DNA of 63,896 nucleotides, filler included, from Platydemus manokwari (Eukaryota): NCBI GenBank assembly GCA_037951405.1. It is 6 parts of 6 records of this genome, joined end to end, with 100 filler letters (N's around TTAATTAATTAA, not from the genome) between each part and the next. Parts side by side here need not be neighbours in the genome. Positions count along the whole stretch, not along the records: positions 55,055 to 63,896 come from JBBMOY011340760.1; 5 more parts are not named here. One strand, given 5' to 3'. Position 1 is the first letter of the stretch; every line of letters begins with the position of its first letter. The translations under genes were made by a program, and so were the position numbers. This document shows positions 1 through 63,896 of this stretch, piece by piece. The notes under the pieces are model-generated. The model ran no database searches. It was not told the DNA's origin and saw nothing but the letters and a program-made list of their open reading frames with translations.

Positions 1-1725
1 TACAAATTTATCAGGACTTATATAAATTGACAATTATTAAGTTACATAACTTTACCAAAAATAATTAAAAATTTTAATTTTCTATTTATTTTTTATTATG
101 TATGTGATGTTAAAGCATTTTTTCAACTCAATAGCTTTGTATGATGAATATAATAAATGATGAGAATAATAAAAGAAAATACTAGTTTTTTTATCTAAAA
201 TTTCAAATAACATTATCTTTACACAGAGTTTTTATTGTTCTTCTGCAATTTTTAAAAATTCGTTTTCATTCTTTCATCAATCACAGTTATATTACTATTT
301 TCACTTTTAAAACAGTTATCATTTTTACAATCATTAAAATAACTTCAATTATTAAAAGTAATGCTTTGGATGGATACGCATGCATCAAATAAATTAACAA
401 TACGATGTAAAAATATAGTTAAAATATAAATTCGATAATAAAATTAATTAAAAGAAAAATCATAAATTTGAAAGTATCTGAAATAGAATTTCAAAAACCT
501 CAAGTTGCATATAAACAAGGACAAATTAAAAACTAATATGACCCAAAGGTAATTTTTAAGAGTCCTATGACATTGAAGTAAATCACTGATGGTAGGAGAA
601 CCAATAAACTTCTATAACTTGGCAAGGATGACCAGTATAATAAATGTTACTAATGGAGTAATATCGTTGATGTATGGCTTTTGAGGATTAGATGGAGCCA
701 CTTCTCAAGAAAACCGTCAAGAGTGTGATATCAAGAAAAGTCAAAAGGGATCCAAGCATAAGAGGAATAAAATGAAAAAATGTTGACGAAAATATTTGAA
801 GAACTTCAAGTAAAGGACACTACCCCAAGCAATGGTAGGAGTAATATCACTGAGTGAATTAACCAACATGATCGGCTTGGTGGAAATAGCCACGAACAAT
901 TAAAGTTCACGAATACATGGAGTTTCGAAAAGAAAGAAAACAATTTCAAACGAACAACTGAGAGGTAATTCCTTCAAAGTGGAATAATGGGAATAACATG
1001 GAGCTAAGTTATTCAAGACGAATAAGTTAGGCCAATGGAATACGAAATCTTGACTACGAATTAACTGATTCCATCAAATAATTAGATTTCAATGATCCAT
1101 TTAAATAAATGTTACTCAATGAATTATTAATCGTTATAATAAATAATTGATAAAAAGATTTTGAAAAATCACACTGTTTGATTTTAAGATTAGTTTCCAG
1201 TTTACTATAAAATATTAATTTCTCTAAAAAGGTTCAAACAAACTATCGGGATAAACATAAATTATAAATTATATTTTCAAAACTTTATTATCTGTTTGTT
1301 CTACTTGTTGATTAGTAAAGCCGTTATTTCTTAAAATGTAAATTTAGAATCATAAAAACTTATTTAAATAGAAGAAAAACATAATAGTTTGTCAATGTGG
1401 GATAATGAGTGAGATTATATGTTATTATAATGATATTATTTACTTATGTTTAATAAACAATAGTATGATTTCAATTATTTATCGTTAAAATGTCTTAATT
1501 AATTTTATTTCAATGAAATAATTCAGGGTTAATCTTCTGTCAAAAATAATATTAATCTTTTCTCTATAGTTTCTTCTGCTCAATGAGGTAACAGGTGTTT
1601 CGCATATATTTTAATCCTCTATGTGACAATTGATTGGTTTAATAGTAATATAAATATTCAACCATTTCATCAACAAAATCATCACAAAATCGACCTGCTT
1701 CTGAAATATTAATTTTTAGATCTCA

Positions 1726-2313
1726 ATGAAGAAATTTATGCTTGTGTTGTCAATAAGTTTTGTTGGAATCATAACAAGTATAAGTTATGATTCTAAAAAT
1801 CAATGTTGTTTTCCTAACAAATGGGGAATAAGAATAGATTACCATTTTAAAGAAAGAGGATCCACTTGGGGTTTCGATGATGCAGAGGAAATCTACTACG
1901 ATTATTCTCAAAGAGCTAAGCTAATTCACTACGTTCAAGCCGATAGTTATGTGATAGTTAATAAAACTACAATGTATACAGAGAGCAATACAATGCCGAG
2001 TCACAATGGATGTAGTGATAATAGAAACCATATCCAATATAACTTAGACAATGAAGCTTTAATAGGAACAAAACAATGTATCGGAATCGGAAACGGATAT
2101 AACGAAATCTCCAAATCCGATGGTATTGTTAGTCTTCATAAAAGATTACCTTTGGCCAATGTTACATATATGTTTGAAATTGAAAACTGTAAACTGATTG
2201 GTCAAGATAAAGAAGACAAAGATGGATTCTACTCTTACAAAGTTAATGGGGGAATGCTGGAAATGTTGATTTTTGATAATTATATGGATAATCTGAGAAT
2301 GCTATGTGTCTAA
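1726..2313 (+). CDS. Secreted ependymin-related (EPDR-like) protein, 195 aa, intronless CDS
   Basis: Hydrophobic signal peptide MKKFMLVLSISFVGIITS. CCFPNKW (CCxPxxW) followed by YYDY, then spaced Cys (GC, QCI, NCK, terminal LCV) and a late F-D-N. N-glycosylation sequons NKT and NVT. Acceptor-like TTTTTAG 6 nt before the ATG. Confidence 0.6.
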   Translation: MKKFMLVLSISFVGIITSISYDSKNQCCFPNKWGIRIDYHFKERGSTWGFDDAEEIYYDYSQRAKLIHYVQADSYVIVNKTTMYTESNTMPSHNGCSDNRNHIQYNLDNEALIGTKQCIGIGNGYNEISKSDGIVSLHKRLPLANVTYMFEIENCKLIGQDKEDKDGFYSYKVNGGMLEMLIFDNYMDNLRMLCV

Positions 2314-3799
2314 AAATGAAGCTAATCGTTATAGTAAATAAATGTCGTTCACATACTATTTTCAAAAAAAGTTGTAATGACAATAACTGATTATAATAAT
2401 AATTACTAGTATAAAATTAATATTAATAATAATTAGTTATAAATACTGTACGTTAACGTTGTTATTTTTCATTCATTTTCAATTTAATTTTACTTTTCAA
2501 AGTGCCGCTTTAACACAGCAAACTCTTTCAAAAATTTCCTTAATTAATTTTTTTAGTTATTTAGATCCGATGAATCTTTGCTTTAACAGAATCTTTTGTT
2601 TTCAAGTTTCATCGTTCCTGCTAACTTTGAATGAACATCTGAATATTCCGTGCATATGTGTGATTTGAATATAAAGACGTTATGAATAATTTTTAAACAA
2701 TTCAATTGTTATGATTTCTTAGATAATTTTATAAAGTAAAAGATCAGATATGAAAAAATCATCAATTCTCAAAACTACTCGACAAATAAAGAAGTTACTT
2801 GACCTTGATCTGTGACAAAATTTTTGTAAAAACAACTCATTAAATAAAATAAAATTTTGTTTATAGCCAAAAAGATAATTTATGTTCTTAATCATTTATA
2901 TTTTATCAAATATCTATCGATATCAATATTTAGTTGAAGTTCTTGACAATAATAAAAGTTCCACCAAAGCATCACATTATCAGGTTTCTGATAATATTCT
3001 TAAAAGAACTGATTTATTTCAAGATTCTATTCTGTAATGCATCAAGTAGATTAACTAATTAATTGTTAATCTAATAGATTAATATATCATTAACCAATGA
3101 TTTTTCTTCATTAGGTATCCTAAGTTGACTTTTATCCATATAGATTTATTTAGCCCTTCAATAAGTCATCGAAGTCTTTTCTCTGACTCATTTTCTATAA
3201 CAAAAATCTTTCGAAATGTGTTTTTGTCTATCCAAAAAATAATTCATTACAAGCGTAGCAACTAGAAAAATGTTCATTTTTAAAGTGTAACTAATCATAC
3301 ATTTTATTAAATAATTTTATTTTAATAGTTAGAATAAGAATTGCTTACCAAAATGATCAGATATTTTCTTATTACGGTATCTCTCAAAGAAATAATAAAA
3401 CTTTGAATATAACAAAATATCACACATGGGGCAAATACACTCCAAAGTAACAATTGCAAGGTGCCCTTCGGAAAATACAGGTTAGTATCTTTCTTTCATT
3501 TTCAACACCACTAATTTATTATAGGAAGATTGTATTATGACGTGTATGCATTTTTTAAAATCTTTTTAGTTTCTTCTCTTTTTATCATAGTATTGTTAGG
3601 ACTTAATTCTGAATAACTAAATAATTGCTGATACAAAAAATCAAAGATCGTAAGCATTATTTCTAACTCAAGTACTAATCAGTACGAACCACAAATATTG
3701 GTTTACAACTTGTACCCGTACTACTCAGTACAACTCTAAAATTCATTACCATGTCCCAAGAAACGCAACCAAAACATGGCATACAAATTACAGCTTTCC

Positions 3800-4120
3800 A
3801 TCTTTACATCAGTACTTATACTTGAGATTTATGCGTAATTTTTTGTGTCATGTTTGTATGAAATTTTGATTTGATCTTTACTTTCTCTTGTTTCTATTGG
3901 ACTTTTGTTTTTGTTTGTGTGGAATTGCTCAATCCTTATGTATGTGTTGCTGTGTGGCTATGGTCCTTTTTCCAATTATAGTTTTACATGTAACTCAAAC
4001 ACGATTGGTTGATTGCCATGCCTGTATGTTTGTGTAGGCATGCAGATGTGTACAGTGCTACAACAAGGATTTCAAGGTCCAAACCCATTTTTCTTTCTCA
4101 AGATTTCGCCTCACTCAACA
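3800..4120 (-). repeat. Dispersed LTR-like repeat family A (begins TGTTGAGT on the - strand)
   Basis: About 320 bp aligns by eye with 53463-53770 (shared tctttacatcagta, gtttctattg, atgcctgtatg, tttcaaggt, tcaagattt). Weaker inverted similarity to 51451-51696. Confidence 0.65.
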
Positions 4121-5991
4121 GTATCATTTTTACGAAATGAATGTATTATTGTTGTGATTTTATTTGATGTTGATGTGTCGCGTATAAGAATAAGTAGAAG
4201 TAGAATTAGGCCAATGATTTATCCCTATCATCAATCTTAACCTAATCAAATTGTAGTTTAAGTGTCTTTAGATCACTGAAATAAGCGTGAATGTGATAAG
4301 TAAAAATTAAGATAAACTTAATTTTATTGTTTAAACAAATCGGTGAAAACTAAAGCAAAAGATAAATATAAATATCAAAGATACTTAAAAATATAGAATA
4401 TGAGGAAATGAATTTAATATTGTCATACCATGAATGAATTAATGAAAACCTTAGTATAGTGGATAGTTTTATAACAATAAGTGGATACATTTTTTCATCT
4501 ACCAATATTATCTCTTCTACCTTTACATCGACATTAGCAATTCTATGGATTATACTGAATTTATTTAAAATAATGTGGTATTCCTAAAAACTGAAGTAAT
4601 TATTTCTTCTAAACTCTTCTTGAAACTTCACTTTCGTAAATTTTAATAGAAGTTGGGCATTATTATATGTGTTAAGAATAATCATATAGATATTTAAAAA
4701 CAATAATTATCTATTTTTATTTGAATTTAAATGAGAATCTAATTGATTATTTAATTTAGTGTTCACAAATTCAATAAAAAACCGGACATTTCAGCATATT
4801 AGTTGCTTGTAATTAATTCTGTATTAATCTAAATATAATATATTAATAATAATTTTCAATCAAATTTTTGACAATCAACAATTACGATAAATAAATAACA
4901 ATAACGAAAGTGTGATTAAAATATATTTTAAAGAGTAACAGTTGTTAAAGTCTGAAGAAATTGGTCATATTGGATCCTGACTGCGTGTTAAAATTTTATC
5001 ATGGGTATGTTATCTTAATTTAATTTAAGAATTCAAGTATTTACTAGTGTAGAGTAAGTAAGTATTATTCATAATAAAGGATCCGAGCTAAAATTGAGTA
5101 GACATTAAAATGCAATTTAGAGCGATAAGCGAAAATTAAAATCGTTGTATCTAAAATTTTGTTATTTTCAATTTAATTTGAATTGTAGACTCATACGATT
5201 GCATGTGCTATTTTTAGTAACTTCATTTATTCGTACTTTTTAATTATATTTCCATCATTTTAGATTTTTAGCAAACTTAAATCTAGATTGAATCCCGTCT
5301 TTCTGTACGACTGAACACAATGGGGTACAATTAGATCTCGCCAATGTCTTTGTTAAATAAAATATCTTTATGATACTACAGTTTTTGAATACATTAACTT
5401 TGCACACCAAAAATTTGAAATTTTTTATCCAAACTAATTACTGTAATTGTTCTCCGATTTTTGTATTTGTTATACATTGTATTTCTACTTATAATACGCG
5501 TAATCTAATTACTGGGAAGTTTGAAATTTTGATTGGGATAAATCAAATATATAATTTAATAATAAAAAATTGAAATAGATATAAATGTAATAAATATAAA
5601 TGTAATATACATTTATATATTAATTAATAAATCATATTAGAAGGTATAATGACTAAATATCGATAACCTCCGATGTTAAGTGTTTCAGTTTTATAAATTA
5701 TATGCACGGAGTTGATCCAAACCTTGACAATTATAATTATTTATCAATGCAGACTACATATTAACTGACCAAATTATTACACATGATATTTAATCGATTA
5801 ACGAATAATATTAACAACCAATCAAAATCAATCTATGCTCACTCAATAAATAAAACTAATAAATTACAACAACATTTTAAGACGATATGTAGAAATTTAT
5901 TGATAAACCACAGCCATGTTTGTTAATACAAAATACGATTACATAAAAAAGTGGGAGTGAAAAAATGATATGGATAAAAGGCTAAAACTGT

Positions 5992-6967
5992 TTAATAAAC
6001 CGATGTTTGAACTTCCGATCCCATCTGGCTGGGAATATAAAGCGGTTGTTTTGTTGATCCTGTACCGACAAAATAACTCGCCGGAGCATGGTATTGAGTG
6101 CTTTTAGCTCCAGTTGTCATTTTGCTACGCATATCCATCTCTCTGAGCTCGTCGATAATGTGTTTATTCTGAATAGAATATCTCATTCAACAGTGCTCAA
6201 TTATAAATCATCAGTTGACATACTTTGAAAAATTTATCCCCACAATAAACAAGGGTCAAAAAGAAAATTGATAATAAACCATAGAAAATAACCAAGCATG
6301 CAAACCCAAAAGAAAATCCCAAGAAATTTAAATCAGGCCGCAGTTGCCAAGATCTATCTTCAGCATTGATGGCGAATGTTATCACACTCACCGAAATTAG
6401 AACAACAGTTCCTATCTTAAATAGAAAATTAACGGTTACTTGATTATTGATATAATGTGAATATTTTAATAACAAAAAATCAATCTATAAAACATAAATG
6501 TTTACCTGACAAATAAGCGCAATAGTAGATTCAATGATTGGATTTCCAATAAGCAAAAAATACAGAATAACACAAATAACAGTAACACATTGAAGTATAA
6601 ATCCAATTGATATAAGAACTTGAACAGCAATCAACCAATATGGGTTAATATATATCCATAATCCATTGATGTAAACCAGTGGAGTGTATAACCAAAAACA
6701 TCCAGAATATTTATTATTTTTAAGGTCCTAAAATAATTATAACAATTATTATTTTAAAATAATGCTTACATCTGGGTGTATATAATTATTAAAGCAAACA
6801 GACCATAGACCCATACGAACAAAGGAATTATAGGCCGATTCAAAAGAAACTAGCCAGAAAGGGCTTGAGTAACTTATCAAGTAAAATATAAAACTTATAA
6901 AAACACACACTAAAGCGCCCATTAAGGGCATATCGACGACTGTTATAGAATTTCCGAGTTTGACCAT
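5992..6967 (-). CDS. Claudin/PMP22/EMP-superfamily tetraspan protein (invertebrate septate-junction claudin-like), ~262 aa. Exons 6967-6770, 6727-6506, 6415-6224, 6168-5992.
   Basis: Claudin loop signature W...GLW..C...C (SPFWLVSF...RMGLWSVCFNNYIHPD|DLKNNKYSGCFW). Four hydrophobic helices, an LGFSFGFA motif before TM4, and a polar tail ending QTSVY. Three phase-0 GT-AG introns of 42, 90 and 55 nt join the frames without stops. Confidence 0.85.
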
Positions 6968-8194
6968 TTGAATATATTAAGGAAAATATTTATTTATCAT
7001 TACCTTGAAAATATATATTAAAACAAAGAAGAATTTGTGAAAATTTTTTTAACAGATTTCGGTTTCATTGCTTCAGAAATAATTATAAATGAGAAAATTA
7101 TTCTTTTGATTTTTTACAGTTCACATTAAAAAAATATAATAATTACTAATAGTTTTAGGAAAGTTATATCTCAGTTTGAAAATATTTAAATTATTCACGA
7201 AATCAACATTGTGCTCCTTAACCTACCAGATTTATATTTGTAAAATGGCAATTCCATGATTTTAAATGTAGTACCATTATTAAATTAATCATCTTAATTT
7301 AATTAAGTGCAATTCAATTTCATAATAATTTATTTATAATTATTTTGATTTGGTGTGTTAAAAATTAAATTATATTATCAACTCAAAATTTAAAATAATT
7401 CTAAAAGAAAAAGAAATATTATTGAAAAATAGCAATTATTTTTTGAAATTCACTTAAAAGAAAAACGGCGCTTCGATAAATGATTTTGATGATCTATCTC
7501 AACATTTTTTCTAATAGAAGGATTTGAACAATATTCGTACAATTGCAATTCAAATTTAAAAATTTTTAATATTTCGAATATTTGATTCTGAATGAACGAA
7601 GAGTGAAATATTATTATCAGACAATAATAATTTGGTGCATGTTATTTTATCGATGCGTATTTTTGGCCTTTAATTGGTTGACATTATTTATTTAGTTTAA
7701 ACTTTTGGCTTAATAATTTATAAAATGCTCTAGAAATACAAAGATTAAAATTGTGACTTAATTTCCCGAGAGAAATTGTAAGAAATTATTGTATCTGATG
7801 TTAATAAGAATATTTAATTAGTTATTTTAATGTGAAATATGTGATGATTACATTTTCTTGATAAATTAGGTGCAAACACATCTAATAAAATAAAATTAAG
7901 TAAATTAAATTGATCGTTTAGACAAATCATGGAATAACCGTCAGGTAAGTAAACATTTCGGAAAAACTGACTAGTCAATCATACTGAGAAATTCCGAAAC
8001 AAAATGACTCGTGTAATTTTGACCATCACTGCAACAAAAGATTTGGTAGTTACATTATATTCGGGCCATATTGATATTTCAAATATTGAATTTCAAATTT
8101 AGCAAACACATTATTGAAGATATTGATTTTATAAAACATTATTTCTTTTGGAATGGAACACATTTGATTTTAATGAACAAAAATATCAATTACT

Positions 8195-8460
8195 AAGGCT
8201 TGTTATTACAAATGTTTATTATTGAATGAGATCGATACATACTGACAACTAAATAAAATAACAAAATAAAAAATTACAAGTTAGTTTATGATATACTATA
8301 CATCAAACCTTAAAATATCTCTTAACAATTTCTGGATTAAGAATGACGGTTAATAAACTCCACAATCTTGGAGCAAAACCAATTACATTTCAAGGTGATT
8401 GAGTAAAAATTGAAGAGTAGGAAATAAGTGATGTATAATATTGATCAGTATTTTATAAAA
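8195..8460 (-). repeat. Dispersed repeat family B, inverted partial copy
   Basis: Reverse complement matches ~41995-42255 and ~39025-39270 (aaaatactgatcaatattata, ctccaaga.tgtggag, aggtttgatgtatagt). Confidence 0.75.
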
Positions 8461-9929
8461 ATGAATTATAGTATAGGGTCTTCCAAAAAATACTGGAAAT
8501 AAGTGGAATTCTGATCTCCGACAGAATGATCTTTTCCCGTGTCATGTCCTCGTGTACAACAATTGTATCTTAACTCTGTTTGTAAATTGTGTTAAAGAGC
8601 ATACGGTAACTATGACTACTGTCTTTTATAAGCAGTGATGAAGAATTCGTAGAAATTCTCCATGATTATAATTTTATGCCATGCATTTTTACCTTCATGC
8701 TAGAAAATATTACCGTGGAGAGAAATTCTCTATGATAAAATTTAATTGACTGAATATTTTATTCACTTCTTGTATATACTGTGAGCGATAATAGATGTCA
8801 ATTTATTTGTCAGTGTTGTGCGATAATATGCTACCGGTTATTATTTTATGAATAAATTTATTTTAATGTTTTTTTCTTTGGCATAGTTTTTCAGGTATTA
8901 TTATTTTGATAATTGAATATTTATGGAAGATAATTATTATAAATATACAATATATCATTTTATAAATATGATGTTAATAAGCTGGCTTCATAATGCCTTT
9001 CAGGAATTGTCAAGTTAACAATAAATATTGGTCAAATTCAAGATATAAGGAATATGATACAAATCAGTACATATGGCAAATTTTCTTATCATCCTAAGCA
9101 ATAAAATTAATATATACTGCCATAAAAAGGTACGTAATATCATGCAAAAATGTTTTGTTTCAGTTTGTTTTTGCAAAACTCCAGCAATTAGAGAGCAAGT
9201 TAACTAGATCAAATAATGGACATGGTGTTATTTTAATTAAATTGAACGAATCATTGTATTTATTATAGTAAACTTTATTACGATTTGATAGACTTTTATT
9301 CTGAAGAAATTTTATGACAGAAACTCGAGTGAAAGATAATTTTCCCCGGTAAACCTAATGATTGACTTATTCTGATGATTCGTCATCTCTGAGGCACAAA
9401 TAACTAAATTTTATTTTAATTTCAGTTAGAAAAACGAAACGAGCGCACATTATGATGTGGCAAGCTATTAATTTTAGAATTTGTTTCATTTTTATTTATA
9501 ACAATAGAAGATTTTACTTATTTATTTTACTTATTTTGATTTATCATATTAATGATATTTGTTTAATTATTTGGTCAAGATTAATTTCTGTATTCCTGTG
9601 ATAATGCATTAATAATACATAAACTATCACCATCTTTGATACGAACAGTTTTATGAAACATATCATCGGCGTAAATATTGATTGTTTAGATAAAAAGAAT
9701 TCTTCTTTTGAAATATAAAATAATTACTTTGTCTTAATTAGGTAATATGTTAAAGTTTATAAAGATTTTCGAAATTAAAATTAAAAACCGCATCAGAAAT
9801 TCATTGCATGATAAGAGCAGATAAGCGATAATTTTGTTAAATAAATTAAGAATTTTAAAGCCAAATAAATAATAATTTGGATTTAATCTTATGATAAATT
9901 GTAACTCTAAAAGTTATAAATGGAAACTA

Positions 9930-10219
9930 TTAGGTTGTCCCATATGAAATGTCCGATTTTCATGCACATATTTGAAGAAGCATAACTCATAAGAAAATAT
10001 TNNNNNNNNNNNNNNNNNNNNNNNNNNNNNNNNNNNNNNNNNNNNTTAATTAATTAANNNNNNNNNNNNNNNNNNNNNNNNNNNNNNNNNNNNNNNNNNN
10101 NTTATCAATTAGTTAATATATGACCTTACAATTAATAAATGATAACAATTAAATTTATTCATTGAAATACAAATTTTATCTCATTTTTGTAAAAGCCGGA
10201 ATCATACTAATATACCTAA
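9930..10219. mobile_element. Mariner-type terminal repeats flanking an assembly gap
   Basis: Left end TA|TTAGGTTGTCCCATATGAAATGTCCGATTTT. Right end AAAAGCCGGAATCATACTAATATACCTAA followed by a (TA)n run. The two ends are only loosely complementary and may belong to different elements. Confidence 0.55.
10002..10101. other. Assembly gap with synthetic six-frame-stop linker
   Basis: 100-nt N block with central TTAATTAATTAA. The same structure occurs five times in the window. Confidence 0.97.
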
Positions 10220-12774
10220 TATATATATATATATATATATTATAAATTTTAAATATTTATTAACTGGAATCTCTTTCTTGTTTATAAAATATATTTTACC
10301 AGATTTTAATACTCCATTAAAATATTTAATATTTATGATTTATTTGAAAAAATAATATTTACTATATATTTTCATTCTTATTTAATAAGAATTTTAAAAA
10401 TAAGCTGTCACAACAACCATAATCCATATATGTTATTTTTGATAATTATTTTCCGATGTGAAATATGTTGGGGATGACTTTGAAAACACCTAATATTCGC
10501 CTTTATTCTGTCAACATCTGGTTTTCATTTGTAGTTTCGGAAAGTCAGCAATAATACCACACTAACATTCGTAATTGTGATGAAAAGAGGTATTGGGAAT
10601 TCAGGACAAAAGCTCCCAATCACTTGGATGGATTGTAAAACGTTATCCTCACTCATAGAAAAATAATCCCCTATTTGCTATATAAATAAAAATGAATTCA
10701 TTAAACATTTGAATTTCGAGAAAAAATAATTTCCATAAATTAAATCATGAAAAATACACTTTTTATAGACGCAGCATTTATGATAAGAAAGCGAAATTAT
10801 ACCAAATTATACCTAGTTTAATATTAGGTTACCTATAATAATTGCCATTGAATTGTAATACTGATAACTCAAGTTTTCTCAAGAGATTGATCAGCTGCAA
10901 ATAGAAATACAAAGGAATTTATTGAAAAAGATTAAGGAATTCTAAAGAATAAATACAAAATTTTCGGGGATTATTAGATTTAAAACCAGTAAATTTTGCT
11001 TACTATCTAATCAGCTATATAGAATAATAGATTTAGAAATGGTGTTGGAATTTGAAAAGAGAACAAATCTGGAATTAAGAATACTTGGACTTAGGCTTTC
11101 AATTGAAGCCTGGCAATAAAAAAGAAGTGTCAGGTTGACCAATGAAAATTAAAAATGAATAAATAAATTGTGAACAAAAAAATATAAATACATAAAGGTT
11201 GATTGATACACGAAAATCATTTTTATAAAATAATAAGAATATTGACAGAAACTCCTAGTCTTTTATAATAATTAAGCATATGAGTATAAATAATTTCAGA
11301 TGATGATAATATCGTGATTTTAATAATTATTTTCTGAATTACTTCTTTCTTCTGCCCAGAACTTTTTGGAATGACATTTCGATTTTTCAGTTTTGATTTT
11401 GAAGTACTTCATTGAAAATTATATTCATTTAAATATTAAACATTATTATGAACAATATTATGTTGTTAATATAAAAGGACATTGTGAATTTTTAATTTTT
11501 AATAGAAATTACAATACATATTGACAAGCTGTACAGAATATATCACAAATATTTTGCTTAAAGATATATATCATTAATTAACATACCTGAAAATTCTAAT
11601 GTTTCAATAAAATTAGATCATCAGATTCAAATAAACCTCTTCCATTAAACTTAATCATTGAGTATTTTTGCAAATCATTTTCATTTTGTTTATCTCAATC
11701 AATTTTAATAACACACCTTTCAATAAATATAATACTGATTCGTCCAATTATTGTAGCAAATGGAAAACCGAATTTTTAAAATCTCAAAACTATTTCTTAA
11801 ATTTTAAATAAGTATTTCGATTTACAATGATGAATTCTATTGTGATAATTATTATCATTATTCAATTAGATGGCTTCGGACCTTTTCAATACTTTTCATT
11901 TGAGAAGTTTATTTTAGTACATAAGCCAAATAAAATATATATCCGTAATAATGGCAATATTCGTCAGACATTTATTGATAATTTAACGAGGTGTGCGTTT
12001 TCAAATTGCGGTGGTATTGGAAAACTAAATGGAAGTTATGTAAAAATTAAGAAGAAAAACACCATCATATATGTATGAAGTCAAACGAAGTTGTTGTGCT
12101 GCCTTTTTGAAATAAATATTTATTAGATTTTATTTAATTTTATGAAATATAGATGATTTCAAAAATTATTTTTATTGCTCACAAATTATATAAAAATAAA
12201 AAAATATCAAATATTTATGTTGATATTTTATAATATTTTACATTCTGATGTATGAAGATGAAACAAGATATGTCATGGTTATTTTGGAAATGTCCACCTA
12301 GTTTTTTAAAAAATATAATTCATTTCTTGAGAGATGTTTCATATGGGTATTCTTTTTCTCATATTATTAATTTTTAACATTTTAATTTACGTTTGTTTTC
12401 GCAATGATTTGTCAATGTATCTGGAAATCGGGAGTCGATTGATTCTTGTCAACTTTAATAATTTGAATAACATTATAAATATTAAAGGAATCTTTTGAAG
12501 ACTGTTTATGGATTTTGCATTACTTTATTTGTACTGAATAAACAAATTATATTTCATCATTGATCTAGGTGATCACAAATAACAGTTATTCATGTTATGT
12601 GATCAATTCAAACAATTAATATATAATAATATATTAATTATTATTTCACTAAAATTATCAATCCACAAATACGGATTGATCATCATTTTTGTTTAAACTT
12701 TACTAAAATATTTGTTTATCTTATTTATCTCAAATATGTTTAAGATTTATCTTCAATTTGGTGTATGCTCATAA

Positions 12775-13170
12775 AGAGGTCCTTTGATTCACTTTCGTAA
12801 TAATGAATTTTCGCGCATGATATAATTTTATAACTTAATTTTATATATAATTGCGACCTTTAATTTAATGGTATAATTCAGTTAATATCTCACTTTTTAG
12901 GATTTGTAACAGGAACAATAATTTTTAAACGATGTTCCTATTCTAATCAAAAAACATTCATGATAATGTCATTGCTTATTTTTATAAAATAATTGTATAT
13001 ATTGTTTTACTTCTAATGCTAAGAAACGGAGTCCTAACTAATTTCCAATAAATTGCAATTCGATCTACTTCGTTCCCTTTTTAAAATATTAAAATTTTAG
13101 AGGATTTTAAAGCTCAAGATTATTTAATATTTGATTTCAAACAACTAAAATTCTTGCTAAGTACTTAGAT
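12775..13170 (+). repeat. Dispersed AT-rich repeat family C
   Basis: Collinear with 22420-22860 (aggtcctttga, ataattttataact, taattcagttaatatct, cattgcttatttttataaaa, acaactaaaattctt). Partial copy at 24079-24165. Confidence 0.7.
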
Positions 13171-13839
13171 TAGTAATTTTATTGTAGAACATATTTTCGT
13201 AACTTAAGCCTTTAATACATATATTCGAAAATCTTATAAGCTGACATTCATTTAAACAATCATTGGATCTCCAGAGATCTATAATATAAAAATTATGAAA
13301 GTTTTATATTAATTTTGATGTCCATCAATTATAAATATTATTGGTAAAATCTGAAGTACAATTATGTAGATATAGATTTTTCACATGAATAAAATTATCA
13401 CAGTTACTAATTTTAGAATAATACTTTAAAATTAATTTGTAATCTGAGACGATACTAATACTTTCTTAAGGAAAATAATAAACAAATTGTTTTATTTACT
13501 TTGAGAGCAAGTAAAATGATTTATTTTAACCAATGTTTACATCGTTGATAAATTGTCAGATTTTACTCTGATATTTGCATTAATATTTCACAAAGACATT
13601 TCTATTGTAAATATTTTTTCTTGAAAATTGCTATCAGGTTTAGTTATCTGGAAATGAGTGACTTTGGTTTGAAAAATTATTTAAATTGTTTGTTTTCATT
13701 AATATTACTAAAACAGTAATGCGAAATCGGTTTGACACGATTTTGGAAATAAGATTTATTCAATATAAATATCACACTTTAATAGTTCATTTAAGTTTAG
13801 TCATCACTGTACGACATGAATATAACCCTTTCGAAACTA

Positions 13840-13960
13840 ACTGAAAGTCACGAGAGAAAATTATATTTAATTACAATTATTTTAACCAATTAATATATAA
13901 AATCGAATTATAAAAGCTTTTGAATTCATTTTAAAAATAATAATCATTATTTTAAAATTT
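13840..13960 (+). repeat. Dispersed repeat; second copy at 44203-44325
   Basis: Shared aactgaaa(a)gtca, aaaattatatttaatt, aattaatatataaaatcg and ttttaaaat. Confidence 0.65.
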
Positions 13961-14106
13961 TAAAAATGAATTCTTCATATTTCCAGCATTTTGAATATTG
14001 TAGTATTTAAATATGGAAATTAGTGCCTATGAAAGCATTTCTTGTTTAGTTTTGCTAGTTTCTATTGGAAAGTAGGCCAGTGATCCATATCCAACATATT
14101 ACAATC

Positions 14107-14288
14107 TATTGGGGTGTTATGATATAAGATGATACTAAATGAAATTAAAACACAATTTTGGTTTTATAAGTGTGCGATAAAATTTAACAATCGGATTTAG
14201 GATAAGATAAAAAGTAGGTTGCGATTTGGTTCCCAACAGAATCTGCTCTCATCTTCAAATCACTCTCGTGCGATAATAATAATAATAT
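14107..14288. repeat. Short LTR-like repeat family D plus flank; second copy at 35037-35222
   Basis: Shared ttgggg, taaatgaaattaaaac, tcggattta, ttgcgatttgg, ccaacagaat, ttcaaatcactctc and (aat)n. The 35037-35157 copy has TGTTGG...CCAACA inverted termini. Confidence 0.65.
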
Positions 14289-17104
14289 TTAAAATATAAT
14301 CATAAGTATAATATGAGTGTATCTTGAAAATAAATTATTAAACAAATAATTATGATAAAATACGTTTATTAATAATCAATGAAATTTTAATTTACACTTC
14401 AAGATACTATTGTGAACGATTAGAACCCTTCAGTAAAACAGTCAGGTGTGACCAACTAGTTGGCAAGACACCCCTGTGGTAAAAAAAGAAAATTGAAGAT
14501 AATAAATAAGAATCTTAAGGATTTGAGACCAACCATAATGCTATGAAAAGAGTTATGTGTTTATAATAATATAATTAAAATTTACTCATCATCTTGGATT
14601 CTAATAGAAATATAGCTGGTAAAGAAATCCTTCTGGTTCAGTTTCTGAATATAATTCTACGTTTTAAATTCCTCTGGCGCACTGTTTCTAGTGTAATATG
14701 ACAATAAGGTTTCTTTATGTTTCAAATAAATGCTTCGGAATAAATCAGAGTTTCGTAACAAACGATTATATTGAGCGCGTGAATTAGGTGTAAGCCAACC
14801 TAATTAATTTGTGCTTAGGCTGCATGAGTCATCGATTAGTGTTTTATTCCCTGTCTTGTTTTGTTAATAATTTTGGTAACTCTTCACATGCCATGCTTAA
14901 ATTCAGCAAAATCCAAATGTTTTTAGTTACTTAAGTTGCTAAATTGTCCTTCACAATTTTAGTAATGGTGTAATTACTGAAAATAGATTTAATAGACCTT
15001 GAATATTTTCTTGTTGTGATAAAATACAATTTTTTGCTTTATTTATTTTAAAAGTAAATTTTTATATAAAATTTATTTTTCTTTCTAAATACTTTGTTCT
15101 TTTGTTCATTTATTGATTTTTAACATTGTTACCTACTGTACAGTTGAATTTTAGATTTTTATATATTTATTTCTAATTAGTTTCGTTTTTAAATTTTAAA
15201 TTATAATATGTTTTCTTCCCAAACTAGTGTGTCATATTTTATGGGTCAAGTGGACTTCACAATTCTGATAACCAATCTTTTATAGTTTATTATGTTGTAG
15301 CTGTTTTATCGTCTGTTTAGTGGTCCTATTTTAAATTGTTAATTGACTTTGTTCTTTTAAACGTGAGTAATGTTGCTAATATTGACAATTTGATTTTAAA
15401 GTATGACTATCTGATTATAATTGCATTTTTAAATATTCATTATAACTAGATATCTAACATTACGCCAATTGACCTATATTAATATCTGAAAAAGATATGA
15501 TAAACTAACTAAACTCGATCAAGAAATTAAATGTACTGGAGCTCTTTTCTATTTTCTTCAAATTTAATAAATTTCTATCTAAATAACATAAATGCTGTAG
15601 GATTGACATGCCACACCGACTCATCTTGTAGGTAACATATATTCTGAAGTTTTCAAAATATGGAAACTTTCTGAGATGATAAATATCATTCGCTTAAATG
15701 GTAAATGAAAGCGAAATAAGAACGAGATTTGTTTTTAAAATAAACGTTGACATTTATAAAATAAATATTTTTATCAGGAGTCAATCAGAATAATAACAAG
15801 ATGAAAAATAATTTATTTATGAGGCGAAAAGAATACTTGCCGTTAATTTTTAATTTAACTTTAAAATAGTCAGGTTAAAAATATTTTCTAAAGATTTTTC
15901 TATAAAAACTTTGTCAACATAACAAAAATATTATCCTTATATAAATTTATAAGAAGACATTATTTAATACAGCCTGATTAATATACAAGTGTGTTGATAT
16001 TCCATTCAAAAATTAATCATTTTTCTTAATTTTCGTCGGATATTTGTTGAGTAAGTGAATAGATAGTATTCAAATTGCTAATGTTTAGCCATAATTTTTC
16101 CAAATGCCTATTTAAATTTAAAAAATAAGCACAAATTCAATTTTAAACAATCAACAAAGAATTGGAAAATATGAATTAATAAATAAGTTTATAATAATCT
16201 CATAACTGAATCAACCAACGTGAACTATGATCACATAATCAAAACAACTTAGTCACTAAATTGGACTATAAGCATAGCGGACAATCAAAACATTTTATGA
16301 ACGATAACAATAATATTAATCCACATATGAGATCAATGAAAAATATGTTTGATCTTTCAAAGAAAGTTTCTAAAATTTCAATTTGTGCTCATTAACTTTT
16401 GAGTTTATGTTGATGTTTCAAAACACACATGTTAGGATGAAATGAAGCAATAAATTACCATTTATACATTTTCTCAAACAAAAAATTGTCTTTGCGATCT
16501 ATTAATATATAGATTCATTATTGATTTTTAATTGCCTGAATTTGATAGATTAGACTAAAAGTATTATTTTTGTATAAAATATCTTCATAATTAATTGAGA
16601 AAGAGTTTCAAACGTTTTTGAGTTAAATATCCAAGAAAATAACATTTTTCTTTGTAACTGTATTATTTCTGAACTCTGAAATTTTTTCGAATAAATGATG
16701 GAAAACGAATTTAATATTTTATATAGTTTTTCGAAAATTAGGCAAAAACTAAATAGTAATTTCTTTGACAGTACATAGATAAGTAAATACAGCGAAATAT
16801 TGATTCATATTCAACATAAAAAGTAACATATCCATAGTAAATTTCATATAACTAATACGCACGCTATTCATCTTTAAAGCTTCTCGGCCATTCTAATTCA
16901 CTTTTCTCTCAACTTCTATGGTGTATTACTCAATTATTTCACATATCCCTTCATATTCATTACGAGAAGTTAAAATTAAGTAACAAAAGAGAGTAACATT
17001 AAGATTTTTTTTAATAAATTGCTTCTAAAAATTATAAAAATTTGGCGTGGGTTAGTTTGGGGGCGTTAAGTAATATTCATTCTGAAAAGTGAGCTGTACA
17101 CATG

Positions 17105-17123
17105 AAAAGTTTGGGAATCACTG
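17105..17123. mobile_element. Isolated hAT (Charlie/Buster-type) terminal inverted repeat
   Basis: AAAAGTTTGGGAATCACTG, reverse complement CAGTGATTCCCAAACTTTT. No partner end identified. Confidence 0.5.
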
Positions 17124-17434
17124 GTTTGTGAATGAATTTGTTATTTTAAACTTGTTCCAATATTTGAAAAACAAATACAACTATAAATGTCATGACTAAG
17201 AATTGTCTGGTTTTCCTGTTCACTATGTTAAAGAGAGCATTTAGATCATAACTGATACATACATTTAACATAATCAGTGAAGTAAAAAGAAATAAAATCT
17301 TAAATAATCAAGTTGTGTTTATTTATCCTAACAATTATTCAATAATAAAAGTCCATATATGTAAAAAAATCAACGCTTTGTTTTTATTAATATTAAAAAA
17401 ATTTGTCAGTTTTCAATTAGTATTGCTAAAATTA

Positions 17435-17684
17435 TTATAAAAGTCTCGGCAAAATAAATTTAGCTGCAAACATCAACAATGGTGCCGCAGTTGGGAGAGC
17501 ACCAATGAATCCATCACTACTATCACGATTGACTTGGGTACATGGTAATGATTTCTTGGATATTTTGGTGTGATGAAAAATATAATATGTAGACATATTA
17601 ATAGATAATCGTTATTTGCCACACCTCATCAAGCCCGCTAGCCAATATTAGGAATACAGCTGGGGATTGATGTCCAGGAGCAGT
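17435..17684 (-). pseudogene. Decayed duplicate of the last two exons of the neighbouring M17 aminopeptidase
   Basis: Translates TAPGHQSPAVFLILASGLDE|HTKISKKSLPCTQVNRDSSDGFIGALPTAAPLLMFAAKFILPRLL*, against the parent TPRGHQSPAAFLILASGLDE|HGKCSEKPLPYTHMDIAGSGGKIGALPTAVPLLTLASMFILPRLL*. Same intron position (17624-17573), but the acceptor reads CAT rather than YAG. Confidence 0.85.
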
Positions 17685-19006
17685 CCAAACCCACCTATCT
17701 CGGCTACTGTTTGTGGACATTAATCTCCAGCTGCATTCCTAAGATCTGAGGGTGACTTGAAATAATTATAATTCTACGGGAAATTCGTGTTGTTATACAT
17801 GACTTTTGAATGATTTCTTCTTCTATTAGAAATTTTTTATTAAAATGGTCCCATACGACTGAGTAGATGTAATAATACTAGATCGTTGCGTCTGAAATTT
17901 CTTGACTGATATGGTTAAATAATGAGTGCGTTGTAATATCAAACATAATATTAGACGCATTATAATATTGGGCATGCAGCTACCATTTTTCATGCGGATA
18001 TATATTATTTTCTTTTTTTGTTTCTTATTTTATATTTAATTTAGTCTATTATTATTCTGATATAACGGCCACACCATGATGTTCTGTGAATGTTTAGTTT
18101 CAACTCAGAGACCTTTTAATATTGTGGACAAATTGGAATATATTTATATGAATTAATCCTTTTTTATAAACTAACCCCGTCCAACCACTCTATTAACTAC
18201 ACTTAAACTATATGCGTAAACTTATGTCAATCATAAGGATTGCTGGCACATATAGGCCCAATCTTCAGCAAGTTATTCAATAAGAAGGGTACTCGACGAG
18301 AAAGCACTCGAGAGTCTAAATTAATAATAATAGGAGCAATAAACCGCTACAAACTCACGTAAAAGCCTAGTTATTGTTTCAAATAATAATTAATTTTTGT
18401 TTTATTTTGTTGTCCATATCCATTGCAATTGTTATAAATTTAATTATGTTTTCTTAAAAGCATTGACCGTTATCTCTGGTGTCAGATAACGCTTTATATA
18501 TATCTTTAAATGTTGGTATCATGTATACATATTCTAGAGATTCTTAATTTTAATATTTTAAAAAGCACCCTTGAAGCCAAAACTTCATTTATACTTAAAA
18601 ATATTTTCCAACAAAAAATTCCATTAGTTTCATTTAAAAATTATTATATAAATAATTTCTAGATATATGCCAGTATTTTAATAAATTACTTTGCACATAA
18701 AGAATTTATTTTCGGTACTGAAATTTTCAATTATATCAGCCAATTTTTAAATTATTATTATTACAATAAATTATTATTATTGTAATGATAAATGAGTTAT
18801 TGACTTGTAATATCTATTTAGTTATTTTATGATTTACTGAAAATAGAAATTATATTTAAAATCGAATTAAAAAACTCGGCAAACCATTTTGGTAGTTCAA
18901 ACAATTACGATTAATTTGTGAAGATAATTTATGAAGTCAAATCGAAAAATTATTTTTATTAAAAATCAAGTCTCGTAATCAATAACAATTATCATTCGAA
19001 TATTAA

Positions 19007-21914
19007 TTATAACAATCGTGGTAAAATGAACATCGATGCTAAAGTTAACAGAGGCACTGCCGTAGGAAGAGCGCCTATTTTTCCGCCACTGCCTGCAATA
19101 TCCATATGAGTGTAAGGAAGTGGCTTCTCGGAACATTTACCATGCTACAAAACCATTAAAAATAATCATCAGATTCTTATTAGAACATAAGCTACTTCAT
19201 CAAGTCCGCTTGCTAATATTAGAAAAGCAGCTGGGGATTGATGTCCTCTAGGTGTATTAATACTGGGTTTATTGTTGCATTGCAGAACGTCATCATATTC
19301 ATAGAAACCGCGATGGAATTCCATATCTTCTCGGCGAATCGTAGAAATCTTGGCAATAAGTAGAATAAAAAAATTATTAGATTATCTATCGGTACTTCAA
19401 ATGGTTCAGACAATAAATCACCAGCTTCTTGAAATAATTGGGGAATCCTTTTCTCGCATGAGTAAGCGTTTCCCATAATGGCCTAAAACATGTATTTATG
19501 TACAAAATACCGATTAGTGTTTGCCAAACCGTGTATTCCAATCCGTAAGTGCGTCTGACGTGACCGGTCAATGTGGCAATTGTATATAAGGAAGGATTAA
19601 CTGCTGCAAGAGCCTGATTACAACAGACACAATCAAAACTTTTTCTTTATGACATAATACCATTTCTTTAGCTTCGCATAACAAATCAGCCATGACCATA
19701 CGTCCCTCGGCATCGGTGTTGCCTACTCGAACACGTTTATTGGCTCTTGAAGTAATTATTTCGTCAGAAACATAGCTCTCTTCTCCAATGCTATTTCGAA
19801 CATACGCACAAAATCCGACGACCTTCAATTTTCGTGGCTTTAACAAGCTTAACGACTAAATATCGCCCAAATAATTATGAGCATTAATAATAAAAAATCA
19901 ACTTTAAAAAAGCCAGTAATAGCAGCTGCACCAGATTTGTCTCTATGCATTCCAATCATGACACCATTGATTTTTACATCAGCACCTCCAGTATCGTAAA
20001 TGATACCTTTACCAACTAAAAACACAGTTTCGTCAACCCCATCGTTGGAGTCATATTCGAATTTAACCACTCTCCCTTCATGTCGTGTTACAACTGGAAT
20101 CATTTAGAAAATGATTTTAATTTTAATTCTTACATTGTTTTTATAAAACCTTTATATTAAAACTTAAGTATGAGCATAATTATCCTAAATAAGGACTACT
20201 TAATATAAAAGATTCAAAAAACTAGATTAATTTTGAAATATCATTTCATCACATCTATTAATAGTAACTTTGTCTAGTCAAGCGATTTCCGGCCATTTTG
20301 AATTATAGTACATTTTCGAAAACAAATAATATTTTACTGAAGTTCGTGTAGTGCAAGAAAGGAGCAACCAGAGTTTCACTTCTAACAACAACCCTAGATT
20401 TGCAAAGAAAGAAAATATTACCTCTTAATGAATGATCAAAAAGAACACTAAAGTTTGAAGTTTAGACGGCCAATCTATTTCGACAAATAAAATTCCAAAA
20501 AAAATAAAATGTCTAATTCTTTGTAAAACAGTAAATCTCGGTAATAAAGGGAAAAAAATTAAATAGAAGTATTATTATTTTAAATAATGACAACTCCTGA
20601 TTTCAAAACTATTATAAACATCAAAATTTTAAGATGAATCCGAATGAATCTTGAAACTCATGTGATTTACATAATGTTTATATGTTATCAAGAAAAATCC
20701 TTCAAAACTCCTATCAAAATTAGTTAAATTAAAGATAGGGTCTGAATAACCCGCAGAGACAACAAAAAATTTCCATTTAGTTTAGGAGAAACGAGTCAAG
20801 TTAACATGTCCAAAACAATTAACGAATTCATTCAGTTAATTATCCAATCAAGTCAAGCTATTCAATTATTGATTAATTCAAATTTTATTTCAGGCGTACA
20901 ATTTCCATTCATGATCAATTTAAATCTGATTATTGTAATATAATTTTCGGACAAGAAATAAATGAACATTTTATTTCTTTCTGAAGGAAGGTACCTTATT
21001 CTACCTTGTAATTAGAACACAATCTAGTGTCAGTTAGATCTTGAGGGTGTCAATGCTCCCCCTAATTCCCACACGAACAAAAATCTTTCAAAACAAATTA
21101 CATAAATTCATTGCATATTTGCTGTTTTCATTAATGTTTCATTATTGAAGATTTAACTTAATATTAACGTACTGTTTATTTATTATTAATATTTGTACTA
21201 TTTTACAGGCAACTTAATTACTGAGAAGCTTCAGATTCTTGATGAAATGCATTATCATTAATATCGATTTTATATAAAAAAGATTAATCATCACTAGAGT
21301 CAATTAATTATTGATTAATCCATAAGGTCGTTCGTATTAAAAACATTAAATCAATCTTGTTGGCATTTCAGTAATATTTTTTAAAATGTTTTTCAATATG
21401 AAAAATGTTTTTTGTCATATTTAAAAGCATTTCAAAAAACGTCAACACAAATTACAACGATTTATCCTTTTGATTTCTTTGTGTAAATGGTTTCGTTAAA
21501 GGTTTATAAAATCATTTTAAAATTTACTTATGAAATATATTATTATTGATTTATGATTATTAGTTTAATTTAATTTTGTAATAATTAATACTATTATTAC
21601 ATCAATGTCATTCGTTAGTATCATAAATACTTACGAGACGCTGCTCGATTAACAGCATACATTAATGGATATTTAGCTTTATCAACAAGTTCTATAGTAA
21701 CTTTAATATCTGTGTCTTTGAATTCTTCTTCTATATACAAAGCAACATTTGGTGCCGACATTCTTTCAGGATCGGATCCAGCAATATCTCGTGTTACACG
21801 CCTCCCTTCTTCAAGTCTAGAAGCTATGTATACAGATTCCTCACTAACACCATAAATCCCGATACTGTCAAGCTTTTTAGATCTGGAAGGTACGTCGACG
21901 CGAATCTCAATAGG
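19007..21914 (-). CDS. M17 cytosol/leucyl aminopeptidase (W07G4.4-like/flatworm LAP-like), 5'-partial, 375 aa visible. Exons 21914-21635, 20093-19903, 19855-19661, 19613-19530, 19482-19396, 19348-19196, 19144-19007.
   Basis: M17 motifs VGKGIIYDTGGADVK, MHRDKSGAAA, NTDAEGRM, IATLTG and HMDIAG, plus subfamily motifs RDIAGSDPERM and YPLMYAVNRAAS. Six GT-AG introns (1541, 47, 47, 47, 47, 51 nt) give one continuous frame. N-terminal exons were not found in the window. Confidence 0.92.
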
Positions 21915-22867
21915 CTACGAGAAAAAACGAATTAATCAAGAAAAACAGAGTCAACACGTAAAAATCGTAATCGACTAAATGATCATTTCCAGCTTGTTGT
22001 AAGTAATCTTGTCAAATTCAAAGACTTAGCTGTAATCAACTTATTTATATGAACGGTTTAGCTAAAGAAAGATTTTATTATTTTTTGGAAATAATTACAA
22101 TATAAAACTATTTTATAATAATAACTTTTTGATTATTAATATTTATCATTCAATGTGTATAATAATAATTTATACTGAATAATATTATCATTCAACTCAA
22201 TTTTTGCAATGTATAAAAGTAATATTATTTTCATAGTTGGTAGAATGATCATTATATGAATTAAGAAATGGAAAATTCGCTTAAATAAACATTCAACATA
22301 TTCAAAATAGAATTTTTAAAAATTTAGGCAATATTTTACTTCTAATTCTATCAAAATATGCGTCATAAATAAATAATAGTTCATTTGCAATACTTATAAA
22401 ATATCAGGCTTAAATCCAGAAAAAGGTCCTTTGAATTTATGCGCGTGAGATAATTTTATAACTAAATTTTAAATATAATTGCGATGACTGGTTTATTCAT
22501 GTAATTCAGTTAATATCTAACTTTTTTGGATGTCTAATATGGAAAGAACATAGTTTTAAAACTGAATCCCCATTATAATCACAACACTTACATTATTATT
22601 TAAGTTTTTAGATTAAAATTTTTTAATGATAAATCGAATTCGTTAACTACAAACATGTTTAATAATATCATTGCTTATTTTTATAAAAAAATGGTAAAAA
22701 TTGAGAATATATTCAATAACTTCGAGCCGTTTTTCAAATAAACAAATTTTAGGATATTAATTATTTGATTTAAAACAACTAAAATTCTTCTTAAGTATTT
22801 AAATAAAAAATTCAAAATGTTTGTAAAGAATATAATTAAATACTTGATATAGAGTTTTGCATCTACT

Positions 22868-23170
22868 AATACCCGATCACCTATTTTAAAGTTATGTTGT
22901 TTTTCCATCTTTTCGTAGGCCTACCTATAACTTTCTTGACTATATTTTATCTGCAAAGCGGAACTTTTCCAAGCCGTTTGCATTCTATCCTGCATTTCGG
23001 TTTTATAGTCTTTCTCATTCATATACTGCGACGATTCATTCATATACTCAAGATCTATGGGCATTTTGTTGTCCCTTAGGTACATTAAATGGAAAGGGGA
23101 TTCCTTAGTTGTACTGTGTTCAATATTTCTGTAGGCATATAGACATGATCCTATATGCATATCAGCATGT
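22868..23170 (-). mobile_element. Ty3/Gypsy integrase C-terminal remnant, upstream of the first visible aminopeptidase exon (probably intronic)
   Basis: CLYAYRNIEHSTTKESPFHLMYLRDNKMPIDL...SQESY then, after a frameshift, HNFKIGDRVL. This is the typical Gypsy integrase tail (AYRxxxHSTTxxSPFxL...FxxGDxV). Confidence 0.8.
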
Positions 23171-23978
23171 TTTTGGTTTTTGCTGGTATATGATGAGTCA
23201 CTTCAATATTACTTTAAACTGCTTATTATATTATATTTTTCAGAATTTAATGTGCCATGAATATTTTTTCCGGCAAAAAATTCATTGGAAGTGACGAATA
23301 TTTTTGGCTATAATTTTATCAGTGATTTATTTATTATTAAAAGCCCATTTTAATGACGGGTTTTTGGACAAAAATATTTTACATTTTTTAATTACTTAGC
23401 ATTTTTCTAGAATCGATAGAATTATTCCATAAAAATTACCAACATAGAAATAAAATATTAAAACACTAATACTTTTATACATCAAAATAGTTACCAAATT
23501 AAAATATTATAGAGATTTGTTAATTTGTTAATGACAATTCCATACTTTTATATACCAATACACGAATAAAATAAAAGGCTGTCAATGATATAAAACAATG
23601 TCAATATTGATGGTCTCCTCATTTTGATGCCATAATAAAAATATAAACCCAAACCGGTCAATCAAAAACTCAGATAAAGTTTGTGGCGCATCAAAAAGGA
23701 ACATAATGTTTTATTTTGCGGTTCTTCAAAATTTAAAGTTAGTTGTGAATGCATAAGCATCAACCACTGGATTTTCTACAATCTTGGAGAGGATCAATAA
23801 AAAATTCAATCAACTATGATTCATAACAAATTATGGTTCTATCCAAACAAAATAAATCAATCGGAAATGATTGATTCAAAAATTCCAAATTTCTTTCAAT
23901 TTACTTGTAGGTGCCAGAAGAATATTATTGAAAGTGCAAATAATGATGTTATTCTTCAAATACACCAAAAGCAGAAAA

Positions 23979-24078
23979 NNNNNNNNNNNNNNNNNNNNNN
24001 NNNNNNNNNNNNNNNNNNNNNNTTAATTAATTAANNNNNNNNNNNNNNNNNNNNNNNNNNNNNNNNNNNNNNNNNNNN
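23979..24078. other. Assembly gap with linker
   Basis: N block with TTAATTAATTAA. Confidence 0.97.
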
Positions 24079-24209
24079 AACTAAAATTCTTCTTAAGTAC
24101 TTAAATAAAAAATTCAAAATGTTTTTAAATAATATAATTAAATAAACTATATAGATTTTGGCAATATACTCAACAAATTTAAAATTTCATTTTAGGACCC
24201 TTTTTTCAC

Positions 24210-24669
24210 TTTAACCAAAATTTTATATATAATTATATTAATTTTTTTAATATAATTGTAATTAAATATATAATTTGGAGTCGTAACTTTTCAGTTCGTT
24301 TTTAACGTGCGGTTTTCTAAAAAAGTATCACCTTACATGGCGACAAAGCACCTGGATACGATTCTGAGAAGATCAATGACTGAAAATTAAAAAAGATAAG
24401 GAGGAAGGAATATATAAAGAATATATAAAGAGGATATAAAGAAGGTAGAATAATTAGAGATTTTTACGTAGATCAATGAGTAGAGTATTCGATACAAAGT
24501 CAATGAAGAATACAAAGAAAATCAAAAATTTTAAAGGAATGGGGGTTTGAGAAATTTTAAATGACTTTAATTCAAGTTTTTTCTAAAATTGTAATTAAAA
24601 ATATAATTTGTTGTCGTGACTTTTCACATCGTTTTCAATGTGTGCTTTATAAAATAGAAACGGCTTACA
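24210..24669 (+). mobile_element. Miniature non-coding LTR retroelement (TRIM-like or internally deleted)
   Basis: Two diverged ~125-bp direct repeats (~24210-24337 and ~24546-24669), both ending CTTACA. PBS-like TGGCGAC directly after the first. Purine tract AAAGGAATGGGGG directly before the second. Interior ~208 bp with no ORF. Confidence 0.6.
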
Positions 24670-26041
24670 CTGATTATTGATTATTTTATAATTTTTCATT
24701 ATTATTATATCACCTGCTGATGTTCATAAAATGCTGTCAAGTATTTAAGTATAACAAGCAGTTTAAAGTCAGAAAATTGATATCAGGTAATTTTTTAATA
24801 AGAGGTGCGTAAAGTCTGACAATAAGGATATTTTAATTTATTGCTTAAACAATTCGATTATTTATTTAAACATAAAAATGTAAATAAACAAATAAAATAG
24901 CAAAAATTTATTAAAAAGATCTGTGAAATAAATAAATAAATAATGACGAAGAACTTCTCATAATTTTTGAGACATTGCATAAGAAATGTATTCAATGTAT
25001 TCAATGCAATGTATTCAATTTGAATTTTCACCTCAGTAACTGGCTTCTGGATTTATAATTGAGGGGGCTACAAAGAATTAATTGTAGAGATTCAGCAGAA
25101 AAATAAACACGATTAATTAAACTGAACTGTTGTCCGGTATAATCTGATAACAGAGCTATAAAAACGGTCTTATTTTTACGGTTGAATGGATCGTAATCAA
25201 CTACAAACCTGTTGGTCGATTGTGATGTAGAAAGAATTATCATGGTTCACAATGATGATGCATTGTATTATTTTGTCTTTAAATCAATAACGATCAGATT
25301 TGTTTATTTTTATTTAATTTTTTTATAATTTATTGATTATGGTGTAGCATAAGGAATGTCTTTGAGTGTAAATGTAAAATATTTGGATGGATCTGTGGAA
25401 AGTGGAGATAAATATGTCAAGCTTACTTTCAGAAGTAAGATTTTATTATTGATTTTGCTGTGCACTTTAACTGTACTTCAATTCTATGTTAATTAACTAA
25501 ATATTAATAGCTTTATTTGCGTTGTACAAGCATTTTGAATTACATAATTCAATATAAGACAAGATAATCCATTAAAAATCAAATTAAATAAGCCATAAGA
25601 GCGAGGTATTAGTAAATCGTAATTGATTATTGATCGCACTCATAATTAAAACAATCTTAGAATTCAAAGTTAATTATAACTGTAATAATATTATTATTTT
25701 ATTAAATATCCTTGCTGGGTCTACCTGATGTAGAGCATAATAAACTTCTTAATCTCACTTCCAAAGAAAAAATAAGTTGATGACTAAGATTTATTGATTT
25801 ATACAGTGTATAAATTTCATCTCCAACAGTAAATCACAAGAGAACGAGACCTTAAATAAATTCGTCAATAAGAATCGCACCTAGTTCGGATACAAATTTC
25901 AAATTTCCGGCAAAGGATCTACTAATAACCTCACTAGTGTTGCATAATACTACTATGGAACGAATATTAGCAGTGATAATAACTATTATTACTTTACTTT
26001 TACCAGTCTCTGGAATTACTACCTTCGAATATCCCTTACAA

Positions 26042-27590
26042 CAGAAGTGGCCAACTTTTGTGTACATAAGATCGACTTTTCATTTGAATAACGTCCTGTG
26101 ATCGACCTGTTGTCATTTGCGTAATCTAACTTTAAAATCAATGTCCAAGGAAATTAACGTAACAAGCATGAATGTTAAAATATTTATTAATTTAAATTAG
26201 GTAAGCACAAACAATGATTTAATTATTTTATTTTATTATTTCAATTTTAATGGGAAAACTGTCTGCATATCTTTAACTAAAAAATCATAATTCGGTGTAT
26301 ATCCAGTCAAAGATAATAATAACGAGTCATGAGTATGAGAATCAGTCAACAGAGAACTTTGTTTGCTTTTAGTTAACTTTAAATACGAAAACGCTGATTC
26401 ACAAAGGTACGTAGATCCGAAACACGAGTAAATATATTCACAACATTTCATTATGTAGGGATATTTAGCTCGGTTGACGTATTTCCAAAAATCGTTCTCA
26501 AATCTTCTGGCTTGTAATACTAAATCATTTTGGAAAATTATAATTTCATTTTCTCACCACACATGCTCCATAAGAAATACGTCAGAAATTTTTTGGCTAA
26601 TGCTTTTTACGCTTAAATCTTTTTTAAAAAGAAAAGATATAAATTCTACAATTTCTTAAATTTTTTCAAAATCCTGGAATCTTATTTCAAAATCTTTAAC
26701 AGCTTTTTGGATCTCTGCGACGTATTTATCAATGTTATAATTAATATTATTATGTTTATGTAGGTTATCTGCCATATTTGGAAAATGGGTTAGGTTGTTT
26801 TGTTGTAGATCTTCCATTAGCAAAACAAATTTTGTTTTGCATGCATGTATGCAGCTGATCATATCAATTACTGTTTTATTTTTACCCTGTAATTCTAAAT
26901 TTAAATGACTCAATATTGAAGTAAAATCGGTAAGAAATGCTAAGTCACTAAGCCAAGTTTCATCATTTTAAATTTTCACATTTTTCATTTTGGTCAACAA
27001 GAAAATTTATTACTTCAGGCAATAAATCACGAAATCTTTGTAGAAATTTACTTCTGTTTAGCCATCTTACATCATTATATAACAATAATTCAGGTTGTTT
27101 TTCATTGAGATGTACTTGAAATAGTCGCCGTTTACGGGAACTTGCTCGAATTGAATTAACAAGTTTAAAAGCTATGTCTATTACCTCTTTTGTGTTTAAC
27201 CTTTTGCTAGCTAACACATGTTGATGAATTATGCAGTGGTAGCTCAAAAGAGCTGGGAATTCATCTTCATTTTGACATAATGCTATAAATCCGTTAACGC
27301 GACCTATAATTGCAGCAGCTCCGTCCGCTGTTATAGAAACTAATTTAAAAAGAGGTACATAAATATCATCGAGCAAGTTTTTAAACGCTTTGAATATATA
27401 TATATATATATATATATACCTCTTGTCGTTTCTTTTAAAGAAATCATGCCCAACAATTCTTCTTTAAATGTAAAATATTGAAAAACCATACGAATGAAAA
27501 CAAGCAATTGTGTTGTAACACTAACATCTGTGGATTCATCACATTGAAGAGAGAAGCAAGAACATCTACTAATATCAATATATAACTGTA
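26042..27590 (-). mobile_element. Defective hAT transposon, Buster/Charlie/SPIN group (GTF2IRD2/EPM2AIP1-like transposase), 5'-truncated
   Basis: Motifs FSLQCDESTDVS, SITADGAAAIIG, YHCIIHQHVL, DVRWLNR, LAFLTD, LNLELQG and FGSTYLCESAFS, broken by frameshifts and stops. TIR CAGAAGTGGCCAAC at 26042, preceded by the 8-mer CCTTACAA, which fits the Buster NNNTANNN target. Confidence 0.92.
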
Positions 27591-28760
27591 TTATCGATAT
27601 TTAAAATGAAAACATTGCAGATTATTGTTGATAAATTGGAGAAAAATGAGAAAGAAAAATCAAAAGAAATCGTAATATTAAAACAGGCTATAGTGGGACT
27701 GGAAAATGAAATTCGATTAATAAACAATCAACTGCAGACTATTAAGGAGCAAATGATAAAAGATGTAAGTCGATTCGAACAAATCAAGGATATCAAATGC
27801 TACTGAATGCTGTTTAAATCCACAAAAATGTTGCAGTTAACATTCGAGTATCCAAATTGATGGTGAAATGCCCCAATAAAGGTTGCCAAGCACAGATGGA
27901 ATTGAGATTGATAAAAAATCATTTGAATTATTTACTAATCGATCTGAGCGATGTGCTTATTTTAATATTGATTGCAAGCCATGTCAATCGATTAATGATA
28001 TATTGTATGTTTTGAAAATAGTAATTGACAAATTATTCGTTTAAAATATTGAATTAAAAATCAATTCATCGACAACAAAGGTAGAAATCAATTTTTTTAA
28101 AAATTATCGATAAAAAAAATTAAATCATTGCAGATTATTTTTCATAATTTGGAGATAATTAAGAAAGAAAAATCAAAAAGAAATCGTAATATTAAAAAAG
28201 GCTATGGTGAGAATGGAAAATGAAAATCGATTGATAAACAATCAACTGCAGACTATTTAGGAGGAAATGATTAAAGATGTCAGTCGATTCGAACAAATCA
28301 AGGAGATCAAATGCTACTAAATGCTGTTGAAATCCAGAAAAATGTTTCAGTTAACATTGGCGTGTCTGAATTGCTTGCGAAATGTCCGAATATCGGATGC
28401 GAAGCAGAGATGGAATTCAGATTGATGGTAAATCATTTGAATTTCACTAAATCTGAGCGATGTGCTTATTGTTGCAATCAATGTCAATCGTTAAATGATC
28501 TGAGAGTAGAATTTGATAAATTAACAGTTGAAAATAATCGATTAAATATCGATTCAACGGAAAAACAGGTAATCAATATTTGTTAAATTATCGATTTATA
28601 AAATGAAAACATTGCAGATTGCCTATGAGAATATTGAGAAAGAAAAAACAAATGAAATCCTATTATTAAAAATGAATATTGCGACTCTGGAAAATGAAAA
28701 TCGATTGGTAAAAGATGAACTGGAAACTCTGAAGAAGGAAATGAAAAAAGATGTATTTAT
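27591..28760 (+). pseudogene. ~2.3 tandem copies (~500-bp unit) of a decayed zinc-finger + coiled-coil (TRAF/RING-associated-like) gene segment
   Basis: Units start TTATCGAT at 27591, 28104 and 28588. Each carries a heptad segment like MKTLQI..LENE.RL. The first two also carry KCPNxGCxAxMExRLxxNHL...RCAY. Internal stops and frameshifts present. Confidence 0.55.
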
Positions 28761-31700
28761 TGTTTAAAATAAACGCTGAAAAATCAAACGATAATTTTTA
28801 AATAACATTCATATTTTTGTTATTATTTAAATATTTATAGAAAAATATGCAATCTAAATACCATTGTTTAATCTAAATACCATTGAAACAACAAAAAGGA
28901 AAAAATTCACAAAATATGTGGAACACGGAGGTCGTCAGATAATTATTAAACCCCGCGCGTTTTTGTTTTTTAGAGACCCAACAACTAAAGAAAGCACAAC
29001 AAACTTTTAAATGAAGTTATAATGATAAAAAGATGTTATTAAAAAGACAAAAAGTCTTAACTTAACAAAAATCAAATAAAGAAATAAGAAAAATCGCTTT
29101 TCACAAAGATATAAAAACAAAGAAAAAGCGTATAAATGCTAGCACATAATTTGTTATCAATACACTTAAATTTAGATTAATTTTTGTACGTAAATTGATA
29201 TTATACGATATCAACTCATTTCATTGTTATTGTGAAACTTATTATCAGAAGACATTACAAAGATTATACGTTATCAGCATTTTGTTACAATTATTACTTG
29301 AATTTCTCAAACCACATGTATTGAATCAATTGTACATATTTAGAGAAATACAATCAAGTAATTATTTTATTAATCGTTTCGTTGTCAACTAAGGCTATGT
29401 AAACGGTTTCGTGGAAAGATAAATGATCTAAATATTTTTAACACACAACAACTTCAACCTATTATTTTCTTTCGATTGTAAAGGTGGTGTGCAGATATCT
29501 TAGACGCCAAATGATAGAACCAATACAAAGATGCCAGATATCACACATGGTTGCTCGAGACAGAATAATAACAACTATTACTTAATCACTGTGCGGTATT
29601 TATATTTATTATTATTATTATTTATATTACTATGATACAAATAATGAAATAAAACAGTAAGGATACATATATTTAGAATATTCAAAAAGGTAAAAGGGTA
29701 AAATAAGAGTGATAAGGATATCAAAATATTAGAGTACATGATAAATACAAGGTATCACTGAATAGAACTGATTGTTGCAACAAATTAAGTTGCTGATTTT
29801 AGCATCAGCAACCTCAAAGCAACAAAGAAGCGAAACAAGAAAGTATAAGAACAGTTTTCATAATATTAATTAAAATTAGTGCAATAAAAATAAATATATT
29901 ATAACAACAAGCTCGCGCTTGTTTTCTATTCGAATCATTTATATTATTATATTGACAAATAAAGGATATATAACATAAAAAATTTACGTTTTTTTAACGG
30001 GCACTGAATACTGTTTATAAATCCATTATTTACCAATGAATTAAGAACGATAAGAGCGCTACAATTGAAATTTGTAACAACAACAAATGTAGTGTAAAAT
30101 GAAAGAATTATTAAAATAAAATAATCATGGCAAATTAATAATTCAATATAAGCAAAAAGGAAATGTTTTAAAAATTCTTTTTATTTAACAAATAAAGATT
30201 ATAAATAATAATATATCATATAATGACTATAAGTATAAAAATATAAGAAATAAAATAATAAATAAATAATGTAATGTTTATGATAATTATTATAAGATAT
30301 AAAAATATCAAAAGACGATGATTTGCCAACATTTAGGACAAAAATAACAGTCACTAACAAAACCCCTTTGGTACAAAAGAGAATAAAGGGCAAGCTAGAA
30401 GTAGAAGCACATAAACATTTTCAAGGAAGAACAGAAGTCAATGGAAGAGAGTAGGCAAGAGAAATGAAAAGCAATGGAAGAAAAAGTGACAAATTTAAAG
30501 AATTAATAATTGATGCAAAAAATAGGATAGAAGAAAGACAGGTCCCTATTCGACAGCAATGATACAAAGATGATAAATGTTGACGACCTAATAAAGGTGA
30601 AAGATACAATGGAAGAAAATAATAACTGGATGACAGAAGAGGAACAGTTAGTATGAGTGGAAGAAATTGATTTAAAACAACAGTGTATGAGAAGTGAACC
30701 AAAAGGAGTTATTGAAAAACTCGGAATATATCAGAACAAACTCAGATGTGGATATAGACAGTCTAATACCCTGCTTACATCATTTTATCCCGCTTTTCAT
30801 CATTAGGAGACCAATAGATGGATAAAATAAACATCTATTAACAAAAGATTGACTTATGAAATCAAAAGACCAAATGGAAATATAACTAAAGATTATTAAT
30901 AAACTTATTTTGGTTTACTAAATTTACGTTTAGACTTGCTGCAAATAGAAATCAAATAAGCTACTTTTAGATAACCCATATCATTATTTCGTTAACATCG
31001 TCTTCAGACGTGTTACTGACGACCTCTAGCACCAGCGAGAGGTAAAATTAAAACATTCAAACTACTAAAATTGTTTAATAAAAATAAATGCGTGAGTGAC
31101 GATCAAATATTCATCCAAAAACTAAGATGAAATCTTACTGATAAAAAGTACAATTTTCTATCAAAATACAAATAATTTTCGGTGACATTTATCAATCGAC
31201 GATATATTTATTGGATCGGTAAGAATATATTTTTGGAAATTTTTTTATTTATTGATAAATATCGTATTACATCTAGCTAAAACAGACGATTCAAAAGTAC
31301 TAATCAAGTTCTCCTTATACATTTTTGAAAATTAAATTGATTTGAGTTCAAATCTTGATTATAAATTGCTTTGAGATTGAACATAAGTATTGTAATCAAA
31401 TCAGTTTTTGATTGATTTTAATAAATTTATAAATTATCACCTAAATCACAGTATATATATTGATTATATTCTTGCTATAGTTAAAGTGCTAGACAAAGAC
31501 GCTAAGAACATACGCTGTTGAGTTTCCATATACTAAAAGCAAAAACTTATTAAACAATATTTTCAAATGGATTACTGCTTATTCGCGCTGAACAATTATT
31601 TTATAACTTTTTGTTTTAAAATATAAATTTTTATCTTACTTTGCGCGATTTTGGTTTTAAGTTTGTGAAGTAGCTTGATTTGAGTGATTGTCTGATTGAA

Positions 31701-33021
31701 TTTATTTGCAATTTTGAAGTTGGTTATAGAATAATATTTAAACGCAAATTATATATACAGCTTTCTAACATTTTATTTGCAGACTTTTTGGGACATTAGC
31801 TGGCAGAAAACTACCATAACATTAATGGCTTTAATACAAAATCTAAAACCTCAATATTAGGAGGTACAAGAAGATTTATAACTGTCACCAATAAACAAGG
31901 TTTAATATGGTTTGCTGCAAGAGAGCAAGCGAATTTTGAGAAAGCATGGCATAAAATTCAAGGAAGCTGATGATGTCTTGTACATATATCAGAAGGACAA
32001 TTGGCAGCGAATACATAACTATACATTATATGAAATGGCATTTTACGTATTATTATGCACTTTAATATAATCAGTAAAGGTATTTTGATGATATTCACCT
32101 GTTTCAATATATTATTGACAATAATAAATTACAAGAACAAAATCAATTCAGAATAATATGATATCAATGATTGAATTTGTGATTTATATAATTGAGGCTA
32201 ATGACATGAAATTGAATTGAAAATATTGAATAACATAAAAACAAACAAGATTTCAAATTCGGTATATACAATTAAAATCATTAATTTTAAGACAGACCAA
32301 TCAAATTATAAGCAATGGGTTTTATTGGAAAGTCGCACCGAAATTGAAGTGAAACCAAAGTTTGAAACGAAATTTAAATAAAACTAACTAATAAATCTTC
32401 AGCCCCTTTGATATAATTGATTAAAGTTTATAACTACATATTCTAATAATTTGCTAATTGTGCAGAATGATAATTCCAATATTATAGGCAATCAACAATT
32501 GGTAAATATTATTTATAATTTTACACTTTCACATCAGGTTTAGTGTATTCCATATATATACATTACATAAATCAGGTATAATAGTATAATTAGTGACTAC
32601 AGCTTATCGAAAATGTTACATTATTATGAATTCTTAATTATGAATTTGAGTAAATTCGGTTAATATCACTATTTTTCCTGGAAAAAGTGGAGTGACATTA
32701 TGAGTTCGACTTTAAAGAAATTAAGATAAAACGATGAATACCGAACTAAATGAATTAAGATATTAAAACATGAAACAAAATTCGGAAATTACGTAACAAA
32801 ACAATTCTGGAATAAAAATAGTCCTAAAGCCAATAGTAGAGATAGTTAATAGAAACAATCAATATTGAACAATAAGCATTACGAATTAACTTTTGATAAA
32901 TTATTTATAGATATTGAGAATTGTCTTATTTGAAAAATAAAAGTAACATGTGATAAGTGTGAATTATTTAAAACAAAATGCATACTTATCATAATTCGCA
33001 TAAATTAGAAGAGCTAATATA

Positions 33022-33210
33022 ATGTCTTATATAATTGAACATTTTGTTTGGGGGGAAATTATAAAAAAATCACTGCGTGAGCATCCAAAAATATTAGCCT
33101 TACAACAATCTCTGATTGGGAGACATCAAAAACATCATGGCTTACGTGCAATTGAGGAAAAATGCAGAAATTGTATTAAAAAGATGTGGAGTGGACTAAA
33201 TGAGCGATGA
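33022..33210 (+). mobile_element. Possible Tc1-family transposase C-terminal remnant
   Basis: IEHFVWGEIIKKSL resembles the NPIEHxWxxLK region after the catalytic Glu. Highly decayed. Confidence 0.3.
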
Positions 33211-35036
33211 TGAAACTGAGTGATACTAGCTCACTAAACTTAGTAAATATAGGAGGAAGAGAATGCAGCAGAAAATACATTAATGACGAGAATTTGAGGG
33301 TAATTAGAACATACAAGAGATAAAACAATCAATCAAAAGAGGGGAATACAAACAACAGCAACAGATGTGGAACTTCTGGAATAGACGCTTGAATAAAATT
33401 AATCGACGTGCAAATCTATAATTCATCATTATGAAAATATTCTGATCTGTGTAAATATTTAACAATATAATTTCGATTATATCTTATCTTTATTAATATT
33501 TGATTTTTACCTACAATATAATGTATATCTTTGAATAAATTGATATATTGGATTATATATGTATAGATATAACATTTTATGAACATTCTGGTAGGTATGC
33601 CAGTACCAAACCGATATTCATATATAAATGAATATTATAATAAAACAATATTTAAGCACCAGCGGTTTCTAATTTAATATTGAATAATATTTTGATTTAA
33701 ATAAAAGCATTAATCGAAATGACTTTGTTATTTGATTTTTAAATAAGGAATAAAGGGATTTTAGTTTTCGACCAAAGATTGATTAAAGAAATAGAACCGA
33801 GTTTGCATTGTTGAGCATTTATATTGCTAAAATATAGAAATACAAAAATATCAATTAACATTATTAAATAATTAATTCGATAGTTAAACTTTCTAACCGA
33901 AAATTGGTCAGATATTTTCAATATTAGGAAGTATCGCTTAAATATTTTTCTTTTTATTTGAAGTCATACGCAATTGTTTTGGAAACTAAATCAATCAGTG
34001 TAGTATAAATTAAATTAATCACTTATTTTCTATATATAACAATTTATTTATTTCAGAGATTTAGTATGTATATAGAAAATAATAAGATTAAAATTAATGA
34101 AATTTTAGTGATACCGTTAATTTCGAATTTTTTAGAATTTTCATAAATACAAATTACTTTATAACTTTTTCCAAGATGGTTCGAGGTAACTAAAAACATA
34201 CGCAATACAAAAACACGTCGTCTGATAAGCATTTGTTAAATAATTTAATCACAAATTTGAATTGAAATAATTTTGAAATGGCCACTAAAATTTAAACAAC
34301 ATTTCTTAAAAATTTATTCATTGGAAAAAATAATGTTACTTGTTTATGAAAATAAGGGATTGCAAAAAGGAGACAGATATTGCAATTCATTGTTTGTATT
34401 TTTATTTTTTATATAATGTCAAAAAAATCTTTCTTGTTTATCATTGTATTTAACATGTATTTTGATTTATGTTTTTAAATTACCATACATATTTATATTT
34501 GAAGTTCTGATTCTATGAAACATTTAGCATAGAAACATTATCTGAATTTTAATTTGTGATTAACTCTTATGATAATATTCATCAGTATTCAATTGAATTG
34601 AACATAATTTAAATCTTGGTTTAAATTATGTGTTTATATAATTTTAAAGTAATATGAAATAACAACTTTATTTTGAATTTTTTAATATCTGTTTGAAACA
34701 TCTTTTGTTATAATATTTGTCAAATGATATTTTAGAGATTGCGAGTTCTATTATTTAGATCACAAATAGAGTGGCCAAATATCAGCTTAAATTCATGACT
34801 CGATTCTACTTTGTCAACATAATTAACTTTGGGTTAATAGCATTTACTCGAGAAGAATTTATTCTCTTACATATACTCGATTAACAAAGTTTTTATAATA
34901 TATAAAGATTTTTATTCTGAGATGTAAAATAACTATTGGTGTCACTTAACTTTCGCCCACCAGTTACTTTTACAAAAAGAAAGACAAGTGAGCCCACGCA
35001 GTTATGGATTTATCCTATTTATTTAAGTGAATGCTC

Positions 35037-35222
35037 TGTTGGGGTTTTATAAGATATGATGGGAGTAAATGAAATTAAAACGAAATTTTGGTGTTATAAA
35101 GATATAAAGTTCGGATTTAATATAATATGAAGGTAGATTGCGATTTGGCTTCCAACAGAATAGAGACAATCAGATACGCAGGAAGTGTTCAAATCACTCT
35201 CAAACTATAATAATAATAATAT
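35037..35222. repeat. Short LTR-like repeat family D, copy 2
   Basis: TGTTGGGG...TCCAACA (35037-35157). Homologous to 14107-14288. Confidence 0.65.
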
Positions 35223-35368
35223 TGTTGGGAAAGCGCCTCCAACACCCCAAGTACATCTCACTATCAAGCCCCAGCTACAGCCACAAATGCTAGTGAGAGA
35301 ATCGAATTGGATCAGGATGGCAACTGGGATGGAACGGTTTATCGTGGGGATAAGCCCGAGAAGGTTGG

Positions 35369-35468
35369 NNNNNNNNNNNNNNNNNNNNNNNNNNNNNNNN
35401 NNNNNNNNNNNNTTAATTAATTAANNNNNNNNNNNNNNNNNNNNNNNNNNNNNNNNNNNNNNNNNNNN
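35369..35468. other. Assembly gap with linker
   Basis: N block with TTAATTAATTAA. Confidence 0.97.
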
Positions 35469-36149
35469 TCATTATATATAATAAGATAAACTCACAACTA
35501 ATATTTTTATACGATTGGTTTTCATTCTTGTCTCTTATGCAGATTTGATTTCAACTTAAAATAATTAATGGAAGGAGATATTCGACACCTCATCTAATAT
35601 GCATTCATGTTATCATAATTCAGTAACGCTACTTTACATAGTTTATCTTGTACTCGTATGTTTAAAGTACATGTCTATTATGTTTATCATTAAATAAATT
35701 TGACGATAATTTCAATTTTAATTTTCATAATAATTTATTAGTTTGATGTATTTGTACTTTTTCAATGCAAAATTTTATTATGTCAATCTTAAAACTCATT
35801 GCTGTTAATTTAAAGGTATTATTATACTGATCGAACCCGTTTGATAATTCTGGTTTAATAGACTTTTATCCAAATAATTATCGGCCATATACATATACAT
35901 ATTCATATACATATTCGAAATTAACGGTGGTCGACCAATGTCGATGTTGATTCCATTGGTTTCAGCTCGGCTCATTTGTATTGTATTCTCGGTTTGTGCT
36001 TATTTTTTTCTAGCATTTCTATGGGATACATCTGGTTGTTTCTATGGCATGGAAGTTTCTGGCTTTCTGTATTAAAATTGTTATTTTTATAACAGATATA
36101 ATTTAGATTCTGTTTTTAAAAAAGTGCATTTTGGATTCCAAAAGTATTA

Positions 36150-37400
36150 ATATAATATTTGATGTGAAATGTGTTATAATTAATTTATCAATATGTTCTT
36201 TTATCAAATATACCAATATTTATTAATATAATGATATATTTCATATTTATTAACAATAAATCCATGTGTGTGCATAAATGATATTTGTTTATTATTATTA
36301 TCATAATAATTATTATTATGACATTGTTATCTTATATGTTCTATATCTGCTCTTCATTATTATTGATCTAATATATAGAAAATATTTTTTTATAAACCAG
36401 CTTTCTTATCAGCGCTGCAAATTATAGTTCCATTAATTAATTTTCGTATTTTATAAATTATTATACATAACATTTAATAGTGATATCAATTATCAATATA
36501 TTTTATTATTAACATTATTGATTATAGACAACATTTCCAACCAGTGTCACTGGGAGCCATACACAGCCTCCTCCAAATCAAATGCTCTGGTGAGATCTAA
36601 ATGGCTGTTTATCAATTGTTTCTTAATTGACATGAGAATTTTTCCTGAGAAATAATTCAAATCATGATGATGATAATAATAATTCGTTTGTCTTTATTTG
36701 TTTCATTCTCTTTGTATTCTATTTGATATTCTATTTTTATTGATCTCCATGAAAATAATTATTCATTTCATAACACATTGAATAAACGGTCAATAAAAGG
36801 TTATAACAATAGACGACAGTCTGTAGGTACTTCAGTTTTGAAGAACATTGTTGTAAGCTCCATTATATAAGTATATCATATCAATCATATCATAGCGATC
36901 ATCATAGTCTAATGTTTCAATAATACAAATAATCTTCAAATATTGATGATATACCTCCTTAACATTTGGTCTCATGTTGATATCATGATCAATGTATAAC
37001 AAATTCGATTTGATATTCATTATTTCGTTGTGGTCTTTTTGGTGTAAGAAATTTATTTGTTGTATGTTTGAAGTTATCAATAACATTTTTTATGTAAATA
37101 TCAATATGCTCTTAATCTGGTTAAGGAATTTCCAAATGATCTTGTTCTTTATTTCAAAACGGGCATTATTGTAAGCTTATTAAGCTATTTTTATTCTATT
37201 GCATTGTTTTGAAGATTTCGAAAATCTTTTTATTCAAAAGATATTTTATTCTCTTTTATCTATTTGTTTCATTGAAGACAGGAATTTAGATTGGGTAATG
37301 AATTCATGATTATTATTATTGAAATACAATTTTTTTGATTTTTTGTATGCCAATGATTGTTTTGTGAATAATTTTCTAGCATGAATCATTTATTTTTATT
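36150..37400 (-). mobile_element. Decayed non-LTR retrotransposon (LINE) ORF2 remnant
   Basis: In the expected order on the - strand: KIIWKFLN (~37120-37150), YRLSSI (like YRPISL, ~36810-36830), LDLTRAFD (RT motif DLxKAFD, ~36577-36600) and ICSADK (like FADD, ~36405-36425). Boundaries approximate. Confidence 0.55.
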
Positions 37401-39009
37401 AAGATAAAATGTCATCATTATTAAATATGTAACACGCTGTTTACAAATTTGTCAGTAGATAATAAATTTCTTCATAAACTATTCATCATTAATTACTAAT
37501 AAAATTTGCTAATTGGAATAACTAATTTCTTACAGTATTTCATGACAAACAGTGTGGTTGCAATTATTAACTTTTATCATAATGATTAATTAAGTGTTGT
37601 TGTATATTATAATTTTGTGAATTATTTTCGCAAAACTCATAACGACTTCTCAATGGTTTGAAGAGAAATTATTTCTTTAATAAAAGACGTTTTCATTTCA
37701 ATCAATATTTGTCTAAAAATGAATTCTAAAATTAGAATTTATTAATATTATATAGAAGATTGATTTGTATTTGTTAAATTTTTCTTTAATATACTTACAA
37801 ATTTTCAATTGATTTTTCTATCTATCTAATTTGAGTTGATATAAACAATCTTTCGATTTTTATTTTGTCAAAGTTAAAATACTGTTTTAATAATAACTCA
37901 GATATCATTATTAGTTTTAATGTTACTATTGATGTGGCTCTTGTTAAAATGATCGCACATTTCCATATGGTATCTATATACACTATTGTATTTCATATGT
38001 TATTATTCTAATAATAGATGCGATTCTTTCTACTAGAATAAAGTGTTTGCATACAGAATATTGATTTTTCTAATAAGTAAGAAATAAATATTATCCATAA
38101 TTAATCATCTAGATCGTATAATAATCACCTGATAAGATCATGTGATAAATACATGAATATCGTCAGTTTGTTAATTGGTCTTCAAGATAAATATATAAGA
38201 TTATCACCGTCTCCCTAATCGACATAAAATTACTTGTGGATTAACCTTAACTTGTCCACATACTTGAAATAATGCAATAAAATTCTGGCTTCAAATATTC
38301 TTAGTATTTTCAACCTGATCAAATCTTAAGGAAATTAATATCACAGAATGTGAATTAGATTACTAGATCTTAAAAATAAGTTTATTATTAAATATATGTC
38401 GTGATGGGATTGCTGGGTTGTGTAAGATGTTGTGTTGTTCGTTTAACTCGACAGCGTGAGTTCTTTAATTTGGTTAGAGATCAATAACAAACGAATAATT
38501 TCTTTATAAATTTTATTTATAAGTGATAAACCAAAAATTACAATAAAATTGACTCAAACAATTTAACTTAGATAAATACCTTAAATAAACAAATGGGTGA
38601 AGTAAGAACTTAGTTATTTTGATATATATTTTAAAATATAAACCCCAAAGATAGATCCTTCAGAGTTGAGTGTAAAAATTTAATATTTTTTAGTTACAAA
38701 AAATTATGAATTATATAAATATTATTTATCTTTTACCAAAAGTGCTTTGTCTTTTTACCGAATAGTATTGTTCAAAAAAATATCAAATAATCAGAGTCGC
38801 TTCACATTTTAAGTTTGGTTTTATGGGTACGGCGGAATTTGGCTTTACGGGTGCAGCTAGTCTTAGTTATGTAGCGGGTTTTTGATGTCTTATGGGCGGT
38901 GTCGTTGGTTCCACATTTGCATTGACGACGTTATACGCTACATCGATTGGAGAAGTCACATCATTTAAATTTCAATTTGACGCACTGTGGAAGATTATCT
39001 GGTGCAGAA

Positions 39010-39568
39010 GACCAATACTCTTGTAAAATACTGATCTATATTATGTATCGTATCATTTTATTCCTATTATCGAGTTTGTTGCTCAAAAATCGTAAAGGTA
39101 ACCGGTTTCTCTCCAAGAGAGTGGAGTTTATTAACCGTCAACTTAATCTAGGAGTTGTAAGGTTCGTCTTTAGTGTAATTTGACGTATAGTGTAGTTTTA
39201 AAAATTAATCTGTAATTTTTATTTTATGTTAATCAGTTTTGTATTGGTGTTATATTTACTAAACATTTGTAGCATTAAATTTTAGTTCTTAATTATATAG
39301 GGATTGTGAAGTCAATTATTCATAACCATTGTAATAAATATAGTTAACAGTTTAAATAGGGTTAAGTGTTTTGAGACTAATAATTAAATTACTTCCACAC
39401 ATATTGTCTTCACACAATAAGGGTGTGTGAGGTGAAGGAACATCAATATAAGGTAGATTACATCTGTGGCCTTAATCAAGAGCACATAGAGACTGATTAA
39501 GACAGTAGTGATATCAAATAACATTAAGCTTAGTAAAACAATAAATTCAATAAGGCCCGAACGTAACA
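39010..39568 (+). repeat. Dispersed repeat family B (LTR-like, ends GTAACA)
   Basis: About 550 bp collinear with 41985-42524. Other copies at 8195-8460 (-), ~55190-55330 (+, partial) and ~60420-60560 (-). Confidence 0.75.
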
Positions 39569-39833
39569 TACTATTGTGGGGTTTGGGACTAAAACAATTT
39601 TGTAAAAAGACAATGATCTGATAATGATTGTGTGTCAATGTATGTATGCCTGAAATAATATTGAATATTTTAATGTAAAATTGTATGAAATGATATTGGA
39701 TATTTTTGTGTAAAAATTCCAGAAGTTCCGCGGATGATATAAATAAAATACAATATAAATAAAATTCGAAATAATAATGTAAAACCAGTTTAAAATATCT
39801 GTTAAAATCCTTTAAAAATTTCCCTTTTAAAAG

Positions 39834-40585
39834 GGGCTCGGGTTCCGAATAGCGACTCTCAATAAAGCGACTTCACAATAACTATTTTAATAAAACGGCG
39901 TCTATCACAATAACGATTGTATTATAAGAGCTATTGTCATAACAGCGACATATTGACAAATTTTGATTTAAGGAAACTGACCAGATTAGTAAATGAAATT
40001 TTTAGCATTGTACAAATTACCAATAAATTAGGTGTTTCTAAATATTGTATAAGACAAAACCGAAAAATTATTGGAGGAAGACCACGTATTCTAGCAAAAA
40101 GAGAAGAAACACGCCTATTACACCAATACGAATGTGGCAAATTAGAAAACAGTACTTTCGGCACTGTTTTTGTGAGAAAAAAATTTGAAAAAATTGTGTC
40201 GTCATCGTTAATTAGAGAAAAGGTTAAACATTCTTTCGAACTTATCTCACAAAGCTAACACAAACATATAAACACGCACATTAATAATTAACTATTTAAC
40301 AAAAATTTATACGACCTTTTGATTATATTTTATTCTAAAATCATTTCAAAAAGCAATACAACCAAACTCGTAGATACCAACTCGAAAACACAAGCTATTA
40401 AAACATAGGCTTGGACCTTGCGAGCACATGTATCTTATTCTGTCCAGTTGATAATAAAGTCGCTAATGTAACAGTCGCCGTTTATAAAACAGTCACCATT
40501 ATGACAATCGCTGTAGTGACAGACGCTGTTTTCTTAAAATCGCTATTGTGCAGTCCATTGGTAGTCATTATCCAGCCCGGAGCCC
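39834..40585 (+). mobile_element. Non-autonomous DNA transposon with ~120-bp sub-repeated TIRs and an internal HTH/GRPR transposase fragment
   Basis: Ends GGGCTC...GAGCCC. TIRs built from ~15-bp AATAGCGACT-like units, inverted at the right end (AGTCGC). The internal frame reads SIVQITNKLGVSKYCI...GGRPRILAKREETRL. Confidence 0.7.
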
Positions 40586-41984
40586 AATAAAAATATTCAA
40601 TAAAAATAATAATAATAACTAATCCCACAGTAAATTAAGCTATAACCAATTTTAGTGCACAATAAATTAAATATTCAGTCAGAATAAAATAAAATAGCTA
40701 TGTATTTAATCGCAGAGAATTTATTTAACAGTTAAGACACAGTAAGCACAAATAGGACACAATTAGGACTGCGGTTTAGAAGCGGGATAATACGTAACAT
40801 CAGTAATACGATCCATCGAAACGGTAGAAGATTCAATTGCATAAGAGATCCAAAATTTTTATATGCCCAGTACCCTTACTGAAGATCTCAACGCCATAGG
40901 AAGATTAAGTAAGATCCAAATATTGTAAAATCATCAATAATTAAAAAAATCTCATATTATTCCTATTTATAGGGTCTGATTCCATCCATAATATTTGATT
41001 TTATTCTTCTTAGGAGTTCATTAATATTTAGTTGCTTCTGGAATTGTGTTTAAATATTCTACATGTATGTGTTTAAAATAATTCAAAACTTAATTTTTAT
41101 TTAGTGTATATTTGTTTTTGAACCATTTTATTAGATTTATATTTGTTGTTTTAATAATACAAGCGTGTTTAAGCCATGAAGTTGTTGGAATATTAAATCG
41201 TCAAGTGCCATAAGGTTCCACAATCATTTCCGTAAATAATATCATCAAAATCATCTGATCACCTTTTTGGCAAGATACAGTTGAGGTAGTTAAATGTTAA
41301 AAGATAATATAAAATCAATAAAGCAGTGTGTAGAGCCACTTATCCCTTCTTCATACGAGGTTTAGAATTTATCGAGTCGATGGAACAACACAATATTAGG
41401 TTTTTTGATTACTTGTGGGTCATTAGAACTCTAGAGCACTGATAAGACTTAGATATTGCGTAAGAGTTTAAAGAGAAAAGAAAACTAGTAAAATTAAAAT
41501 AAAGCAAAGAGTCAAAATCAACACTATTTTTTTTACTTATTTTGTCGCTAGTCACGCCTCTGTTTATTTTAAATTTTTTATTGAAAATATAGCCTGTTTT
41601 AGTTTTAATATTTTAATGTTTATTCTATGACTATTCTAATATTTTATTTTATCAAACTATTTTTTTTCAATATTCCCACTTACTTATTTTATATGGATTA
41701 ATTAATTTTATTATTTTATTTTATTTTCAATATTATTTAATTTTTAAAAAAAGAAGATATTAATGAAAACACGAGTAAATTGATTGCAGGATTTGATTTG
41801 AAAGGCAGCAGTTACAATTACCAAGGTCAATTTTTTGGATACACATTTTTGGACACATTAATATCAGATTAACTGTTACAGCAAGCTCGATAATATCAAC
41901 TTTGAGATTGCGATCCAGTAAAAACTAAGAAGATCATTTTATGCTGGCGATCAAAATTCCAACTATGCCCAGTATTTTAAAGCA

Positions 41985-42524
41985 AGATCATACTGATAAA
42001 ATACTGATCAATATTATAGTTTTTTCATTTATCTCTAGTTATTCTCTCTGTTGTACTTCGAATTCATGAGATAACTGGTTATGCTCCAAGAGTGTGGAGA
42101 CCATTAACCGTTACTCGTTCCAAGAAGTTTTAAAGATCTGTTATAAGGTTTGATGTATAGTGTAGCATTAAAATCAATTTGTAATTCTTATTTTATAATT
42201 TTATTTGTTAGCCAGTTTGTATCATTCTTATTTATTAATAAACATTTGTATTAGGAAGTCTTCGTTATTGATTTAATAGGGATCATAAATCATTGCCCTT
42301 CATCTTAAATGTCAGTGAGTTTAGGAATTTAAATAAGTTGCAAAAACTGAGACTGATAGTTAAGACTGTTGCCACATTTATTGTCTTCACACAATATGGT
42401 TGTATTGTAGATTACCCCAGTGGTCTTAATCAATAACTCATTGAAACTTATTAAGACAATAGTGATATCAAATTGAAATAATATTTATAAAATAATAAAA
42501 TCGATAAAGCCCGATCCTAATATA
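41985..42524 (+). repeat. Dispersed repeat family B, direct copy
   Basis: Shares taaaatactgatc, ctccaagag.gtggag, tatagtgtag, tattgtcttcacacaata, tagtgatatcaaat and gcccga with 39010-39568. Confidence 0.75.
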
Positions 42525-45065
42525 ATAATCCCTTATAATAAAATGATGATTAAATTTCTCTAAATAATTATGTATGAATTAAAAAATAAAATATGTTAAA
42601 TTTCCTCAGTTCGTAAACAGATGATTAGCTAATTTGGAAACAAAATAAGGAAATTGAAAGATCAATGAAAGATCAACTCGGCATGACAAAAGGAAAAGAA
42701 ATTGTGTGATCAAAAAATTAATCATGGGCTAAAAGTAAACATTAGCCAGTAAGAACAGAATATGATAGGAATTAATCATAAATGCTTACGAAATAAATTA
42801 TAAGGAAAAGAGTTAAATTCACCGAAATATATTCATCATATATTGTTTCTAAAACTCGATAACATGCTCTCAGTGAGCTTGGGTATAGGAATGCTCATTT
42901 TATTCAATTCAGAAGGTTTGGAATTATTGTTGTTGATTTCGGTGGGCAGAAGATTTGTTTTTTTTCTGTGCAGAGTTAGTAAATACAAAAAAGATAAAGA
43001 TGGTTATGTAATCACTTGTGTTTCTGAAAGCTTGATCAATTGCTAAATCAATCTGTGAGCCCAACAATAAACGCCTTTCTCTTTAATTTTTTTGTAATCA
43101 GTCAAGTCGAAAATTTGTGTTTAGGCTAAAATTACTCAGTTCGTCATCAAAGGGTTTGTTTAATGTATTTAAAAAATTTATGTTCAGAATATATTGTTGG
43201 AGATTTCTAGGATATTTTATTTTTTTCCATTTTTAATTTTTAATTTTATCTATTTATTTTCTTGTCTCCAATTTGTTAAGGGGTTTGGTGGCACCCGGAT
43301 TTGAGTTAAATCATAACTTAATGAGATGAAAACAAGATAATTTGCAAAGGAATTTCCAATTTATTTTACTTAGCACGATAAGTTATTTTAAAAATTCTAT
43401 TCAGAAAAGGACCTCATTTAAGTAGAATAATTTCTCAATAGTACAATGATAATAGCTCTGATTGTTAACTCAATATTCATTTGTTTAATTCTTTTTACTT
43501 TATCTTGTTCTCCAATGATCAGAAATTGAAATATTCTTTATGAAATTGAAGTAGACAATTTCGAATAATATGGCCATTTAAATAATTCTGTTCACTATAT
43601 TGTGCTGGGAAGGTGCCCGAGCACCAGCACTCAAGAGCGAATTGGGCTGGATGATGAGGAGAACTGGGACGGCATTGTATACCAGGGAAATAAACCTAAG
43701 AGGATCAGTCGGAGCGAAAAGGCTGAGCAAATATAAACAATTGCAAACGAAACAGCAATCAGATTATCGAGGTGGATATTAATGAGGAGTTCGACCACAA
43801 CCATGTATAATTGATTTTAACTTGTTGATTTATTTTTGATCCGAATTGTCTCCAATATTTACCTTAGCAAATCTATATTCCTAATTCCTTCCTTTAATTT
43901 CAATGTATAACAGTAGCATCGGTCTATATGTAATAATTAGTAGTATTTTGAAAATAATTAATACTTTTGATAAAAATAATTTTGATAAACATAATTTCAT
44001 TTTGAGGATTTTTGACCATGAATTCCTTTCACAATTTATTCAAAATTCTCAACAATTCTCATGCAAAAAATTTAATTTTATAAAATATTTAAAATTTTGA
44101 CCAAAATTATCCGACCTAATTATTCTTAGTAACTATGATTATAAATCTCTCGATCAGATTGATTGACGCCGCTACTATTTTACAAGGCAAGTATTGAAAA
44201 CAAACTGAAAAGTCAAGACACAAAATTATATTTAATTGCAGTTCTTTAAACAAATTAATATATAAAATCGGATTAAAAATCTTATAAATTCATATTTTAA
44301 AAACCGTCATCATCATTTTAAAATCCTTACATACAATATATTATTCTTAAGTTTTCTGCTAAAGAGTCAAATGCATTCAACTAGTTGGAGAGATTCCTTT
44401 GTGCAACAATGAAATAAAGAAATATATAAAGTATTGTGATCTTATCGATTTAAATAAACTACGCAGCCATAGAAAAAATTGTATGTTTGATCACAAAATA
44501 AATTTTACTTATCATTGTTTCTGAATATTATAATACATTGAAATTTCTGGTAAAAAATATACCTGGCATGAATTTACCAACAACGATAAAATTTTCATGA
44601 TATCAGGTTTAAATTTCGTGAAAAAATAGAGAAAAGTTTATGAATTAAGTGCAAATAATGAATATTGATGTTTGATTTTATGTTATTTTGTAAGTTTCTA
44701 TATGTGTACTGCATACTTCTAGCTGCTATTTTTAGTAACATTCTATTTTTAGTATAGTGTATTACTATTTTTAATTTTCCAACGTATTTAATATTATTTT
44801 TTGTTACCATAGTTATTCAAAGTAATTTTTGCTACTTTTCTATTTTTACATATCTTATAAAATTTTAGTTAATATTTTGTGTCCTTGGAATGACCTTCAG
44901 GTCGATTAAATAAAGAGAAAACATAAAAAATTTGACGTTAATACAAATATTTATTTTTATTTAATTTTAAAATACTTTTTTTTAAATTATTTTTATTTTA
45001 GTTTATTTTATTTTAAATTTCAATTTCTTATTTTAAATTTTTTTATGATTTTACTTACCCTTGTT

Positions 45066-45165
45066 NNNNNNNNNNNNNNNNNNNNNNNNNNNNNNNNNNN
45101 NNNNNNNNNTTAATTAATTAANNNNNNNNNNNNNNNNNNNNNNNNNNNNNNNNNNNNNNNNNNNN
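45066..45165. other. Assembly gap with linker
   Basis: N block with TTAATTAATTAA. Confidence 0.97.
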
Positions 45166-45258
45166 TTCATCAGACAACCGTGACCTGTAGCAAGATTTTT
45201 GTCATAATGTTCGTGTGTTTCATAGTAAGCTTGGCGGGCCGTGCTTTGGAGACCCCTG
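45166..45258. mobile_element. End of a hAT (Buster/Charlie) element running into the gap
   Basis: GCGGGCCG...TTTGGAGACCCCTG (reverse complement CAGGGGTCTCCAAA), followed by GTCTAATT, an NNNTANNN target 8-mer. Confidence 0.8.
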
Positions 45259-48200
45259 GTCTAATTGACAAAACCTATCAAAGGAATGAAGAGAATACGA
45301 AAGTTTGAATTACCTAAGAAAATATCGAACGTGTTTAGCGCCCGACATATTTTACTTTTAAGTTAAAGCTTTACTTGAAAGGACATGGGATTCTTGACAA
45401 TGCTTTAATCTAGTGATCAATTCTTTTGAATGATGTTTACGGTCGAAGATATAATTTCTTAAATATCGTTTTCAGTTTATGCACAAAATTTCTTGTCTTA
45501 AAATTTATAATCAACCCTACAAAATTTCCTCCCTTTTGTATACTTTTTTATTTTGGCCTAATAATTAATTATTTAAATGATGAGCATTTTAACTACTAAA
45601 TGTATTGATCACATTTCCGAAAATTATTAATATTCCTAATTTAATAATTTTAAATGATTAATTTATTGATTTAACTATATTAAGTAATTTCTATAACTCT
45701 TATTTTTTAAAAATTATTTGTGGGTGGAAAGGTCTTATTACTGCTATAGGTCAATTAATTCTAATTAATTTAATCTGAAATTTGTTTTATTTCTTTTTTA
45801 TTGTTTTTAACTTAATTAGTAGTTGGTTTGAGCCCAGTGTGGTAATCTCTTAGATCGATATCAATTTTATAACCATAATTTATATTTAAATACAAGTGTA
45901 ATTTTAAAATATAAATAACTTTGTTGATGAGCAAGTGATTTTTATTGATAAATCCCCAATATCGGAAAGTGAAGAAAGATATTTTAAGGAATGATAATAA
46001 TAAATTGTGATTTGTTGAATAATTTCGTTAAAAACTTGAATTTTTCTACTTTTAATTTTTGCAATATTTTAGAAATCTTTATTTTTAGTAAAAAATAAAA
46101 CATTGGTTTTTGTCTGATAAATAAAAACTTTAGAATTTAATTTTTGAGTCGTAAAAACCTGAACATTAGGAAAGAAATCCTATGAATTTACATCGAACGG
46201 TTAACTTATGTCTTTGGAGACTTGTTCGACTTATAATGAAAAAAATTAAAAATAGCCTGTTACTGATACAATATTATTCAAATATAACTCTATTTCTAAA
46301 CAATAAATTTTAAGTAATCGACATCAACCGAGGATAATTCATTGAGTTTGGTATCATGGGATTCCATATCACAATATTTTAGCTTTGGTAGTTTAATTCA
46401 TCTTTTTTTCTTTAAAGGTTATCGGAGATTTCTTCTTAGTCGTCATTTATTTCCATGAACTAAATATTCGTTTAACTTTTTCTTAAGAAATTCTAGCATG
46501 TTCAGTGTAGAGGTTTTGGGGTGTCCATGCTTCAAGTACTTCTACTATGAGAAATGTAGATAGATCGTCCAGTCACAAATGAGTCCATGTGGAACATAGC
46601 TTTAATTAACAGATTATTTGAAAACAATTTTTTTAGAGTTTTAAATAAAGTTCGTCTTGAAATTAATTATTTTAAATTCGATTTTGAATTTAAATTTATA
46701 AATATTTATAATATAACGAGTCAAATGTGTTTAAATTATTTAAATTTTAAGATTATTTTAAAAAATTAATTTAAATTATAATTTTTAAAATCGAATTTAT
46801 TTTTTTCTAATATATCATTGTTAATAATTGCCAGACAATCAAATGTACAAGATCATATAAAATTACCAACATCGTTTTCATGGATATAAAACAAAATAAT
46901 CAAAATATTCGATAAAACAATAGCCATCTGGAAACGAATAAATGCTTAAATATACCTCAAGGTCAATAAATATTCTCAGCTTATATCAAGACGATGATCA
47001 TATAATAATAAATTAATAAATTAATAATAAAAATAAACTTATTTCAAACTAAGTTATAAACCTAAGCTGAAATTTGCAAAACCGATTCAATTTAAGGTGA
47101 CAAAAATCAGAAATTCAAGCCATTAAAATTTAAGATTTCTAAAATTTGCTCCTAGGATTTCCAAATTTAGACAAAGAAAAATGTAATTTGAAGCACTTGA
47201 TAAAGAAAATGATTAATATTAATAATAATTAATTATAAAATATTAGTCCGGGTTATGATAAAATTGACAACCTGGATTTATTAAATCGATATTTGATGAA
47301 AGCAAAATTAAATTTTTATATAAAACAATTCTGCAAATATTTATTTCAACAAATACCAAACTTTATAAAAAAGTATTTGAAACAAAATACTTCAATAAGA
47401 TGATAAAAAAAATGCAAATCAATTACTTTACCAAAACCAATTTGTTTTTGACAGAATACTATTTCAAAATTAAAAATCAAATTTGACTTACATTTCGCGA
47501 TTGTGAGGACTTTTTCAACCTTTAATTTCCAATTCCAAATGTATTAATTGTAAATAATAATAAACTATTTTTAAACACCAACTGTTCGTATAATGATTGG
47601 ATCATGGTGCGGACTGAAGAAAATATGGCATGTTTGAGTAGTGAGAAATGAAGGTGTTGTTTGTTTAAATTTACAAATATATATTATAACTCTTACAGCA
47701 ATTGAAATAATCATTTTTTCCTACCCTACACTTTCTAATCGATATTTAAAATTTAATAAGTTTTGAAAAAATACGTATTTTAACAAGTATTTAAAAATCT
47801 AACAATTTCTTATTAGAATTTCGATTTTTATTTTAGCCCCATCTCTATGATCCGATGATACTGTACATCAACATTAAACTATTATTGCTGGCAGCAATTC
47901 TTGACAACACCAAGCATATTTTTACCGTTGTTAAAATGTTTGGTTATTTTATTGTAATTTTATTTCGTAGCATATGCATTTTGTGTTTTAAACAAACGTC
48001 GAAGCTTTGTATTTCTTATCTTTGGATAACTTGTCGAAATATTCGTACATAAAATGTTATTTCTTAGCCAACAATAGTTTATCAATAAAAATTATATCTT
48101 CGTAAAACTTTGATAATCTTAACAACAGACGAAAACTGAATCAAGTAGTACTATTCGGTTTAGTATTTTGTACTTATCTCCTACTATATTGTTACAATTG

Positions 48201-48899
48201 TACATAAACTCAACCTATCATATTGTCTATTTATTATCCAGTAATAACCATATTTATTCTCATAATCATCGTCGAGATCTTTCTGGAAATATTATAATAT
48301 TCATTAACGTGCTTTCATTACTTATCATAACAAAGACTGAAACGTATTTAAGCTTTGCTATTAAATAAATTATTAAATATAAAACAAGCGATTTCGTTAA
48401 TTGAATTATTTTGGCATCCAGCTTAACAGATTCACCTTGATAACTTTTTATACAACACATTTCACACATATGATATTGAAGAATATCATCATTTCTATAA
48501 AAGTAAAAGGCAGTAAATTTTGTTTGGAATAAGCACAAATTTGATAAATTCACAAGCATTTTATAATAATTGTCTTGATTAATTACTACTTTTCCAAAGA
48601 CTTATCATTTCTAAATCCGACGCCATTTTATTTCAATAATTGTAGTAATTAAAATCAATTTGAAATTATCAACAAATTACTACTTCATTTAAAGTATTTA
48701 TAAATAATTATTTTTAAATTTAATGAAATCGTAAAATCTTAATTAATTAACCAGTATGTAATTAAATTTAATGATAGTTAGCTCTACCAATAAATACAAT
48801 TGGAAAGCTGTTTATAAATAGTTATTCATGTTTTCTTTAAATATAACACAATTATTTAGATAAACACCTTGTTATTTTGGAGATTGATTTCCAATGGCA

Positions 48900-49990
48900 T
48901 CACATAATTATTGTTCATCTTATAATTGTTCATTCATTGTCAATACATTGTTTGATATTTTGATTATACAAGTGTGTCGACTTTTCAGGTGTACGAATTA
49001 AATATAAGTGAAATAAATCGAATAAGAATGAAAATGTGGCTATTTGAAAATACAAAAATAATGAGCACAATAAACAAAGCCAAGTGGCCTTTAGACAGTG
49101 GTCAGAACAATTCAATATTAAAGACATGAATTGGAAACATTTGGAATTTAAATTGTCAATGTTGAACTTAAATCAATCAAATCTTACACGTATATCTGAG
49201 TCTCTTAAAATAAGTCGTTCTTTACAATAAAATTCTTGTATAATTTGTCATGGTAAGTCGTTTATAAAATTGATCTGTTTGTTTAGTTTGAGATAAACAA
49301 ACTTATGAAGGCTTGATTAAAACCCTAGAATAAGGCTTTAGAGGAACAGTAAGTTCATGAGCTAACAGCCAATCGCACATTTTAAAATCAAAGACTGCTG
49401 ATTGCATGATTATTACCGGTTGAGATATACTAATAAAAATGAACGAACATTACAATGAATATAATACTTAATTTTTGGTGCAGGTAGCTGTCAATATTGT
49501 TATAAGACTATACAAGGAAAAATATTAAACCATCTCAGAAAACGCTTAACACTAATACACTGTTCAAAGTGATATTCGTAGTGGTGGTCGTATCACACAC
49601 TTTATGGTGTGCAATTGGAAAGAGATATATGGAGTCTTCATTGCACAAAATAATTGTAGAGTTTTAATTGGCTTTTATTGATATGTGAAATTACTGACTG
49701 ATTCTTATAAGTGGGTTTTTCACAGGTATCACTGTCCAATGAAACTTGTCAATTTTCCAGTCACACACACATTTATTTAAAAATGTTGTTTTACAAGTTA
49801 AGGAAGTTACAATTGGGATTTTTCAGTACCATGCAATTTTCGTATAATATTTTTTATTATCTATATCACAATTTTGCAACTAAAGCGCACTGAGATTATG
49901 CTTGGCACGTAAATTTTTCACTATATATCAAAAAGATTTCGCTGCTATTACACTCAATTTGTTTTTCTTTCAAATCGGGGATATTTATTA
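48900..49990 (+). mobile_element. Possible heavily decayed CR1/L2-type LINE 3' part
   Basis: Only faint motif echoes: VDFS at ~48976 and an FFSNR-like stretch at ~49962-49980. No intact frame. Confidence 0.25.
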
Positions 49991-51450
49991 TGATTTCACT
50001 TAACACATCTGATTATTTCGAGAATTGTTAGACATAAATTTATTTGTGCGGTTTATAAATACAAGCATATTTGCTACGGTAATATGTTTTCTTCTCAATG
50101 TGGTTTGCTGGTTTTCGCGATTGGTTTGGGGAGTGTTAATTTACTCTAGTTACAGTACTTTTAGTTTATTGACTTGTCTCGTGGTTTCTGGGTTTTCCTT
50201 CGATATTTACTGTCTACTTTTATTGCATTTTAATTGCTTTTTAACTTATTAACTTTATTATTAATATTTTTCATGAATTTTAATTTTGAATTTAAATCTT
50301 TCGTTGTTTGCTTTTCACATTTTCATTTTACAGTGGACAAAGGCATTTTTATTGTTGGCATATAATGGTGTCTAAATTAAAAAAGCACTTTAAGATTAAA
50401 ATATGGATTTGAATTTCATAGGAATGAGAATTGAATGGGAATGAATTAAGTAGCTCACTTGAATGTTGATGGATTTCCTTGATTAAAGTAAGAAATTTGA
50501 AAATTTAGATTTCCAAGGATTGATTGGGTTTTTTGGTAAGCTATATTTATAATTTTATTTGTTTGAAATTGAACAATATTGATTTTCAAACAACACAACT
50601 TGGAAGGATAATTCCAATTAAGTAAAGTATTATGATACTGCGATATATATACACTCTCTTTTATCGTAGCGTTAAAATTTTTTGTCCTTTTTTATATGAA
50701 GTTTAACGTAGAATTTCGAAAGAGATAATATCAAACGCAATTATGTGCAAAATATTATGCCAAGCATGCGATTATTTAATTTTGGTTGACAAATTTCCAA
50801 ATGTTTGAAGTTTGTATTTCATTATCGATTTACTTTTAAAAGAAATTAATTGAGCTAGATAGATTTTTAAATTCATTTAAACAAATACTTGTTTAAATTT
50901 TGTTTTAATTAATAATCTTAACTAGAAGAAGTCATTGAAAGTATTCATTTCAGTACACTGTGTTAGAAATAGATCAATATAATTTCATAATTCGGAGAAA
51001 ATTCAAATAGATCATTGAAATATTATTCAAGTGTTCTTTTCTGTTATTTGTTTTTGATTTTGCGGAAATTTTCTGAAAGATTGCTAATTGTGGTGTTCAT
51101 TTAAATGTATTGATATTTTATAATTACTGAAACAAGTGAATACCGTTAAATTTAATTCCAAAATAAATTAAGATTTTTTAAAATTTACCTAAAATCTTTG
51201 AATGATTTCAGGATGTCCAACAATATCATTTGTTCGATACTTTTAATGCCATCTTTTACTTGGTATGGATAATCAAATATTTATAAATCATTATTGACTG
51301 TTTTTCAATATCAGTTACAGAATTAGAATGTCTCATTATTTTCACATTGGATTCGAAAAGATTTGAATTTGCAACTTTCAGTGTCGAGATTGTAATTTAC
51401 TTTTGGATTTATTAAATGCCGCAACGCATGAATACACGCACACACATATA

Positions 51451-51696
51451 TGTTGAGTATATCACAAATCAATCAAAAGGGTCCCAAGAACCAAGGAAAA
51501 GCCCTAAAAAGGGTCAATACACACAAACCCGATAAACATACATGCCGTTAACCAATCACATTCGTTCTAATGTTAATCAATATTTAGAAGCTAAGAATAG
51601 ACAGGCACATGCCTACAACCGATAGCAAGCTCAAATGTTTACCACTGACATGAAAGATATAAGGAAAATCTCAAGTAAATCGATCCACAAACACAG
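51451..51696 (+). repeat. LTR-like repeat related to family A, between TA-rich flanks
   Basis: Starts TGTTGAGT after CATATA. Shares aaccaatc, catgcctaca and aaatctcaagta with the reverse complement of 3800-4120. Followed by (TA)n. Confidence 0.4.
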
Positions 51697-53462
51697 TTAT
51701 ATATATATATATAGTCAAAGAATGAGTTTTAGAAGCGACACGAAATTCAGAAAATTAATCTCCGTGATATTGATTTTTTGAAATAATTTGAAATACTTCA
51801 AGACTGTAGGGAAGTTGAATAGAAAAATTATCTTTTTATCGTGATTAAATTGTAGTATAATGAATAGTCATCAAATGACATAACTACTTTTAACATTCTT
51901 ACTTGGTTTTCAATATGCCTCATCAATACCTGGACAATGAGAAGTTGACTTTAAGAAATGTATAGAATAATTCTTTGTTTATATCAGCCGATAATCAATA
52001 GAATAATACATTATCTGTGATTTATATATTGTGGTAAAAATTAATGAAGCACCAGGGATGAATTTATAAATCCTGACAGTCAATAAATTATAAAGCACAA
52101 TTGATGACAAACTAGAGATAGTCATTTCAAATGAGTAACTAGAAAAACAATTGTGAGAGATTGAAAACAGATCTGCAATTTTGATTGATGACCTCAGGTC
52201 AATAAGATAATATCTCCAATTCAAATTAAAAATAATATTGATGCATGATGATTTTGAAACACTCAAAAAATCAATGAAATTATAATTAACCACAACTAAA
52301 TACATTAGATGAAAATCGAAGCTAAATACGCAGAGAATAAAAATAATCACCCATGTAATAAAGATAAAGGTAGTCACAAAAGTTACCCACCACGAAGATA
52401 GATAGGACTAAATGAAATATATAAAATAACCATCTGTTTATATAATAATTTTGAGACCAGTTCACGAAGTAACCCAAAACACAGGATTACTATATCGGGG
52501 CTAAAAATTTACGCAGAAACTGACTGGATTTTAAGGGCTGACAGGCAATAAATTTCGACGCATTATTGCTGCCAGGATAAATTCGGTAGGAGAATGAAAA
52601 TTCAATTCATAATGAATTACAGATTGAACTACGTGTATGATGGATGATCTTAGCTTAATTTTATAATTAGTTAAAAAATAATTATTATACTATAATTAAT
52701 TATAATTATTATATAAAGTACATATTATCAACTAATATAAATAGTTAAAAAATATTATACAAAATTACATAAAAATAAAAATTTCTGTTAAAATTGAAAA
52801 TTTATTATATTTACTATTTATTATTAATATTTATTATTATTTATTTTAGGGTGCCAAAGTACATACGCACTAGGTTACCTAGTATAAATCAATTATGTCT
52901 TTATTTTTTTAATTGAATAAATATTATTGTTTCATTTTATTTTAATTCTGTATTTCTATGTTAAATACTAGCCTATATAACAATACTTTAAAATATTATA
53001 ATAATGATAGAGGAATAAAAATAACAATAATTCAACAATAATATTTTATTATAATACAAATTGTGTAATGCAGTTGATTTTAAAAGATACTCGTGTTGTG
53101 CTCTGGAGGATTAACAACCGTCGTAGGGAACTAGAGACCACCCTACTCCAAACAATAAACTAAGGGAGATTGAAGTTAGATCTCACAAATGCTCTCATCT
53201 TTGTGAGTTTATTGATTACGCCTTGCAAATCTCGTCAAGCTTTGTAGGGTAATAAAGGGCATATTAATAATAGAATTTACCAATATCATTATTGACTTTA
53301 AGTAAAAGACATGATATAGGACAGTTTATTTTACGCTGCTAATGATGGTTGGATTGTCTGAGCAGGTACAGTACAATCCTACATATATTCTACACAAATT
53401 TGAAAAATATGAAAAAGACAGATACTAATATGAAAATTGGGGATTCCAATTGGCAGTTAGGA

Positions 53463-53770
53463 ATCTTTACATCAGTATTTATATTTGAAATATGTGTGTA
53501 ATTTTTGTATCACATTTTGATTTGATATTTTAGTTTTCAAGTTTCTATTGAGCTTGTTGATTCTTGTATACACGGGATTGGTCAATTTCTTTGTGTGTTA
53601 CTGTGGGGCTATATCCTTTTTAAGGATTAGGTTTTTCCATTTAAGTCATATGGAATTTGATGGTGGGTATGCCTGTATGGTTTTGTAGACATGTAAATGC
53701 TTAAAGTGCTAAAATAAGAGTTTCAAGGTGCAAAATTGTTTTTCTTTTTCAAGATTTTGTCTCTACTCAA
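53463..53770 (-). repeat. Dispersed LTR-like repeat family A, copy 2
   Basis: Collinear with 3800-4117. Confidence 0.65.
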
Positions 53771-54883
53771 GTGATAATTTTACATTTGTTGAAATACTTC
53801 CAAAAAAGATCTTTATTAAAGACTGTCCTTCATAATAAATTTCTGTTTACAAAATTCGCATTAATTAAATATAACTAATTATAAAATGATATCCAAGATT
53901 AAAATAAAATTAATGAATTTAAATCCAATGAGCAATTCGAGAAAAAATGGATTCCACAAACATTAAAGAGAAATTCAATATCGGTTAAAAAATAATTTGG
54001 AATATTATTCTGTCAGCAATTCAGATACAGCTAATCAGTGAAAACACCCAGAGTAATAAAGAACATGGCCCACAATTTAGAAACCATGAAAAAATAACAA
54101 TTGCAGAAAAAAATGATCATTTGCTGAAAATATTACATAAATCCAAACATATTTCTTGTGACGCTAGTGGAGAACACGTGTTGAAAGACCTGCTTCATTA
54201 CTGTACTCAAACTGAAAAATATAAGCCTAGAGATAATTGGTAAACCATTCATCTGTGAAAATTTGTTAAATATTATTTTCGCATAATTCATATGTTTTCA
54301 AAACTCTTGCCATTGATAAGTATCCATTAATACAAGTAAATTTTCTTGAAATAATAAATTCCAACATACATTGTACCCAAATTGTATACAATATTACTGT
54401 CTTATTTCAGTGCACTTTTATATATTATTTTTAATATTTTTTTAATCATCGTCAACGGTGTTTTTATCGCAATTGTCAATAGTTTCATTTCATTTGTTGT
54501 CATCACAGATAATTGATAAAGTTCAGTATCATTTAATCAACTTTTCATTTCTATAAAAGAGCAATCAATATAGTAATTACTCATAAACTATATCACAATT
54601 GTTGAAATTGAAAACAGTTTATGAGATCCATTTACTAAATGCTACAAAACTTCATAATTTGAAAATGACATTGAATAGAATAGCTTATCATGCCACCCAT
54701 ATTGTCTTCAAATGATGAAGTAGCGCGAAAGAATGTATAATTAGATAGAATATATGTGGGCTCACTGAACATCGTAAACTTACTTGGGAAACTATTTGTG
54801 CTCAGCATAGCATCGATAAATTATATCAAATTTTTCACTTAACGCATTGGAAAACACCAGAGCCAATGCAGCATTCGTATATA

Positions 54884-55124
54884 TTAGGCTGAGTCAAAAG
54901 TTATTCATGTTTTTTAGTTGTTTAAAGTTTTTGTTTTACCAAATCATTTAAACANNNNNNNNNNNNNNNNNNNNNNNNNNNNNNNNNNNNNNNNNNNNTT
55001 AATTAATTAANNNNNNNNNNNNNNNNNNNNNNNNNNNNNNNNNNNNNNNNNNNNGTTTAAATGATTTGGTAAAACAAAAACTTTAAACAACTAAAAAACA
55101 TGAATAACTTTTGACTCAGCCTAA
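54884..55124. mobile_element. Young mariner-type element or MITE with its interior collapsed in the assembly gap (54955-55054)
   Basis: 54884-54953 and 55055-55124 are perfect 70-bp inverted repeats beginning TTAGGCTGAGTCAAAAGT. Each is flanked by TA (54882-83 and 55125-26). Confidence 0.85.
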
Positions 55125-56965
55125 TATATCAGAATTATATTATAGAGATTTGTCTCAGAACACCTTGAAACAGTTTTGTCCTAATATTACAAATGGATTT
55201 ATTAACCATAATCTTTCCAAGAAGTTATAAGTCGTCAATAGGTTTTCATATAGTCATATAGTGTAGCATAAATTCATCAATAGTCACTTTTCATTTTATT
55301 TGGTGTTCATTTGTGTATAAGCAGTAAATATTTACCTAACAAATTTTGGTTATTGATTGATTATGAATAATCAATAGTCTACTTTTGATCATCATCTTAT
55401 TATTGTTGCGTACAAGCATATGGTGCAAGGCTAGATCACTGGATACATAAATGTGAGTCACGAACCCTCAACTGATTGCGTAACATCCTTTCAAATATCA
55501 ATCTAAGTTCTATCAATGTTCTTTCAAAACAAAATGCTAGAACATTGGTATCTTTGTGACACGTGGTTTCTAAAATTCAACACTGATGTTGTAGTACAAA
55601 GTATTGGAACCAAATCATTCAGAATTTGTTTTAAAAATAGCAACAGCTAATTTGCCAGCTCGGTTGAATTAATTACTATTTATTTAAAAGTTTTTAAATT
55701 AGCACTTCATTGTTATAATCTTTCTCTATCCACATTAATCCTTGAAAAATTTTACTGACAGCTATAAGTGTGTTTCTAAAATGAATCAGCTAAGACAAAT
55801 TATATTACCTGGTTTCCATATGTGTCTAGTCTTCATGACAACAAACAACAACAATAAAAATTAAATTCCAAAATCTTAAGACCGTTTATCGCTTTATTTT
55901 AGATCATCTTCATTGTCGGATTGCGGTAAGATGTGTGATTTATGGTTTTATTTAATTGGGTTGTGATCTAACGGTTAAATTATTAGAAGAATAAAATCAT
56001 AAATACATTTCATCACAAATGGTTATTATTTAATAATATATTAAGATGATAATTGTCATACTCTATATATAAAATTCGTTTAAATAAATACTGCTAGAAA
56101 AAATAGTCAAATATGTGTTAAAATAAACGAAATTAAACTACGAAAGTAAAACTTGATCAATATCCTATTGATATAAGTCAATTATTACAAATTATTATAA
56201 ATTAATTAATTAATCATTAAATTCAAAAGTGAGCTATTACGGCTCTATCCTAGTTGAAGATTGCTCATAATCTGAAAAGAATATTTGCAATTTCAAAACC
56301 CAAATATGGAAAATTATTATTTTGTGTAATTGTATTTTATCAAGCTATTTATCAGTGAGTGTAACATTTGAAATACATTCTTATCATTTTGTAAAACTTC
56401 ATGTTATCGCATCTATTTAATTTAAGCTTTTCTACAGCTAAAATAATTGTTAATCCATTATCCATTTTAAAAATATATTTTGGGAAAACTAAATACTATT
56501 TTTTGCGTAATAAAAACCATTTTTCTACGCAAAGAGTGAGCGCTGAGATACCGTCAGGCCCATCGCTAAATTAAAATACAAAAGGTTATGTATTAAACTT
56601 GACAGACTTAAAATGAAATTAACAATAATAGTTAATTTTACGAAACTCCAAATAATTTGAAATGCCAATTCTTAAGATTTAATTTTAAACGGTTAAAAAA
56701 TTTAGTATAAATAACAATTTATAAAAATTAAATATAAATTAATTTTTCTAAAATTTATTTTTAAAAATGTTAAATGCTATAATCTTGTTAGTATTATTAA
56801 TAAAGAGTAGTTGTTATAATCTTTATTTAGTGAAGACATAATTAATATTTATTTGTTTAATTACGTAAAAGGTTCAATTTTTATTTATTAAAAATCAAAT
56901 TTGAAGTTGTAGAAGTGATATTGTTGATTATCACTCGTATTTAAATAAGACCTTTTATATTAAAG

Positions 56966-57915
56966 ATGTCTCATAATACTAATGATTTAGAAAAAAAAAT
57001 GGCTAATATTACAATAGGGTCATTATCAAATTATTTGTCAAACCATGATTACAGCGGCATTTCTCATGTACTGATTCAATCAAGACCCGAACAATTAAAA
57101 GGGAATATCAAAGAAATATTGGTAATATTTTTAAATACTTTACTTTAATGTACTGGCTTTAGATTACAATGAAAACAGATTCGGACATTTATAATATACT
57201 AAGCGCAATAACAGATTCTTTGAAAAGCGATTTAACTAATTGGAAGTCACCTGAGAGTATTAAGTCTATATTCAATGAAATAGAAGATATCTATTATTGC
57301 TTAATATCAGCTGGTAAACCCGATAAGTCAACACATCAGAAATATAATAATATTCTGGAAGAAGTTTTTACAAAATATCTGAATGATGTCGATAAGAAAT
57401 TACAGGAATTCATAACAGAACAGAAAGAAAATACATATATTTACGATTTAAGTGTGATTCTTCTTAATTTTACGCAGCTTTTAGATGTGAAAAATTACGA
57501 GCCTATTCTTTATCCCATGGCTAAATTTGGTGAAACTCTATTCCGCAAGTATAATCAAATCAACAAACTCCAATTGCTTATTGTGGAGTTTATTTTACAT
57601 ATAAACCACCGATTGGTAAATTATCTAGCAGTTGTTCCAGGCAATCCGATTTCAAAGGGTTTGAAAGAATCAATATTCATATATAGTACGATCAGAAACA
57701 ATATTGTCACTTTAAATTACAACCATCCCGAAATTATAACCAAAGCTCTGAGCATTCTCGAACATCGTTCAAGATTTTTCGGATTAACAGCTGACGCCAT
57801 TCCTGAGAACGAGAATCATGGAGATTATATCGTTGTTGATCCATTGAATACAGCTTTTGAAGATGACGATGTATATGATGATTATGAAAGATTCCTGGCG
57901 AATTTGCCAAATTAA
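56966..57915 (+). CDS. PAIP1: Divergent PAIP1-like (MIF4G/HEAT helical) protein, ~302 aa. Exons 56966-57121 and 57163-57915.
   Basis: A 41-nt phase-0 GTAATA...TTTAG intron fuses two ORFs. Helical composition. LSILEHRSRFFG...AIPENE resembles PAIP1 LKLVELRSSNWG...ATPEND, and the acidic tail EDDDVYDDYERFL resembles the PAM1 end (EMDPEIEEAYEKF). The gene model is firm; orthology is tentative. Confidence 0.55.
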
Positions 57916-58443
57916 ACTAATTAATATGTAAACTTTGTTTGGAATTATAAATTACTTCGTTTTGTTCTCTCGATAACTTAGTTCGATTTATTAAATGGTG
58001 GCTTTGTAAAACATTTGTATAGTATTATCGTAACGTTTTTGTATAATATCGCGATAATTTTTTTAATAATACAAATTAAATCCTTATCTAATCTCCAACA
58101 AAATGAACTCAAGTAATACTTTGTCGATATTATAAGATTATTTTGTATGAATCTTGTCTAGTGAAATGTTATTTAATTGTGTGCAAATTTTTCTTCAATT
58201 GATTATTGATTAAATTAAACCAAAATGTTGGCCATTTTGTTTTTGTATGATTTTTAATTTCTAAAATATTGAGACATTTTTTCGATTATGAAATGATGTT
58301 AAATTATTATTTTGAAGTTTTTTTTAAACATAAATACATTTTATTACGGGTAAATGCTTTCGTTTTCAATTTTAAATGTTAATTTGATTTATAAAACTTA
58401 AAAAGACAATAAAGTTGTTAAATTTATTGAAGATTTAAATGGG

Positions 58444-59019
58444 TTATTGTGAAATTGAATCCCTTTCTGCACCCATCAATGCCTTTTCAGCATTTTCATT
58501 CACAATCCTTATGTCAACTGAACTATTAATATGTTTCATCAATGGATATGCTTCTTCATTATCTAATAAATCAAAATCAGTAGAACGAATTTCTTCAATC
58601 TTGTGATACTGGTCTGCATTATCCATCTTATTCAAAATTTCTTGGTCTTCTATTTGAAAAAATCCTCTGATGGTTCTAAGAGCAATTCTATGCTGAGAAT
58701 AATTATTAACCTGAGACAAGTCCTTTAAAAAAGCATCTATCATACGCATTGCAATTTCATGCTTACCATATAACTGATGATAATAAATTTCTGTTAACCA
58801 ATATCCACTAATTTTAAATTTATCTTCTGCAATATCTGACGTAACTAAAGGCCTAGTTCTTATTATACAATTTGCAGTTTTTTCTATGTTGGATAAAACT
58901 ACATCGAATTTTGGATTTAAAAATAAACTGTCTCTAATCAAATGTTGTGGAGTCAAAAACGAATGATAAGTAATCCTTTTATTATATTGTGCATTTGAAA
59001 ACATACCATGAATCAATAA
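58444..59019 (-). CDS. Uncharacterised protein (~186-192 aa) directly downstream of RACK1; start either ATG 59004 or a spliced start at 59019
   Basis: A 195-codon stop-free frame in very AT-rich DNA, with protein-like composition. AAG acceptor-like site at 59022-59020 in phase 0. N-terminal ~30 residues lack acidic residues. No family recognised. Confidence 0.7.
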   Translation of the reverse strand, partial: LLIHGMFSNAQYNKRITYHSFLTPQHLIRDSLFLNPKFDVVLSNIEKTANCIIRTRPLVTSDIAEDKFKISGYWLTEIYYHQLYGKHEIAMRMIDAFLKDLSQVNNYSQHRIALRTIRGFFQIEDQEILNKMDNADQYHKIEEIRSTDFDLLDNEEAYPLMKHINSSVDIRIVNENAEKALMGAERDSISQ

Positions 59020-59064
59020 CTTTAAATTCAAATTTAATAAGAAAATAAAACATAAAATCCAATT

Positions 59065-59070
59065 TTTATT
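59065..59070 (-). promoter_or_regulatory. Candidate RACK1 polyadenylation signal
   Basis: AATAAA 8 nt after the stop codon, followed by a U/GU-rich tract TTTTATGTTTTATTTTCTT. Confidence 0.6.
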
Positions 59071-59078
59071 TAACTAAA

Positions 59079-60066
59079 TTAAGCAAGAGTAACTTGCCAA
59101 ACTCTGATAACATTGTCTGAATAACCGGCAAATAATGTTTGACCATCATGAGACCAGGACAAACAAGTTACTTCAGCGGCAATCTTTGATTTACCATCAA
59201 TAACTTCAGCTTTCAAATCTCCTACGAGGACTTTGTTTTCAAGATCCCAAATCTTGATTGATGAGCCAGTTGCAGCACATAACCAATATCTGTTTGGTGA
59301 GAAAGTAAGAGCATTGATAATGTCACCACCTTCCAAAGTGTACAAATGTCTTCCTTCAGACAAATCCCACAACATGGCTTGACCGTCTTTACCACCACTA
59401 GCACACAATGAACCATCTGGTGACACTGCAACGGTGTTCAAGTAACCATTGTGACCGTAATGGTTGGTTCTCAATTTGCAGTTTGACAAATTCCAAACTT
59501 TGACAACTTTGTCCCAACCGCAGCTAACAATGCTTGGATTTTCAGATGTTGGAGAAAATCTAACACAGCTAACCCAATCAGTGTGACCATCTTCTTGAAT
59601 GGTATATTTGCAAACACCCAAAGTGTTCCACAATTTAATAGTTCCATCTCTTGATCCAGAAACAATTTGACGATTATCAGCGCTGAAAGCAACACTAAGA
59701 ACATCTTTAGTATGTCCAACAAATCGTCTTGTGGTTTGTCCTGAAGTTAAATCCCACAATCTCAAGGTTCCGTCCCATGAACCAGATAAAGCAAATTGAC
59801 CGTCGCTTGACATAACAACATCGCTGACGAATCCGTTGTGTCCTTTCAAAGCTCTTTTGGCATATCCAAAGCTGGTTTCATCACGATTAAGTTCCCAAAT
59901 AATCAAAGATTTATCTAAAATTTAATTAAATACTTTTATAAAGATTATAATTTAAACCTCTTGAAGCAGAGATAAGTGTATTTGGGTAAACTGGATTTGT
60001 TGCTATTTGTGTAATAGGCCCATCATGTCCAGTTAAAGATCCTCTAAGAGTCAATTGTTCAACCAT
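59079..60066 (-). CDS. RACK1: Receptor for activated C kinase 1 (WD40 40S ribosomal protein), 314 aa. Exons 60066-59958 and 59914-59079.
   Basis: [14 protein letters not shown]...SASR|DKSLIIW...[21 protein letters not shown]...[28 protein letters not shown]...[11 protein letters not shown]...[19 protein letters not shown]. One 43-nt phase-1 GT-AG intron (59957-59915). Confidence 0.98.
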
Positions 60067-60419
60067 TCTTTTCAAATTTTATTATTTTTATAAATTTTAT
60101 TAACTAAAACAAATTATCAATTGTTTTTTGTTAGTTTTTATATTTTTATATACATTTTTTCATTTAAATTTAATTTTAAATTTTTTATTTTAAATTTAGG
60201 AATATAAGACTAAAAATAATTTTCAATTAGCATTTTATTTGTTGTGAACACTTTATAAAATCTATTTGATTCTCAAATAAATTTTCAAAGTATTTAAAAT
60301 ATTCTATATTGATATTGAAATTCATCATATTGGTAAGTAATTCAAAATATAGTTATAGTACGGGAATAACATTTCTAAAAGTTAAACCTGCAAATTTTAA
60401 AAAATTCATAAAATTAGAC

Positions 60420-60560
60420 TCATTTAATCAACTTCTATATTGCTCTTGATTAAGGCTACAGGTTTAATCTACTTTATTTTGTCTAAACTTTACCTCGTAC
60501 TTTTGTGTGATGACAATAGGTGTGACAATAGTGATAAATCTTATCTATTAGTCTCAACTA
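60420..60560 (-). repeat. Dispersed repeat family B, inverted partial copy
   Basis: Reverse complement ttgagactaata...tattgtc.tcacacaa...gtagatta..ctgt.gccttaatcaagagca matches 39370-39500. Confidence 0.75.
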
Positions 60561-63500
60561 ATGTATCTTAATTCCTGATTATGCTGACACCAATGAGAAT
60601 GAACAATAATTTATTATTCCTAGTTAAACTAAAACTGTAATTTCCTAAACAAATATTATTGCATCCAGCGGGACTCCTTGATAATTGCTACGAATTTGTA
60701 ATATCAATTAAGAGTTTAATATCAGTAAGGCTTGTGTGTCAACTTTGGCAGTCATTCATAATTCAATCATTTCAGGCCAAAGAGCAGCATCAGTTCCTCT
60801 GTCCAAAAGACCTTTTATTAAATTAGCTAAATATCCAGTAATTCGGTCTTCATACAGTTACTGAAGGCCCTGCGAACCAAAATATTTAACCTCAACTATC
60901 AACCCATAAAATTATTTAATAACGAGATAATATATTACTGGTTTTAATTTGATGAATAAATTTAATATTTATGGAATATAATGGGTTTTGCTTCAATGGG
61001 GTTTCTCAGCTATTATTATTTTATAAATTTACAGATAATAATTATTATAAATACGAATATATTATTTTATAAATACTATTTTAAACTGGTTTCACTAAAG
61101 CGTTCCAAGAAGTGTCACGACATGAAAAACTCTGATTAAATAAAAATTAATACAATAAATTAATTCAATAAATTTAGCCATGTATTGATATCTCAGTAGT
61201 TTCTCTTACATCTCTTGTGTCATTGGAGAATCTCGATGTTTGCTACCATTTGTTGGTATGCTCCAGTTGATTATTGAATTCTAAATATGGATTATAATAT
61301 GGAAAGAATCTGATTGGCTTTTGGCATGTCGCTTGCTGAATTTGTGTGTAACAACCCTTTGAAGGTTATTTCCATAGGTTTCGCAAACAATTGGTTGTTC
61401 TTGTTATCTATCTAAAAAATCTACGTCAAACATTATAGAAAAGATTTTCATAAACGAGATCAGAATAAACCCATCAATGAATGGGGCCAAATGTTGACCT
61501 ATCAAAGAATAGAAAGTATCCGATAAAAGATCTTACAATATTAATCAAAGTAAACAACCAACATAAACATCTATACAAAAGCATCTGTTTTGAAATTTTT
61601 TATTAATATATATATATATGAGTCTTTCTTGTCTTATGTATATGTTTCGAGCATAAAAATGAAATTGCATTTAATGAAAGAGTATGAAAAATCAGCGAAG
61701 ATAAAAAAACTATAAAATATCCGTGTCCTGGGACTTGAAAACTTTAGAGAGGGTATATATTGGGTACTATCAACGCACTATTAATTATAAATAATCATAC
61801 ATAAAATTGTATTAGCTACCAATTAGTCATACAAAATAGCAGCGTAATCTAAAAATACTACTAGTTTCACTTGACAAATTTTGATTCCGAATTACCTCCT
61901 GAGACTCAAAGAAATTTATCCCATGAATTTCTTATTAAAAAATTTGATATAGATAACATTTATGATGAACAATCTTTTAATATTTTACATTAATAATTTC
62001 CCTGCTTAGTTCAGTCAAACCAATAATTAATCTTTAACTAAACCGAAAACTGATAATTTGTTACGTGATTGCTAGAATTTTAGGTCCAATCATTTAGGCA
62101 TAAAAGTGAACCCTATTATAGTAATTGATTGAATTATTCTGTGAGCTTTTTGATAACAATTATGTTTTAATATTAATATTCCAGATTTTCTCATCGTTTT
62201 TATTTATATTTAAACCGTTATAATTAATAATAGCAACTGTAGCTATCGGAGTCAGATTATTATTCAAATATAGCCATTTTTATTTGAACAACTGATATTA
62301 GATCGTGACAACTCACTAAATTCCACACAAATGCATTTATTGGTGTTTTGGAAACATAAATTAATTTAATTGATCCATTGCATGAACTTTTAATGGACAC
62401 TTAAATCATTTTTATTTTGATAATTTTTTATCTTGTATAAATTTTGAATTTGTATACTTTTTCAACAACGAACCGGAATTAATTTATTTTTATTCTTTTA
62501 CTTTTTTATCGTATTCAATTCAAGTCACCATCAAAATGATACAGTTTTAAAAAAATATCATGAATAATAAATAATATAATTTTGCCATTTAAAATATAGT
62601 TAAGTAAGTAGATAATAATTAAGGAAAATCTTAAGCCTAATAAATATAATTATTTATATGTATTTAGATAAGTTTAATAAATACTAATATAAAAATAAAT
62701 AATAGTTGATATCAAATTAAATGATAAAATGTTTTCTGTAAAAATCAATATTAGAATTCTTGACAACCGTACTGAAAATTTTAAAATTTTTAAAAATGGT
62801 AATACGAATTAAGAAATAATCGATTAGTTGTCATCATTAATAGATTTTAGATTTATCTGCGATATTGGATGAGAAGAATCTTAAAATCGATTCATCACAA
62901 AATCAGAAATCATGAATAATCAATCTGAAAATCCAAATGTATCATTACATATCATTGATTTAATATAAATACATTTCTATTCGGTAATCGATGCAAGCCT
63001 AATGATGCCATTAAAATTGAATCTTTGAAAATAAATGCAATCGCTGAACAAGACGAATTCAGAAACAACGAATTTCAAAAGTTAATTTCGAAACATTGAA
63101 GAACTGTTTGATAGTATATATTTTGTTGAGTTTGTTTGGAAAATCGATAATTTTGTAGAGAAAAGATAGTAACCAATGAATTAAATTAACAAAATGATCT
63201 TTAGCAACCCCAACCATTTGTTACTTTTTTTTTTTTATCAATTCACATAATATTTCTTCTATCTTTAACGTATTAAAATTTTCAAACTGATGAAAACACA
63301 TTTATAATTGAGAATATGATATTATATTGCCTCAAATCAATTCACTGACCTCTAATCTGTTTTAGAAAGAGTAATTTTTCATATCTAGAGCTTTTTAAAA
63401 TCATATCAAGCTCTACTTTCATAAGGATTTAAATCAAAGGCAGCTGCTTTATCTCCAGTATTTTCCTTTTTATATTTTATAAATTTATAAGTGCATTTTC

Positions 63501-63896
63501 TTAGCTTGTTTTGTTTGATTAAGTACAATTGTAATTCTTCCAGCTTCTGCTGCACTTCACTAAACCTTGCTATTATTGCTAGTGATGGTGCCTTATGTTT
63601 TGTTCTATATAGTTACTTTTTTTTATCAATTATTTTTCTTAATTCATTAATAATTTCTTTACTCATGTTTATTTTTTCTGCATTATAATTAAATGACTTT
63701 GGTTTTTTGTTCCTAACTATCTGTTTTAAAAGTTTTACATTGTTACTCATTTTTAAACTTAATCATGAATGCTATATATTTTCCCTCGTTAATTAATAAT
63801 TTATCAGCCTTTTCTATTAATATATACTGGTCATCATAATTTTTGACACACCCGATAACCTCCGAAATAACTACCCGTTTTATATGAAATTTTGCT

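What the first reader, a model, noticed from the sequence alone, without database searches (positions are those of the whole stretch)
58444..60066. Candidate RACK1 operon: orphan gene 59 nt downstream, possibly started by a spliced-leader AUG
Seen in sequence: after the RACK1 stop (59079) come AATAAA (59070-65), a U-rich tract, an AAG acceptor-like site (59022-20) and then a 191-codon same-strand frame. Only 59 nt separate the stop from the acceptor, leaving little room for a promoter. The first AUG after the acceptor is out of frame and soon hits a stop; the in-frame ATG (59004) comes second. The acceptor is in phase 0, and AAG acceptors are used by two other introns in this window. Established: polyA site + U-rich spacer + trans-splice AG is the layout of nematode operons. 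Flatworms trans-splice, have close-spaced gene pairs (Schistosoma UbCRBP-enolase), and their SL ends in an AUG that can initiate translation. Inference: a dicistronic pre-mRNA couples an unknown protein to the RACK1 promoter. An SL-donated Met would give MLLIHGMFSNAQYNKRITYHSF..., an acid-free N-terminus resembling a mitochondrial targeting peptide.
Basis: partly seen in the sequence, partly recalled or inferred. Interest (0 to 1): 0.82.

Follow-up and report, generated by a model that had tools for sequence, protein, structure and literature searches.

The report
Orphan gene packed behind RACK1
A small, conserved gene of unknown function starts only about 50 bases after the end of the RACK1 message. 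This could be an operon, but no RNA data exist, and the proposed spliced-leader start codon is not supported.

Summary
RACK1 lies on the minus strand (60066-59079, one 43-nt intron). Next come AATAAA (59070-65), a U-rich tract, one AAG (59022-20), and an open frame ending at 58444.

The frame is a real gene. A 186-aa homologue in a related genome is 75% identical, with dN 0.18 and saturated synonymous change. A third relative is 45% identical. No known family or fold matches.

Poly(A)-tailed RACK1 transcripts of 96%-identical relatives end at a conserved TTGGATTAT. That places the window's RACK1 poly(A) site near 59053, about 48 nt before the ORF's ATG (59004). So the tight packing is genuine.

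The specific model is weak:
- An AAG occurs by chance in 52% of 48-nt non-coding windows here.
- The AAG is deleted in the closest relative, which has no AG for 67 nt upstream of its ATG.
- All four cis acceptors seen in this clade are YAG.
- The ORF's own ATG is conserved, so no spliced-leader Met is needed.
- RACK1 and the ORF are not tightly linked in the relative, yet about 45 nt directly upstream of the ORF are conserved there.

No RNA run exists for this organism, and its taxon is unresolved. I favour an autonomous small gene (about 0.5) over an operon (about 0.3).

The parts
59958..60066 (-). RACK1 exon 1 (ATG 60066-60064; 36 codons plus 1 nt)
   Evidence: Read. The spliced product is 314 aa and 96% identical to the transcript-derived P0002.
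59915..59957 (-). RACK1 intron, 43 nt, GTTTAA...TTTTAG, phase 1
   Evidence: The same intron position occurs in the relative's genomic contig L007. The intron is absent from transcript L002, which aligns across it.
59079..59914 (-). RACK1 exon 2, including stop codon 59081-59079
   Evidence: Pfam WD40 E 1e-57. 517-521 bits to vertebrate RACK1 chains in the PDB. 78-79% identity to vertebrate, coral and Capsaspora RACK1.
59065..59070 (-). RACK1 poly(A) signal AATAAA
   Evidence: AATAAA or a one-off variant sits 3-8 nt before the TTGGATTAT motif (10-20 nt before the end of the message) in L002, L007, L008 and L010.
59053..59062 (-). Conserved 3'-end motif TTGGATTTTA; inferred RACK1 cleavage/poly(A) site near 59053
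   Evidence: L002 and L008 carry poly(A) directly after TTGGATTAT. L009 and L010 end there. The L002-window alignment stops at 59053.
59011..59057 (-). About 45-nt block directly upstream of the ORF, conserved with the relative L001 (positions 240-284). It includes the U-rich tract and an out-of-frame upstream ATG (59053).
   Evidence: Local alignment score 33 against 22 +/- 3.3 for shuffles. Only 7-11 of 1000 shuffles reach it; 0-1 of 2000 do when the first codons are included.
59020..59022 (-).
   Evidence: An AAG is expected by chance in 52% of such windows. A 3-nt gap covers it in L001.
58444..59004 (-). Orphan gene CDS, 186 codons plus stop (58446-58444)
   Evidence: Homologues P0001 (75% identity, 186 aa) and P0122 (45% identity, E 3.6e-21). 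dN 0.175 with saturated dS. No Pfam, PDB or Atlas family.
58423..58428 (-). AATAAA of the orphan gene, 16 nt after its stop
   Evidence: CAATAAA is conserved at the same place in L001.

Best explanation
Two separate genes lie head to tail. RACK1 is cleaved and polyadenylated near 59053, giving a 3'UTR of about 27 nt. The downstream gene encodes a 186-aa, mostly helical protein restricted to this lineage, and it is translated from its own conserved ATG at 59004.

I think the small gene most likely has its own short transcription unit. Its start region would be the conserved block of about 45 nt at 59057-59011. Its control sequences would overlap the RACK1 3' end, where RACK1's A/T-rich poly(A) signal region may double as its core promoter. 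Its message would end after its own AATAAA at 58428-58423.

Shown: gene reality, start codon, RACK1 3' end, spacing, and lack of tight linkage in a relative. Inferred: the autonomous transcription start.
For: - The ORF is under purifying selection: dN 0.175, dS saturated, 118 of 183 differences at third positions. It has two relatives among 1.8 billion representatives.
- The Met is invariant at alignment column 1 in all three homologues. In-frame stops lie 9 codons (L001) and 23 codons (window) upstream.
- RACK1 transcripts of 96% relatives end with poly(A) at TTGGATTAT, which aligns to window 59053.
- In the genome behind run SRR33002330, the 290 nt upstream of the ORF (contig L001) have 22-33% GC against 43-52% in its CDS, and they show no RACK1 by tblastn. 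RACK1 itself (L007) has 176 nt downstream without the ORF. So the gene stands alone there.
- Even so, the roughly 45 nt next to its ATG are conserved with the window although synonymous sites are saturated. Whatever drives the gene travels with it, not with RACK1.
- The AAG is at chance level and is not conserved.
- The U-rich tract fits the downstream element of the RACK1 poly(A) site.
- No transcript of this gene family was found in any collection searched, including the soil metatranscriptomes where the clade's RACK1 was assembled at least four times. This is weak evidence against transcription at RACK1's rate.
Against: - No RNA evidence of any kind is available for this organism, so no transcription start has been seen.
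- About 50 nt is very little room for a metazoan-type promoter. The rest of the piece is not compact: more than 3.8 kb without a gene upstream of RACK1, and 530 nt between the convergent stops. The 75-nt stop-to-ATG gap is therefore an outlier, as in operons.
- The gene structure (41-43-nt introns, 27-nt 3'UTR, AT-rich) resembles animal groups that do trans-splice.
- The neighbouring gene has an acceptor-like motif just before its ATG in three species.
- Two out-of-frame ATGs (59053, 59009) would burden a 5'UTR that starts near 59055.
Confidence: 0.5

Rival explanations
1. Operon. RACK1 and the orphan gene are transcribed from the RACK1 promoter as one pre-mRNA. The upstream message is cleaved near 59053. 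The downstream one is capped by spliced-leader trans-splicing at AAG 59020, or at another site. Translation then starts at the gene's own ATG 59004.
For: - The stop-to-ATG gap is 75 nt, with about 32 nt between the inferred poly(A) site and the AAG. The order is AATAAA, U-rich tract, then a single AG.
- The pyrimidine tract is in the top 4% of non-coding windows.
- The rest of the locus is loosely packed.
- Introns of 41-43 nt and very short UTRs are typical of trans-splicing animals such as nematodes, Oikopleura, rotifers and flatworms (established knowledge).
- The neighbour gene shows YAG or AAG directly before its ATG in three species.
- RACK1 itself has ACTAAC plus TTTGTTTTAG 45 nt before its ATG.
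Against: - No spliced leader, SL RNA gene or polycistronic RNA could be looked for, because there is no RNA run. The one apparent 5' leader (L002) is a hairpin artefact.
- The AAG is at chance level (52%) and has A at position -3. All four verified cis acceptors are YAG, and flatworm SL acceptors are UUNYAG.
- The AAG is missing in L001, which has no AG for 67 nt before its ATG. L006 has none for about 76 nt.
- Tight linkage is absent in the relative, although operons are usually hard to break.
- The taxon is unknown, so the presence of SL trans-splicing is an assumption.
Confidence: 0.3
2. One reading: a flatworm-type spliced leader ending in AUG is joined at 59019 and donates the initiator Met. 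This gives a protein with five extra residues (MLLIHG-M...) that acts as a mitochondrial presequence.
For: - The AAG is in phase 0 with the ORF.
- Leaders of parasitic flatworms do end in AUG (PMC12582326).
- The N-terminus has no acidic residue before D25.
Against: - Phase 0 has a one-in-three chance.
- The extension is not conserved: L001 reads differently, lacks the AAG codon, and has an in-frame TGA 9 codons upstream.
- The ATG at 59004 is conserved in all homologues.
- Residues 1-24 are 17 of 24 identical between homologues, and TYHSF persists at 45% overall identity. This is unlike a fast-evolving cleavable presequence.
- The organism was not shown to be a flatworm. RACK1 is equidistant (76-79%) from vertebrates, corals, a brachiopod and Capsaspora.
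Confidence: 0.04
3. The ORF is expressed from RACK1 read-through transcripts without trans-splicing. That would mean a dicistronic mRNA translated by reinitiation or leaky scanning, or an alternative last exon of RACK1.
For: Only the short spacing and the shared strand.
Against: - RACK1 messages of relatives are polyadenylated at the conserved site.
- Two out-of-frame ATGs (59053, 59009) precede the ORF's ATG.
- The ORF is in a different frame from RACK1.
- It is conserved as a stand-alone gene with its own ATG elsewhere.
- Reinitiation after a 314-codon ORF is inefficient in eukaryotes (established knowledge).
Confidence: 0.05

Closest known systems
Nematode operons resolved by SL2-type trans-splicing (C. 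elegans and other nematodes; PMC7668243, PMC1657053 listed)
   Same: Same-strand genes. The order is AAUAAA, cleavage site, U-rich spacer, then the next gene. The upstream gene is a highly expressed housekeeping gene.
   Different: Nematode spacers are typically about 100 nt with a UUUUCAG acceptor (established knowledge). Here there are about 32 nt and an AAG. No SL or polycistronic RNA is shown, and the linkage is not conserved in a relative.
Flatworm operons, e.g. cytochrome b-c1 subunit 7 (UbCRBP)-enolase in trematodes (PMC12582326)
   Same: A closely spaced same-strand pair.
   Different: Flatworm SL acceptors fit UUNYAG. The site here is UUAAAG. That operon is conserved across trematodes, whereas this pair is not conserved in the one relative available. 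A flatworm origin is unproven.
Tightly packed tandem genes with overlapping 3' end and promoter, as in compact eukaryotic genomes
   Same: The poly(A) site of one gene lies within tens of nt of the next gene's start, and each gene has its own AATAAA.
   Different: The surrounding locus is not compact, so the packing here is local rather than genome-wide.
RACK1 / Asc1 (WD40 propeller of the small ribosomal subunit)
   Same: The upstream gene is an ordinary full-length RACK1. It has six matched WD40 repeat stretches in Pfam, 78-79% identity to vertebrate RACK1, and 517-521 bits to PDB chains.
   Different: Nothing notable. It has a single intron and a very short 3'UTR.

Membership tests
SL-resolved eukaryotic operon | Same-strand genes separated by a short intercistronic region | tested here: met
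   75 nt from stop to ATG, and about 48 nt from the inferred poly(A) site to the ATG. The adjacency is confirmed by a contig of run X1.
SL-resolved eukaryotic operon | Upstream gene has its own 3'-end formation signal inside the cluster | tested here: met
   AATAAA at 59070-65, plus the conserved TTGGATTAT motif at which relatives' transcripts carry poly(A).
SL-resolved eukaryotic operon | Canonical 3' splice acceptor (pyrimidine tract + YAG) upstream of the downstream ORF | tested here: not met
   The only AG is an AAG preceded by GAATTTA. An AAG is found in 52% of random 48-nt non-coding windows. It is absent in L001.
SL-resolved eukaryotic operon | Downstream mRNA carries a spliced leader; a polycistronic precursor exists | not testable with these tools
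   No RNA run holds this locus. The only apparent leader, on L002, is an inverted copy of its own CDS.
SL-resolved eukaryotic operon | Organism possesses SL RNA genes | not testable with these tools
   Only this 8.8-kb piece is available. Rfam finds no SL RNA in it. The taxon is unresolved.
SL-resolved eukaryotic operon | Linkage conserved in related genomes | tested here: not met
   In the SRR33002330 genome there is no ORF within 176 nt after RACK1 (L007), and no RACK1 or coding-like sequence within 290 nt before the ORF (L001). Looser linkage cannot be excluded on such short contigs.
RACK1 | Seven-bladed WD40 propeller, about 315 aa, high identity to RACK1 orthologues | tested here: met
Mitochondrial presequence (for the ORF N-terminus) | Acid-free, basic or hydroxylated N-terminus that is poorly conserved and cleavable | tested here: inconclusive
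   There is no acidic residue before D25. However, 17 of 24 residues are identical to the 75% homologue, and TYHSF is kept at 45% overall identity. No targeting predictor is on hand.
Any described protein family (for the ORF) | Significant match to Pfam, PDB sequences or Atlas clusters | tested here: not met
   The best Pfam match is E 0.013, below cut-off. The best PDB profile match is E 0.042. The best Atlas score is 0.87 to unnamed clusters. The AlphaFold model has pLDDT 38.6, too poor for a fold search.

The most novel reading that the evidence does not exclude
The pair is a young operon. In this lineage a stand-alone orphan gene came to lie against the RACK1 poly(A) site and kept only about 50 nt of its own upstream region. 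It is now expressed from the very strong RACK1 promoter through spliced-leader trans-splicing at a non-canonical AAG only about 32 nt after the cleavage site. That would be a snapshot of operon birth next to a relative that still has the unlinked state.
Probability: 0.2. Interest if true: 0.55.

Novelty: new member of a known kind. Interest (0 to 1): 0.3.

Why it matters
If the pair is co-transcribed, it would be a recently formed operon with an unlinked state preserved in a related species. That would help in studying how operons arise in trans-splicing animals. If it is not, it shows that a functional transcription unit can start within about 50 nt of a strong gene's poly(A) site in a genome that is not otherwise compact. 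Either way, the downstream frame should be annotated as a real protein-coding gene starting at 59004. It belongs to a small, uncharacterised, lineage-restricted family.

Tried and rejected
- RNA evidence: the run search found only one DNA-type run, X1. Laying it confirmed contiguity only.
- Spliced leader from a relative's transcript: the 19-nt 5' end of L002 was scanned through JGI contigs. It matched L002 itself twice, the second time as an inverted copy of its own CDS, plus eight unrelated internal sites. It is therefore a cDNA hairpin artefact, not a leader.
- More loci of the ORF family in JGI metagenomes: none found.
- Function of the ORF: Pfam, a PDB profile search, the ESM Atlas and AlphaFold2 (pLDDT 38.6) gave nothing usable, so no fold search was run. 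P0123 (1282 aa, 8 short stretches) is a repeat-protein chance match.
- 'Decayed RACK1 upstream of the ORF in L001': rejected. Local alignments are no better than shuffles, and there are no tblastn hits.
- Homology of the window's intergenic region to the region downstream of RACK1 in L007: inconclusive, with p about 0.03 under one scoring scheme and 0.2 under another.
- Taxon: a RACK1 search, a tree and PDB scores show a metazoan- or holozoan-type RACK1 on a long branch with only unnamed environmental relatives. A paper search for the run accessions gave nothing.
- L003 (ENA contig, P0003) reads as a mammalian, possibly human, RACK1 transcript. After the first look it was set aside and not compared, saved or searched further.
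- Rfam on the piece: only one sub-threshold chance hit.

Full report
**Anatomy**

On the minus strand, RACK1 runs from ATG 60066 to the stop at 59081-59079. It has one 43-nt phase-1 intron (59957-59915, GTTTAA...TTTTAG). The product has 314 aa and matches Pfam WD40 at E 1e-57. It scores 517-521 bits against vertebrate RACK1 chains in the PDB. It is 78-79% identical to vertebrate, coral and Capsaspora RACK1.

After the stop come, in order:
- AATAAA at 59070-65
- TTGGATTTTA at 59062-53
- a T-rich stretch
- a single AAG at 59022-20
- an out-of-frame ATG at 59009
- the in-frame ATG at 59004, which opens a 186-codon frame ending at 58446-58444
- a second AATAAA at 58428-23

A 4193-nt contig from DNA run X1 covers 56900-60532 with one mismatch, so the adjacency is real.

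**Is the downstream frame a gene?**

Yes. The word-indexed search found one 186-aa homologue, P0001, at 75% identity. The exhaustive HMMER search added P0122, at 45% identity over residues 8-126 with E 3.6e-21. A third hit was a repeat-protein chance match.

Between the window and P0001's contig L001, 118 of 183 nucleotide differences are at third positions. dN is 0.175 and synonymous sites are saturated. GC3 differs strongly, at 21% against 62%. That is strong purifying selection on the protein.

The family has no Pfam, PDB-sequence or Atlas match. AlphaFold2 gives only a low-confidence helical model with pLDDT 38.6. Function is unknown. It is a small, lineage-restricted, probably all-helical protein.

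**Where does RACK1's message end?**

Four transcript contigs from forest-soil metatranscriptomes encode RACK1 that is about 96% identical to the window's (L002, L008, L009, L010). L002 and L008 carry a poly(A) run directly after TTGGATTAT. L009 and L010 stop there. L002 aligns to the window from 60084 to 59053 at 81% and no further. The genomic RACK1 of another relative (L007) has the same motif after AATAAA.

So RACK1's 3'UTR in the window is about 27 nt, and cleavage falls near 59053. That is about 48 nt before the ORF's ATG. This rules out 'the ORF lies inside a long RACK1 3'UTR' for the main isoform.

**The proposed acceptor and spliced-leader Met**

The AAG is the only AG in the 48-nt gap, but this carries no weight. 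On this strand, 87.5% of 48-nt non-coding windows have an AG and 52% have an AAG. The four cis acceptors I could verify in this clade are TTTTAG, TTTCAG, CTTTAG and AATAG, all YAG. Spliced-leader acceptors of parasitic flatworms fit UUNYAG (PMC12582326).

In L001 a 3-nt gap removes the AAG, and no AG occurs for 67 nt upstream of the ATG. In L006 none occurs for about 76 nt.

The Met at 59004 is the aligned first residue in all three homologues. The five residues that an SL-borne AUG would add are not conserved, and L001 has an in-frame TGA nine codons upstream. An SL-donated initiator is therefore unnecessary and unsupported.

The pyrimidine richness before the AAG is in the top 4% of windows. 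However, it sits exactly where a U-rich downstream element of the RACK1 poly(A) site is expected.

**Linkage in relatives**

Run SRR33002330 is genomic, since L007 keeps the RACK1 intron. It yields three separate short contigs:
- L007, RACK1 with 176 nt downstream
- L001, the ORF with 290 nt upstream
- L020, the convergent neighbour gene

L007's downstream sequence lacks the ORF. L001's upstream sequence has no RACK1 by tblastn or blastn. Its GC is 22-33% against 43-52% in the CDS, so it is not coding. L006 likewise shows no RACK1 in its 265 nt upstream. Tight RACK1-ORF linkage is thus specific to the window's lineage, or was lost elsewhere.

Despite saturated synonymous divergence, about 45 nt immediately upstream of the ATG are conserved between the window (59057-59011) and L001. 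The local score is 33 against 22 +/- 3.3 for shuffles. Only 7-11 of 1000 shuffles reach it, and 0-1 of 2000 do when the first codons are included.

This block begins exactly at the RACK1 cleavage motif in the window. The simplest reading is that it is the gene's own 5'UTR and start region and that it moves with the gene. A conserved out-of-frame upstream ATG (59053 in the window, 251 in L001) with in-frame indels hints at a small upstream ORF. Two sequences cannot establish that.

**What still favours an operon**

- The 75-nt gap is an outlier in a locus that is otherwise loose.
- The gene architecture (41-43-nt introns, 27-nt 3'UTR, AATAAA signals, 27% GC) is of the kind seen in animals that trans-splice.
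- The convergent neighbour gene has an acceptor-like motif directly before its ATG in three species, and in the window it is an AAG.
- RACK1 has ACTAAC plus TTTGTTTTAG 45 nt before its ATG.

None of this is RNA evidence. The only apparent 5' leader, on L002, proved to be an inverted copy of its own coding sequence. No RNA run for the organism is indexed.

The taxon could not be fixed. RACK1 sits on a long branch with unnamed environmental sequences. The flatworm premise is therefore untested.

**Verdict**

The downstream frame is a bona fide gene that should be annotated from 59004. The RACK1 poly(A) site lies only about 48 nt upstream of it.

| Reading | Probability |
|---|---|
| Autonomous small gene whose start region abuts the RACK1 3' end | about 0.5 |
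| Operon resolved by trans-splicing | about 0.3 |

The arrangement belongs to known kinds, and the interest is modest until RNA data exist.

**Handling note**

Contig L003 (P0003) looked mammalian, possibly human.

Noticed in passing
window 56966-57121 and 57163-57915 (+ strand): A convergent two-exon gene of about 302 aa with a 41-nt intron and no Pfam family. It has only three relatives, at 66-69% identity (P0127-P0129). It is a second lineage-restricted gene in the same cluster.
   Followed up: partly
window 56950-56965; L020 20-37; L021 66-85: All three orthologues of the neighbour gene have a 3'-splice-site-like motif just before the ATG: ...tattaaag|ATG, ...tttccacag|aaaaATG and ...cattttcag|ttttaaaaaaaATG. 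This could be a 5'UTR intron or a trans-splice acceptor. In the window it is an AAG.
   Followed up: partly
window 59053-59062 and about 57937-57960; L002, L007-L010, L020, L021: A recurrent 3'-end motif, TTGGA(A)TTAT. It marks the RACK1 poly(A) site in every relative. A similar TTTGGAATTATAAATTA is conserved 25-120 nt after the stop of the neighbour gene in three species. It may be a clade-specific cleavage-site element.
   Followed up: no
window 60104-60160 (minus strand, upstream of RACK1): A TATA-like run (tatataaaaatataaaa) is followed by ACTAAC and TTTGTTTTAG 45 nt before the RACK1 ATG. It is acceptor-like, with no obvious donor in between.
   Followed up: no
window 60462-60872: Contig depth in run X1 rises from about 13 to 46-113, and the contigs break up here. 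This suggests a repeated element upstream of RACK1.
   Followed up: no
L002 1-26: The 5' end of this metatranscriptome contig is the reverse complement of its own positions about 228-253. It is a cDNA hairpin artefact that mimics a non-genomic leader.
   Followed up: yes
window 59053-58982; L001 251-364: An upstream ATG out of frame with the ORF is conserved in both species, and both indels between it and the main ATG are multiples of three. It may be a regulatory upstream ORF overlapping the start codon.
   Followed up: partly
L003: An ENA contig returned for P0003 reads as a mammalian, possibly human, RACK1 transcript. It was set aside and not analysed.
   Followed up: no
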